NCBI GenBank assembly: GCA_024137785.1
Contig: JAHRHZ010000116.1
Coordinates: 248,001 to 312,000, forward strand
DNA from: Ginglymostoma cirratum
Taxonomy: Eukaryota
Direction: 5' to 3'
DNA: 64,000 nucleotides
Within the stretch, counting starts at the first letter, position 1; each line of letters begins with the position of its first letter. The notes under the pieces were generated by a model that saw only the letters and a program-made list of their open reading frames with translations, had not been told where the DNA came from and did not search any database. Of the stretch, positions 1 through 64,000 are shown in pieces. Both the position numbers and the translations under genes were made by a program.

Positions 1-693
1 CCCAGAGCATTCATCCACTTCTGGATTAGTAGTCTCACGAATTATTGATATACCATCGCCTCCCATAGATGCAAATGTTCAACAAAACGTTTTAAACTCT
101 ATCTACAAGGCATTTTTAATTTTAATTCATTCACGGGTTCAGGGATTCACTGGTTCTTGCAGAATTTATTGACAAAAGCCATAAATCACAACGGAGGAAG
201 AAAAACAGCCTTTTTAACATCATTCACATTTCATGAACAGTTAATGACTTCAGTTGTCTCAACAAACGTTTCCTAAAAGATAATTATTCGATATCAATCC
301 AACATCTGATTCATTCATTTCCTTGTAATACAATGTTCCTAGATATCTCGCCAGAGGACGCTGTAATCCCACTTTCTTAAACTATTTACATCCTTGTCTT
401 CTTGCAGGCTGTTTGTGCCATCTTCACCACTCACCTTTTTATTATTTTTTGTCATCTGTAAACTTGATGAAGTACATTTTCGTTTGTCAGGATTGTGTGT
501 TAATGTTCATGTCTGCTCCCTCCCCATTCAGACTCAAACTTTCAGAGAAACTGAGAGTCTACGTTAAAATTTCATAACCAGTGTTTGGGTGCAGATGGCA
601 ATACTGTTATCTATCTCCGATACTCCTTGAATATGAGGCGGTGAGCTGTCTCCTTCAGGCACTGCAGAGTATCTGTTTAAGTATCATTACATT

Positions 694-987
694 AGTTATG
701 GTACAAACTAAAACTAAAAAAAACTGTGTTTGCTACGAATCTAACCAGTATATGCAGCGAAAACACCAATCTTGCGTACCATTTAAGGAATTGAAAATAT
801 AATTTTTCTTTATCTCATCACTGTGTTCAAATCGCTCCGACAAAATGTCACCCTGCATGGACTGCAGGGAGTCCTCATAATCAGACAAATGTTCTGTTAA
901 CTCGAGATCTCCGGCTCTGATACTCGAAAATATAAACTGGGTTTCTTCCCTGACTTTTCCTACGAGAAAAATAAAAAGCTGTATCAT
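694..987 (-). pseudogene. Possible highly decayed V-segment relic
   Basis: The minus ORF has V-like stretches (REETQFIF, DILSERF). It is followed by CACAGTT (722-728) and a nonamer-like ACCATAACT (694-702), but the spacer is only 19 nt and the conserved Cys/Trp residues are missing. Confidence 0.3.
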
Positions 988-1274
988 ATCAACATTTGTT
1001 TAATCTCTGCAGAAAACCCTGTTGTCTGATGATTTTTAAAAAAAATTTCCTTTTTGCTGCTGTTGTCGAAAGTGGCGATGAAAGGAGCCTCAATGTGATT
1101 GGCTGAATTTAAGGACAGAATAGGTCGATGTACATTGGCTGGCACCACATGTCTTCGGCAAAAATGAACCAATGGTCAGAGATCCGGAAATGACTCTTCA
1201 TTTTTACCAACTATTGACTAAAACTATTTCAGCTTAGACTCGCTTAGCTCACTTTCAGCGTGATTTCTGCAAAA

Positions 1275-2229
1275 ATGTTGCCAGGCGTACTTCATTTATT
1301 CCTCACAGCTGCGGCTGCTCTACCAGGTAGGCCGATAAATTGTGGATCTTTCTGTTTCAGATCACCAGGAGTAATTACATTTACTCGATCAATTTCTCCA
1401 AAACAGGAGCAGCAATACATTCGCCCAAATGAAAACAATCATTTGGATTTAACACCAAGCATGTTCAGGGGAATTTAGCGAATGTTTTCAAGTCGATTAC
1501 AGCAGAAGAGTTAGGACGAAAATCTATCCGGGACTGAGGCCACTAACATGCTGTGACAGGAACGGGAGCTTTAAACTCGCTGACTTAAACAGTTGTACGT
1601 TCAAGTTGCAGAGATGAATTGCGAAATGACTTCTGTAGAAGATATGACATGTTTATCAAGAAAGTTTTACTTCGGCTGTTGAAGCTCTTTCCAGTCACAT
1701 TTGCTGCGTTGCGAAAAATGGCTTTTTGGTTAACTTCCCTGATTTGTTCTTCAGGTTGCAGTGGTTTTGCTTCCTGGAATTATTTTTCGGATTGCTGAAG
1801 TTTTTTTTTCAGAAACTGATCCTTCTTGGTAATTCTCATGTTTTGGTTCAATTTGACGGGCCGAATGTGGACAATAAAAAAGAATTTTTTTTAATAAATT
1901 TCCTATTACTCCTTGTTTTTTACAGTATTTTGTCGCGGGGATTCTGTCACTCAGACACCGGCTTCAATCTCAGTGAATGAGAAAGATAATGCCCAGCTGT
2001 TTTGTAACTACACTACAACAAGCAACACTCCTTATCTTTTCTGGTACTATCAACGTTTAAGCGGCTCCATGGAGTTTCTATTATCCAGAAACCAATATAG
2101 TGAGAACACAGTGAGATTTCCAGGTGACCGGTTTTCCGCAGACTTTGATCACGTGAACCACAAAATCGAGCTGAATATATTGAAAACAGAACTAACGGAC
2201 TCCACAGTGTATTTCTGCGCTTTGAGACC
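1275..2229 (+). CDS. TRAV: T-cell receptor alpha/delta variable gene segment, intact (leader exon 1275-1326, intron 1327-1925, V exon 1926-2229)
   Basis: Hydrophobic leader MLPGVLHLFLTAAAALP ends at a phase-1 donor G|GTAGG. Acceptor ttttacag| at 1925. The V exon reads VFCRGDSVTQTPASISVNEKDNAQLFCNY...YLFWYYQ...DSTVYFCALRP, with conserved Cys23, Trp41 and Cys104 and no stops. A 23-RSS follows. Confidence 0.93.
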
Positions 2230-2268
2230 CACAGAGACTGAGACCTGGCCTGAATACGTTCAAAAACT
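2230..2268 (+). promoter_or_regulatory. 23-bp-spacer recombination signal sequence of the + strand V gene
   Basis: Heptamer CACAGAG 2230-2236, 23-nt spacer 2237-2259, nonamer TCAAAAACT 2260-2268. Confidence 0.92.
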
Positions 2269-2749
2269 CTCAGAGAGACAGTGATTCTGACAGTGCAGCA
2301 GGCACAGAGTGAGAACAAGGGTTGATCCAGAATAGTTCCAGATTTGAGCTGAGAACTTACTCTTCTCAATCGAACTCAAAACATTTTTTGATTTTTTTTT
2401 GGAAAAATTTAATACTGTCAGTTTAGTAAGTAAAAAACAAATAAAATGTTATTGCCATTCAGGTGCCCCGAAGTGTTTCACTGTTATTTTGATGACGTAG
2501 TTTGCAAAATTCAGCAACTGGTTTTAGTCCAGTAAACCTCCATTGAAACAGGGCACTGCAGTACTTGGTTCGCGAGGCAATGATCTGTCACATGATTCTA
2601 AGAATGAAACACTCGAACAACTTGAATAATGTCAAGCGCATTGCATGTTACTAATGCCCCTTACCTGAATGTTACAATTTCCCGAACTACAAGCGATAAA
2701 TTCAAACCCGAAATGTCAGCTTTCCTGCTTCTCCAATGCTGCCTTATCG

Positions 2750-3715
2750 CTGTTCCAGTTTTCCTTCACAGTGAACAGTATACAGGGTCAAGCCCTATAC
2801 ATTTGTTGATGGCTTTCTTGGTGGAGTACCAGGCATCTAGGAATTCCCGCGCTTGTCTTTGCTTAACTTGTCTCAGAACCTTGGCGTTGCCCCAGTCGAA
2901 ATGATGGTTCTCCTTATCTATTTGTATAGAGATGTGTGTGTATTGGTCGTATCATTTTATAGCTAAATAATGTACGTGTAACCTTGTTGTCAATTTCCCT
3001 TCAATTTGTCCGATATTTTGTTTGTCACAGTCTCTGCAGGGTATCTCGTATATGACATTGATCCTGTCAATTGTGGGTAAAATTTCTTTGGTCCGGATGA
3101 GCAGTTGTCGGAGGGTTGATGTGGGTTTGTGTGCTATTTCGATGCCCAGTGGTGTCGGAGTCTTGTGGTCAGTTCAGATGTGTTCCTGTGTAAGGTAGCA
3201 TGTTGAGTGTGTCCTGGTGTAATTCGTGTAATAGGCATAGTCTGACAAAATTTTTCTTCTGACCAACTCATCTCTATCTACATGGACAAGGAAAACCACA
3301 AATTCGACTGGGACAAGACCAAGAACCTGGGACAAGCAAAACAAAGACAAGCATGGGTATTCCTAGAAGCCCGTTACTTCATCAAAAAGTCATCAGCAAA
3401 TGCATAGAGCTCAACTGCATTGACACTCCGCTGCAAAGGAAAACCGGAAGTGAGGTAAACATCTCAACACACTCCAGAGTTTAAACAACAGGCGGAAAAA
3501 CCCAATGGCGCTTCATCAAATGCTGCACTGCAGAGGCTGTGACAAACAAAATATCGGACCAACTAAAGGGAAATTAACAACAAGGTTACACGAACATCGT
3601 TTAGCTATAGAATGATATGACCAATACACACACATCTCACTGATGATGTTGCGCAGCAGGGTAATGAAACGTCTGTGGAACAATGAGCCAGCTCGGCGAG
3701 CCAAACAGCCACACC
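2750..3715. mobile_element. Penelope-like element fragments in inverted arrangement
   Basis: Decayed GIY-YIG-region sequence on - (about 2750-3240) and + (about 3270-3715; HKFDWDKTKNLGQAKQRQA.VFLEA). A CTGATGA...GAAAC-GTC hammerhead-like core lies at 3640-3673. Confidence 0.7.
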
Positions 3716-3799
3716 TTTAGAAACCGTTTTGGGGACCGGCATCAGAGGAGAATGAAGGGTCAGCTTTAGACTGAGCAGATATAGCCAAGGAAACTTCCT

Positions 3800-4520
3800 C
3801 TTCTTTTTTTAAAAACTGACTTCTGTCTGTTGCGGGCATCGCTGGCTGGCCAGCACTTATTGTTGTCCCTTCTTGCTCCTGAGAAGGTTGTGATAAGCTG
3901 CCTTTTGGAACAGTTGCATTTCACCATGTATTGATTGATCCAAAAAGCCATAGTGAATGAATTCCAGGATTATGACCCAGTGACAGTGAAGAAAGGCAAT
4001 ATATTTCCAAGTCAGTATGCTGTGTGGCAAGGGAAGGACCTTGGCGTTGGTGGTTTTCCTTTGTATCTTCCCCCCTTGTCCTAACAGAAGGAAGCGTTCG
4101 CTTGTTTGGAAAATTCTGCCTGAGAATGTTTGATAAATTGCTGCAGTGCATCTTGTAGATAGCACTCATTGCTGTCGTGCGTGTTGTGGCTGAAAGATTG
4201 TATACTTGCGGATGTAATGCCAATCAAGTGCGCTGCTTTCGTCTGGATGGTGTCAAGCTTCTTGAGTGTTTTGGAAACTGCACACATCCAGGCAAGTGGG
4301 GAATATTCCATCACATTCCTGACTTGTGCCTTGTAGATGGTGGACTACATCCCAGGATTTGGAGAGTAAGGACTTGAGCCATTCAGTGCATTATTCCTAG
4401 CCTCTGGCATGACTTCGTAGCCAGTGTATTTATTTGGCAAATGCAGTTGAATTTCTGGTCAATAGTACCAACCAGGATGTTGATGGTGGAAGGTTCTGTG
4501 ACGGTAACACCACCGAATGT
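3800..4520 (-). mobile_element. L2/CR1-group LINE 3' fragment
   Basis: Minus ORF MEYSPLAWM..KTLKKLDTIQTKAAHLIG is typical of a LINE ORF2 C-terminus. The 3' tail resembles that of the local SINE family. Confidence 0.7.
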
Positions 4521-5229
4521 CAAGATCAGCCTCTTTTAGCATCGTTCAGCACACCAAACTGGGAGCTGAATGGTCAGAGATAGCTGGAGACGAGATAAGG
4601 ACAGAAACTGAAAGACACGCAACACTAAGTTTTTTTTTAAGAATTTGTCGTGCATTACTTGTTTCCAGTGAGGAATACCTGCCGTGTGTTGGTTTGTAAG
4701 CATGCTAAGAAACCACAGTTAATGAGTCGCAGGTTTCGCGAAATCAAAAGTTGCACAATAGCAGATTGTGTGATTACTTCAACTCACAGTTGATTTCATG
4801 TCCCAGTTCAAAACAACTATTTTCGATGTTTAGCGAAGCCACTTGTCAACGAAATTTGTGTCTGTAGACGGGGAGCTGATTTGAAGATAATGGAGCAGGT
4901 CTAGTCCTGAGGACTATGTCACTCAGGAGATGAGTCTGTGTGTTTCCTTCTGTGGTTGAAAATGGGGATCAATCCACGTCATACTTCTGTCCTATTTGCT
5001 GCGTAGTTGGTGATTAAAATATTCCAGAAAACATATAATTGAGGTCATTACTTGAAACGGAGGAGAACACAAGGCTACCGACCGTATGGATTTTTGATGA
5101 CCAATGCAGATACGATAGGCTGATGAATCTTTTTCTCCACACAGTAAAACCATGGTGACAGAGAGAAACCAATCTGTCGTGCAAATGAAAGTAAAAGCAA
5201 TGTAATTACTAAAGGCTGCAAGAAGCTTT

Positions 5230-5900
5230 GACAAATTGCCTGTGAGTTTGGCAGTTAGGGTTGGGATCTTTCAGCGCCAAGACCCAGTTTCCGTCCTGGT
5301 GAAGTTGGCATTATATCGGTTATTGCATTAATTTGTTTATATATCGGGTCCATTTCAATATGGTTGTTGATGGAGTTCCAGTTGGAATGCCAGGCCTCCA
5401 GGAATTTCTGGCATGCCTTTGTTTGGCTTGTGTTATTAAGGATATGTTTTCCCAGTCGAATTCGTGTCCTTTGTTGTCCGTGTTTCTTCGTCGTTACTGA
5501 GTGTTCCTGTATCCTTATTGTCAGTTTTCTGGCAGTTTGGCCGATGTAATATTTCGCTCAGTCCTTGCATGGTATTTTGTATCTTTCATTACTTTTATTA
5601 ATTATGGCTATGGGATCTTTTATAATCGCCAGTAGCTGTCGCAAGATGATCGTTTGTTTGTAGGCTACCCTGATACCTAGGGGACTGAGGAGTCTGCTGG
5701 TCATCTTGTGGGGTGCACTGTTTATTCGAGCCATTGCATTACCGCGTCTACTTTTGGTCCTGATATTTGGGAGACCATTGTTTCGGTGATTTATTTGAAT
5801 ATACAATAGTTGAAGATGAAGTAGATTGTGAGGCACAGATCCAGCAGCTTCCGGATACTGTGCTTTTTAATGCTGTTGGTGTGGTGGGGTACCTGCGTTT
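5230..5900 (-). mobile_element. Penelope-like element fragment
   Basis: Decayed GIY-YIG region (YKIPCKD..YIGQT; AKQRHARNF/LEAWHS) on the minus strand. Confidence 0.65.
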
Positions 5901-5939
5901 CTGATTCGTTCAGCAACTTGACAAATGTCTCCGTCTATA

Positions 5940-6718
5940 TAATTTATTTGAGAATAAACAAGGTATCCTTAGTCAATTTGTGAATGATTTCAAAGTTGGA
6001 GGTATAGTGAACACTAAAGAAAATTATCTAACATTACAAAGAGATTTTGATCAATTGCATTAACGGGCTGAAGAGTGGAAGTTGGATCTGCATTAAATAA
6101 ATGGGAAATATTGCATTTTGGAAAAGCAAACAAGGGCGGGACTCCGACAACCAAAAGTACAGACTTGAATACCGTTGTAGAATAAAGATATCTCTGGCGT
6201 CAGGTGCATATTTATTTGAAGTCTGCATTAACAATGGATTGCATCCTTATCACGGAGTTTAGCACGCTTATCATCTGTGTGCAGACCTTTGAGAATAAGA
6301 GTTTGCACATCATTTTAAGGTTGTGCAGAAATTTGGTGAAAACTCTTCTGAGTACTGTGTTCATTCAATGTCAGGTGTTTTTTTTTCCCTAGGGGGCAGA
6401 ATTTTAGTAATGAAGAGCATATTTTAAGAGGACAGAACAAAGATTTCAAAAGAAAAAAAACACGGGGAGCTTTTATGTTTTAAAATAGAAACAGTTGCTT
6501 ATGAGGGGAGTGAACTTCCAGAGGAGATGAATGTGGGTGACTGCATGTAAAGGCATAATCTGTAAAAGCCAGTAAATTAAGTATGTATAAGAAATGTTGG
6601 CAAGGATATGGGCCAAGCGCAGGCAGGTGGGACAAGTTTATTTTGGGTGTATGTTCGACATGGGCTGGTTGGACCGCAGATTCTATTACTGCGCTGTATA
6701 ACTGCATGACTCTACGAC
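5940..6718 (+). mobile_element. Decayed CR1 LINE 3' fragment
   Basis: RT C-terminal and 3' UTR remnants ending in a typical CR1 tail (gctgtataactgcatgactctacgactc). Confidence 0.7.
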
Positions 6719-7559
6719 TCATCCTGCTTTGGTTTAAAAGTGGTACTTTCACCTGCTAAACTAACAGCGTAAGGGAGGTGTGTTAATCGCCTCGGGGCCC
6801 ATTAACAATTCTAACACACACAGGGGAACCTCACTAGAGGAAGAGGGTGGCTGTGGTTAATTGATCAGGAGTCATGTTTCAATCAGTGTAAACAGTGAGC
6901 AATAAATCCTGACCAATTGATATCTACTTTGAGACTTGCCAAATTAGTTCCACACTCATTTGCTTCCTCATGTCTTCCAGGCATCAACGCCTTTCATTTA
7001 GTTTAACTCCCTTGCTTCACCTCTGAACTTGTTCCCAAATATTTCTATGTCTCTGGATAGAAACAGCAACGAAAAGAAGAAAATTCTGGGAGATGGATGC
7101 TACTCACCAGGACAAGAATCACTGTTCATTCCTAATTACTCCAGAGTTGGAGGTGATGAGCTACATTCTCGAAAACTTGAACACCTTGTCAATTATGTAC
7201 AACCGTGATGCAGTTGGGGTATGAGTTCCAGGATTTAGACACAGCAAGACTGAATGTACAGTGATGTATTTCCAACTCAGAACGGTGAGTGGCTTGGAGT
7301 GCAGAATCGTGAGTGGCAGTTTTTCCATCTATCTGCTGCCATTGTCCTTTTTGGGGTGTGCATGCTGATTGTAAACAGGAATTCATTTTCATTTCGTTAA
7401 CTCACAGAAGCGAACAAAATCTTTATTTCATGACGAAGAATTATGTATAGGATTGAACGATGCAAGTTCTGACTTAAATTCATTGGAACACCTGTGCAAC
7501 TGAAAGTGACACTTGGGAGCTGACTTGTTCACGTTCTTGTGCCTATTCCTCACTTCAAA

Positions 7560-7604
7560 AACATCTTCACCAGAAACGTCAACAACATCTTCACCAGAAA
7601 CGTC
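7560..7604 (+). repeat. Tandem duplication with 24-bp period
   Basis: aacatcttcaccagaaacgtc occurs twice in tandem. Confidence 0.85.
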
Positions 7605-8172
7605 TCTCTCCCACTCTCATAACTTCGAACAATGAATATTGTCGCTCTGGTTTTCAATGTTAAGAAAGCAGAGCTGGCATATTCTAACGTTCATCAGCCG
7701 ATTGACTACAGCAAGAGACAGAACATGCTGATGATATTAGGGGCGTTTGAGAGGAGTTGACCTCCAGTGAATAGGAGACACTAACGAAGGTGCCATTCAA
7801 CTCGTCTGATTCTAGACACCAGCCTAGAAGTGACCAGAAACTTCTCTTTGAATTTCATCAGGAACTTCACTCAAAGAGATCATGGTTCAAAGCAGGAAAG
7901 GACTGGATTGGTACAGAAAATAGCGGAGTGTCTGTGACGACAACAATGGAAAGTTCCAGCAGAGAAATAAGCGATACTGAAGCAGCCACCTCATGACAAA
8001 TGTGCTTTCTTTGTCAGTGGAATACCTGATTCCAAGTGTGGGAAAAGGTTGAATTGAACCAGTGATGGCGATTATCATTCCTGCTTGCTAACATTGTGAA
8101 TGTTCTCGTTTCTGGTCATGTCACCGTTAACATCCAAAATCTGCAGGATATAGCCTTTTTTTCGTCTTGACT

Positions 8173-8245
8173 CAGCCAATGGCATAATAGATAAAGTATC
8201 TGACTATGTTTCAGGCGACTGTTTGTCCAACTCCTACTTGGCACG
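8173..8245 (+). pseudogene. Decayed tRNA-Arg(ACG)-like pseudogene
   Basis: 73 nt, colinear with vertebrate tRNA-Arg(ACG) (..gccaatggcataatagataa..tctgacta..tcag..tccaactcct..tggcacg). The anticodon is mutated to ATG and the stems are broken. Confidence 0.7.
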
Positions 8246-9560
8246 AATGCAATTTGTACTATTGTTCCCATCCCTCTCTTCTAAGTATTCACATTGTTCT
8301 GAAGCCGAGATAAGGTTTGAATTCATGATGTACAGGAACGACAATCCTTTAAATGTCTCAGATCAGTAAACATCAGCGAATCAATGTCTCATTAGAGAAG
8401 AGAGAGATGACAAAGTCTGACAAGATCATCATGTATATCTTTCAATTTCCCAAACCCACCGTCTATTCACAGTGGCTCCTTGGAATGGAAAGGAAACAAG
8501 CAAGGAAGTCCAGTTTCCAACTTTGCGAATCGTACGAAAGCAGGATCCAACGAGAATGAAGGGTAAAGTGCCAGATTGATCAGAGGCAGTCAAGGCAAAT
8601 TCCACTTCTTTAAGAAGCTGTAACTTTGACTCTGAAGTGCTTGCTGGTAGGTAAAGTTGAGTCTTGTACTCGATCAAGGCAGAAATCGAGCCGACAGGCG
8701 TTTGGTCTGTGGTCAGGATCATTGCTACGTTTGCCAATTACTCCATCCATACCTAGCAGCTATATCCTGCAGAGTTGTGGTGAGCACAGGGACATGGGCC
8801 GAAATGGAAATATTGACTGTGTGAACATCCAATAAACACAAGCACCACCGCTTCTTCATGTCGACTGTCCAGGTGGGGACACGATGGCCTGGTTGTATTT
8901 TCAATGGAGTGTTAGTCTCGTAACCTAATTCATGTTTTGGGGACCTTAGTTCGAATTCGGGTGGAATATAAATTCACTTTAATATTTCGGTAACTATGGG
9001 TCTAATGATGATCATGAATAGATAGTTGGAAAAACTCCCAGAAAAAATCTATCTGGATCACTCATGTCATTTCGGCAAAAATGACTGGTCTACATGTAAA
9101 TCTCGACTCACAGAAATCGGTGACTATTAATTGCCCTCTGGTCACCGACCTCGACAGCTGGCTGCCGGAAATAATTCCACTTATTTACAACTGTTAAATA
9201 GAAGATGAAATTCCTCCTCATCTCTTTCTTAATTGGGCGATTATTCTGGGATAATGCACTAAAGCCGAAGAATATTCTAAAAGGTGAAACAAATTTGACA
9301 CAACCGAGGTGTAAGTCTCACTCAGAATCGTATGTGCTTCACTGAGGAACGGGGTTGGTGTCGTACTGTGGTCGGTATTTAGGAGTGTATGATTCCTGGG
9401 AACAAACGAATACATGAATTATTCCTGCCCTGTGTGATGCTTTCATCCCTGATGTAAAACCTTTACTGATTCCAGCAGACCAGCTCTGCTTTTGCATTTG
9501 CTATTTTCACAAGGAATTCCTGGTTATTTTAACATCTCGTACAAAAACGAGAGCTTCTCC

Positions 9561-9632
9561 TTCCACGACAGGAAATTGAACCCAGGTCGCAGTAGTGAAA
9601 GAGCTAACACCTGACCACAAGAGTATCAGGGA
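9561..9632 (-). pseudogene. Decayed tRNA-Glu(TTC)-like pseudogene
   Basis: The reverse complement tccctgatactcttgtggtcaggtgttagctctttcactactgcgacctgggttcaatttcctgtcgtggaa is 72 nt and colinear with tRNA-Glu. The CTTTCAC anticodon loop and B box are retained. A T5 run lies about 12 nt downstream. Confidence 0.75.
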
Positions 9633-10809
9633 AGAGGGTGTGCATGCTTGCACCTTTTATTAATGTCAATGCTGAATTTTTAAAAAGAATTTAATATTAT
9701 TTTCATTGTATATAATTTTTCCCTCCGAAATGATTGAAGCATTACGTTTTTAAAGCATGAAAAGCGGACTTTCAGCCTTTGTTACAGTGCTAATCATCAA
9801 ATATCAACCTGTTTCGCTCCCATCTTCAATATCTAGGGGTTGGTCGCGGGGAGGATGTTGGGATTCAGTGTAACACAAACAAGTTCTTGAGCAAAATTGC
9901 GGAAATTTTTAGCGTTCACTGCAACATGAAATTCACACTTTTCTTCTTGAACACTATTCCAAAATCCCGAAACCTTTCTCCGAGCTGTTTCTACAATCAT
10001 ACAAATGTGTTGCCTGAGTGTAACGTTTGTTCTGGAATGTCAGTGGGAAGAACCTTGGGCTCTTACATTTGATATTCTGTGCATTTTGGAAATGTAATTG
10101 TCTTTGTAGAAGAGAAAGAGAAAGACAAAGAGACAGTCTCCTCTTGCATCATTTTCACCGGATATGTTCTTTCTTTGGTTCAGATGAAGGGTCATGAGAC
10201 TAACACCATTGACTCTACTTTCCCTTCACAGATGCTACCAGAACTGTTGTGCCTGTCCACTAGTTTCTGCTTTGTTTCAGGTTGACAAATACACAGTTAG
10301 TTATTCTAATTTTGGGCAAAGTGTTCCTTTTTTCTCAGAAGCTTGAAACGCTTCTTTTTATTTTTCGAAACTTCACACTGTCAAGAAAAATAGGAAGAAG
10401 TGACACGGAGATGTCCTTTCTGTAAAAGTGACCAACGCAAATCAAAAGAACAGTGAGCCTGAAAAAATCAGTGAGAAATTAAAAAAAGAGGGAGTGAGTA
10501 ATTTTTGCAGCTGACTTTGATTGGAGTGTAGTAATCATCAATCCTAACAGAGCAGACAATCTTGTTCCTCTTAAACGCCACCAACATCTCGATAAGACCT
10601 TAGCATCGTTCTAGAAGAGACAACGTAAGGAAATCCTCTTGGTTAATTTTCTGTTAAACTCTTTCTCAAAACTCATATGTTGCCCATATGTTTTCCTCAT
10701 ATTAATTCTCTTCCAGTCTGCCGACTCAGGGTTGAAACAGTTAGCATATCATTCAGGAATTATTTATTCTCTCTGAATTTTGAATCGTTCTCCATTTTTT
10801 TTTCCACAG

Positions 10810-11092
10810 GTGTCTGTTTCTCACAAATCATCTGAAATAACGGTTTTGGAAGGGCAAAATGTGACAATAGAGGCTCATTACTCAACAGCTGAACTTTCTC
10901 CGAGACTGTTCTGGTATGCCCAGTATTCCAGGAAAGCTCCAAGCTACTTCCTGAAGGTGCATACCATGGGGGCTTAAGATAAATCTTTAGATTTTTCAAT
11001 GTGGTTCACTACTGATTTATACCAAAATAAAGGTTCCCTAAAGTTACTTCGGGGCTCTTGTATCTGACATTGCCACTAAGCGTGTGCTGATG
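10810..11092 (+). pseudogene. TCR alpha-type V pseudogene
   Basis: Acceptor ttttccacag|, then VSVSHKSSEITVLEGQNVTIEAHYSTAELSPRLFWYAQYSRKAPSYFLK. Cys23 is lost, there is a stop at 10975-10977 and FR3 is frameshifted (GALVSD). A leader-like relic lies near 10675-10731. No clear RSS. Confidence 0.8.
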
Positions 11093-12687
11093 CAGGGACA
11101 TTTCGATCATGTCCAAATGCGCACTCTGAGATTCCCAGGTGTGTCCTCAAGCCGGTGCACTCACACCAATAAGCAGACGCAATAATTTTGCAAGTACTGT
11201 GACAGTCGTAGGACCTTCCGCAAAAATCATACCAAAGCACAACATTCGACTGCTTAAATAACATTACTTTATTCCAAATCGCACTTCCCCTTCAACTAGC
11301 GTTTTTAAAATTTACTCAATCACTTCTTTTAATTTGCCTTTGGAACAGGTTTCCCTGCTTCTGTGCACTATTAATCACCTTTTCTACATCACTACTGCCA
11401 GTTTCCTGAAACTTTGGAATCGGGTCTCTTCATGAGGTTTAGTCAATGGAAGGCTATTGCTGAGACATTCACAGTTAACGTAAAATGAGCATATTTCGCA
11501 AAGATATGAATCTGAACTTTGAAAACAAGTCACAAAGATATAGACACGGAAAGTCAAATGGTACTTTAAGACCTCTGTTCAATGCTCTCATGTATGCAGC
11601 TACCAGGAACAATCCAGATCAATCATGTACAGCTGTCACGGAGAGTGCCCTTGTATATTTCGAGCGGACCATCTCCAATACCTCTGGACTCCTCGGGATG
11701 TTGACGCCCATTTGAGGTCGAAGTCAAACCATTCTATCCATTCCGCAGCTCAGTGTTTCATTCGAAGAGCGTGACACTAAAACAAAAATCATATTGTGTA
11801 TCCCTGTTAAGACGTTGTTCAAAACTGAAGCCATCAACAAACTAAGTTTCAAAACAACAATTGTTGGAAAATCTCAGCGAGTTTGGCTGCATCTGTGGAG
11901 ATAAAATGGAATAAACCTTTCGAGTCCAATGACCCTTCTTCCTAATTTTTTTTGAGATAAATATCTCAGATCAAGTAAACAACAGACTGACTGATTTATG
12001 AAAGATCAGGCTGTCTCTCTTTAGTGGCCATTTTCTCAGTTTCGTGGAATGTGAGTTTAATGTCAGAAGCACGCAGTGAAATGTAAGAATGGAAATGACC
12101 CCAGACCAATCTGAAGCAGAGATTACGGATGCTTTTTGTGACGGACGTGACATCATACCAGTCTCGGCCAATTCTATGAAGGTTTTTTTTTCTCATATTT
12201 GACATTCTACAGATTTCTAACACATAAAGAGATCTCCTGGAAGGGCAGCAGTAATGATGCAGTTCACCGTTTTCGCGGTAATCTCAGAAACCTTCATTGT
12301 GACAAAATGTTTCAAACTTAGAAAACCGTGATTTTCTGTATTTCTCAAATTGAAACCAGCCAGTGGCCTTTTCATTAAGTATTGGACTGGCAGGAGTGTC
12401 AACACAATTGAGTCGTGAAGCGTAAATCAGGGGAAAAGATGAAGGAGATATGAACAGAAGGACAGGCAGAAAGAAATGAGATCAAGGGGGAAAAAAAGAA
12501 AAGAATTCTCCTCTGGCTTTCCATCACGGATATAGACAAGTTTAATTGTCTGAAGTAATTACTGTATGCTCTAATTTCTTCTTGCTATCAAGTCGCACTG
12601 AATGTGATTGCTTCTTTTCTAAACGGCAGTTCAATTTAAATGCATATGTCATTGATGGCTTCCACTCTCGTTACTTTTGTGTGCCGG

Positions 12688-12998
12688 ATCAGAGCAATTA
12701 ACTTTCTGTTATTAAGCGGAATCCTTCGCTCACACAGCCACAGTCAGAAGATGTCACTTTAAGCTGCACTTACGCTGACAATCTTTATTCCTTATTCTGG
12801 TACTGTCAGTACCCATGCCGATAGCCAGTATTTGCAGCCCGGAGACACATGAGCGTTGCAGCTGAATTGAGGGAGGATTTTGCTCAGCTGTGGTTTTCCG
12901 ATACAGTCCAGCAGTCAAAGTGGTTGTACCGATTGGCCATCTCGGAGCTGCTATCCTCTGACATCCCGGTCTATTTCCTTGCAGTGAGCCTCACCGTA
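12688..12998 (+). pseudogene. TCR alpha/delta-type V pseudogene with SINE-split RSS
   Basis: Single frame SEDVTLSCTYADNLYSLFWYCQYPCR*PVFAARRH...EDFAQLWFS...LAISELLSSDIPVYFLAVS. Stops at 12699-12701 and 12822-12824; Cys104 is replaced by Leu. Heptamer CACCGTA at 12992-12998. Confidence 0.85.
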
Positions 12999-13001
12999 AT
13001 G

Positions 13002-13338
13002 GGGAGAGGCAATAGCATGGTATTATGGTATTATCACTAGGCTATTAATCCAGAGACCCAGATTACATTCCACCACGGCAAATGGTGCAATTTGAGTTCA
13101 ATAAAGCACCTTGAATTAAGAATATAATGATGACGATGAATCAATTGTCAGGGTAAATTCTGTCTGTTTCGTTAATCTGCTTTGCGGAAAAAAACTGCCA
13201 TCCTCACTTGGTCTGGCCTGCATGTGCCTCCAGACCCACAGAAATATGGTTGTCTCTCAGCTGCCTTCTGAGCAATTAGGGATGAGCAATAAATGCTGGA
13301 TAGTCAGCGTTGCCCCTCATCTCATTGATGTATAAAGG
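13002..13338 (+). mobile_element. tRNA-derived SINE with L2-type 3' tail, inserted in an RSS spacer
   Basis: Same family as the copies at 42853-43200 and 45375-45740. Flanked by AATG at 12998-13001 and 13339-13342. Confidence 0.8.
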
Positions 13339-13441
13339 AATGACATCGAGCCAAAACGACGTGCAATAACTGGTGTAGCTTTGTGGGTCACAGCTGCTTT
13401 CTGTTAAGAGTTGTTTATAACAGTGTTTCTTTATCTTTCAG

Positions 13442-13773
13442 GGTCCATCTGGTTCCTGTCACTGTGTCTCTCACTACACAGGAAAAAAAATGCACTGTCA
13501 AACAGCTGCAACTCACCGGTAGTGAATTTCCCAACCCTTTTAAATTTTCTCAGAGGAGGAAAACTCGAGTGACAACGTCACATGCTACAGCATCCTGTAT
13601 AAATGAATGTCGATCAAGAATTTCAGAGAATTACCCGGGTCGTGTCGGTACAACTGTAAAAATATAAATCAATTGCTGTAAAGTAGCTGAAATGATTGCT
13701 CACTAAATCTCCATCAATCTGTACCTCTGTAAGCGCCCACTGTGACATTGAATCTTCATAAGTAACGCCTGCA
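13442..13773 (+). pseudogene. Probable heavily frameshifted V pseudogene
   Basis: Acceptor ctttcag|. About 296 nt to heptamer CACTGTG (13738-13744). Fragments read SCNSPVVNFPTL, SENYPGRV and LYLC. A nonamer-like GCAGAAACA follows after 26 nt. Confidence 0.45.
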
Positions 13774-14690
13774 GAAACATGGAAATAAAACAACTTAAGA
13801 GGACAACTATAATCAATGTTAGCAAGTCTATGACATATACTGCAGCACAGGGATATATAGACAGTGGAAATATTGCCATGGTCTTATTACTTACAAGTGA
13901 GCATTTTTATTCATCGGAGTAACGTTTCAACTAAGTGAGCAGCAGCAACGACAATTGAGAAAATAGTAACAGATGGCATGTTTTCATAGGGAATAGAGGA
14001 TTTTAACAATGGCGTTTGAAAGTAAATTGTTTATGGTCTTAACTCATAGTAGACTTGTAGAGAAGTTACTGAAGTTGAATTGCTTCAAGCCAGAGCTGAT
14101 GATTTGTCATATGTGTCTCGTGACACAACTGGTCCATTTCTGACAGAATAACCAGGTGACAGAGAAATGGCTTTTACCTCCTTTCCTTGTCTAGGCCATG
14201 ACATCAGAGATCTGGCCACATGATCACAAAGTATCTACTGGACCTAAGCCCTTTGGCCTTTTGAACATTCTCCGCCACTCAGTAAGATTACATTGATCCA
14301 TTCACTGCCAACTTTTAGTACAATTCCCAGCTCCATTTTGTCCAGTAATATCCACTGATCCATCGACGTCAGTTGAAAATAAAATCAATGCAAGTGCAAC
14401 ATCTCTTCGATGATTGCTGAATAAAATTGAAATGAACATTATCTTGAATTCTGATCACTCAGTCCTGTCAAACTCGATTTTGGTCATTGATGAGTAAGAA
14501 CTAATTTTGTTGTAATATTGGCGCTGCTTTTAAACGCACTGCTCCCTGATCATGAACAATTTGTACAACCGATATAAAGAGTGGCTTTATAGAGAACAAT
14601 AAACTATGTGAATCACAGTAGAGATATTTGGAAGAGCTGAACTTCGTAATTTGGTTTTCAACAAATGAAGATAATAATCCGGCTCACACA

Positions 14691-14692
<2 letters not shown>

Positions 14693-14744
<52 letters not shown>
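14693..14744. repeat. (TG)26 microsatellite
   Basis: Perfect TG run about 40 bp beyond the RSS nonamer of the minus-strand V gene. Confidence 0.95.
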
Positions 14745-14745
<1 letters not shown>

Positions 14746-14784
14746 TAGGGGTAGAGGGAGGCGAGCTGTTGATATCGTCTTGTT

Positions 14785-14823
14785 GGTTTTTGTACGGGCT
14801 GACTGAACTTCTGTATCAGTGTG
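14785..14823 (-). promoter_or_regulatory. 23-bp-spacer RSS of the minus-strand V gene
   Basis: On the minus strand: heptamer CACACTG (14817-14823), 23-nt spacer (14794-14816), consensus nonamer ACAAAAACC (14785-14793). Confidence 0.95.
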
Positions 14824-15256
14824 GAGCTTAGTGCACAGTGATAGACAGCAGAGTCAGAGGGAGAAACAGCTGCTATTTTTAATGTAACTATCTTCTTTTC
14901 GTTGTCCAAAATAGCAGAAAACCTGTTGGAGAATTCTTGAGACTTGTCTCCCTGTTCCTTGTTGAATATCTTCAATAAATATCTCGGAGGTTCCCCTGGA
15001 TACTGGACGTACCAGAAGAGAGTCGGAGCAGCATACGTTGTTTGGTAAATGCAGTTCAGGCTTACATCAGCTCCTACCTGAACCGTTTGCTCAAGTGATT
15101 CCGGGGAAACTGAATCTTGGCCGCTCGTTCCTGCAACAAAAACAATTAAGGAGTCAAAAATCTGAGTAAAACAGATGAAACACGCGCTAACAAATTGACT
15201 CCAGACTCACTCGGTGGCATGGCCGTTATTATTACAAAAGCCCACAGGGAAATCAT
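14824..15256 (-). CDS. TRAV: T-cell receptor alpha/delta variable gene segment, intact (leader exon 15256-15211, 80-nt intron, V exon 15130-14824)
   Basis: Leader MISLWAFVIITAMPP with donor A|GTGAGT; acceptor ttgttgcag|. The V exon reads RTSGQDSVSPESLEQTVQVGADVSLNCIYQTTYAAPTLFWYVQYPGEPPRYLLKIFNKEQGDKSQEFSNRFSAILDNEKKIVTLKIAAVSPSDSAVYHCALS, with no stops. The ORF track captures only its 3' half. Confidence 0.95.
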
Positions 15257-15959
15257 GACATCAAATCCGAAAGGCAACAGCACACTGTTCAAAATATGTT
15301 TACTCTTGTGATTTTATATCATTGACTAAACCCAGATCGAACACAGCCTTTTCTTCTTGAACAAATGAAGGGCGTGTTCAATGTACAGATTGGTTTGTTT
15401 CGCAGACATGATATCAGCTGCAGACTAACCACAGTTATTCAGACAGAAAGCAGCTGACTCTCTCCAATCCTTCACATTGATGTCTTTATCTTCCACACCC
15501 TCCTTATCATGCCTTAAAATTTCACAATTCTTTCTCTTCCCGATTTAAGATAATTTTATTTCAAGCTTAATAGCGTTCTCTTCAAATGCATAGATCATCC
15601 TCTGTAGTTAGCTGAAAGTGGAAATAATTCAAAATTTACTTAATACTCAGGATTTCATCAACGTATGCTGCCAAGTTGGACAATTAATTGTCAATGTGCT
15701 AAGCGAGGAAATGATAAATTGTCATACACCTCTAACAGAATTATGGAACTAGTTCCAGTGAATCCTTGATTTCAATCAATCCCTATTTTTTACCTCAGAC
15801 ACTTTAAATTGTGGTGTCCCTGAGCCCACTTCCACACTCGATCACTTTGGAAAGATTGTGCTTGATCGTAAGGCACGAGATTTGGAACTTTTATAAGTGC
15901 AAATTGATTCGGGATGCCTGGGCATCTTCAAATGATCATGACGAATAGGAACATTAATA

Positions 15960-16830
15960 CACCAGTCAGCCCTTCAACCCCGCGCCTCCATAACTGCTCT
16001 CATCATGTCTCTGCTCTCCTTTCCTCCCAGCAAAATAACACTTTTTTTTTTTCTCTCCTGTCCATCAAAACTCTCTCTAAATCGGCCTTGGATATATTTA
16101 ACGGCCCACCCCTCAGTGTTCCAAGAAAAATTAATGACAAAGTCAAACGATCCTTTTGGAGAAAAGGAAAAACAAAAAAATGACAGGCAATTAGTTTTTC
16201 GACTTTGTGCTGTAATCTCAAATGCTCAACAAGTGAAGGCTTTGTGTTAGTACTAACCATGGAAAGATCGCTCAGGATGTTTCATGTTTCATGTAAATTA
16301 CAGTTCGTTATTCTAATTGTTTGCCAATGGGTCGGGAAATATCTCAGTTCTATCCAGGATTAAAGAGGCGCCCAATGTCACATTTCCAATACTGACAAGT
16401 ATTGGCTCTAAAGTGACAAATCCGTTCGGATCAAGATCTATTTTAACATTCATGGTCTGTACGTTATGTCTGGTATCCAATTCCTCATATTTTCTTGCTA
16501 CCAACTCATGAGTGTTGACCTGGACCAGTTTGTCTATGAGTGTCTAGGGACTCTTATTCACTGTAGATCTCAGTACACTGTGATAACCAGCGCTGTCTGT
16601 TGCCTTAATTTTTTACAGGACAAGTTGAAGCAATTCAGTAATATTGTGCGATTTTCTGGGAATTCCATCTCCTCATGTATTTTGTTTTCTTCAAATAATC
16701 ACTTTCTGTCTAAGGGTGAAGCTGATCTTTTGATTATGTTCAGGGCGCACCTTCCTGTGGTCAGTGGAATTGCTTCCAGAAGAAAATCAGTTACATCTTC
16801 CATCACAGAGAAGGACAGCAACATGTACAG
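15960..16830 (-). mobile_element. Decayed LINE (L1/Tx1-like) fragment
   Basis: Broken minus-strand reading frames resembling a LINE ORF2 C-terminal region with an A/T-rich end. Family uncertain. Confidence 0.4.
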
Positions 16831-17559
16831 ATAAAACAAAACATGCGAAAATGGAAGGCCAAATGCACATTGAAAGTTATTGAATTATATGAGGTTCCGT
16901 TGTTTGGGTTTAAATAATGCGAAATAAGTAATCAAAGAGCGCCTCGTGTGTCAATTTTAACCTTCTAATTATTTGTATACAGAAATTAAAACGAGGTTTA
17001 AAAGCAAGGGACCCATTAATAATCCCTGGGTAACACAGCTACAAGCTTTCCTGCAGCCCAAAAAATACCAATATATCATTGCTGTCTGATTCTGGGCAAA
17101 CTGTCAATTGTGTATCCTGTTGCCGCCCTCTCTTCGAATAGATTACCTATGTCTTTCCTCACAAATCTGTAGTGTGACACTGCATCATGTACCTACTAGA
17201 TGCCTATATGCGTCACATCAACAGCATTAACCTCATCGGGTATGTCTGCTACGTTCTAAATGCGTTTTCGTTGCCAGTGATATTTAGTGGTTCTGCAAGT
17301 GGGTGTCATTGAAGTGAATGAACGTGGCCTGAGGTATTTTCCGCTTGCCCATGAATGATCTGAGGTTGATGGGCACTGTCATGCATTGATGCGCACTGAG
17401 TCTTATTGTGAATGATAATCCTTACGCAGTTAATAAAAAAAAGGCCTGGGTCTACAATTATGAATCTATTTCAGTAAAATACATTGTTAGATTGCAGAGA
17501 ATATGTACAGGGGATTATTACTAGGATACAGCCTGATCCAAGCTTGTTCTCTTCTTACA

Positions 17560-18620
17560 GGTTCATAGAGTCATCCGGTATGGAACCAGGCACTTCACGC
17601 CAACTCGTCCATGCTGAGCAGGTATCCCAAACTGAACTAGCTTCATTTGGCTCCATTTGACCCACATTCCTCGAAACATTTCCTATTCATTATCTATCCA
17701 AACGTCTTTTAAGTTTTGCAATTCTGCCGTTCCTATCCCTTCTTCTGGCAGCTCATTCAATATAAGCATCATTTTCTGTGTGAATATATTGTTTTCATGC
17801 CACTTTTAAAATTTTCTCCCTCTCATCTATGCCCTCTAGTGTTGAACACGTGCACTTTTGTAAAAGGAAAGAGACTTCTGATTTAGCTTTCTATGCCTCT
17901 CACCATATTAAAAACATTGATAAGGTTAGCCCTCAAGCTTTTCCATTCTAGGCAATAAACTCCAAGCCTATCTGGGCTCAAACTATCTAACGCACCTCCT
18001 CCAGTCCTGGTAACATTCTCTTATTTTGTTTCTGTACCCTCTTCCAGGTTGACAATGCCCTTCCGACAGCAGGATGTTCAGAATTGTACGAAGTATTCTA
18101 AACGTTGCCTCTCCGATGTCTTGTACAGATGTAACATGTTGTGCCAAACCATATACCTCATGCTCTGGCCAATGCAGGAAAGCAAGCCAAACGCCTTCTT
18201 CAACAGCTTATCGACCTGCAATAACCCTTTCAAGGAAGAATGAGCCTTACACTTCTGTTCAACATCACTGCTCATTGCCTTACCATTGACCGTGCAAGTC
18301 TTGCCCTGGTTTGCTTTCCGAAAACAAAAACCTCTCATTTATCAAAATTAAACTCTACCTGCGACTTTCGTGTCAGTTGGCCCATATACTCAAGATACTG
18401 GATAACATTCCTCACCGCTTACTGTACCGTCAATTTTGGTTCCATCTGCAAACTTACTAACCATGATCCCCATATTCTTTTCCTTACATTTGATACAAGC
18501 AAAAAATAAAAACAGCAGTCGTACCAGAAAAAAACCCTTCTGGCACACCGCTGTTCACTGGCCTCCAGTCCGAATACCAACCCTCAACTATCACCATCTC
18601 TTCTATCGTCAAGTCAATTT
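17560..18620 (-). mobile_element. CR1 LINE 3' fragment
   Basis: Minus ORF ...KKAFGLLSCIGQSMRY..MLHLYKTSERQRLEYFVQF (CR1 RT C-terminus), plus the CR1 3' tail. Confidence 0.8.
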
Positions 18621-19736
18621 AGTTACATGTGCCAGAAATATAACAACTGACAGCCACTACAATCCAGAATTAAATTCATACATTTCCAGAGCCATTATGA
18701 AACCATGAGATGAATTAACGATCTTCTGACTGAAACATGATACATCCTGTAAATCCTTGACCTGGTAGCTGCTGAGATGATGTTTTCACTTTTCAGGGAT
18801 GCTGGAACTTTGAGAACGAATTTGAAATCAATAGACCTTCCAGTTAAGCTGATGAAATGAGGGGAACATTCTCTCAGATGATCTTAAGTATTCAGAAAGC
18901 CTTTCTACGGAAACCAGCAGATGCTTGGTCATTAACACATTCACAGATGAGTTAGGTAAAGCTTTGATCTGCAACATAAAAACGGTATAATGATGAGTGC
19001 AAGCAAAATGGAGTTCATGTCGCAGACAAATTAGTTAGGAACTTGTTTAGGGGCAAATCAGAATCGAACGGCCAAGTGGTGTAATTTCCAATTCATCATG
19101 ATCTTTTTCAGCTGCACGGAGCAAACGCATGAATCAATTTTTATTTTTAAATTTCTTGGATATTTTGCCTATCAGTCAAGTGATACTTCCCAAATATTAC
19201 CTAATCTCAAGGGAGCTTCAGGGGTTAACAGCATAGTTGCATTAAGGTCGACAAACAATTAATAATTTTCTTGATGACTTTGATCTAACAATTTACATCC
19301 ATTGTGTATATTCAGCTCAATTGGATTGGTTACGTAAATATGAGAATGGTATTAGAATAGTTGTCTTTTTTTATTTCAAGTAGAGAAAATGAATTACTTT
19401 TCCGGTAATAGTGTCAACCTGAAATAAAAAATGTTGTATGAAATTCAAGAAGAGGCTAGATTCCTGAATATGTTAAAAAAGGAATTGGATTGAGAAAGAC
19501 ATCGAGACCAAAAAAATAAAGAAAGCTACGCCAGTGTATTTTAGTATCCCACTCACTGTGATTCGTCCATTTGTGTCGATGAAACTGAGAATGCAACCAA
19601 TTACTGCGCCAGAAACCGCCTTTCAATTGCCCAATAAATGAAACCTGCCTCGGTTCAGAGCTCAATCACTGATGTAAGACGAGAAAACCCGACACATTTT
19701 CCATAACTATGCTCTTTGCTGTCGAATGTGATATCA

Positions 19737-20125
19737 TGTGTTCCCTCTGCACATTACTGAAATTAATAGTTGTGCCATCCGATGGATCTGAGTAAAAATC
19801 TCCAATGTGTGATTTATTGATTCCATTTAATCATATACCCAGTATGTTTGATCCAGGAACGGATGTCCAAAATGAAGTTTCCCAGGATCCACCTCAATAA
19901 ACGGTTTCGGAATGTCAAACTGTAATATTGAACACTAGCTGGTGAAATACTCTTCTGTTACATCTGAGATCCTCACTGAGGAGGTAAGACAAGGATGAGG
20001 GGCATAAGTCTTCAAATTTCCCTGAGTGATTGTCTTCTCTTTTGAACAAGAGTAAGAGTGATTTATTTAGATACCGCCAGAGTTTATGTCTCTGATTTTA
20101 CCATCTTCTACTGTGCATTGCGATC
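19737..20125 (+). pseudogene. TCR alpha-type V pseudogene
   Basis: Leader-like MCSLCTLLKLIVVP from about 19737 and acceptor atccag| at 19856. Fragments read TDVQNEVSQDPPQ*TVSECQTVILN, LFCYI*, DKDEGHKSSNFPE* and VYVSDFTIFYCALR. Multiple stops and frameshifts; the RSS is degenerate. Confidence 0.75.
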
Positions 20126-21129
20126 CATGTGACGAATCTTAAATATAACTAAAACAACATTAAAAAATAGCACTTGCACGAAAGAGATTTTTTTTCCTGT
20201 GGTGCAGAATGTGGATCATACGTGGATATATTCTTTATAATGGTTGTGTGCATCATTCATTGCCAACTAGCAGACCTTTTCATGGTAGACTCTGGCACTG
20301 ATACAACGGCAACATTCATTGTGCTATTCTGTACACCAAATAGTAGTGCTCGTTTGATCGGCAAGCATTGTAACCTGCAGTCTCTAATAAAGTGATCACG
20401 AATGAAAATAATGGATTTAGGGATAGTGCAGGAAAATGTTTGTAAGATGTATCATCCTGATTGAATAGAAGAACAGCTTCGAACGACCAAATAGTGTCTG
20501 CTATTTCCTATTCTTGTTGTTGTGTTAATGATCTCCCTAATGTCATTGACAAAAAAGCAAATGCAACAAAGTGATTAAGTGTCACCTGGTGAGTCTGTCA
20601 GGAATGAACAAATTTGCAGGAAGGCAAGGTACGGCTGACACTTATTCAAATCTGAGTGGAAATATTTCAGATTTAGCTCCTTCACCTAATGGGCAGTTGA
20701 GAGCCAAACACGTTGCTGTGGGCCTGGAGTTACATGTAGAGCAGACAAGGCGGATAAGTGACAAGCTGAAGGAAAGCCAGAAAAATCACAAACGAGTGAA
20801 GACTTGGGGAAAATGGCTACTGAGATGAAAATCGGAAATGTGGAATGCTGAAACAGATATACCAATTCTATTACAGTAATAACATGTAGGAAAAACGGCC
20901 ATCCAAGAAACGGACGGACAGTCTTCGAAACTCACACGCAAAACAATACTTTTTAAATATTTTGGTACATGACAACAATAAATGAAATAGGATCAATAAT
21001 ATTTTTAAGTAGGGTTAATTTTCATTCCGTTCTCTAACTAAGCTTTCAGAGGAAACACCACACTCTTTCTTTCAGATTGTTGCAGAAATGTCATTGTCCA
21101 TTATCTATGCATCACATCCTGAAGATACC

Positions 21130-21350
21130 CTTGAATCACAACTGTGTGCCCACTCAGGCACACTCCCTGTCCTTTCCCTGTAAACATGCGGTCTCCAGAG
21201 CAAATCCACCTGATCTGCACATCTTTTGGACGGTGGAAGGAAACTGGGAACTGGAGAAAACATACGCAAACATGGGAGAATGTTCAAACTCCGCACAGAC
21301 AGTCTTCCAAGGCTGGAATCGAACCTGCATTCCTGTCGCCGTGAGGCAAA
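21130..21350 (-). mobile_element. HE1/V-SINE-like tRNA-derived SINE
   Basis: The minus strand has a GGTTCGATTCC B box followed by the gtgcggagtttgaacattctccc V-SINE-like core. Confidence 0.7.
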
Positions 21351-21444
21351 TTATGGATCAGATCATACCCCAGAAAAAAATATTTCAAGAAGGTAGCCTC
21401 GGCGCTAACATTTTTTTTCTAATTTTCAAGGTGGAAGTGAAATT

Positions 21445-24400
21445 AGTGTGGCAGCTTGTCGAACTGCTCCACATTAAGCAAAACACAACTTATTTAAAAA
21501 CTATACATAAAATACAAACAAAACAAAGAGGAATTTAGAATAAAGTAACCATTGATAAAAACTGAATAATAGCGACTAAATAACTGTTCCAATATGGCAA
21601 CATCCCTTAAGCACCTCCCTTGGTAGAAAGGTGAATTCAGATACAAGTGTTTCCAGGCAATTTGCAATCCAGAAAGGAGCAAATATCAAGAGACATATTT
21701 CAGAGAAAGCCAGTTTGGAACCATTTCCCGAAGCTTGCAACCCTTCTGGGACTCCAAAATGTTCCAACAGCTACAGCTATAAAAAGCTAGAAAACCTGAT
21801 GCCTGAAAAGCGACCATTCATCTCCCATTGTTAAACAGTTTTAAGGAACAAAAAAAGCATCTGAAATAGTTGGATTGGGTCGGCTCAATTGATATTTCAG
21901 CATCTCTGACTTTACAAACCCAGGATAAAACAACCTTTTTACTGTGACAACATCGTTACACTCCCCCCTCCCTTAACGTATAAAACCACCAATTTACAAA
22001 ATTGGCTTCATTTAAAAACCCTTAGTCTTACTTGATTAGTGCACTACAATGCATAGACATGGCATTGACTCTAAACATTCACTACGACATGGTATTTCAT
22101 TCTGTTTCATCTTGCCACTGAAAACCTTCATCTTTCTTCATTCACATCAGGACGACATTTCTGTCAATTACGTTTTTTCTTTGTACCAAGTGTATAATTT
22201 TAAAACTGAATGCCTGCAATAATAAATACCATCTAAGCAGTCTGGAACGTTTGTCCTCATATTTCTCAAAAAAACTTTAATCAGTTTTAGTCAGTATGCC
22301 CAATTGTCTCAGACACATTACCAGCATTATAAAATTTGAAATGTTGTAACGCCAACAGAGCACTCAAGGTCTCCTTGTCAGTCATGGAATATTACATTAA
22401 ACGAGCATTCAACTTTCTGGAAACATACGCCTTCTCTTTTTCTATCTCCGCGTTCTCTTCTCATAAGACTACAATCCGAAACCCATTTCACTCGCATCAA
22501 TAGCCACGTTGCATGGCTTGACGTAAATAGATGTGGTTCTTACTGTGGCCGAGGGTAAAACAGCTTTCATGCTGCCAAATGCCTTCTGTCAGTCTGTTGT
22601 CACAGTGGCTCAGTGGTTAGCACTGAACCTCAAAGCACCAGAAAGCTAGGTTCGATTCCACCCTCTTGCATCTGTCTGTTGTTTGTATGTTCTCCACACG
22701 TCTGCGTGGGCCTCCTCCCACAGTCCGAAGGTGTGCAAGCAAGGTGGATTGGCCATGCCCAATTAGCCATACTGTTTTGGGCTATATAGCTTAGGCTATA
22801 GGGGAAAGGGCCTGGGTGGGATTCTGTGAGGATCGGTGTTGCACTAAAAAGCCTGCTTCCACACTGTAGGGACTATATGATATGTGATTTATGCACGTGT
22901 TCAATAAGTTTGTCAGTCATACAACCACACTGCGAAAATTCGGCATAAACTTCCGATAATACCTATGCAATACCAAAAATCATTGTGCTGCTCTCTTCAT
23001 CAATGGCATGGGAAACTCCCCAATAACCTTTGTTTTCAGAACACTTGAGGCCATTTGTTCATGTCCGAAAGCATGGTTCAGGAACGTGACTTGGGTTTTT
23101 GCAAATTCAGTCTTAGACAGGTTACTTTCAGAGACATCTACCCGAAGTCGATGGAATCAATCTGATAAATGCTGCAAATGTTCCATCTATTTGTGACTAA
23201 AAATCACGAGGTCGTCGATGTAGACAACACAATTCGCTAATCCAAAAATGATTTTATTGGTTCGCTTCTGAAATGTAGTTCCCACACTTTTGAGACAAAA
23301 TGTCACGACTTCAAAATTGGCAAAGTCCGTTCGGTGTCACAAAAGCCGAAATTGTCTTCACTGTTTCGGATAAACGTGCCTGTAAGTGTTTTCTGAGTAA
23401 GTCCACTTTATAAATATAAGTAGTTTGTCCCACCTTCTCAATACATTCTTCCGAATGTGGAATCGGAAGAGGATCATACATTGTCACTGCAGTAACTTTA
23501 CAGTAACGCACACATAATGTTAGGTACCATCTTGCTTTGGTGCCATTACGATGGGAGAGCTCCAGTCACTGCAAGTCACGTTGGTTATGTTGTCTTTGAG
23601 CATGCGTTCAATTTCTACTTGAACTTGTGCTGACTTTAGATGGTTAAGTCTATAGGGATATTTCTTATTTGAAACGACATTTCCTGTATCTACATCATGA
23701 ATGATTAAATTAGTTCTTCCCTGCTTATTCCCATATATCTCCCCAGTGATGGGAATACATTTTATCAGGTCATTTCGATTTTCGTCTGGAAGGTAACTCA
23801 ATAATTTATCCCATTTTTGATAACTTCCTCATTTTCCGATTCAATTTGAGGAATGTACAATTAAGAAACATCTGAACTGGGATCTTCACTCTGTGTGTTA
23901 ACCAAGAACACGTTCTCCTACTGCTTTGCTTCCCTATCAAAATCCGTTTTGAGCATATTCACATGACACAGTCTGTGATGTTTCTTTCCTTCAGGAGTCC
24001 TTATCAAATAATGCACCTCACTCAATTTCTCAGAGTTAACAATAACTGCCAATGTTGGAGACAGAGATAACACAATCAGTTGCACACTGTGTTACCTTGA
24101 AACCAATATCTTTTCGATTTGCAAAAGGTCACTGAAGCTTGCTTTTAAAGGCTCACCTACCACTGTTTCAACACATGCTGTGCTAATTTTAAGTGATGAC
24201 CAGCCTACCCTCCTGCTCTATTCAATCATTCCCTAAAATTTGAAGCAGAGTCCAAATATGAGTTTTCTGACCTCTGACTCACAAATTTCACCTTAAATAA
24301 CTTTAGTGGCCCTCTCACCCCTCATGCCCAACATCTAATTCAAATGGACTCAATGTGGCAGATTCATTTGTTGAATCCCTAATGGCAAGATGTCACATGG

Positions 24401-26330
24401 AATTATTTTATCCAAATCGCCTGGATAGTCTTGGCTATGCGCCTTCAACATGGGATTGAAATATTGATGCCGCCGTTATAAGCTCCGTGCAATTCTGAAG
24501 GGTAGGCATTGGGTTTGGCTTGTTTTATTTCTAAGCTATGCATGAGTTCCCTGAATATTTATGATGCAAAATTTGAATCTTGGCCTGATTGTAACTCTGT
24601 GGGTAGTCAGTATCTTTTAATAAATTTGAGCAGTATCTTGTACAATCCTTTTAGCTGTGATATTGCATGATGAAATGACCTCTGGAAACTTGGTTGGTAC
24701 TTCCATATTGTCAGCAAGTACTGACTCCCACTTTTTGTTTTATGTTGCAGTCAATTAATACTCTTGTGAAAGGTTCCTAAGATGCAAGGAATGCACACGA
24801 ATGGTGTTGGTTTTATTACTTTCTGACGTTTTGCGATTACCGAAACATATGATATATGACATATGATATGTCTGACAAAATTTAACTGCATCATTATGCT
24901 GTTCAGGCCAATAAGAAAGAAATTCAAAGTCTGGCCTGAGAATTCTTTTACCCTTAAGTGACGTCCTACTTATAATTCATGTGTTATCTGCAATACCTCC
25001 TTTCTTTAACCCAATGTTAATACAAGTTGATAAGCGTCTACCCATTTTTCATTCACCTGATTATTTGTTGGTCTCCATTGACTCATCAAAATCATTTTTA
25101 AAGATGTTAACATTTGGAACAAAGCATTCTTTCAATACGCTTTTTGATACGATTGTTTCAGTTTTTCATCTTTCTGTTGTAACTCCGTTTACTTCTCTGA
25201 AATATAAACATCCACCTTATTCTCCAGCTGTTCTTGTTTCTTTTTAGCAGCCATTCGATCAAAAGTGGTCTCTGATAAATCTACTTCAATCTCCTTGCTT
25301 TTATTTTTAGCTTTCCAATTCTGCTTTAAAGGGTCACCTGTGTGACCGGAAAAATCCAGAAAATATACTTCCTGTTATGCGTCAGTGGCCTGATTTTTCA
25401 CTGCTTTTCAAGCAAAGTAAGCAGCACTCCTAACTATGATTCATCTATATCGGTACCAAGGATAAATTGTATTCCTGGAACTGAACTTTTCTCCAGCACT
25501 CCTTTAGCCAGCTCTACACTTTTAAGTAGACACTCAAACCTCACTTTACATAAAGTGCACTTCTTATCTCACCATGAATTTCACTCATTAGGTCTATTTT
25601 TCTGGAAAAAGTACTTCTGAATTAAGTACCTCCTCGTCTGTCAACATTAAAGATTGACATGATCCTGTAGCTCTTAAATTTACAAGTACAAATACATTTA
25701 CAAGAACTCCTCTAAAATATTCGTCGCTGTAATAGCGTCATATGTTTGATCTATATTCAATGCCCTTGTCTACCTATCAAAATTACTTTGTTTTATCCTT
25801 TCAAACTCAATGTACTTTCGACAAGGAACCCCCTTATTTTCCTGAAATGCTTTCCTTAAGCTTCTGCAACGATAAAGACGGCTTTATTCTCCTACTCATA
25901 CTACCCAGATACCTCCTCCTATACTGATGCAAGTACCTCACACGTTCTACCTACCAACTGTGGTTGGATCAAGAAAAACCCATATGGCCACAGGCCACTT
26001 CATTTGTTTTGCCACTTTCCAAGACGAAACAAGACCAAGAGAGATTTCAGAGAAAGTCACTGTTGGAAGTAATTTACTGAAGCTTTCAATATTTCTGGGA
26101 CCCCAATAACTTCCTATAGCTACAGCGAAATAAAAACGAGAAAGCCTGATCTGGGAGCACTGGTCACTCCCCGTCCATTGTTAAGCTGTTTAAAAAAATA
26201 ACTCAATGATCTCTTAAAGTGTTGATATTATAGCGGAGATGAAGTAGATATTTCGGTATGTCTGTCTTTACAAGCTCTTTTCAACATTATCCAGGATAAA
26301 ATACTCTTTTTAAAGTGACAAGTCATCACA
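21445..26330 (-). mobile_element. Decayed Ty3/Gypsy LTR retrotransposon, Gmr1-like domain order (INT before RT-RH)
   Basis: Diverged LTR pair (about 21445-21960 and about 25930-26330, both starting TGT on minus). Polypurine tract at 21961-21973. Integrase core about 24250-24750, RT about 23000-23800 (WSSPIVMAPKQDG, SAFVTPNG) and RNase H about 22250-22600. Confidence 0.8.
22600..22880 (+). mobile_element. HE1/V-SINE-like SINE nested in the Gypsy element
   Basis: A box (gtggctcagtggttagc), B box (ggttcgattcc), V-SINE core and CR1-type tail. Confidence 0.8.
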
Positions 26331-28199
26331 GGCAGCAATGATAACCAATGAGCCACTGTACCATTGTTATATATATTTTTTAATGTATCCATCTTTCGAT
26401 AGTACATGATGCCAAAATATTGAATGTATTCAAGATGGGATTAGATGCAGCACCTGGGACGAATGGGATCAAAGGTAATGGTGAGAAAGCAGGATCAGGC
26501 TAATGAGTTGAATGATCAGCCATGATCGTGAAGAATGACAGAGCAGGCTTGAAGGGCCAAAAGAACTCCTACTGCTCCTATCCTCTGTGTTTCTATTTTT
26601 TTTCTAACATTGAGTGGTTTTCGCTCAAATTAGTTTAATTATAGTGGGATTTTTGAACTGTCAGACAGCCGGTCATGCTACATTCTGGAATTCCACTTCG
26701 AACACTAGTTGTTCATTATTATTCCAAAGCAGAGTTTTACACAAATGTTTAGAGCCAGGACATCCGCATAGGGCAAAGAAAATGCGATTGGAATCGCAAG
26801 GAATTCATAATAAATAGTAGCTAATTCTGTAATTCTGCAGTTAGCACAATCTGAGAATCATAGTCGTTGCGAAGGATTTTGCAAGGTGTTTATGTGAATT
26901 GTCCTCTGGGATTTCTGTGCACAAAAAGGTGCTGATGCATCATTATCTGAGACCGGTTGCTATAAGCAGCTGAACAGACATCAGCTGTTATCCAGAAACC
27001 TACAGTTATTGTATGAGACTTTTCGTTCTCTTTACTCTCTCATTGTGGAACCGAATGTAGTTGTAATAGATTGTGGTGTCAGATAACAGCAGAGCCTAGT
27101 TGTTCGCAAAACAGAAATTGCTGAGGAACTCAATAGGCCTGGCATCATCTGTGGAAACAAAACACTGTTAATGGTTCGATTTCAGGGACAGTTCTTCAGG
27201 ACTGATGGAAGCTGGTTTTGTTGTTTATATATGCAGAAGTTCTGGCAGGTAGAAAGGGGAGGATTAAACGATAGCTGGAAACACAGCCCAAACAGGTGAA
27301 CAAAAATGAGCAGTGAAAGGAGTGGAATATGGTCAGTTCAGGAGTTTTTATCAAGGAGTTCAGCACTTTTCACCAGGCTTTCCCCCATCTTAACACACCA
27401 GGCCTTGTTACCTAATGGGTTGTTACGACACCAATCCATTGTCAGCCAAGAATACTGCCTATTGGCGGCTATTGATTTTCCTTGGTTAGCTGTTAACCGG
27501 TTTACTGGCTCCTGTTAAGAAGGCGTCTTTTAACACGGCTTCTGTCAATGAAGAATCTTGATCAGCTGCCAACAGATTAAATGCCATAAAGCTGCAATAA
27601 CAACTTATTCTAGTTATATGCAGTATATGGTCCAGTGAATGGAGATGGAAGTAAACTGAACCGGAACCAGGATCTGGGTGGTTCGCCCCAGTGGGCTGAA
27701 CGTCGAGTGTGAAACAAATGCTCGGCCTGGCGCCATCAGTGGCAGCTGTGTTGCTAAGATGAGCCTAACGTGGACACACGGCGATGGCGACGTCGTTTGA
27801 GGCAAGATGGCACTGAGGAGTGGCGACACAGTCCCACTGGCGACAGCGCATCTCCAAGATATAGTATCCGACGTCAGATGCGGACTGCAGAAACTCGGGA
27901 CACCTTAATGTTCACAGTCTGAGGGCTGGCTTTATTTGTCTGGAGGCAAGGACTAATGGTGGAAGCAAAGGAGTCATCTGTACGTTTCGTTTGCTTTTAG
28001 CTTTATTTTAAACTTCTGGTCTGTTTTAAATCCTGTTCTTTGTGTACTTAGATGATCGCTAGAGAATGGTGACGTTGGACACTTTTCACTGAAATCCTGA
28101 TTCCCTGCATTCGAGTACATGTGACAATCAATTCTAAATTTAAATCTAAATCCATTCCTTTCTCTGTTTATTCTCTCTCTTTGGACTCTATATCCTCCC

Positions 28200-28791
28200 A
28201 TAGTTTATTCCTCATACCTCCTACACCCTATCTCCCGAATTTTAAAAAAAAACTTTTCTTTTTCGTAGCTACTATCCGAGTGGAGTAAGGATCACCCAAC
28301 CCAGGGTTATAGTTTTTGCTTTCATTTGTTGAACCTGTGTCTTGAAGCAAGATCCAAGTATAGTTAATTCACTGCTGCTGCAAAAAAAAAGGGCTGAGTT
28401 ATATCTCTTCGCTTCTAGTTTTGTGCTTTTGGATCGTCTTTGCTCCTGGACTGCAGATATCAAGTGACGGAGATCTGAGGTGCTGAAGTTGTCCTTGTCA
28501 ATCGATTGTTCATGGGATACTGCTATACTGGAAGAGTTGATGAATAGTCGTTTCGATATGTATTATTCTTTTAATTATTTCGACAGAGGTAGTCCTGCCA
28601 ACTCTTTCCATTTTTATCTTTATATTTTAATATGGTGCATGAATAAAGTGTGTTTTGCTTAAAGCTAAGTAGTTTACCAAACGAACCACATCTGAAACGG
28701 AGAGCCTTACACGTACCTTAAAATAAGATAAGAATTAGAGTCTAGAATATTTCATTGATAATTTTTGAGGGAGTTTTTCTGATCCATAACA
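28200..28791 (+). mobile_element. Probable solo LTR related to the Gypsy LTRs
   Basis: Contains aataaagtgtgttttgcttaa, shared in reverse with about 21475-21495, and ends in ...ataaca. The left boundary is uncertain. Confidence 0.45.
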
Positions 28792-29879
28792 AGAGGCAAA
28801 AGGCCGACTGGGTTAAACTTTTCGGAAGACTGATCTTCTCTATACAAAAAGCATAAGGTTCTGGTTGTCTGTCACTTCAACAAACTGTGGTGTTTCATTA
28901 ATTCAATCAAAGCGTCAGGAACACTCTGACTAGCATTCCTTGCCATTTACAAGGCAGCTGAGAGTAAATCGCATCGCAGCATGATTCCAGCTCCTTGCAG
29001 TCGAAACAAGATTCACCCCAGCTTCATATCCCAGTTTTCTCTGACTTCAGCCCAGTTTTTTTTAAAAGAAATTCACCTCGGCCAATGTCACTTCAGCCAT
29101 TTGTTACACAATAATGGTAAACTTCTATGATTGTAGTCATGCTATCATTACTTCCAAATTTCAAATAAATCATTCTCACAGATATGCCCACTTTTAATTT
29201 GCAACGTGACAAGCAAACTTTGTTTCACCGTTTAGGTATGGAATGAAAACTTTTATTCCCAAAATAAAGATAAAAGACAAAGAGTTTCAGATGATTCATG
29301 TTCATTCTTTCGTGAAAACGTAAGATCAAGCCTAGAGTCATCAGTCAATGGAAACATTTTGAAAACTGGTCTGATCCATTCCATTCATGTCATAGGGCCA
29401 TTGTTAGCAAGCCATCATCTATCAAGCATCACTTACGAATGCGATAGACAGATGCCTTTTAACCTTCTGCAGTCCATGAGATGCAACTGAGGAGAAACTA
29501 ACAAGTCCAGCAGACGAATTTACAGTATAGTAATGCCTGTCTGTGTTATTCGCGTTTCCAACTAACTTAGTTGATGCCATGTAGTCCAGCCAGTAGTCAC
29601 TGCTTTCATGTGGGGTTTGGTCCATGTGAGTGTCTTGATTGGCCACTTAAAGAACTAACTACGTCATTGCTGAGTCACCGGAGTCACCAGCTGGCCAGAT
29701 AATGACATGAGTTCAGCAGATTGGCATTTTTCTGATCGTTGTCTCATGGTTACCATGAGATCAACATTCCATACCAGATTTATGAATCAGGAAACACACT
29801 ACCAAACAACCGTGCGACCAACCATGCATGGTTTCTCCAGCACGCCCAACTTCTCCCCGACAACCCCGCCCCCGCCCAT

Positions 29880-30000
29880 TCACACTCTCTTATGGACACA
29901 CACGCACATTCACATACAGTCTCTCTCTCTCTGTCTCGCTCACACACAGACACACACACACACACACACACGTATACACATGCACACCCGCAAACACAAG
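29880..30000. repeat. (CA)n/(CT)n low-complexity tract next to a Penelope fragment
   Basis: Imperfect CA and CT runs. Confidence 0.85.
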
Positions 30001-30870
30001 GGTCACTATTATATTCCTCGACATACTTTTGGCCAGAAACACTGGAAGAAAGACTGAGTCACTGAACAACGTTCAGCAGCAGAAACATAAGCCGATTTTT
30101 AGACAGTAACCTGGAGTCACTTGGTGATGTTCAAAAACAAGAACCTAGGATGATTTCTCGAACTACTCCATATAATTAAACAATATTCAAAGGTAAAATC
30201 TTATGTGTTTTGTCTATTCCAAATCATATTTAATGCATAAATATTAGAAGAAGGGCTTGGGTTATATATCATAATAAGCTCAGAGTCACGGAGAAATTAT
30301 GACGAGAAGCTAAAATTATCACACTGTCTTATTCCCCAGCATTGAACAGCTGGACAATATTCGGAATGAATATTCAGATAGGTGTCTTCCAATAATCCAG
30401 GGAAAATGCATTGTGGAAGAAGTCTGTGTGATTCCCTGGGAATCATCAAAGTCAGCGGATAATGATGAGAGGCATGGAAATCAGGTGAATTCAAATCCCA
30501 TCCATTCAACATTCTGTAAGCAGGTTAACTGAGATCATTCTTACTTCTTGTACTATATTTTAACACTCTTGACGCTTATTGTTTCTGAAACTTTCAGCTG
30601 TGTTTCTGCAGGGTTGAAGCTGATTACCCATTTTATTCGATTATCAAAACTGCTATTACTTCTGTGCTATTTCATTCTGTTTCGTATTAAACGGCAGATT
30701 TAATTGAACAAAAAAGTAATTTACCAAAATACAATGCTGTAAAGGTGAAACTATGTCAAGCTTTCGACTGTCACAATGAAGCACGAGATAATATTCGCAA
30801 GTACCCAATCAATCTGGCAAGTTTGCTCCCAAGCAAATGTATAGTTTATTTTTATCTACCATCCTTTCAG

Positions 30871-31727
30871 TTAACTCACTGACCATTTAGATATTGTCTT
30901 ATCAAGGGTTATTCTCCCGAAATTGATCCCAAATATTTTGTGGTGAGAACGGCAGCAAATCTATTGGTTGTTGCCCAGACCGAATACTGAGGCATATTCC
31001 GATTGGTTATGCAGCACACTTTGCTTCCCCGTATTCTGTCTGTGTGTGCAATATCCAGTCGTGGTTTACATAGTCACATATTGTTCTATCTGGTTCACAG
31101 TCAATTAAACTTATGATAGATTTGTGATTTTGTTTTGCCAGAAGCTGAAAATGAATCTTATCTATCAATAGCAAACCTCTTTGGTTTTGGGAGTTGTGAC
31201 TGTATTGAGCTGTATCAGAAAAAAACTGTTACTTTCAGGTGATGAATGACTATTGGCATGAGACCATCCTTTTGTTTTATGAGGGTGTGTCCTTCATCAT
31301 ATTCTAAACATTGCTGTTCCATTTGTCTCATTGTATTGCTCAATACTTTAAACATCAGAAATAATTTCGTGACCAGCAAAGCACTGAAGAGACTGCATAG
31401 TCAGAGTGGCAAGGACAATGCAAGAGACGCCGGGATGGAAGTCCGAAGGAAACGAATATTTCTTGTCTTTGCTATCTCAGGAAACTTCATAATTTCATGT
31501 GTAGCTATCATGCTGAATTTCACTTGGAACCGAATGCATTGGTTATGCTGTGGGTCTGTAGGATTACTATATTTTGTATAGGAATTGAATCTATTCTCCA
31601 GCACTCTTCTTACTATAGAAATTCTTGCATTTATTTTGTAACTCAGACGACGTTCAGACAGCAATTGAAGAGTATGGTGATGTATCAATTTATTCAAATT
31701 GTATTATTAATTAAATCATATAAATAA
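30871..31727 (+). pseudogene. GPR139-like GPCR pseudogene (large second exon)
   Basis: Acceptor ctttcag| then (V)NSLTI*ILS, followed by CSIWFTV..YDRFV.FCQKLK, VLLNTLNIR, DAGMEVRRKRIFLVFAISGNF and NSCIYFVTQTTFRQQLK. Many stops and frameshifts. Colinear with the intact gene. Confidence 0.85.
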
Positions 31728-33424
31728 CCAATATGTTTCAGAAGAATATCTCAGAACTGTTTCCAATCGACATGTCCCGTGGGTTAAGTGTTCTAATTTA
31801 TGAAGAAAATACACTGTCGCATTGTAACCAGCAGTTGACAGATATAACTAAACAGCTACAAAACGGATTGAATCATATTAATAAAAGATCCTAAATAGTC
31901 GTGGGTGTTGTTTGCTATGCTCTTAATCGTGAGTCAAAATTGAACCACCCTTGGTAATTTTGGGACTGTGAACAACTTGTTTGCAATTATTGAAAGCATT
32001 TAAATGTGATCCCAGATGTGATATACAAATTGTGATAATTACTGAGTACAAAACAAGCTTCAAATAGACAGCAATTTGAAAATAAGCAGATCAATTATTT
32101 ATCGATTTGTTCAAAGGGGAAAGGTTTCAGGAACTTAACATTTAATTGAAAAGGGACCGAGAAATCGATGTTGCATTCAATCAATATCAACAGTGTCATT
32201 CTGCAAATGAATTGTGAGGAACGACAGATGTAAAGAGAGGCAGACATTATATTTTTATTCATGTTCATGGTATCTATAATTATAAACATAAACAAATTGA
32301 TCCACAAAAATTGGAGGCCTGCGACAGTTGAGATAGGAATAATGAATACCCCAATCAGCTTGATTTTATTGCTCCAGTGTCAAAACCATGCAATCTTGGA
32401 GACCAGCTTATGTTACCTTTGTTAAAGTCTTGTTAAAGTATCAGGGACCACAAACAACAGGCGATAAATTAAACGGGTAAGGAACATCTAATACAAGGCG
32501 AAAAATGCTAGACAGCAGCAAAGTTCACTGCACAGAAATAAATCAACTTTTACAAACTTTCGAACTGAAAACATGACTTCAAATCGTGGGGTAAACTGGA
32601 TCAGGGAAGAAGTGAAGAAGTGCAGAGACATTGGAGGGTGGAAAATTGCAGCTTGAAATTTAAAAAAATCTATAATTGTGGTCGATTTTAAAATTAATAC
32701 AACAGGGATAAATCGGATTGCTGAAGTTGTGGTGTGGACGATAACTTTATTAAACGCATTTGGGACAATTTCTCAAAGCAGCGCATCCCGAAACCAGACA
32801 AATATATTCGGTTTATTTCGATTTGGTGATGTTTAATAAGTACGCAGTAATTACTTACGCCGTATACAATTTTTTTACAGCAAAATAATCATAACATGGG
32901 AGAATTTCACGTTCTGTTTAATGCAGACATACCTGAGTATAGAACCAGACTCAGATTATTCCAATAAATTTGTTGGGATTGAACGAACAAAACGTTTCCT
33001 CAACCAAAGTGGGGTGAATATATGGAATTCTGGAGCCCAAAGGTATGTGGATACTCGCTCAACATCAATGAGATTAAGTGAAGTTTGGGCTGCAGTAAAT
33101 GATGGAGTAAGAAGATCTGTTGGGAAATTGGTGCTGAGACAGATGATCCGTCATGACCAAACGAAATGGTTCAGCAGCCGTGAGATCCTGAAGGCCTATA
33201 CACACAGAAACACACAGACACACATGCGCGAGCGTGCTTGCTCGCACGAATGGTACAAACACAGTCACAGACCTGGTGCAAACATAGACATAGGCAGATA
33301 TGCACGCATATACAGGTGCTCAAACACGCATACATGGCACACGCTCAAATCCCCAGTCCTTGATACACGCAGACATACACTTGCACACAAACATGTACAT
33401 CTTTGTACATTGCTCCCTAAAGTA

Positions 33425-33777
33425 ATGGCTATTGTAATATTGTATCATTGTGATGCCGTCATAACTGTGGGGTTTGGGATTGGCATTCCATCACAAATTC
33501 AGTGCAGACTCTGTTAACTCTGTAGTTGCTGACGCAAATCCATGAATGTAGTAGACTGAATATTGCACTCCTACTCTTAGAAACCAATAAACTTCCCAGA
33601 CTGTCATTACTTCGAACAACAGATTGGGGCACCTTGGAACGTTGCCAATTGGACTCTAGATGCATTGCTGATATGAAACTATGTGATTCAGCGTTTTGCA
33701 AACCCGTATCTTCTCCACGGCAGGCCCTGATCTATTTTAGTGCATGGGACACATCGAACTAGCCTTTGACAAAACAG
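33425..33777 (+). pseudogene. Possible Ig-light-chain-like V relic with 12-bp-spacer RSS
   Basis: Leader-like MAIVILYHCDAVIT and acceptor tgcag| at 33507, then ..LLTQ..KLPRLSLL..GTLER..LIYFSAWD. It is followed by CACATCG (33750-33756), exactly 12 nt, and ACAAAACAG (33769-33777). Conserved Cys/Trp residues are absent. Confidence 0.35.
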
Positions 33778-34465
33778 AATCTAAACGCATCCAACACACT
33801 ATCAGGGAGCGAATTTCATATAACGACAGAATACTTAAAAAAAACTGTGCCATGTTGCCTCTAACTTTTGCAACATGCATGTATCTCTGCATTTATTGGG
33901 ATAACAGTACATTTTTAAAGCATTATTGAAATTTGACGAAACCAGCATGGGTTATGAAAACAGACCATTCTTCAAGTATCTAACGACCCTTTTCTTTTTT
34001 GAGGCTATATCAAATAGAATAAATAAGAGAGATCAAGTGCATTCACTGTATTTGGAATTTCAGGAAACTTTTGACAGACTCTCACGTAAGATGTTAGTGG
34101 GCAATATTTGACTGGCTATAAGGCTTTGGCACAATGAGCGAGAATTTGTTCACAAGCAGGAAACAGAGTGGGCTTAAATGAATCTTTTATCTGAGTGACT
34201 GCCATCCGCTTCCAATTCACCCAATTTCTCCAGCACTGGCAAAGAAATGGTGTTGGTTCCAAGCTCGAGATAGATGAGCAGAATCTCATGTATTTACAAC
34301 AGAAGTCTATTCCATGCAACCAGCAACCTGATTCCTGTAACAATCCTCTGTTCTTTCGATTCAACACTTTCTGTGCTTTAGGATCAGAATTCAGCAATTT
34401 TCCAAATACTTTGTCAGTGAGTGACTGGAGGCCAGACTGTCTCATACACCACAGCCACAGGAAGC

Positions 34466-34810
34466 ATGGTGGCACCAAGATCTCTTAACCTACTGCATGT
34501 TCGCTTATCCAGTGTATAACTCCAAACAAATTTCCAAACTTTAGCAAGGTTTTCAATTTCCCTGATAATTCGCTTCCCAATGTGGAGGTGGGGTGGGAGC
34601 TTGAGAATTGCACCAGAAATCATGCGTGTTTAAAAAGGACTGATTGACTTTCCTACCTGCACTATCAGATTTGGTTTTGACTCAGTATGAGGCAGGGAAA
34701 ACTATCCCTAAAACCAGTGATCTTGGAGCAGGATCTCCGAAACCAGTGAGTTTCGACCTGAGCAGTTACTATATGTGCTGGTACCAACGAAACTGCAGGG
34801 AAACCCAGAA
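34466..34810 (+). pseudogene. IgH-like (IgM/IgW VH- or TAILV-like) V pseudogene, 5' half only
   Basis: 46-nt leader MVAPRSLNLLHVRLS+A|GT (34466-34511) resembling shark IgH leaders. The V part reads SDLVLTQYEA...KPVS/FDLSSYYMCWYQ (nucleotide aaaccagtgagtttcgacctgagcagttactatatg, approximately KTSGFDLSSYYM). Truncated at an inverted-repeat arm. Confidence 0.65.
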
Positions 34811-34814
34811 TTCC

Positions 34815-35000
34815 ATTGAAACCCAGAAACTTTGAGCAGACAGGAAATTCAAATCTAAAATATCATCTAAATCTTATGACATTACAATTCAAAAACAGTC
34901 CGCTCTGATTAGAGAGGAGAAGTGTTTGCTTGCTGAAGAAGGTTAAATGATCAGGGACGAGCAGTTGCAGTCTCCGAATAACATCGAGGAGCCAGTGTAG
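34815..35000 (+). repeat. Left arm of 186-bp inverted repeat
   Basis: Reverse complement of 36871-37056, with about 5 mismatches by eye. Confidence 0.95.
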
Positions 35001-35267
35001 CTTGGATCATGCTCCAAGGAACAAGGTGACGTTTTCATCACAAAGTAGATGAACACTTCATTTTCCGCTTGTGAACACTGCAAGCTTCTGGATTCAATGT
35101 CGACTTCAATAACTTTTTGGCCTGAACACCTTCTTCTTACTTCCTACCCCAACACATTACTTAAATCCTGGACACTGCGATCACATTGACTGCAATCACA
35201 AACAACCCTTCATTAAACAATAGCGTCCCCATTAGTAGTTTGCTATACTTCTAAGTTCATAAAGCCG

Positions 35268-35998
35268 AAGAACAAAGGGATCTGGAAGTACTAGTACAGG
35301 ATTCTCTAAAGGTTAACTTGCAGGTTGAGTCTGTGATTAAGAAAGCGAATGGAATTTTGTCATTTATCTCAAGAGGGTTGGAATACAAAAGCAGGGATGT
35401 GCTTCTGAGACTTTATAAAGCTCTAGTTCGGCCCCATTTAGAATACTGTGTCCACTTTTGGGCCCCACACCTCAGGAAGGACATACTGGCACTGGACCGT
35501 GTCCAGCGGAGATTCACATGGATGATCCCTGGAATGGTAAGCCTAATATACGATGAACGGCTGAGGATCCTGGGATTGTATTCATTAGAGTTTAGAAGGT
35601 TGAGGGGAGATCTAATAGAAACTTAAAAGATAATGCATGACTTAGAAAGGGTGGACGTAAGGATATAGTTTCGGTTAGGTCAGGATACTAGGGCCCGTGG
35701 GCACAGCCTTATAGTTAGAGGGGGTCAATTTAGAACGGAAATGAGGAGACATTTCTTCAGCCAGAGAGTGGTGGGCCTGTGGAATTCATTGCCACGGAGC
35801 GCCGTGGAGGCCGGGACGTTGAATGTCTTCAAGGCAGAGATTGATAAATTCTTGATCTTGCAAGGAATCAAGGGCTACGGGGCGGGTGCGGGTAAGTGGA
35901 GTTGAAATGCCCATCAGCCATGATTAAATGGCGGAGTGGACTCGATGGGCCGAATGGCCTTACTTCCACCCCTATGTCTTATGGTCTTATGGTCTTAA
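35268..35998 (+). mobile_element. Relatively young CR1 LINE 3' fragment
   Basis: ORF ...LYKALVRPHLEYCVHFWAPHLRKDILALDRVQRRFT...RRLRGDLIET, with a (ttatggtc)n tail. Confidence 0.92.
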
Positions 35999-36870
35999 GT
36001 TTTACTTTACACATGCCGTTGTTTACCTAAGTGTTCTTTTTTCTCTCTGTGCATGGGTTCCATTTCCACCTATAGTTGACTATTTCTTCTCTATCCACCC
36101 ACTCTCTGGTATATACACCAATATTTTCGTCACTACAAACAGTTCTGAATAAGGGTTATTGAGTCTGGAAACTCTGATTTCATTCTATAGATCCTGTCAG
36201 AGCTGTTGAGTTTTTCCAGCAATTTCAGTTTTTGGTTTGAGTTTACTTCTCCGAAATACTTTATCTGGACATTTGTTCCATACTTTGATGAATCTTTGAG
36301 TGCATAGAATTCACTGTTTTAGTTGTAAAATGGATTCAACAGCTTTAGTGCACTTTCATGGCCACTAAAGTTAAATCTCAAGAAATAAGAACTAAGTTGA
36401 CCTTGAGTGTGCTCACAGTTTACTATTCCACTTGTGTCTTTATAGGCAGATACACTATGATACTACAGATGAAATGGAAGATTTGAGTTCCAAGGACAGT
36501 TTTGAGAGGCTGCGAATATTTCCCTTTTTTTTCCATGAGCGTGACAAGGTGAAGGACGATCTTATAAAAGTTTATAAAATCACTAAGTGTGAATAAGGTG
36601 ATAATATGAGTAACCAAGGTCTTTTCTACACTGTGGCAGAGCTCAAAACTAGAGGGAAAATGTTTCAGCCGAGAAGGGAAGTATTTAAACCCGGACGGAA
36701 TTACATTTTGTCCCCCCACAGTGGGTGGTGGCTCTATAACTCGACTAATCAGCTTCACAGGAAAGTATCACGAGTGAAAATTCTTCTCATTGGAAAACAG
36801 ATTTCTTCTTCTTGTCCCTACTGTATTGAGGAGGCACAGTCTTGACTTTGTCTGAAGCCCTGATTTAGTT

Positions 36871-37056
36871 CTACATTGGCTACTCGATGTTATTCGGAGA
36901 CTGCAACTGCTGGTCCCTGATCATTTAACCTTCTTCCGCAAGCAAACACTTCTCCTCTCTAATCAGAGCGGACTGTTTTTGAATTGTAATGTCATAAGAT
37001 TTAGATGATATTTTAGATTTGAATTTCCTGTCTGCTCAAAATTTCTGGGTTTCAAT
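36871..37056 (-). repeat. Right arm of 186-bp inverted repeat
   Basis: Reverse complement of 34815-35000. Confidence 0.95.
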
Positions 37057-37214
37057 AAATGAACCGATAGAAGGTTGAGGACAGATTAAGGGGGGAAAAA
37101 AGAGAAAACAACCATACAAACTGTCCGATGACAAATATTGTTTGGACATCCCTCACATACATCAAATGACGGGTCCTAAGACCATTTCTATGCATCAACA
37201 AAGAAGATATGGAT

Positions 37215-38620
37215 ACTAGAACATGAGAATAGAAGCAGGAGTAAGAAATGTGGCCCATTGGCCCTCGCCCATCATTCAATGAAATCATGGTTGACGTCTT
37301 AATGGATTCAGCCCCACTTAACCTCGTGCTGACCATAAACCTTAATTCGTTTAGTCTTCAAAAATCTATCCATCTTTGTTTCAAAAAAGTGAAGTAACTT
37401 CAATTGCTTCATTAGGTAAGGAATTCCAGAGATTCAAGGTGCTTTGGGTGAAGAATTTTCTACTCAGCTCCTAAATCTGTTCCCACTTATTTTGAGGTTA
37501 TACCCCTTAGTTCAAGTTTCACCATCACCCCCGCCCCCCAACCAGTGGTAACAACCTCCCTGTTTCTATCTTGTGTATTCCCTCCCCAATTTACCAGTTG
37601 ATATAAGATACCCTCTCTTTTTTTTTTATATATTGCAATTCGTATCGTTCTAGTCCACTTATTGTCTCCTCGTAAGCCAATCCTCCCAAATCCGAAATCA
37701 ATCGAGTGAATTGCCTCTGGTACCCTCCAGTGCCAGCGCATTTCTTGTCAGGTAAGAAGCCTCAAACGATTAGCAGTGCTCCACTTGTGACATTCACTAG
37801 AACCTTATACAGCTGCAGCATCACCTTTCTGCTTTTTAAATCCATCCCTCTCGCAATGAAGGAAAATGTTCCATTTCCGTTCTGAATTACCTTCTGTACC
37901 TGCAAACAAACTTTTTGTACTAGTTCAACAGAACAACCAACTCCCTGTGCGCAGCAACATGCTGCAACCATTCACCATCCTGTTGTTATCCCACCAAAAT
38001 GGATGACCTCACATTTAACAACATTATGTTCCATCAGCTAGATTTTTGCTCAAAAACTTAGCCCATGTGTATCCCTCTGCAAACTTTCAGTGTCCTCTGC
38101 GCAATTTACTGTATCAGTTGTTTTAATGTCGTCTGCAAAATTTGACACATGACACTTAGTCCCCAACTCCAAATCGACAATGTAAATTGTAAAGCATAGC
38201 GGTCCCAACACTGATTCCTGATGCACACCACTAGACAGTGAATACCAAACAAGAAAGAAAAAAGACAGTCTTTTATGCAAAGTCCTTGCTTTTTGTTAGC
38301 TAACCTATCGTCTCTCCATGCTAATACAACACCTGTATCTCCGTGCAGCATTATCTTATGCATCAGTCTTTCATGCATTAATTTGTTCAATGTCTTCTCG
38401 AAATTCAGATACAACAGACCCCCCGATTCCCTGCTGTCCCATCGCACCAGTAATATTCTCAAAAACTTCCACTGCATGAGTTAAATATGACCTGCCGTTC
38501 ATGAATCCCATCTGCGTCTGCCCGTTTGGACAGTTTCTACCCAGATCTTTCTCTATTTTCTCCAAATTGACAGATTCAAACATTTTGGCCACAATTTAAG
38601 TTAAGAAAATGGGCCCATGG
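37215..38620 (-). mobile_element. CR1 LINE RT and 3' region, decayed
   Basis: Minus frames QMGFMNGRSYLT, SGVHQESVLGPLCFTIYI, FADD and KVMLQLYKVLV. Confidence 0.85.
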
Positions 38621-38859
38621 TTAACTGCCTTTTATCTGCTCTGTGTGATTGCAAATGAGAGGAAGTTTGTGTGTGTCAATATTGAGTTTTTCTGAATGAG
38701 TTGAACAATGAACGTGAGTGAACTCGAGTTACTGTGTGAGGAAATATGTGAGCGAGGCTGCGTGTATGAGTGAGAGATTGAGACAGGGTGAGAAAAGATT
38801 ATGTTCCTGAAGTGAATTTGACAAAAGGAGTGTTTGTGAAAGAGACGGTGTGAATTTGA

Positions 38860-39026
38860 GTGAGAAAGAAGGAGAGGGCGAAAGAGAGAAACAAAGAAAG
38901 GGAGGATGAAAGAAAGAAAGAAAGAGAGAAAGAAAGAAATGCAGGGAGGAAGGAAGGGAGAAATAAAGAAAGAAAGAAAGGAAGGAAGAAAGGAGGAAAG
39001 AGAGAAAGAAAGAAAAAGAGAAAAAG
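38860..39026. repeat. Purine-rich (GAAA/GGAA)n tract
   Basis: Almost pure GA run just 3' of the GPCR stop codon. Confidence 0.9.
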
Positions 39027-39077
39027 TGTGACACACCAGGCCACAGTGATGAATGTGAAACAATAAAAAAAGACAAG

Positions 39078-41984
39078 TCAGTCTATCTTGCAATGTTTAA
39101 AACATCCAAAGAGCCAAGTGAAAGGATACATTATTAGTTTCTTCGCCTCCTCCCGGAATCTCTTCTGAGCCACTGCAAAGATGAAGACATTGTTCAAGGA
39201 ATTGACTAACTGGAACATGTTGGTCATCTCTTGCAAGCCGTACCATGGATCATTAGGCAAAGTATATCCCTCACCTGTAAGCTGTCCATAGAGGTAATGC
39301 ACAATATAGGCTGCCCACGAGAGTAGGAAGCTAAAAGAAATGGCGAAGAGCAGGACAATGGACTTTTTGCGGTTGGTCATCTCTAAGTCTCCATGATTCT
39401 TGGTGATGCAAAGCTTCCGACGAATTCTGCTCGCCGCCAAGATGTGTCTCGCTGTCAGGACATTAAGCAGAAGAATGAGAAGGAACGGAAGACAGGGAGT
39501 TAAGATATGGTCCAGCCAGTCATAGGCCTGCCAAACAGGTGATGTGTAACAGATGAGCTTGATATCGCAGAACCAGGGCACTCCATCCACCACGTACAAT
39601 GGCTGAAAGACAAAATAGAATGGGACGTTCTTGACGCAGCTCAGGACACAGAGCATTCCTATGATCCATGAAGCAGTTTTTTGGGTGCAATACCTAATCT
39701 TTAGACTGTGACAACGGATGGATACAAAGCGGTCGATGGTAAAGGCCACAGTAAGCCAAACTGAGCCATCGCGAGTGGTATAAATGAGCACAGTGCTAAG
39801 GGTACACCCTTGGGTAGTAAACATAACACTGTTTGAAAAGTAGATTCCGCCGATTCTGTTGAGAATACAACCAGAAATGATAACAAGGAAATCAGTCACA
39901 GCTAACGCCAGCAGGTAGAAGGTGATGCAATGAGAAAGGCCACATCGTCCTCGCGATAGGATTATGATCACTGCCAGGTTTGCTGTGGAAAATAAGAAGA
40001 GATTTTTCCACAATTGATTTATGAGTGTGTTGCCGAGATTAGAGAGTTTTAGCTAAAGTGATAGGCTGAGTATCCGGGAATGATTTTCCCTGGAGCATCG
40101 GAGGCTGAGGGGTGATCTTACAGAAGTTTATCAAATCATGATGGGCATACATAGAATGAATAGCAAAGGTATTTTACCCAGGGCAGCGGAGCCCATTATT
40201 AGAGGGCATAGGTTTAAAGTGAGAGGGGAAAGATGTAAAAGGAACCTAAGTTGCCAATTTTTCACATAGAGGATGGTGCGTGTTTGGAATGAGCTGCCAG
40301 AGGAAGTGATGGATGCTGGTAAAATTACGACGTTTAAAAGGCATATGGATGTTTACATGAATGGGAAGAGTATATAGGGATATGGGCCAACGACTGGCAA
40401 ATGGAAAGAGACCAATGTTAGAAATCTGGTCGGCATGGACGAGTTGGACAAAAAGGTCTGTTTCCATGCTGTACAGCTCTATTATTCTATAATTGACTGG
40501 GCTCATCTCTCCAATAGCTCATTATAACGGCCCAGTTAATCCTTTACTATCTGCAGATTCTACATATCCTGAAACAGTTTGTATTTGTTTGCCACATTCA
40601 AATTCATTAACATTGATCCCACCACAAAATATGCTCTCAGGACACTGGGCTAATATTTCTGCAAACGATTTGCAACTCATTTGTTTTTATTCATGTAAAT
40701 CCCTGTCAATCCAACTGCTCTGTGTTTATTGACTTAAATTGACTCCTAGACTGGTAATTTCAAGGATTTGACATAATCGAACATCGACATTTGAAATGCC
40801 TTCATCCTCTCTCTACTGAGGTACTATTAAAGTTCCAGAGCCACCACATTTCTCAGACCCCCTCTAATTGTCGTTCCATTTGCATTTTTGATTTTCAACT
40901 CTCTATCAGTGACATTTGTGCATTTGACTGTGAAAGTCTAAGTCTCTGGTGTTTACTTACTCAATCAATCCCTCTTTTCTTCCTTGCTCAAAATGTTCCT
41001 AATGACAAAACTTCTTCACCAGAGATACCTTTCGTCTTGAATAAGGAATTTGCATCTTTGAGTAAAAAATATAGATGCATTTGAACTCCTTCAATTCATC
41101 ACACCACATAAAATATAGCCACTATAAGTCCACCTTCCAAACTAATAACCAGGGAGTGGCAACAAATGTTAACCTTACCAGGGAATGTCCCGTTCCATGG
41201 TGATCAAAACTATGGCTACTTAAACTGCACAAATCCCGACGTGCAAACAACAAACACAGTAGATGAAACATCTTGCACCTGTAGTTTCCACTTTCAAATA
41301 GTACAATAGTACTTAATTCCAAATAGTACAATAAAAATGAGGAAAAAACAATTAGACCTCACTATGCTGCTCCTAATATCTCATTCATTCTGAGACCGCG
41401 AGACAAATTCCTACATTGAATGGAAATACATTGATATTACAATTCAGTTAGTATAGTGATTATGTTGCCAAAATTCATGTTCCGTACTGCAATAAGACAA
41501 CAGTGCCAAATGCATATCACTGTATCGTATGGCATGGCATTAGTTTAAAAACAAACGTAAGTTTGCAGATTGCTGTCATGGGGTAAAAGTTAACTTCCAC
41601 GAAGACGACACATTAATGTCACAAGTTCCCACAAGATGATCCATATTTCAGTCATTGGTTAAATGGTACGTCCGTGAATAACGAATAATAAATTGAATTG
41701 TATCCTTTAATGGTCAATGGACCAAGCTCAAATGATGTACTCTCGTTGAGCACCACAAAGTACAATATCTTAAAAGGCACAGGCATATATTGGGAATTAG
41801 TTTATGTCCTTATTCAGACAACATTGAATATTGTAGCAAAAATTCATTTTTGTCCTGAAAGGGGAGACAAATTGCTTCACAAGAATAAATAACTTTTTTT
41901 AATCTATTACTTACCAGGAACACCGATAACCGCGAGAATAGGATAGCAAATGGCATAGAAGGCTCCAGTGGCTTGCCCGTGCAT
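39078..41984 (-). CDS. GPR139-like class A GPCR, intact, two exons (41984-41915 and 39982-39078), 324 aa
   Basis: Exon 1 reads MHGQATGAFYAICYPILAVIGVP+G|GTAAGT; acceptor ttccacag|. Exon 2 reads ANLAVIIILSRGRCGLSHCIT.YLLALAVTD...SVWLTVAFTIDRFV.I...PFLLILLLN...KSIVLLFAIS...QKRFREE. Seven hydrophobic segments; the spliced length of 975 nt is in frame. Confidence 0.9.
40040..40490 (+). mobile_element. CR1 3' fragment in the GPCR intron (antisense to the gene)
   Basis: RRLRGDL..YQIM and RVWNELP motifs, plus the CR1 tail. Confidence 0.85.
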
Positions 41985-42852
41985 CACCTTTTAGAAACGA
42001 AATTATTTCCCACAAGTGTGTAGCTCAGCACTGCTCAATATTCAAGTTCTCCTTCATTTATTCCTGTTGGGAGTCTCCAGAGGGATAATTAATTTTCAAA
42101 CTTCATCTCGCTTGCATTCAAATGAAATAAAATATTTCACGGTTCTATGCCTTTCCTTTGAAATTAAGGATGATGTAATAGTTGTAGACAATCGACAACG
42201 TCCACTGTCTCCTCTCACTACGTAATGTCTTTGTGTCTGTATCAAGTGGAACTATTTATTGCCGGTACTAAGATGAGGTCCAATCACTAACTTAAAATGA
42301 CACCTTTCCATCTCTTTCATGGTGCAAATTGTTTTGTGCGTTCAGATATAAAATTCGTTTCAAACTTTTGCTTATTGGGAAATATTTTAGCTTTAACAAT
42401 TTTTTATTTCAGAAATAAAAAATCTAGTTATTTCAATAGATTTGGATCTGACATATGTGGAACTATTTTCATTAAATAGAGGAGTAGGCAATGCAAATTC
42501 TGTGTCGTGTAGAACCGCATGTCTCTTACTGTATTTTCTGCTAAACTACATATGTAGAACGACTCTCTAAATTGCTTAGTCTGATTTGGAATGAGTACGA
42601 CTTTACAAATGACCTGGTGGAAAACAAAGTGAGTTATCAATGAGCGAAGTTATGCATGATACATGGTTTAGATTATCAGCATCAAATTCACTCGTATTGG
42701 AGACATGGTTAATATATGTCTAATATTACATTTTCTCAGATGTTTGAATCGGAAATAGATGGGTATAATATGAACAGCAACACGCAAGTTGCAATTTTTT
42801 AAAGAGATCTAGAATAGTTTAGTAACAATAAACTACATAATGAAACATTTAG

Positions 42853-43200
42853 GGGAGGCAATGGTCTGTTAGTGTTAGCACTGTATGTTAATTCATAGAC
42901 CAAGATCATATTCTCTGTTCGAATCCTGCCATGGCAGATGGTGTAATTTCAATTCAATAAATATCTGGAATTAAGAGTCTGGTGATAACCATGAAACAGT
43001 TGCTGATCGTCGGATAAACCCATTTGGTTCATTAATATCCATTGGGAAGGAAACTGCCATCTTTACCTTGTCTGGCCTAGAAGTGACTCCCGATCCATAG
43101 CAATGTGTCTGATACTCAACTGCCTTCTGAGCAATTAGAGATGCACAATAAATACCGCCGCAAAGCGAAGCCTCTACCCCATAAATTAATTAAGAAAAAA
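42853..43200 (+). mobile_element. tRNA-derived SINE with L2-type tail
   Basis: B box gttcgaatcc; same family as 13002-13338. Confidence 0.8.
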
Positions 43201-45374
43201 AATTAGGAACACAGACAAGGTCATTTGAAGAAAATCGCTTGTAGCCTAATTGAACAACAGGGATAAAACACCTGTCGTGGAATGAGAGATGGGGTGGGGC
43301 CAACTGTCATAGAACAGAAAGGCATACAGCAGGAAATCATACTTTTCGATTCAACTCGTCCATGCGCACCCCAAACAAAGCTAGTCCCATTTGACTAATT
43401 TTGACCCATACCCATCTAAACTTTAATAAAAGCCGAAAGAACTGAGGATGCTGTAAATCAAGAACAAAGCCAGAAGTTGATGGAAAAACTGAGCAGGTCA
43501 CGCAGTATCTGTGAAGAACAATATGATATTTAACGTTTCGGGTCTGGTGACCCATCCTCCGGAACAGAAACGTTAACTCTGAGTTTTTTGCTTCACACAT
43601 GTTGCTGGACCTACTGGAATTTTCCAGCAACGTCTGTTTTTGTCCCTCTAAACTTTTGCTCTTTAAGCAACTGTACGAATTATTTTCTTATAATGTTGTA
43701 ACTGCATCTATCACTTCCTCTGGTAGTTTATTCTGTATCTGATACACATTTGTTGTAAAAAAAATGTCCCTTAGGCCCTTTCATATCTTTCCCCACTTAC
43801 ATTAAAATTGTGCCATCTACTTTGAACTACCCTAATCTGGGGGCAAAGACCATTGCTATTCACCATATCTATGCCATTTTAGGATTTATAAAGCACCTCA
43901 AGTCACCCCTGAATCTCCTAAGCTCCGAGGAAAATGTCCCGGCGTATCCATTCTCTCCTTATAACTCAAATCCTGCAGGCCCAGTAACATTTTTGTCAAT
44001 CTTTTCTGCATGATATCCAATTGAATAGTATCATTCACATAGCAGGGTGTCCAGAAATGTATACAGTACTCAAAAGTGGCCTCTTCAACATCTTCTAAGC
44101 CGCATCATGATTTGTCCATATCTAAACTCAATGTGCTGACCGATGAAACCAGACGTGACAAACGTCTTCTTCATTAACTTGTCTCATGCGACGCCAGTTA
44201 GAAGGAATTATGTACTTAAACCCATAGGTGTCAGTAAACGATCCAAGGCCCAACTATTAACTGTAACAGTCCTGCCCTTGTTTGTTTTACCAAAATGCAG
44301 CACCTCGCATTTATCAAAATTAAACTACATTTGGCACTCCTCAGCCCATTTGACCAAATGATCAAGATCTCATTGGTCTCTATGATAACATTGTTCAGGA
44401 TCTACTATACCACTACTTTTGGTGTCAACCGAAGACTTACCAACCTTGGTCCCCAAATCTTTATCCAAAACTTAATGACAAACAACAGTCAACACCAATG
44501 ATCGAATGTGTTCATTCAGAAAAAGAATCACACGACCACAATCTGTTACCTGCCGTCAAGCCAATTTTGTACCCCGTTAGCCAGACTTTCCTGGATCCCA
44601 TGTGATCTAACTTCATTAAACAGTCTATCATGAAGCACCTTTACAAAGGCCTTGCTAAAGTCTGCGTCGACGCAATATACTGTTCTGTACTCATGGATCT
44701 TCCTGGTCACGCTCACAAAAAAAAACTCAAACAAGGTTGTAAGACACAATTTCCCATGCACAAAACCATGTTGACTACCCCTAATGAAGTCCCGCCTATC
44801 CACATGCATGTAAACCTTGTCTCTCAGAATTTCCTTCAACAATTTACCGATATTAATGTTTATACTTACCGGTCTGTAGACTCCAGGCTTTCCCTTGCTT
44901 CCTTTCCAAAACAAAAATACAATATTAGTCACCCTGCAGTGTGCCAACACCCACCCAAAGCTGTTACTGACACAAATATCTCTGTTAGGGGCTCCACAAT
45001 TTCTTCTATAACTTCCAACAGTGTCTTAAGATACACTCTGTCAGGTCCCGGTGATTTATCGATCTTTTGGCTTTTCAAGATCTCACCATATCTTCTTATG
45101 TCATATGGAACCTTTTCAAGGCATCACTATTTATCTCCCCGATTTCCCAAACTTTCACGTCTTTCTCCACAATACATATTGAAGTGAAATATTCGTTGAG
45201 TATCTTACTCATCTCCTGTGGTTCCACACAGAGACTGCCATTTGATCTTTAAGAAGTCCTGTCATCTCCCCTGGGACTTTTTTCCTCAAATGTACTTGTA
45301 GAAACTCTTTGGAATGTCCTTAACCTTATCTGCCAGGACTTTATAACATCTCGTTTATACTCTTCTGATTTTTG

Positions 45375-45740
45375 TGGCAGGTGATGGCCTAGTGGTATTA
45401 CCATCAGACAATTAATCCAGAGACCCACGTAATGTTCTGGGAACTTGGATTATAATCCTTCCATGGCAGATTGTGGAATTTAAATTCAATAATAATCCTG
45501 AATGAAGCGTCTAATGATGGCCATGTAACCATTACTCAATAATCAGGTAAAACCCATCTGGTTCACTGACTTCCTTCAGGGAAGGAAACCTGCTATCCTC
45601 CCTGGACCGCGCTCCATGTGACTCCAGACTCATAGCTAAGTGATTGACTCTTAACTTCCCTCTGGGCAATTAGGGGTGGGCTATAAATGCTGGTCCAACA
45701 ATTGATGCCCACTTCTCATAAATAATATTAATAAAAAAAG
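45375..45740 (+). mobile_element. tRNA-derived SINE with L2-type tail
   Basis: Same family as 13002-13338 and 42853-43200. Confidence 0.8.
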
Positions 45741-45764
45741 CCAACATAATATTGTCCTTAGGTG

Positions 45765-47600
45765 GACATACACGAGGCTGGAAGAACACAGCAGGTCAGG
45801 CAGCATCTTGAGAAAAGGAGCAGTCAACGTGTCGGATATTACCCTTCTTTAGGACTGGATGTAGGCATAAGGGGATCTGCATATAAAGGGGGGAAGGGAA
45901 AGGGGTTGTAAATGCGGATTGGTGGTGACATGTAGACAATGGTGATAGGTACGTACCGGTTGGTCGATGGAAGGAATGAATCCGGTAATTGGATGGAGGG
46001 AGGGTCAGAGGTGGAATGGAAGGGACGAGGTAAGGGTATAACGGAAGCCGGGGAATGGGTGGGAAGGTTATTTGAATTTGGAGAAGACAAAGCTGCCTGG
46101 GTCTGTAGGGTGCACAGGTGGAAGATAAGATGGTGTTGTGCAATTTTTTTTCCAAGTGGCTGCGACACTGGACGAGGCCGAGGATGGACATGTAGGAGGT
46201 GGAGTGGGGTGTGGCGTTGAAATGGGTGGAGATGCTCGGCGAAACCATCACCTAATCCATGTTTGTTCTCACTGACATGGAGAAGACCACACAGGGAGAA
46301 GCAGATGAAATAGACTAGGTTGGAGAGGATGCAGGTGAAGCGCGGTCTCACTTGAAAGCTCTGGTTTGGGTCAAGTTTGGAGGTGAAGCAGATGATGTGT
46401 GGTCAGATGTTGCATTTTTTATGATTGCAGGGGAAGTTGCCGCGTGGGATGAAGTGCTTGATGGGGAGTGTGGCATGAACTCACGAATAGTAATGGAAAT
46501 GGTCCTTGCAGAAGTCAGACAGGGCTGGGGAGTCGAAGATATTTTGGGTGGTGGAGTGGGGTCGAATTGGATTTGGCGAAGTGTTTGAGGATGATATATT
46601 GGATGCAGAGCCTGATGGGGTGGAAAATGGGGAACCTTATAGTTATTGTGTTTAAACGGGTTTGGTTAACATCTGTAGAGCGGGAAATGGTGGAGAGATG
46701 TCAGGTTGACAGAAGGCGTAAAGTAAGAGATGAGTTCTGTGGGTCAGGAACATGCGGAGACAATGGGTCGGCCAGGATAGTTCGACTTGTGGGTCTTGGG
46801 AAGCTGGTCGAACCCGGCATTGCGGGCTGGAGGCAGTGGAGGGGAGGTCACTGGAAACGATGATTTCATGTATAAAGTGGGAAATGCTCGCTTGATTGGT
46901 CATGGTGGAGTCATGGTCAACAGAGAGTTAGGGCATGGTGCCAGAGAGTTGGCATTTGGTCTCTGCGATATAGAAGTGCGTCCTGCACATGACCACCGCC
47001 CCACTTTGTTGTTGGGTTTAATAGTGAAACGGGAATTGGTGCAGAGAGAGTGGAGCTTCGCACTTTCAGAGGGGAACAGTTGGAGTGGGTGGTGAGGGTG
47101 GAGAAATCAAGGCGGTCAATTTCGCTTCGGCATTTAGCAATGAAGAGGTCCAGGCCAGATAACAGGTTTGCAGGGTGTCTCCAAGAGGAGAAGGGCGGTT
47201 TAAGGCTGGTGAAGGGGTCCCCAGTGTTTGGGATTCTTTATTAAAGAAGAAGGCATGGAGACGGAGGCAGCAGAAAATGTGTTCCACGTGATTGCGGGCA
47301 GGAAACTCATTGAGGTGATGGCAGAGGGGCAAGAACGTGAGTCCTTCACAGAGAGCAGATCATTCGTCCTCAGAGAGTTCGAGGTCAGGGGGAGTAGTGA
47401 AAATGCGACAATCGACCAACTCGGTCGGACCTATCGCCAGTGTCCATTCTTATCTTTATCTCTTCTTACCCCCCATATCCGGCCCTGAGGAAAGGTAAGA
47501 CCAAAAATGTTGACTGCGTCCTTCCTCCAGGTGCTGCTTGGTCTGCTGTTTTCTTCCAGCCTTCTGTTTGTGTACCTTGGATTCCAGTATCTGCAGGGTT
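45765..47600 (-). mobile_element. Older Penelope-like element (RT + GIY-YIG remnants)
   Basis: Minus ORF FTCILSNLVYFICFSLCGLLHVSENKHGLGDGFAEH, plus upstream RT-region remnants. Confidence 0.8.
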
Positions 47601-49839
47601 TTTTTGACTTTAATTATCTCTGTACCCTGATTAATACCCCAAGGGATTTATTGAGTCTGACTGTCTATACCTGATATATGATTTCTTCCTTTTCTTGACC
47701 ATAGTCTAAACAGCTCTCGTCATCCAGTATTCTGAATTCCTACCTGGCTTGTCCTTCATTCTAACATGAACATATAGTCTCTTAAAGCTTATTATCTCAG
47801 TTTTCACACTCTCCCACCTGCCTGATGTCCCTTTATAATGGGACAGTCTACATCAGTCAATGTTTGAAAGTTCCTGCCTCAAACCGGTAAAATTAGACAT
47901 GGTCAAATATAGAGCATCAACTTTTATATAAGGCTGACCTTTTTCCATAATTATTTCAAAACTAGTCGAATTATGATCACTAGTCCTAAAGTGCCACCCA
48001 CTAACGCTTCATTCACTTCCCCTGCTTCACTTTCCAACAGGTGGTCAGTTTTTGCTCTTCCTCTGTCATTTATTTCTACATACTAATAAAGAAAATTTTC
48101 TTGAACACATTGAAGAAATTCTTCTCCACCCAAGACCGGAACATGATGGTGATCCTTGTCTATGTTTGGAAAGTTAAAATACCGTACAATTACCACACTA
48201 TTATTCATACAGATATCTGAGATTTCAGTATTTACTTGCTCTTCCCTTTCCCGCTGAATATTGGCGTTCCTTGAGTTCAGTCGCATCAAGCTGATCATCC
48301 CCTTCTTGACTTTATGTTACACACATAGAACGTCACTGACCGAACCCCACAAAATATCCTCTCTTACGACAGCAGTAATGTTTCCCCTGATCAAAAACGC
48401 CACACCCTTCCTCTCTTGCTGCCCTTTCTATCCTTTTTTTTTAGCATGTATACCCTGGAACACGGGCGGTCAGTCCTGTCCCTCGTCAGCTACGTATATG
48501 TAGCAGTTATAATATCCTTTTTCCAAGGTCCCATCCATGCCTCAATTTTCCCCCTTCCCTCTCTCCACCCCACCCCCCAGCACCACCTTAGCTTTCAGGC
48601 TTCTTGCATTGAAATAAATGAGTTTAATACTTCAATGCTACCTCATGCTCTGATGTGTATTTTTTTTGTCTGTCTTGTCTATTTAACTTTCTCCTTTTAA
48701 CTTCTAAAGCATTCATACTCTTCTCTCGTTACTCACTGCTGTTTCGGATGCCCAGAACCCCATTTCATGTTGTTTAACATCACCCAAGTAGCACTAATAA
48801 ATCTCTGCGCCAGGATAATGTTCACTCTACAGTTTATTTGCAATATTCCATTTTTGTACATAGAACTTTATGCCCAGAATTGATCCCAATGATCCAAAAA
48901 TCCGAATTGCACAATCTTCTCAGCCACTCGTTGACATGAAACACTTTCTTATTCCTACTCTCACTACCACGTGGCACAGGAGATAATCTAGAGATTACTA
49001 TTGTTAAATTCCGTTTTTTTAATCTCCTCCCTTGTTTCCTATGTTCACTCTGCACTACCTCATGACTTTCCCGGTCGTTGTCGTTCGTACCAATGTTAAT
49101 GATAACGTCTGGCTGCTCACTCTCATCTTTCAGAATCTGCTGCAAATTCTCTGAGACATCATTGACGCGGATGCAAGAGAGGCACACATCACCCTGAAGT
49201 ATCAACAGTACGACAGAGACTTCTGTCACTGCCTCTGACTATCTGCTTTGACGATTGCTCATTTGATACTACACAATTCCCGCTTATCCGAAGATCCAGC
49301 CGTTGTGCCCAAGATCTGGTTAGGATTTATCATTTTCCTGCAAGAAATAATTCCACCCTTAACCGTATCCTAAACGGTCTATTTGTTTCAGAGAGGCATA
49401 CCCACTGAAACCTCCTGTAATGTTTCCTACATCTCCTGACAGTCACTCACCTGTATACATTTATCTGCTATGTGACCACCTCTCTTAATGTCGTAACCAT
49501 CCCACTCTGTTCCTGCTGTATGAGCCTCAGAGATTCCAACAGCTTCTCCAGCCGATCCAAATGGTCTGATGTGAGCCACATCAAACACACTTATTGCATA
49601 CGTAGCCTCCTAGGGCTATTTTTTCCCTGACATTCCACATCTGAACGGAACAGTTTACCACTCCAACAAATGCCATTTTTGCCCCCTAATAAATGTCCGG
49701 CGAAGAATCGTCTAAAAAAAAAGCTACACTTAGCTGAAATTCTATAGCACTGTGGTTGGTTCGGTCGCCGAGCTGGTTCATCAGTTCGCAGGCATTTCCT
49801 TCCCCTGCTGGGTAATATCATCAGTGCAGCTCCGATGAA

Positions 49840-50590
49840 GGGCAGTTGTGTTTTCCCACCTGGTGATTAACGTCTGGTCTGCATTGGAGTTGGTTACCAC
49901 ATTTCCGTTTCTTCTTCACAGTGGTGTATATGTTGTGTCTAATTCTACGTGTTAATTGATGGCCTTCTTGGTAGAGAACGAAGCCTCTAGAAATTCCCGT
50001 GCTTGTCTCTGTACGCCCATACTCGGGTCTTGGTGTTGTCCCAATCGGTTGGTTCTCATTAGCCGTGTGAATGGAGAGGAGTGAGTACCGGTCATGTCTT
50101 TTTGTTGCTATTTGTTGTTCATTTATTCTTGCGGCCAGTTTCCTTCCTGTCTGTCCAATGTCATGTTTGTCGCAGTCTTCGCATAGGACCTTTTATACCA
50201 CATTGATTCTGTCCATATTGGGTAAAGGATCTTTGGAACCATCTGTTCGATCGGGACAACATCAGGATCCGAGGACAGGCCAAGCTGAGGCAAGCACATG
50301 AATTTCTAGAGGCTTGGTTCTCCACCAGTAAGGTCATGAATAAACATATAGAAGTATACGTATATACACCACTACGAATAAAAAAAAAAACAGAAATGAG
50401 GTAACCAATTCCAACGGACCCCAGCGTTTAAGTACCAGGAGGGAAAACACAACAACGCCTCATCGGAGGTTGCACTGATGATGTTAGCCAGCAGGGTAAT
50501 GAAAAGCCTGCGAACTAATGTACCAGCTCGGCGAGAAAACCACCCACAGCATCCAGAACGCGAGTTACAAAGCTTCTCAAGAAACTTAGA
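49840..50590. mobile_element. Penelope-like fragments in inverted arrangement
   Basis: GIY-YIG region on - (to about 50240) then on + (AREFLEAWFS-like). Hammerhead-like core at 50475-50510. Confidence 0.7.
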
Positions 50591-51143
50591 AATTCTGTCG
50601 AGTCCACAATCTTCCTGCTCGAACACATTGCTTGGAGAACTTAATATCGATATTTTATATTTCAAGAACTACAAGAAGAAGCTCTCATAAAAACCTATAG
50701 AAAATAAACGTTTGAGAGTGAGGATTTAAGGTACATACCGTTGCTACATGTATTGAAGCTTTCTGCCTCTGTTATTAATCTAGAGTCCCAAAGCAGTTGC
50801 AATTTCTGGATTAAAAAATAAATATCATCTCATTGCTAAACGTGTATAAATAACGTTGTACTGTTGTCCCCGAACCACTGCATATAAGATAAGAAAATAA
50901 CTTTCTTCAATTCACTCTAACAAGTGGAACACCGCAAAAAAAATTTCTCCTCGAACTCTTCAGATCAAAGGAAGAAACACAGCCTAACCAAACTTTTCTC
51001 ATCGTTCATTTTCCATTCCTGACCAATCCTTACAAATCTTCCCTGTCCTTCTCGGATATAATTATATTTTTCGATAGTAATATTACAAATACAGCACGTA
51101 TCAGGTGTTTTGAGACAGTAAAAGTAGTTCAAATTTAATTAGA

Positions 51144-51758
51144 GATAAAAGGTACTGCAGATGCTGGAGAATCCGAGATAACAAGCATGGGGCTGGATGA
51201 ACACAGCAGGCCAAGCAGCACCATAGGAGCAGGAAAACTTGACGTTTCGGGCCTAAACCCTTCATCAGAAAATCATTTTTTNNNNNNNNNNNNNNNNNNN
51301 NNNNNNNNNNNNNNNNNNNNNNNNNNNNNNNNNNNNNNNNNNNNNNNNNNNNNNNNNNNNNNNNNNNNNNNNNNNNNNNNNNNNNNNNNNNNNNNNNNNN
51401 NNNNNNNNNNNNNNNNNNNNNNNNNNNNNNNNNNNNNNNNNNNNNNNNNNNNNNNNNNNNNNNNNNNNNNNNNNNNNNNNNNNNNNNNNNNNNNNNNNNN
51501 NNNNNNNNNNNNNNNNNNNNNNNNNNNNNNNNNNNNNNNNNNNNNNNNNNNNNNNNNNNNNNNNNNNNNNNNNNNNNNNNNNNNNNNNNNNNNNNNNNNN
51601 NNNNNNNNNNNNNNNNNNNNNNNNNNNNNNNNNNNNNNNNNNNNNNNNNNNNNNNNNNNNNNNNNNNNNNNNNNNNNNNNNCCCGAAACGTCAAGTTTTC
51701 CTGCTCCAATGATGCTGCTTGGCCTACTGTGTTCATCCAGCCCCATGCTTGTTATCTC
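51144..51758. mobile_element. Penelope-derived insertion with inverted termini spanning an assembly gap
   Basis: About 51176-51252 and 51682-51758 are reverse complements. The direct repeat AAATTTAATTAGA at 51131-51143 and 51759-51771 is a likely TSD. Confidence 0.8.
51282..51681. other. Assembly gap (400 N)
   Basis: Run of N. Confidence 1.
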
Positions 51759-53469
51759 AAATTTAATTAGAAATTTCGCACGCTGTTGTGTTATGGAACA
51801 AATGGCGGTTGAAAACTTTTTTTTCTTCGTAGCACGCTGAGATGCATTCGGTCAAAAGAAAAGTCAATCTGAAGAGTAGACATTTCTTTGGTGCTATGGT
51901 GAGATTCTTATTTTATTTCGATTGTAAAAGCATTTGAACAAATTGATGTTCAGCAACAGATCAGTCAATGCTTCCGTGAAATTCTGACTGCCACTCCTGG
52001 GAGCACTAGATTTACCCTAGCTGGTTTGACGTAGAATGCGTCTTGTTTTTGTGACCACCTGTCGTCCAGGAGTTCCATTTCATCCTTTATTGAGATTTCC
52101 ATACGTAATTCCTGCAGTGTTGACCATCTCCTTTCCTATCCTACGTCCTGTAGACTTAACACAGCCCTTGCTGCGAGAGTTTATTGTTCAGTGTACGTTT
52201 CTGTGTTAGACCATGTTTGCACACAATATATGAGTTCAGTTGTTTGAGGCTGTAAACTTTATATCCAACTCTAAACGCAGATTTCCCTCAGTGCTCTTTG
52301 TCCTTTCAACGTTTGTTTCATCTGCGTCACTGCAATTGATAACTCTGAATATTAGAGCCTTAGAAATCAATGAATACTGATTTTCAATATTATTCTAAAT
52401 TCAAACCGTTGAAGTGGGTAGGTGAGGAGTCATTTGTTTAAGTAAGGTGGAGAGTTTATTCTTTGTCTATACTGTAGTCATTGCCTGAATGTTATCCCTG
52501 AATTTCACATATTGTACCTCGAAAGTGTTTTGTTGTGAACACTTGCAAAAGACATTTTTTAAACTGTAAATTAGTGATTCGATAGTTCAGGACGGCTGCA
52601 TCCGTTGTTGTTCTGGTTTACTTATTTACTTCCCAATTATTTTGATGTGAAATGATCGCCTCAACTTTTTTATAATTGAAAGCATTCCATTGCAGGTTAC
52701 AATGTAAACCATTTCGTCTGCATCGCACTGCCTACTCCACAGTCTAACCCGTGATCAGACTAATTTATTACGTGTAATATGTTGAGACCTAAAAATACGA
52801 AATGTCTGTGCAAGTTAAAGTCTTCCCTGTGATTGCGTCAGTGAAATGAAAATGTAAGGACTGGCTTTATTCACAATGCTCTCACAACGTGTTCTCTAAC
52901 AAGTGGAACAGAGAACCATAAAGTCTCCTGATTACATAAGAACAAAGAACATAAGAACTAAGAGCAGGAGGAGGCCTTCCAGTCCTTCGAGCCTGCTCTG
53001 CCATTCAACAAGATCACGGCTGATCTTTTCGTGCACTCAGATCCACTTATCCTACCCGAATATATTTCTGACAGCCCCCTGGTCCTCGCTGTCGCCTCGC
53101 CCTCCGCTGCTGCAAATGAAGCCCGCTGACCCTCGAGGTAAGCCCTTTAAGAGGGAAACTTACCTTCCTGACAGCCCCCGGGTCCTCGCTATCGCCTCTC
53201 CCTCCGCTGTCCTCTAACACCACAGTCTCTCATCTTGCTTACTGCTAGTGATGTTATAGTTGATTTTATATACTGTCGCGAAAAGAAAAATGAGATGCCA
53301 GAGTGGCGAGTACCCGACAATATAACTTTCTACAATTAAATTAGAAACTCCTTGCGTAAGGATACTGAATTGTATGTTTGGCGTTAATTTGGATTTATTA
53401 AGGTTTCATTTCGATCCGAATTTCTGTTTTAAGCAACCTTTCTTTAACAAATAAGTCGTTTTTATATAG

Positions 53470-54784
53470 ATGAGATAATAGGTACTGCTGATGTTGGAGA
53501 ATCCAAGATGACAAGGTATGGATCTGAATGAACACAGCAGGCCAAGCAGCATCATAGGAGCAGGAAAGCTTGACGTTTCGGGCCTCGACCCGTCATCAGT
53601 AATGGGGGAGGGGAAGAGGGTTCTGAAATAAATAGGGAGAGAGGGGGAGGCGGATAGAAGTTGGATAGAGGAGAAGATAGGTGGAGAGGAGACAGACAAG
53701 TCAAAGAGGCGGGGATGGAGCCAGTAAAGGTGAGTGTAGGTGGGGAGGTAGGGAGGAGATAGGTCAGTCCAGGGAGGACGGACAGGTCAAGAGGGCGGGA
53801 TGAGGTTAGTACATTGGAGATGGGGGTGCGGCTTGAGGTGGGAGGAGGGGATAGGTGAGCGTAAGAACAGGTTAGGGAGGCGGGGACGAGCTGGGCTGGT
53901 TTTGGGATGTGGTTGGGGGAGCGGAGATTTTGAAGCTTGTGAAATCCACATTGATACCATTGGGCTGCAGGGTTTCCAGGCTGAATATGATTTGCTGTTC
54001 CTGCAACCTTCGGGTGGCATCATTGTGGCACTGCAGGAGGCCCAGGATGGACATGTCGACTGAGGAATGGGAGGGGGAGTTGAAATGGTTCGCGACTGGG
54101 AGGTGCAATTGTTTGTTGCGAACTGAGCGCAGGTGTTCTGCACAGCGGTCCCCAAGCCTCCGCTTGGTTTCCCTGATGTAGAGGAGGTCACAACGGGTAC
54201 AGCAGATTCAGTATACCACATTGGCAGATGTGCAGGTGAACATTTGCTTGATGTCGAAAGTCTTCTTGTGGCCTGGGATTGGGGTGAGGGAGGAAGTGTG
54301 GTGGCAAGTGTAGCACTTCCTGCTGTTGCAGGAAAAGTGCTGGGTGTGGTGGGGCTGGAGGGGAGTGTGGAGCGGATAAGGGAGTCAGGGAGAGTGTGGT
54401 CTCTCCGGAAAGTGTACAGGCGTGGGGAGGGAAAAATGTCTTTGGTGGTGGTGTCGGATTGCAGATGGCGGAAGTGTCAGAGGATGATGCGTTAGATCCG
54501 GAGGTTGGTGGGGTGGTACGTGAGGACGAGGGGATTTTTTTTGGTTGTTATTGCGGGGACGGGGTGTGAGGGATGAGTTGCGGGAAATGCGGGAGACACG
54601 GTCGAAGGCGTTCTCGACCACTGCAGGGCGGGGTGGGGGAGTGTGGAAGTTGCGGTCCTTGAGGAATGAGGACATCTGAAATGTACGGGAGTGCAATGCT
54701 TCATCCTGGGAGCAGATGCGGCGGAGGCGAAGGAATTGGGAATAGGGGATGGCGTTTTTGAAGGAAGGTGGGTGGGAGGAGGTA
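53470..54784 (-). mobile_element. Young 5'-truncated Penelope-like element
   Basis: Highly similar to 60519-61955 in opposite orientation. Contains the GIY-YIG region, HLPVANHFNSPSHS, and a pLTR end with a hammerhead core. Confidence 0.9.
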
Positions 54785-55405
54785 TGTCTGGTCGGTATTG
54801 CTGGTCAATTTTACTGATTGATCATTGCTGGTCGATTTTACTGATTGTTCAGAGGCTCAGAAAGAACAATTTCAACAGACATAGACTTAAAAAGTAGTGT
54901 TTTGATTTCACTGTTATTAAAACTGAATTAATTGATCAGTTTGGTCAGTCTGGCAATGTCTTTACAGTCTAGTCAGTTGTTGATTTTTTATACTCAGGTC
55001 AATGCGAACATTGCCATTGTGGGGCCATATCTATTTGGCAGGATCTCGGATGATGTTGACTAACAAAACCAGTAAATCAGTTTAATTTCCTATGAGTTAC
55101 TGGCCGTCCCCAATTAATGATCAAGGCGAGTTTATTCTTCTGATTAGTTAAACTGCGAAGGTCTTCTATATAGAACAGTTATTTTTAAGATAACCCATCT
55201 CGGTTGCACTTTTACATTTGGGAGCATAATATTAGCTATCAGTTTGTCGTGGTGACTCCAGATTAGGTGATAAATTTTCTCCGTCTTTCGTAGTTTGGAA
55301 AGTATAGTAAACAGCTATAGCATCGAAAGCCACCTCGGATGGATGAATCAAGAATGTTTTGAGAGTCTTTTTTTTATTTTGGAAGTATTGAATGCACTTC
55401 AGGGC

Positions 55406-55678
55406 TCGTGTGAAACATAATGTGGAGTGATACACAATCGAGATGGACAAGGGAGTACCGGTTACTAAAGAGTTTTCCAGACTTTGCTGAGTCAGCTGTG
55501 AATCTTTCTGGAAAATACGGAGATGTATCGGTCTGACTCCTAGAGAATATCTTCAGATCATTGCCAGAATCCATGACATATCTGTAGACACAGAGTATAT
55601 TGCTCTATTTGATGTCATAGTGGAAAGAAGCGGGAGAGTTGTCGTGTTGTCACTGTGTTCTCCACGCGAAAACCAAGC
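55406..55678 (-). pseudogene. TCR alpha-type V pseudogene (duplicate A)
   Basis: SRGE.TVT...LKIFSRSQTDTSPYFPERFTADSAKSGK / VTGTPLSISIVYHSTL. Heptamer-like CACACGA at 55406-55412, 23 nt, then CCAAAATAA. Confidence 0.7.
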
Positions 55679-56357
55679 CTAAAGCATTACAGATGTGGCG
55701 TGGATCTAACCAAGTTGAATTTTGAATTATATTGCTAAGCATGATTTTGTTAAAAAGTCCAATGGCAACAATGTTAATATGAACGAAAGCCAGAAAAGAA
55801 CATATGGTTCACTGATGTCTTTAAGGAAGCAAATCTGCCACCCTCACAAAGTGTGGCTTACATATGGCAATAGATACACAATAAAGCATCTCCCAAAATG
55901 AATGGGAAACGAAGATTGACAGGTGAGTCATTTATAGAAAGATGTCAAGTCTATTCAGTATTGCAGGTTCATTTTAACGATTGTTCAGAGGTTCATAAAG
56001 AACAGATTTAAAAGGCAAGGACTTGCAAAGTGATTTCTTTTGTTTTTCTTTATACTGTTGTTAAAACTGAAATAATTGATCATTTCTGTCAGCCAGGGGG
56101 TGTCTTTCTAGTCTCGTGAGTTTTTGATTTTTTTTTCCTGTGGTCAATCAGAACATTGTCATGTGTGGTTGTATTTATTTGTAAATATCCCGGATGGTGT
56201 TGACCATCAAAACCAGAAAATCAATCTAATCATGTTACAGGTTGTTCCCAGTTAAAAATCATGGTTAGTTCTTTCTTCGGATCAGTTACAACTCAAGACT
56301 GTTCAATGCAAAACAAATTTCTTTTTGCTTTTATTTTGTGTTCTTCAAAGATAAAAC

Positions 56358-56436
56358 CTTTCAGTTGCAGTTTTATTGTTGGGAGCAGAATGTGAACCAT
56401 GCATTTGTCACAGTGATTCCAGATTAGCCCAACACT
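56358..56436 (-). pseudogene. Possible J-segment relic with 12-bp RSS
   Basis: On the minus strand: weak nonamer AGTGTTGGG, 12 nt, perfect CACTGTG (56409-56415), then 51 nt reading TNAWFTFCS/TIKLQLK with one frameshift, then a GT donor. Confidence 0.35.
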
Positions 56437-56575
56437 TTTTTTTTTTATTTTCGTTCTTTAACAATTAGAAAGAGACAACAAACTGCTACATCGGTGACAC
56501 TCACGTTGGCCGAATGAATCAAGAAAGAGTTGAGGGGCCTTTCTCGGCTTTGGAAGAGTGGAGTGCACTGTGGAC

Positions 56576-56855
56576 TAGTGTGAAACATAATGCATTTCAT
56601 ACATGGTCGAGACACACGCAAGAGTACCGGAGACTTAAGAGTTCTCCAGACATTGTCCGAGTCAGCACAGAATCTGATCGCAAAATATGGAGATGTGTCA
56701 AGCTGATCCCTGGAGAATATACTTAGATCTTTGCTGGCACACATGATACATCTGTAGAGACAGAGTTTAGTGCTCCATTTAGAGTCACAGTTGAGGGGAA
56801 GCAGGAGAGTTACAGCGTTGTCATAGAATTTACCATGCAAAAGCCAAGCCAAATG
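56576..56855 (-). pseudogene. TCR alpha-type V pseudogene (duplicate B)
   Basis: LNCDS..LCLYRCI..LSIFSRDQLDTSPYFAIRFCADSD / VSGTLACVSTMY. Heptamer-like CACACTA at 56576-56582. Confidence 0.7.
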
Positions 56856-58939
56856 CTATGTAGATTTGGGGTGAATCTAAACAAAGTGAATTTTGAATTA
56901 TATTGGCAAACGTGAATTTTAAACAAAAGTTTAATAACAACCACGTTGCTATGATCGTAAGCCAGAAAAAATAAAATCTATGTTTCAATAGTGTACACAG
57001 GGAAGCAAAGCATCCATCCTCACACAGTATGGCCTACAAGTCACAATAGATACACAATAAAAGACCCTACGAAACGTATGGTTAACAAAGGTCGACAATG
57101 CCAGAACTGGCCGCATTCTATAAACGAATTAAAGACTTCTCAGAAGATTAGTGTCATAGTCTTTAATGTACGATAAATTAATTCAGTCAGGCTCTGTTTT
57201 TTATTTAACCTTCACTATTAGTTCTTGTAAAAAGACCATGGGATTTTTGAACATTCGTAAGTATACGTAACAACTAATCATTACGTATTAATCATTGAAA
57301 CATAGACTCGCTGGGAAGCAAAAAAAAATCCTTCACAGTGCCTAAGTCAAAATTTTTGAACATCCTTCCAAGCAGACTTTAGGGTGTGCTTGTACTCGAG
57401 GTCTGCAGTTGTTGAATTAGGCTTCTCATTGCCACACCTTCTCCACAGCAATTAGTGAAAGGCAATAAGCACTGGCCTGGATAATGCCTTCCATATCCCA
57501 TGAATGAATAATAAAGAAATATGTCTATTCTTTGTATTGACTGTGTTGGTAGTCTGCTCAATAGTCAACCATGGTTATTGTAAAATCAGAGCATGCTTAT
57601 TGTAAGATGGAAAGTCCTGCCATGATTCTCGTTCTGTTGTTCAGCTCTGGCAAGCTTTGTCTTCCATGGCTGAAAAAGAGTTAAATAACACGACATGCTA
57701 ACCTAAAGCGTTCGACAAGACAGTTCCACTTTCCAATGCAAAATAAGGAATCAGGAACAAATTTCATTGAATCATTTTACGTCATTCATGGGTTCAAAGA
57801 GGTGCGTGTGGAAAATCGTCATTTCGCATTTGAGTGCAAAACAAAGGGCTATGAATGCGCATGTTCAATAACAGAACAAATTGGCAAACTAAGGAGACTT
57901 TTTTTTTTAAAAGCACGACCCGTCGGATGATAGAGTTCATTGATAAATGAAGTACATGGAGCTGGTGGAAGTGATGCAATTTTCAGGCCGAGGAAAATTG
58001 CAAGGCAAAGAAAGGAATTGAAGAGCGTGGTACTTTGGGTGGAAAGATTTTATTATTGTGAGCGTGGAGAAAAATTCGTCTGGAGTACATACACTGTCCA
58101 CGTCCAATTGAGGGCCAGTTAGCAGGTCCTGTTCCTGAAAATTTTATATAACGTAAAATTCAGTAGCGCAAAGAACATGGGGGAGAAGCAAAATTGTCCG
58201 GAATTGAAGTTGGCAGAGATGCAGAATGTTCTGACCCTCGTGAGTAACAACGAAACCACAGCAGAACCAACACAAGCTGTACCAAACTGACAATTGGATT
58301 TTTGTGAGCCAAGTTTCCACATTGGAAAAGACTGCAAACAAACCAAAGTAGGTGTTGAAATGAAATAACATTACGATGTAAATTTTAATGAATGCGAAGT
58401 GGAAAGGAAAACGTCTCCCTTGATGAAGGAACATAGACAAATTGAAAGACCGTTGTAGCACTCCCATGATGTATTAAATTGACAAGTAAAAAATGCTTAT
58501 TTTTTTGACAACTGAGAGTTTGTTTCACTATATCTGCCATTTTTATTGAATCTTCCTGTGGGCATGAAAGAACTCAGTTTAATTACCCTTGCATAAAAGC
58601 AAGATGGATAGGATTTGTCCGACTGAAAGTAGAATGGACTTTACCTTTCAACAAGAAAAAAATAGAAATACAAATTTAAAATCAAATGTTTGTAAACTAA
58701 TCACTTTGCCCATGCCCTTCATCTCTGAAACTTCAATAAAATTGCTCTTCATGCAAACCTCCACATATTTAACCTGTATTGAACATATCCAATTAAATTT
58801 TGGAAACATTCTGTGAATCTGGATTTTTTTTACAACAAGATTCCCGACAGTGTGTAAGCAGGTTATTTGGTCCAATGAATTAATATTGATTCGTCTAAGA
58901 GCTTCCCACCAAACACATACATTATCCTGTGATCCTGCA

Positions 58940-59160
58940 AAAACCTATGGTTACTGTACGTTCACATCCCTCGTCATGACAGGCAATTTGGTATGGCCAA
59001 TCCACCTAATCTGCACATCTTTGGACTGTGGGAGTAAATCAGTGTACCCATGGTAAATTCACGCAGACACAGGGAGAATGTGCAAACGCCACACAGACAG
59101 GCGCCCGAGGGTAGCATTGAATCCGGATTACTGGTGCTATGAGGCAGCCATGCTAACCAA
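58940..59160 (-). mobile_element. HE1/V-SINE-like SINE
   Basis: Minus strand ggttagcatggctgcctca..ggattcaatgc..gtttgcacattctccctgtgtctgcgtg core. Confidence 0.75.
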
Positions 59161-60487
59161 GGATATATCATGATTATCCATACTCTCCCTGTGTAAAAGA
59201 GAGCTATCTAGTTTCTAAATGTTAGCTCTCTTTTTCTCCATGAATGCTGCCTGATCTGCTGCAATGTCAAGCATTCTTCTTTTGTTTTCAGATCAGATTC
59301 CAGCATCAACAATAATTTTGCTCCTTCCAGCAATGGGAGTAGTTTCACTTTCTCTGCTCTATTCAGACTCCTCATGATTTTAAAACATCTCTTCGATTCC
59401 TTCTTGTCCCCCTCAAACTACTCTTCTCTAAGGAAAATCGTCGTAACTTATGCGATCTTGAACTCCCAGGACCCTGAAATAATTCTTGTTGATCTTCCTG
59501 CATCTTCCATCTTGCCTTCACAACCGCCCGAAATGATATTGCTCAGAAATCGACCTAATATTCCAGTTGGAGTGAAAGTATGTTCTAGAAATTTAGCACA
59601 ATTTCTTTGGTTTGTACTCATTGTTCCGCTTAATAAATCTTAAGGTTCCATAAGCTTTATTTTGCAACCCCTCATGACAATTTTAGCATTTTTGCACTGA
59701 TGTCTGCTTTCTACGACATTTTATCACCACAATGTTACTCCAGTCTATGTTTGCATTTATTTGCCTTTACACCGACCGGGGAGACACTCTTGTTCCATTT
59801 TACTTTTCTGAGAATTATTTCAGGTTATTTAATTTCAAAGTAAGCATCTGTCACTTCGTGATATTTGCTTTATTTTTTATGCCCCATTGTGTGAATTGGC
59901 CTAAGCGTCTCTCTGTTGGCGGATGGATTCTGGTACAGCAACTTCCACAATGGTTTTACATTCATGATGATCTGGATTTAAAAGTGTCTGATAATTTCAA
60001 GTAGAGACACTTCAATATAGAGAAACCAATGCCTCCACGTGCATTCCATTTAGCCATTAATCTAATGTCAGATATTTCTATGGAAACTCATTTGTAAAGC
60101 CATACATTTCAGAGAAAAGAAATTCGGGCTGTTCACAATTTCCAACTCTTGTTCGATTTTGATCATGTCCTTTCTCAGTGTTGTAGGAATTCAACACGAA
60201 TGATGTAAAGTCGTATAAAATAGAAACAGGAGAGGCTACACCTCCTTTGATACTGTTGCAAATTTCAAGAACACCAGGTAGAATCATGTTGCTTCACATT
60301 GTGGCTTGCTATCTTCCCTAATCCATTGACAGCCTTCATATACGAACATTTATCAAAATCTATGTTATTTTTTATTGGATCCCTTAAGAGGTTGGATCTG
60401 TCTCAATTTGGTCATTTCAGTTTTTTTTTTCTAAGGGATGGTTAATAAAATTCCAGTCACTGTAACTTTATTGATAATGTGGCCCTA

Positions 60488-61955
60488 ACGAGGCGGCGCC
60501 GATGCAGTCATCAATGTATCGGAGGAGTTCATCCACTTCACCAACACCTTCCACCCCAACCTGAAGTTCACCTGGACCATCTCCAACACTTCTCTCTCCT
60601 TCCTGGACCTCTCTGTCTCCATCTTGGGTAACCGCCTAGAAACCGATGTCCATTTCAAGCCCACTGACTCCCACAGCAACCTGGAATACACCTCCTCCCA
60701 CCCACCTTCCTGCAAAAATGCCATCCCCTATTCCCAATTCCTTCGCCTCCGCCGCATCTGCTCCCAGGATGAGACATTCCACTACCGTACATCTCAAATG
60801 TCCTCATTCTTCAAGGACCGCAACTTCCCCCCAACAGTGGTCGAGAACGCTCTCGACCGTGTCTCCCGCATTTCCCGTAACACATCCCTCACGCCCGGTC
60901 CCCGCAATAATAACCAAAAAAGAATCCCCCTCGTCCTCACGTACCACCCCACCAACCTCCGGATCCAACGCATCATCCTCTGACACTTCTGCCATCTGCA
61001 ATCAGACCCCACCGCCAAAGACATTTTCCCCTCCCCACCCTTATCTGCCTTCCGGAGGGACCACTCCCTCCGCGACTCCCTTGTCCGCTCCACACTCCCG
61101 TCCAGTCCCACCACACCCGGCACTTTTCCCTGCAACCGCAGGAAGTGCTACACCTGTCTCCACACCTCCTCCCTCACCTCAATCCCAGGCCCCAAGAAGA
61201 CTATCCACATCAGGCAGATGTTCACCTGCATATCTGCCAAAGTGGTATACTGCATCTGCTGTACCCGTTGTGGCTTCCGCTACATCGGGGAAACGAAGCG
61301 AAGGCTTGGGGACCGCTTTGCAGAACACCTGCGCTCAGTTCGCAACAAACAACTGCACCTCCCAGTCGCGAACCATTTCAACTCCCCCTCCCATTCCTCA
61401 GACGACATGTCCATCCTGGGCCTCCTGCAATGCTACAGTGATGCCACCCGAAGGCTGCAGGAACAACAAATCATATTCAGCCTGGGAACCCTGCAGCCCA
61501 ATGGTATCAATGTGGATTTCACAAGCTTCAAAATCTCCCCTCCCCCAACCGCATCCCAAAACCAGCCCAGCTCATCTCCACCTCCCTAACCTGTTTTTCC
61601 TCTCACCTATCCCCTCCTCCCACCTCAAGCCGCACCCCCACCTCCTATCTACCAACATCATCCCGCCCCCTTGACCTGTCCATCCTCCCTGGACTGACCT
61701 ATCTCCTCCCTACCCCCCTACCTACACTCACCTTTACTGGCTCCATCCCTGCCTCTTTGAATTGTCTGTCTCCTCTCCACCTATCCTCTACTCTATCCAT
61801 CCTTTATCCGCCTCCCCCTCTCTCCCTATTTATTTCAGAAGCCTCTTCCCCTCCCCCATTTCTGATGAAGGGTCTAGGCCCGAAACGTCAAGTTTTCCTG
61901 CTCCTATGATGCTGCTTGACCTGCTGTGTTCCTCCAGCCCTACGCCTTGTTATCA
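60488..61955 (+). mobile_element. Young 5'-truncated Penelope-like element with 31-bp 5' inversion
   Basis: RT C-terminus (FLDL, KPTDSHSNLEYTSSHP), one internal stop at 60981-60983, and GIY-YIG VVYCICCTRCGFRYIGETKRRLGDRFAEH. Positions 60488-60518 encode YIDDCIGAAS on the opposite strand. Confidence 0.92.
61862..61889 (+). ncRNA. Minimal type I hammerhead ribozyme core in Penelope pLTR
   Basis: CTGATGA, stem II (gggtc/tag/gccc), GAAAC and GTC. Flanking stem I pairing is poor in this copy. Confidence 0.5.
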
Positions 61956-62814
61956 TGGATACATGTTTCTCCTGCTTACATGAAGGTTGAGTAAGTGAAG
62001 TTATAGCTTTGCGAGTTTTTTTTCCACCGGCCACATGACATTGAACAACCTGATAGACTGGGGGTAGGGAAAGCATAAGAGAAGACACGTCAGAAGCATC
62101 GAAAGTGAGAAATTGAGCAATATTTTGAAACCAATCATCCTGAAGAGCAGAACCTGAGTTCAGAAGTCTGAAAAAAATTCAACCTTTTGGGAAGAGTGAG
62201 AGTTCACGTAAAGTATATACGATTGTGAGACATCTCTGGCGGTGTACATGTTGAATACCCATTTTCTCGTTTGGAGCATTCTAGAGTTGGGGAGCATTGT
62301 TTTAAAATAGGAGTCGCCTATTTTAGAACGAGAGTGCATGATATATTTTCTTTCGAAATATCATAACGTTTTCCTACTCTGCTCCCTAAAAACATGGTGG
62401 GAGCAATCATTTTGAATATTTTAAGTCTGTGCTAGTTGCTTTGTTGGTAGTCAACGAAATGAAAGATTGTCAAGGTGGTAGAAAGAGCCGATTTGATTTT
62501 ATGCCCAGATTAAGCATAAAGTAGTTGAAATTTCCAGTAGAATCATTCAGCAAATATCGTGCGCACATTGCTAACAAGTCTGGACATATATGTTTTCTGC
62601 ATGTCTTTAATAGCATCAGTCATCTTGCTGATGTTTCAATTTTCAGGCATAACAATGTGTGTTAGCCTGTTTCTTCAGCAAACTCTAAATAAATTGCACG
62701 TCAGAGCTTAATTATGTCTCCGGAGAATCTCACTCCGAATAAATGAGGGATGCCTCAATGTGTTTCAGGACTAAATTCGACAACACTGAATGTTATTTGT
62801 GTTTTTCAATGACA

Positions 62815-62884
62815 ATGCACGATCCGCCAAATGGACTGATCTTTGCCATTTTTTATCCTATCATCGCTATTATTGGTGGACCTG
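62815..62884 (+). CDS. GPR139-like GPCR, first coding exon (second exon not in window)
   Basis: MHDPPNGLIFAIFYPIIAIIGGP+G|GTAAGT. Same 70-nt length, phase and motif as exon 1 of the intact paralog. An alternative in-frame ATG lies at 62809. Confidence 0.85.
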
Positions 62885-64000
62885 GTAAGTCGTGGATCCA
62901 AAATAAGCTCTGTCTTTGAAATGTTCAGAAATCTGGTTCTTTCCTTTCAGGATTGGTGCAAGGTTTACACATACTCATCACTAGAAAAGTGCATGGGATT
63001 TCAGCCAGTTTCCAGAATATCTCAGTGAATTGAATGAGACTACATTGTGTTCTGTTGAATGGTGGTGGATTAGCCGCACTTTAAGAGACATTGTTCAATA
63101 TGTTACGGTGCACGAAATGAAAACCTTTTCTTTGATCGCTGGAATATGAACTGCCGTATATCTAATCTATGATTATGAATCGGCTATATGACTGAATATC
63201 AGGGTTTGTTTTCGAAAGTATTAAAATTCATTCTAACGTATTTAATGGAATGTCGAATACTGGAGTACCAACGTGAAGTAACTATTTTTGCAGATAAATT
63301 TTACATCTTTACGCAGATTGCAATTTTTCATTATGTTAGGTTAAGCATGGAAATTCCTCCAATGATTACACGTGGAGAAGCAAATTTGAGTGCGAAAGAT
63401 ATAAAAAGGTGGTATGGACAGATAGTCTATAGCAAGCATTTAGGTCAGAAGGTGTGTTCCACAGGTGTTGAAGACGTGGAACCTTTGAGGGACCGAATTT
63501 CATAGACTCAGACATCGCCATCTATAGGCTTATCCACTACGTGGTCGAATGATTGATATCAAAGCTGCAAAAAGCAGTCATGTTGGAGGTACTCCAAGAA
63601 ACTAGATGATATTACATTGTTACTGGGGTGTGACGGTCAGGAATACGCAGAGACTGGAAATTTGAATGATGGCTTCATTAAAACGGACATTTGATATACG
63701 GGGTCACATTGTACATCATTGGAATGTACATCGGAACTCGCGTAGTCAGCCGTTCAGCACGTCGAGCCCGTTGGGTCATTCAAGTGCCTCATTTTGGACT
63801 TCTGGGCTAATTCCATGCGCCTGATTTACACCAGTATCCTTTAATACACTTGCTTAACTAGTTTTTTTTTGCACAAAATTACAAATAACAACATATCTAA
63901 CTTAAACTGTGCTTTATCAAAGAAACATCTGCCACTTTGTAGTATGTAAAACTGCTTCCTCACAACTTTCTTGCATGGTTTGGACCTTATTCTCAGATTA

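What the first reader, a model, noticed from the sequence alone, without database searches (positions are those of the whole stretch)
34466..34810. Immunoglobulin heavy-chain-like V relic embedded among TCR alpha/delta V genes
Seen: a 46-nt phase-1 leader and an exon reading SDLVLTQYEA...(KTSG)FDLSSYYMCWYQ, which is the FR1-CDR1 signature of shark IgM/IgW VH rather than of the neighbouring TRAV-type genes. Established: sharks rearrange IgH-type V segments and TCR-associated Ig-like V (TAILV) onto TCR delta/alpha. Inference: this is a germline fossil of an Ig-like V that lived in cis within the TCR V array. The WYQ in FR2, instead of the usual IgH WVRQ, could mark a distinct lineage.
Basis: partly seen in the sequence, partly recalled or inferred. 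Interest (0 to 1): 0.7.

Follow-up and report, generated by a model that had tools for sequence, protein, structure and literature searches.

The report
Dead shark antibody-like T-cell gene fragment
This is the broken front half of an antibody-like variable gene segment in a shark T-cell receptor region, likely copied from a neighbour that was already dead, while a living relative is joined to a T-cell receptor delta joining segment, so it is likely ordinary debris of a known gene type.

Summary
The relic is real. It has a 46-nt leader, an intron and the 5' half of an IgH-like V exon (profile E 2.4e-47; best of 20 shuffled windows 4.1 bits against 158). It is not an IgM V (AU test p 1e-13), and the tree places it apart from IgW too. 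It belongs to a V family with 16 further copies or fragments 234-440 kb away on the same contig, which carries TCR-type V segments and no detected J or C. Three of 12 members examined are intact. One is spliced and joined in frame to a TCR-delta J in a public contig. Gene models of three other sharks hold the same family beside TCR parts. The relic's 1.5-kb block is 77% identical to one pseudogene and shares its stop, frameshift, lost Cys23 and lost splice acceptor, so it was likely dead when copied. It has no 3' half and no recombination signal, so it cannot rearrange. Tyr after Trp41 marks the family (10 of 10; IgM/IgW 0 of 17) but is also the TCR state. The scan had already noted the parent cluster on other DNA (e1-9546246).

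The parts
33279..34791 (+). Duplicated block (upstream DNA, leader, intron, 5' V exon), 76.6% identical to G000:C116:648469-649986
   Evidence: K2P distance 0.27 over 1499 aligned bases
34466..34511 (+). Leader exon, 46 nt, phase 1, ATG intact, hydrophobic core degraded
34512..34656 (+). Intron, GT donor kept, canonical acceptor changed to AC
34657..34811 (+). 5' half of an IgH-like (TAILV-type) V exon: FR1, CDR1, Trp41 (34779), part of FR2; Cys23 lost, 5-nt and 1-nt insertions, TGA in the ancestral register
34815..35000 (+). 186-bp segment that stands in place of the V 3' half; inverted copy of 36871-37056, 5 differences in 186
36871..37056 (-). Second copy of the 186-bp segment

Best explanation
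It is a non-functional 5'-half pseudogene of an IgH-like V family that sits among TCR alpha/delta V segments (likely the TAILV lineage), and it likely arose as a DNA-level copy of a family member that was already dead. Shown: it belongs to the family, its sister is the pseudogene at C116:649.6k, the two share several inactivating lesions, and it lacks the 3' half and the RSS, so RAG has no signal to cut at. Shown for the family: an intact member (C116:714k) is spliced and joined in frame to a J of the cluster that splices to the delta-type C exon. Inferred: the copy moved from the cluster to this place and not the reverse; the 3' half was lost later, in an event that left a 186-bp inverted copy at the break; C116 lies just upstream of the delta D-J-C on C115; living members pair with TCR gamma, helped by the TCR-type Tyr after Trp41.
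For: Family profile hit E 2.4e-47. DNA tree of 22 V exons: relic with V649k 100/100, family of 12 against 10 IgM/IgW 100/100, relic held with IgM rejected at p-AU 1e-13. 43 shared derived bases with V649k in 305 informative columns, against 2-13 with each of the 10 other members. Shared: FR1 insertion with TGA, extra T before FDL, Cys23 lost (TCC / TTC), acceptor lost (AC / AT), His in the leader core. The intron and 1.2 kb of upstream DNA are in the duplicate, so it is not a retrocopy. A 3'-half profile finds nothing between 275k and 408k on C116 at E up to 10. No J motif and no C-domain hit in the C116 tiles; none of 150 scored C1-set matches lies on C116. Run X2 holds a 1375-nt contig: spliced leader and V714k with 0 differences, 16 other letters, then the J at C115:2614846-2614911 with 0 differences. 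A J of that cluster runs on into the C exon at C115:2625800 in run X1. That exon is C1-set, lies between the D-J cluster and a large J array and is 45% identical to the C region of catshark XP_038644089. The family is also in gene models of Scyliorhinus canicula, Chiloscyllium punctatum and Cetorhinus maximus, next to TCR V, J or C.
Against: The published TAILV sequences and papers were not held, so the name rests on the definition, not on sequence identity. Two of the shared lesions have different letters in the two copies (acceptor AC / AT, Cys23 TCC / TTC) and could be separate events. C116 and C115 are separate contigs; their adjacency is inferred from a shared V subfamily and an N stretch on C115. 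No C exon here was named TCR delta by a database: the PDB search gave only IgH C domains and the homologue search gave nothing. The other sharks' records are automatic gene models, one named 'Ig heavy chain Mem5-like'. In the protein tree the family is not a supported clade (not rejected, p-AU 0.38). No reads were laid on the relic itself.
Confidence: 0.85

Rival explanations
1. The relic was once a working TCR-associated Ig-like V at this very place and decayed here.
For: ATG, 46-nt leader and GT donor survive; it lies in the TCR V array; two shared lesions differ in their letters.
Against: The identical extra T, the FR1 insertion with TGA and 43 shared derived bases put the damage before the duplication. 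The branch shared with V649k is long (0.28). It would hold only if the ancestor died here and the dead gene was then copied into the cluster.
Confidence: 0.08
2. It is the remnant of an IgM or IgW cluster (a true VH) that was inserted among the TCR V genes.
For: The family is 40-60% identical to IgM-type V at protein level; IgM clusters lie on C115, the contig with the TCR D-J-C; PMC12227049 reports all IgH isotypes linked to TCR alpha/delta.
Against: Grouping with IgM is rejected, p-AU 1e-13; leader, intron and upstream DNA match the C116 family; no D, J or C was detected on C116; Tyr after Trp41 occurs in 0 of 17 IgM/IgW V.
Confidence: 0.03
3. The fragment has a present role, as a short spliced peptide through the cryptic acceptor or as a donor for gene conversion.
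For: The cryptic AG at 34667-34668 would keep leader and exon in frame, and the frame is open for 58 codons.
Against: The open frame comes from two cancelling insertions; Cys23 is gone; Pfam sees no domain; it is only 58-60% identical to the intact members; its end branch is long (0.27).
Confidence: 0.03
4. The truncation is an assembly error and a full-length pseudogene lies here.
For: The break coincides with a 186-bp inverted repeat, and the assembly has gaps.
Against: The two copies differ at 5 of 186 bases; the nearest N run is 16 kb away; no orphan 3' half of matching age was found on C116 (the one at 650.8k is 91% identical to V649k's own end).
Confidence: 0.04

Closest known systems
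[quoted passage not shown] 2019, not held; the term as defined in a passage of PMC12227049; further detail recalled)
   Same: IgH-like V lying among TCR alpha/delta V segments, with no D-J-C of its own detected, apart from IgM/IgW V in trees, and a family member joined to a TCR-delta J.
   Different: This copy is a dead 5' half without RSS. Sequence identity to the published TAILV could not be tested. Here the family has 17 copies or fragments on one contig; I recall the original work as reporting few germline segments.
Shark IgM and IgW VH used in trans-rearrangement to TCR delta (passages of PMC5931798, PMC6795676, PMC12227049)
   Same: Split leader, VH-like FR1 and CDR1, 23-nt RSS in intact members, use on TCR delta.
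   Different: Separate lineage; Tyr instead of Val/Ile/Phe/Leu after Trp41; not part of an IgH minicluster.
VH-delta of Xenopus, birds and platypus (title in the reference list of PMC12227049; otherwise recalled)
   Same: Antibody-type V resident in a TCR delta locus.
   Different: Relationship not tested here; no such sequences were in the trees.

Membership tests
TAILV | IgH-like V sequence | tested here: met
   Family 40-60% identical to IgM-type V and 18-40% to TCR V; relic in the family
TAILV | Resides among TCR alpha/delta V segments without its own D-J-C | tested here: met
   C116 fetched whole as tiles: many TCR-type V, 0 J motifs, 0 C hits; gaps remain
TAILV | Lineage distinct from IgM and IgW V | tested here: met
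   DNA tree 100/100; relic with IgM rejected, p-AU 1e-13; IgM+IgW clade excludes the family 98/99
TAILV | Rearranges to TCR delta D-J-C (family level) | tested here: met
   One contig joins V714k in frame to a J of the delta cluster; the C part of that contig is inferred
TAILV | Able to rearrange (this copy): complete V exon and 23-RSS | tested here: not met
   No 3' half, no RSS, Cys23 and acceptor lost; filed as a pseudogene of the family, not a functional member
TAILV | Not expressed with IgH constant regions | tested here: inconclusive
   Only one rearranged contig seen in 4 runs laid
TAILV | Groups with the published TAILV sequences | not testable with these tools
   Papers not held; no hit named TAILV among 3+3 listed homologues or the 8 of 150 looked up by name
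Shark IgM/IgW VH | Part of a V-D-D-J-C minicluster | tested here: not met
   No J or C detected on C116
Shark IgM/IgW VH | Groups with IgM or IgW V; aliphatic or Phe residue after Trp41 | tested here: not met
TCR alpha/delta V (TRAV/TRDV) | Groups with TCR V sequences | tested here: not met
   7 TCR V are separated from family plus IgH, 99/99; the relic's only tblastn hits come from family queries

The most novel reading that the evidence does not exclude
The relic marks an old, shark-wide family of antibody-type V segments living in the TCR alpha/delta array that is older than the split of IgM and IgW V and keeps the TCR-type Tyr after Trp41. It would then be a surviving intermediate, with VH having arisen from a TCR-delta-resident V rather than this family having been borrowed from IgM. 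The best tree places the family outside IgM+IgW (98/99), but a tree with the family joined to IgM is not rejected (p-AU 0.25).
Probability: 0.15. Interest if true: 0.6.

Novelty: new member of a known kind. Interest (0 to 1): 0.14.

Why it matters
The fragment itself matters little: it is a dead duplicate. What it leads to is more useful to shark immunogenetics: a germline map of a 17-copy IgH-like V family in the TCR alpha/delta array, with three intact members, one seen rearranged to a delta J, and counterparts in three other sharks. This gives the germline references needed to tell cis use of such V segments from trans-rearrangement of true IgM/IgW V, and to test whether the family predates the IgM/IgW split.

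Tried and rejected
The degenerate RSS-like match at window 37949 (minus strand) lies in sequence that matches repeats elsewhere on C116 and has no V before it. The inverted copy at 36871-37056 does not carry the missing V half. The orphan V 3' end at C116:650.8k is a younger local copy of V649k's end (91% over 250 bases), not the relic's lost half. Pfam PF09291 search for C-alpha found nothing and rang in no control, so C-alpha was not located. Homologue searches with the V gave ordinary IgH V and one snake gene model; with the C exon nothing. Deiss 2019, Ott 2021 and Criscitiello 2010 are not held; their supplements, which likely hold the TAILV alignments, were not seen. Paper searches: TAILV+shark+TCR gave 1 paper; TAILV anywhere gave unrelated papers among the 20 of 836 listed; searches gave no description of TAILV sequences. 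No run was listed as a confirmed RNA holder; X4 raw reads matched V714k only over a 34-base stretch with 3 differences, a paralog. Dating: the epaulette-shark pedigree rate (7e-10 per generation, PMC10587355, passages) turns K 0.27 into about 2e8 generations, which is implausibly old, so no date is given beyond 'ancient'. No complex or structure prediction was run, as the relic encodes no domain.

Full report
Observation. The window is G000:C116:248001-312000. A 46-nt leader starts at 34466, a GT donor follows at 34512, and an open frame reads LSDLVLTQYEA...FDLSSYYMCWYQ. A DNA profile from 7 relatives, built without the relic and without its closest paralog, matches 34362-34802 at 158 bits, E 2.4e-47, over positions 3-422 of 639. 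The best score in 20 shuffled windows was 4.1 bits. The feature is real. The frame is open only because a 5-nt and a 1-nt insertion cancel; in the ancestral register there is a TGA, Cys23 reads TCC, and the acceptor reads AC. Homology ends at about 34811. A profile of the 3' half finds nothing between 275k and 408k of C116 at E up to 10, so CDR2, FR3, Cys104 and the RSS are gone. At the break starts a 186-bp segment that is an inverted copy of 36871-37056, with 5 differences. The small distance suggests that the truncation is much younger than the duplication described below (inference).

Surroundings. I fetched all of C116 (756,842 bases) as tiles. It carries many V segments on both strands, most of TCR alpha/delta type and most broken. 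No J motif and no C-domain hit were found in the tiles, and none of the 150 scored C1-set matches (of 248 candidates) is on C116; assembly gaps remain. In the window two TCR-type V look intact (1927-2230 plus, 14823-15130 minus) and two are broken. The relic is the only clear V-like element between 263k and 384k, in a zone rich in single-exon GPCR genes.

What it is. The profile finds 16 further copies or fragments at 516-722k (7 of them were its seeds). Of 12 members tabulated (relic included; 5 fragments or visibly broken copies left out), 3 have ATG, GT, AG, an open frame, both cysteines, Trp41 and a 23-RSS: V586k, V714k, V721k. In a DNA tree of 22 V exons the 12 family rows form one side against 8 IgM-type and 2 IgW-type rows (100/100; labels given by me from sequence likeness and nearby C exons). 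The relic pairs with V649k (100/100), and holding it with IgM is rejected at p-AU 1e-13 (the relic fills 48% of the columns). The residue after Trp41 is Tyr in 10 of 10 family proteins, 0 of 17 IgM/IgW and 7 of 7 TCR V. Intact members read WYR; WYQ is shared only with the dead V649k.

How it arose. Window 33279-34791 is 76.6% identical to C116:648469-649986, K2P 0.27, and includes the intron and 1.2 kb of upstream DNA, so the copy was made at DNA level. Relic and V649k share 43 derived bases in 305 informative columns; the other 10 members share 2-13 with the relic. Both carry the FR1 insertion with TGA, the extra T before FDL, the loss of Cys23 and of the acceptor, and a His in the leader core. 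The simplest reading is that a dead V was duplicated and the copy landed 367 kb away. Against this, two lesions differ in their letters, and the direction of copying is inferred from V649k being full length and inside the cluster.

What the family does. A public contig (run X2, 1375 nt) matches the V714k leader and exon with 0 differences, skips the 162-nt intron and runs on in other letters. Part of those letters matches 43 places in the genome, one of them a J segment with a 12-RSS on C115. Laying the same runs there shows the 1375-nt contig on that J at record positions 431-496 with 0 differences: V, 16 junction letters, J, in frame. This J is in a cluster behind a D segment. The first J of the cluster runs on into the C exon at C115:2625800 in run X1, and a large second J array follows, which is the alpha/delta layout (established knowledge). 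The exon is C1-set, 45% identical to the C region of catshark XP_038644089, with a matching membrane exon at 2627638. The end of C116 carries the same V subfamily, on the same strand, as the DNA just upstream of that D on C115, up to 91% identical, beside an N stretch; adjacency is likely but not shown. Gene models of S. canicula (family V, J, C), C. maximus (several V, family V, J, C) and C. punctatum (TCR V next to a family V) show the same arrangement. That the Tyr helps pairing with TCR gamma V is an inference from recalled VH/VL interface rules.

Comparison with what is known. [quoted passage not shown] PMC5931798 and PMC6795676 (passages) describe IgM/IgW V on TCR delta; PMC3964593 (passages) notes Ig-TCR linkage in elephant shark. 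The TAILV paper and its review were not held, so other detail is recalled, and their figures and supplements could change the name given here. The family meets four tested TAILV features; exclusion from IgH C is inconclusive and sequence identity untestable. The relic itself fails the ability to rearrange and is filed as a pseudogene.

Boldest reading. In the protein tree of 34 rows rooted on TCR V, IgM, IgW and a Callorhinchus VH form a clade without the family (98/99), and an earlier tree with untrimmed ends agreed (99/99). This would make the family older than the IgM/IgW split. But family plus IgM is not rejected (p-AU 0.25), the outgroup is distant, and the family is closer in identity to IgM than to IgW. 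I give it 15%.

Earlier scan notes. e1-9546246 describes the parent cluster on DNA 307 kb beyond this window and also names TAILV; it counted one living antibody-type segment in its stretch, which fits V586k, and I find two more further on. No note covers the relic.

Verdict. A real, ancient, dead fragment of a known kind of segment. Interest 0.14.

Noticed in passing
window 39078-40052 (-): Stop-free 324-codon rhodopsin-family GPCR frame (7tm_1, E 1.7e-18); tblastn finds about 16 further copies or fragments on C116 between 2k and 550k, several without stops. The label GPR139-like comes from earlier scan notes and was not tested.
   Followed up: partly
window 1927-2230 (+) and 14823-15130 (-): Two apparently intact TCR alpha/delta-type V segments with leader and 23-RSS, on opposite strands.
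   Followed up: partly
window about 10807-11050 (+) and 12705-12990 (+): Two broken TCR-type V segments with stops.
   Followed up: partly
L068, G000:C116:650588-650837 (-): Inverted local copy of the 3' end and RSS of V649k, 91% identical over 250 bases, with a better heptamer than V649k's own.
   Followed up: yes
L105-L113, G000:C115:2610975-2699640 (+): TCR delta D, about ten J, C and membrane exons, then a large J array; the nearest upstream V segments lie mostly on the opposite strand and would rearrange by inversion.
   Followed up: partly
L013, L015, L017, L019 (C101, C115, C130, C127): IgM-type V exons that run straight into a J motif without RSS, i.e. germline-joined heavy-chain genes.
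   Followed up: no
L021, L023, L033 (C282): TCR delta-type V segments that appear to lack a nearby leader, like the supporting V of NAR-TCR (label recalled).
   Followed up: no
window 53501-54783 and 60690-61960: Two inverted copies, 90% identical, of what looks like a retroelement end (ORFs); a 400-N gap lies at 51282-51681.
   Followed up: no
L007 laid reads, runs X1 and X3: Contigs 90-95% alike to V714k, one spliced, point to a further allele or paralog of the family that is not in the assembly.
   Followed up: no
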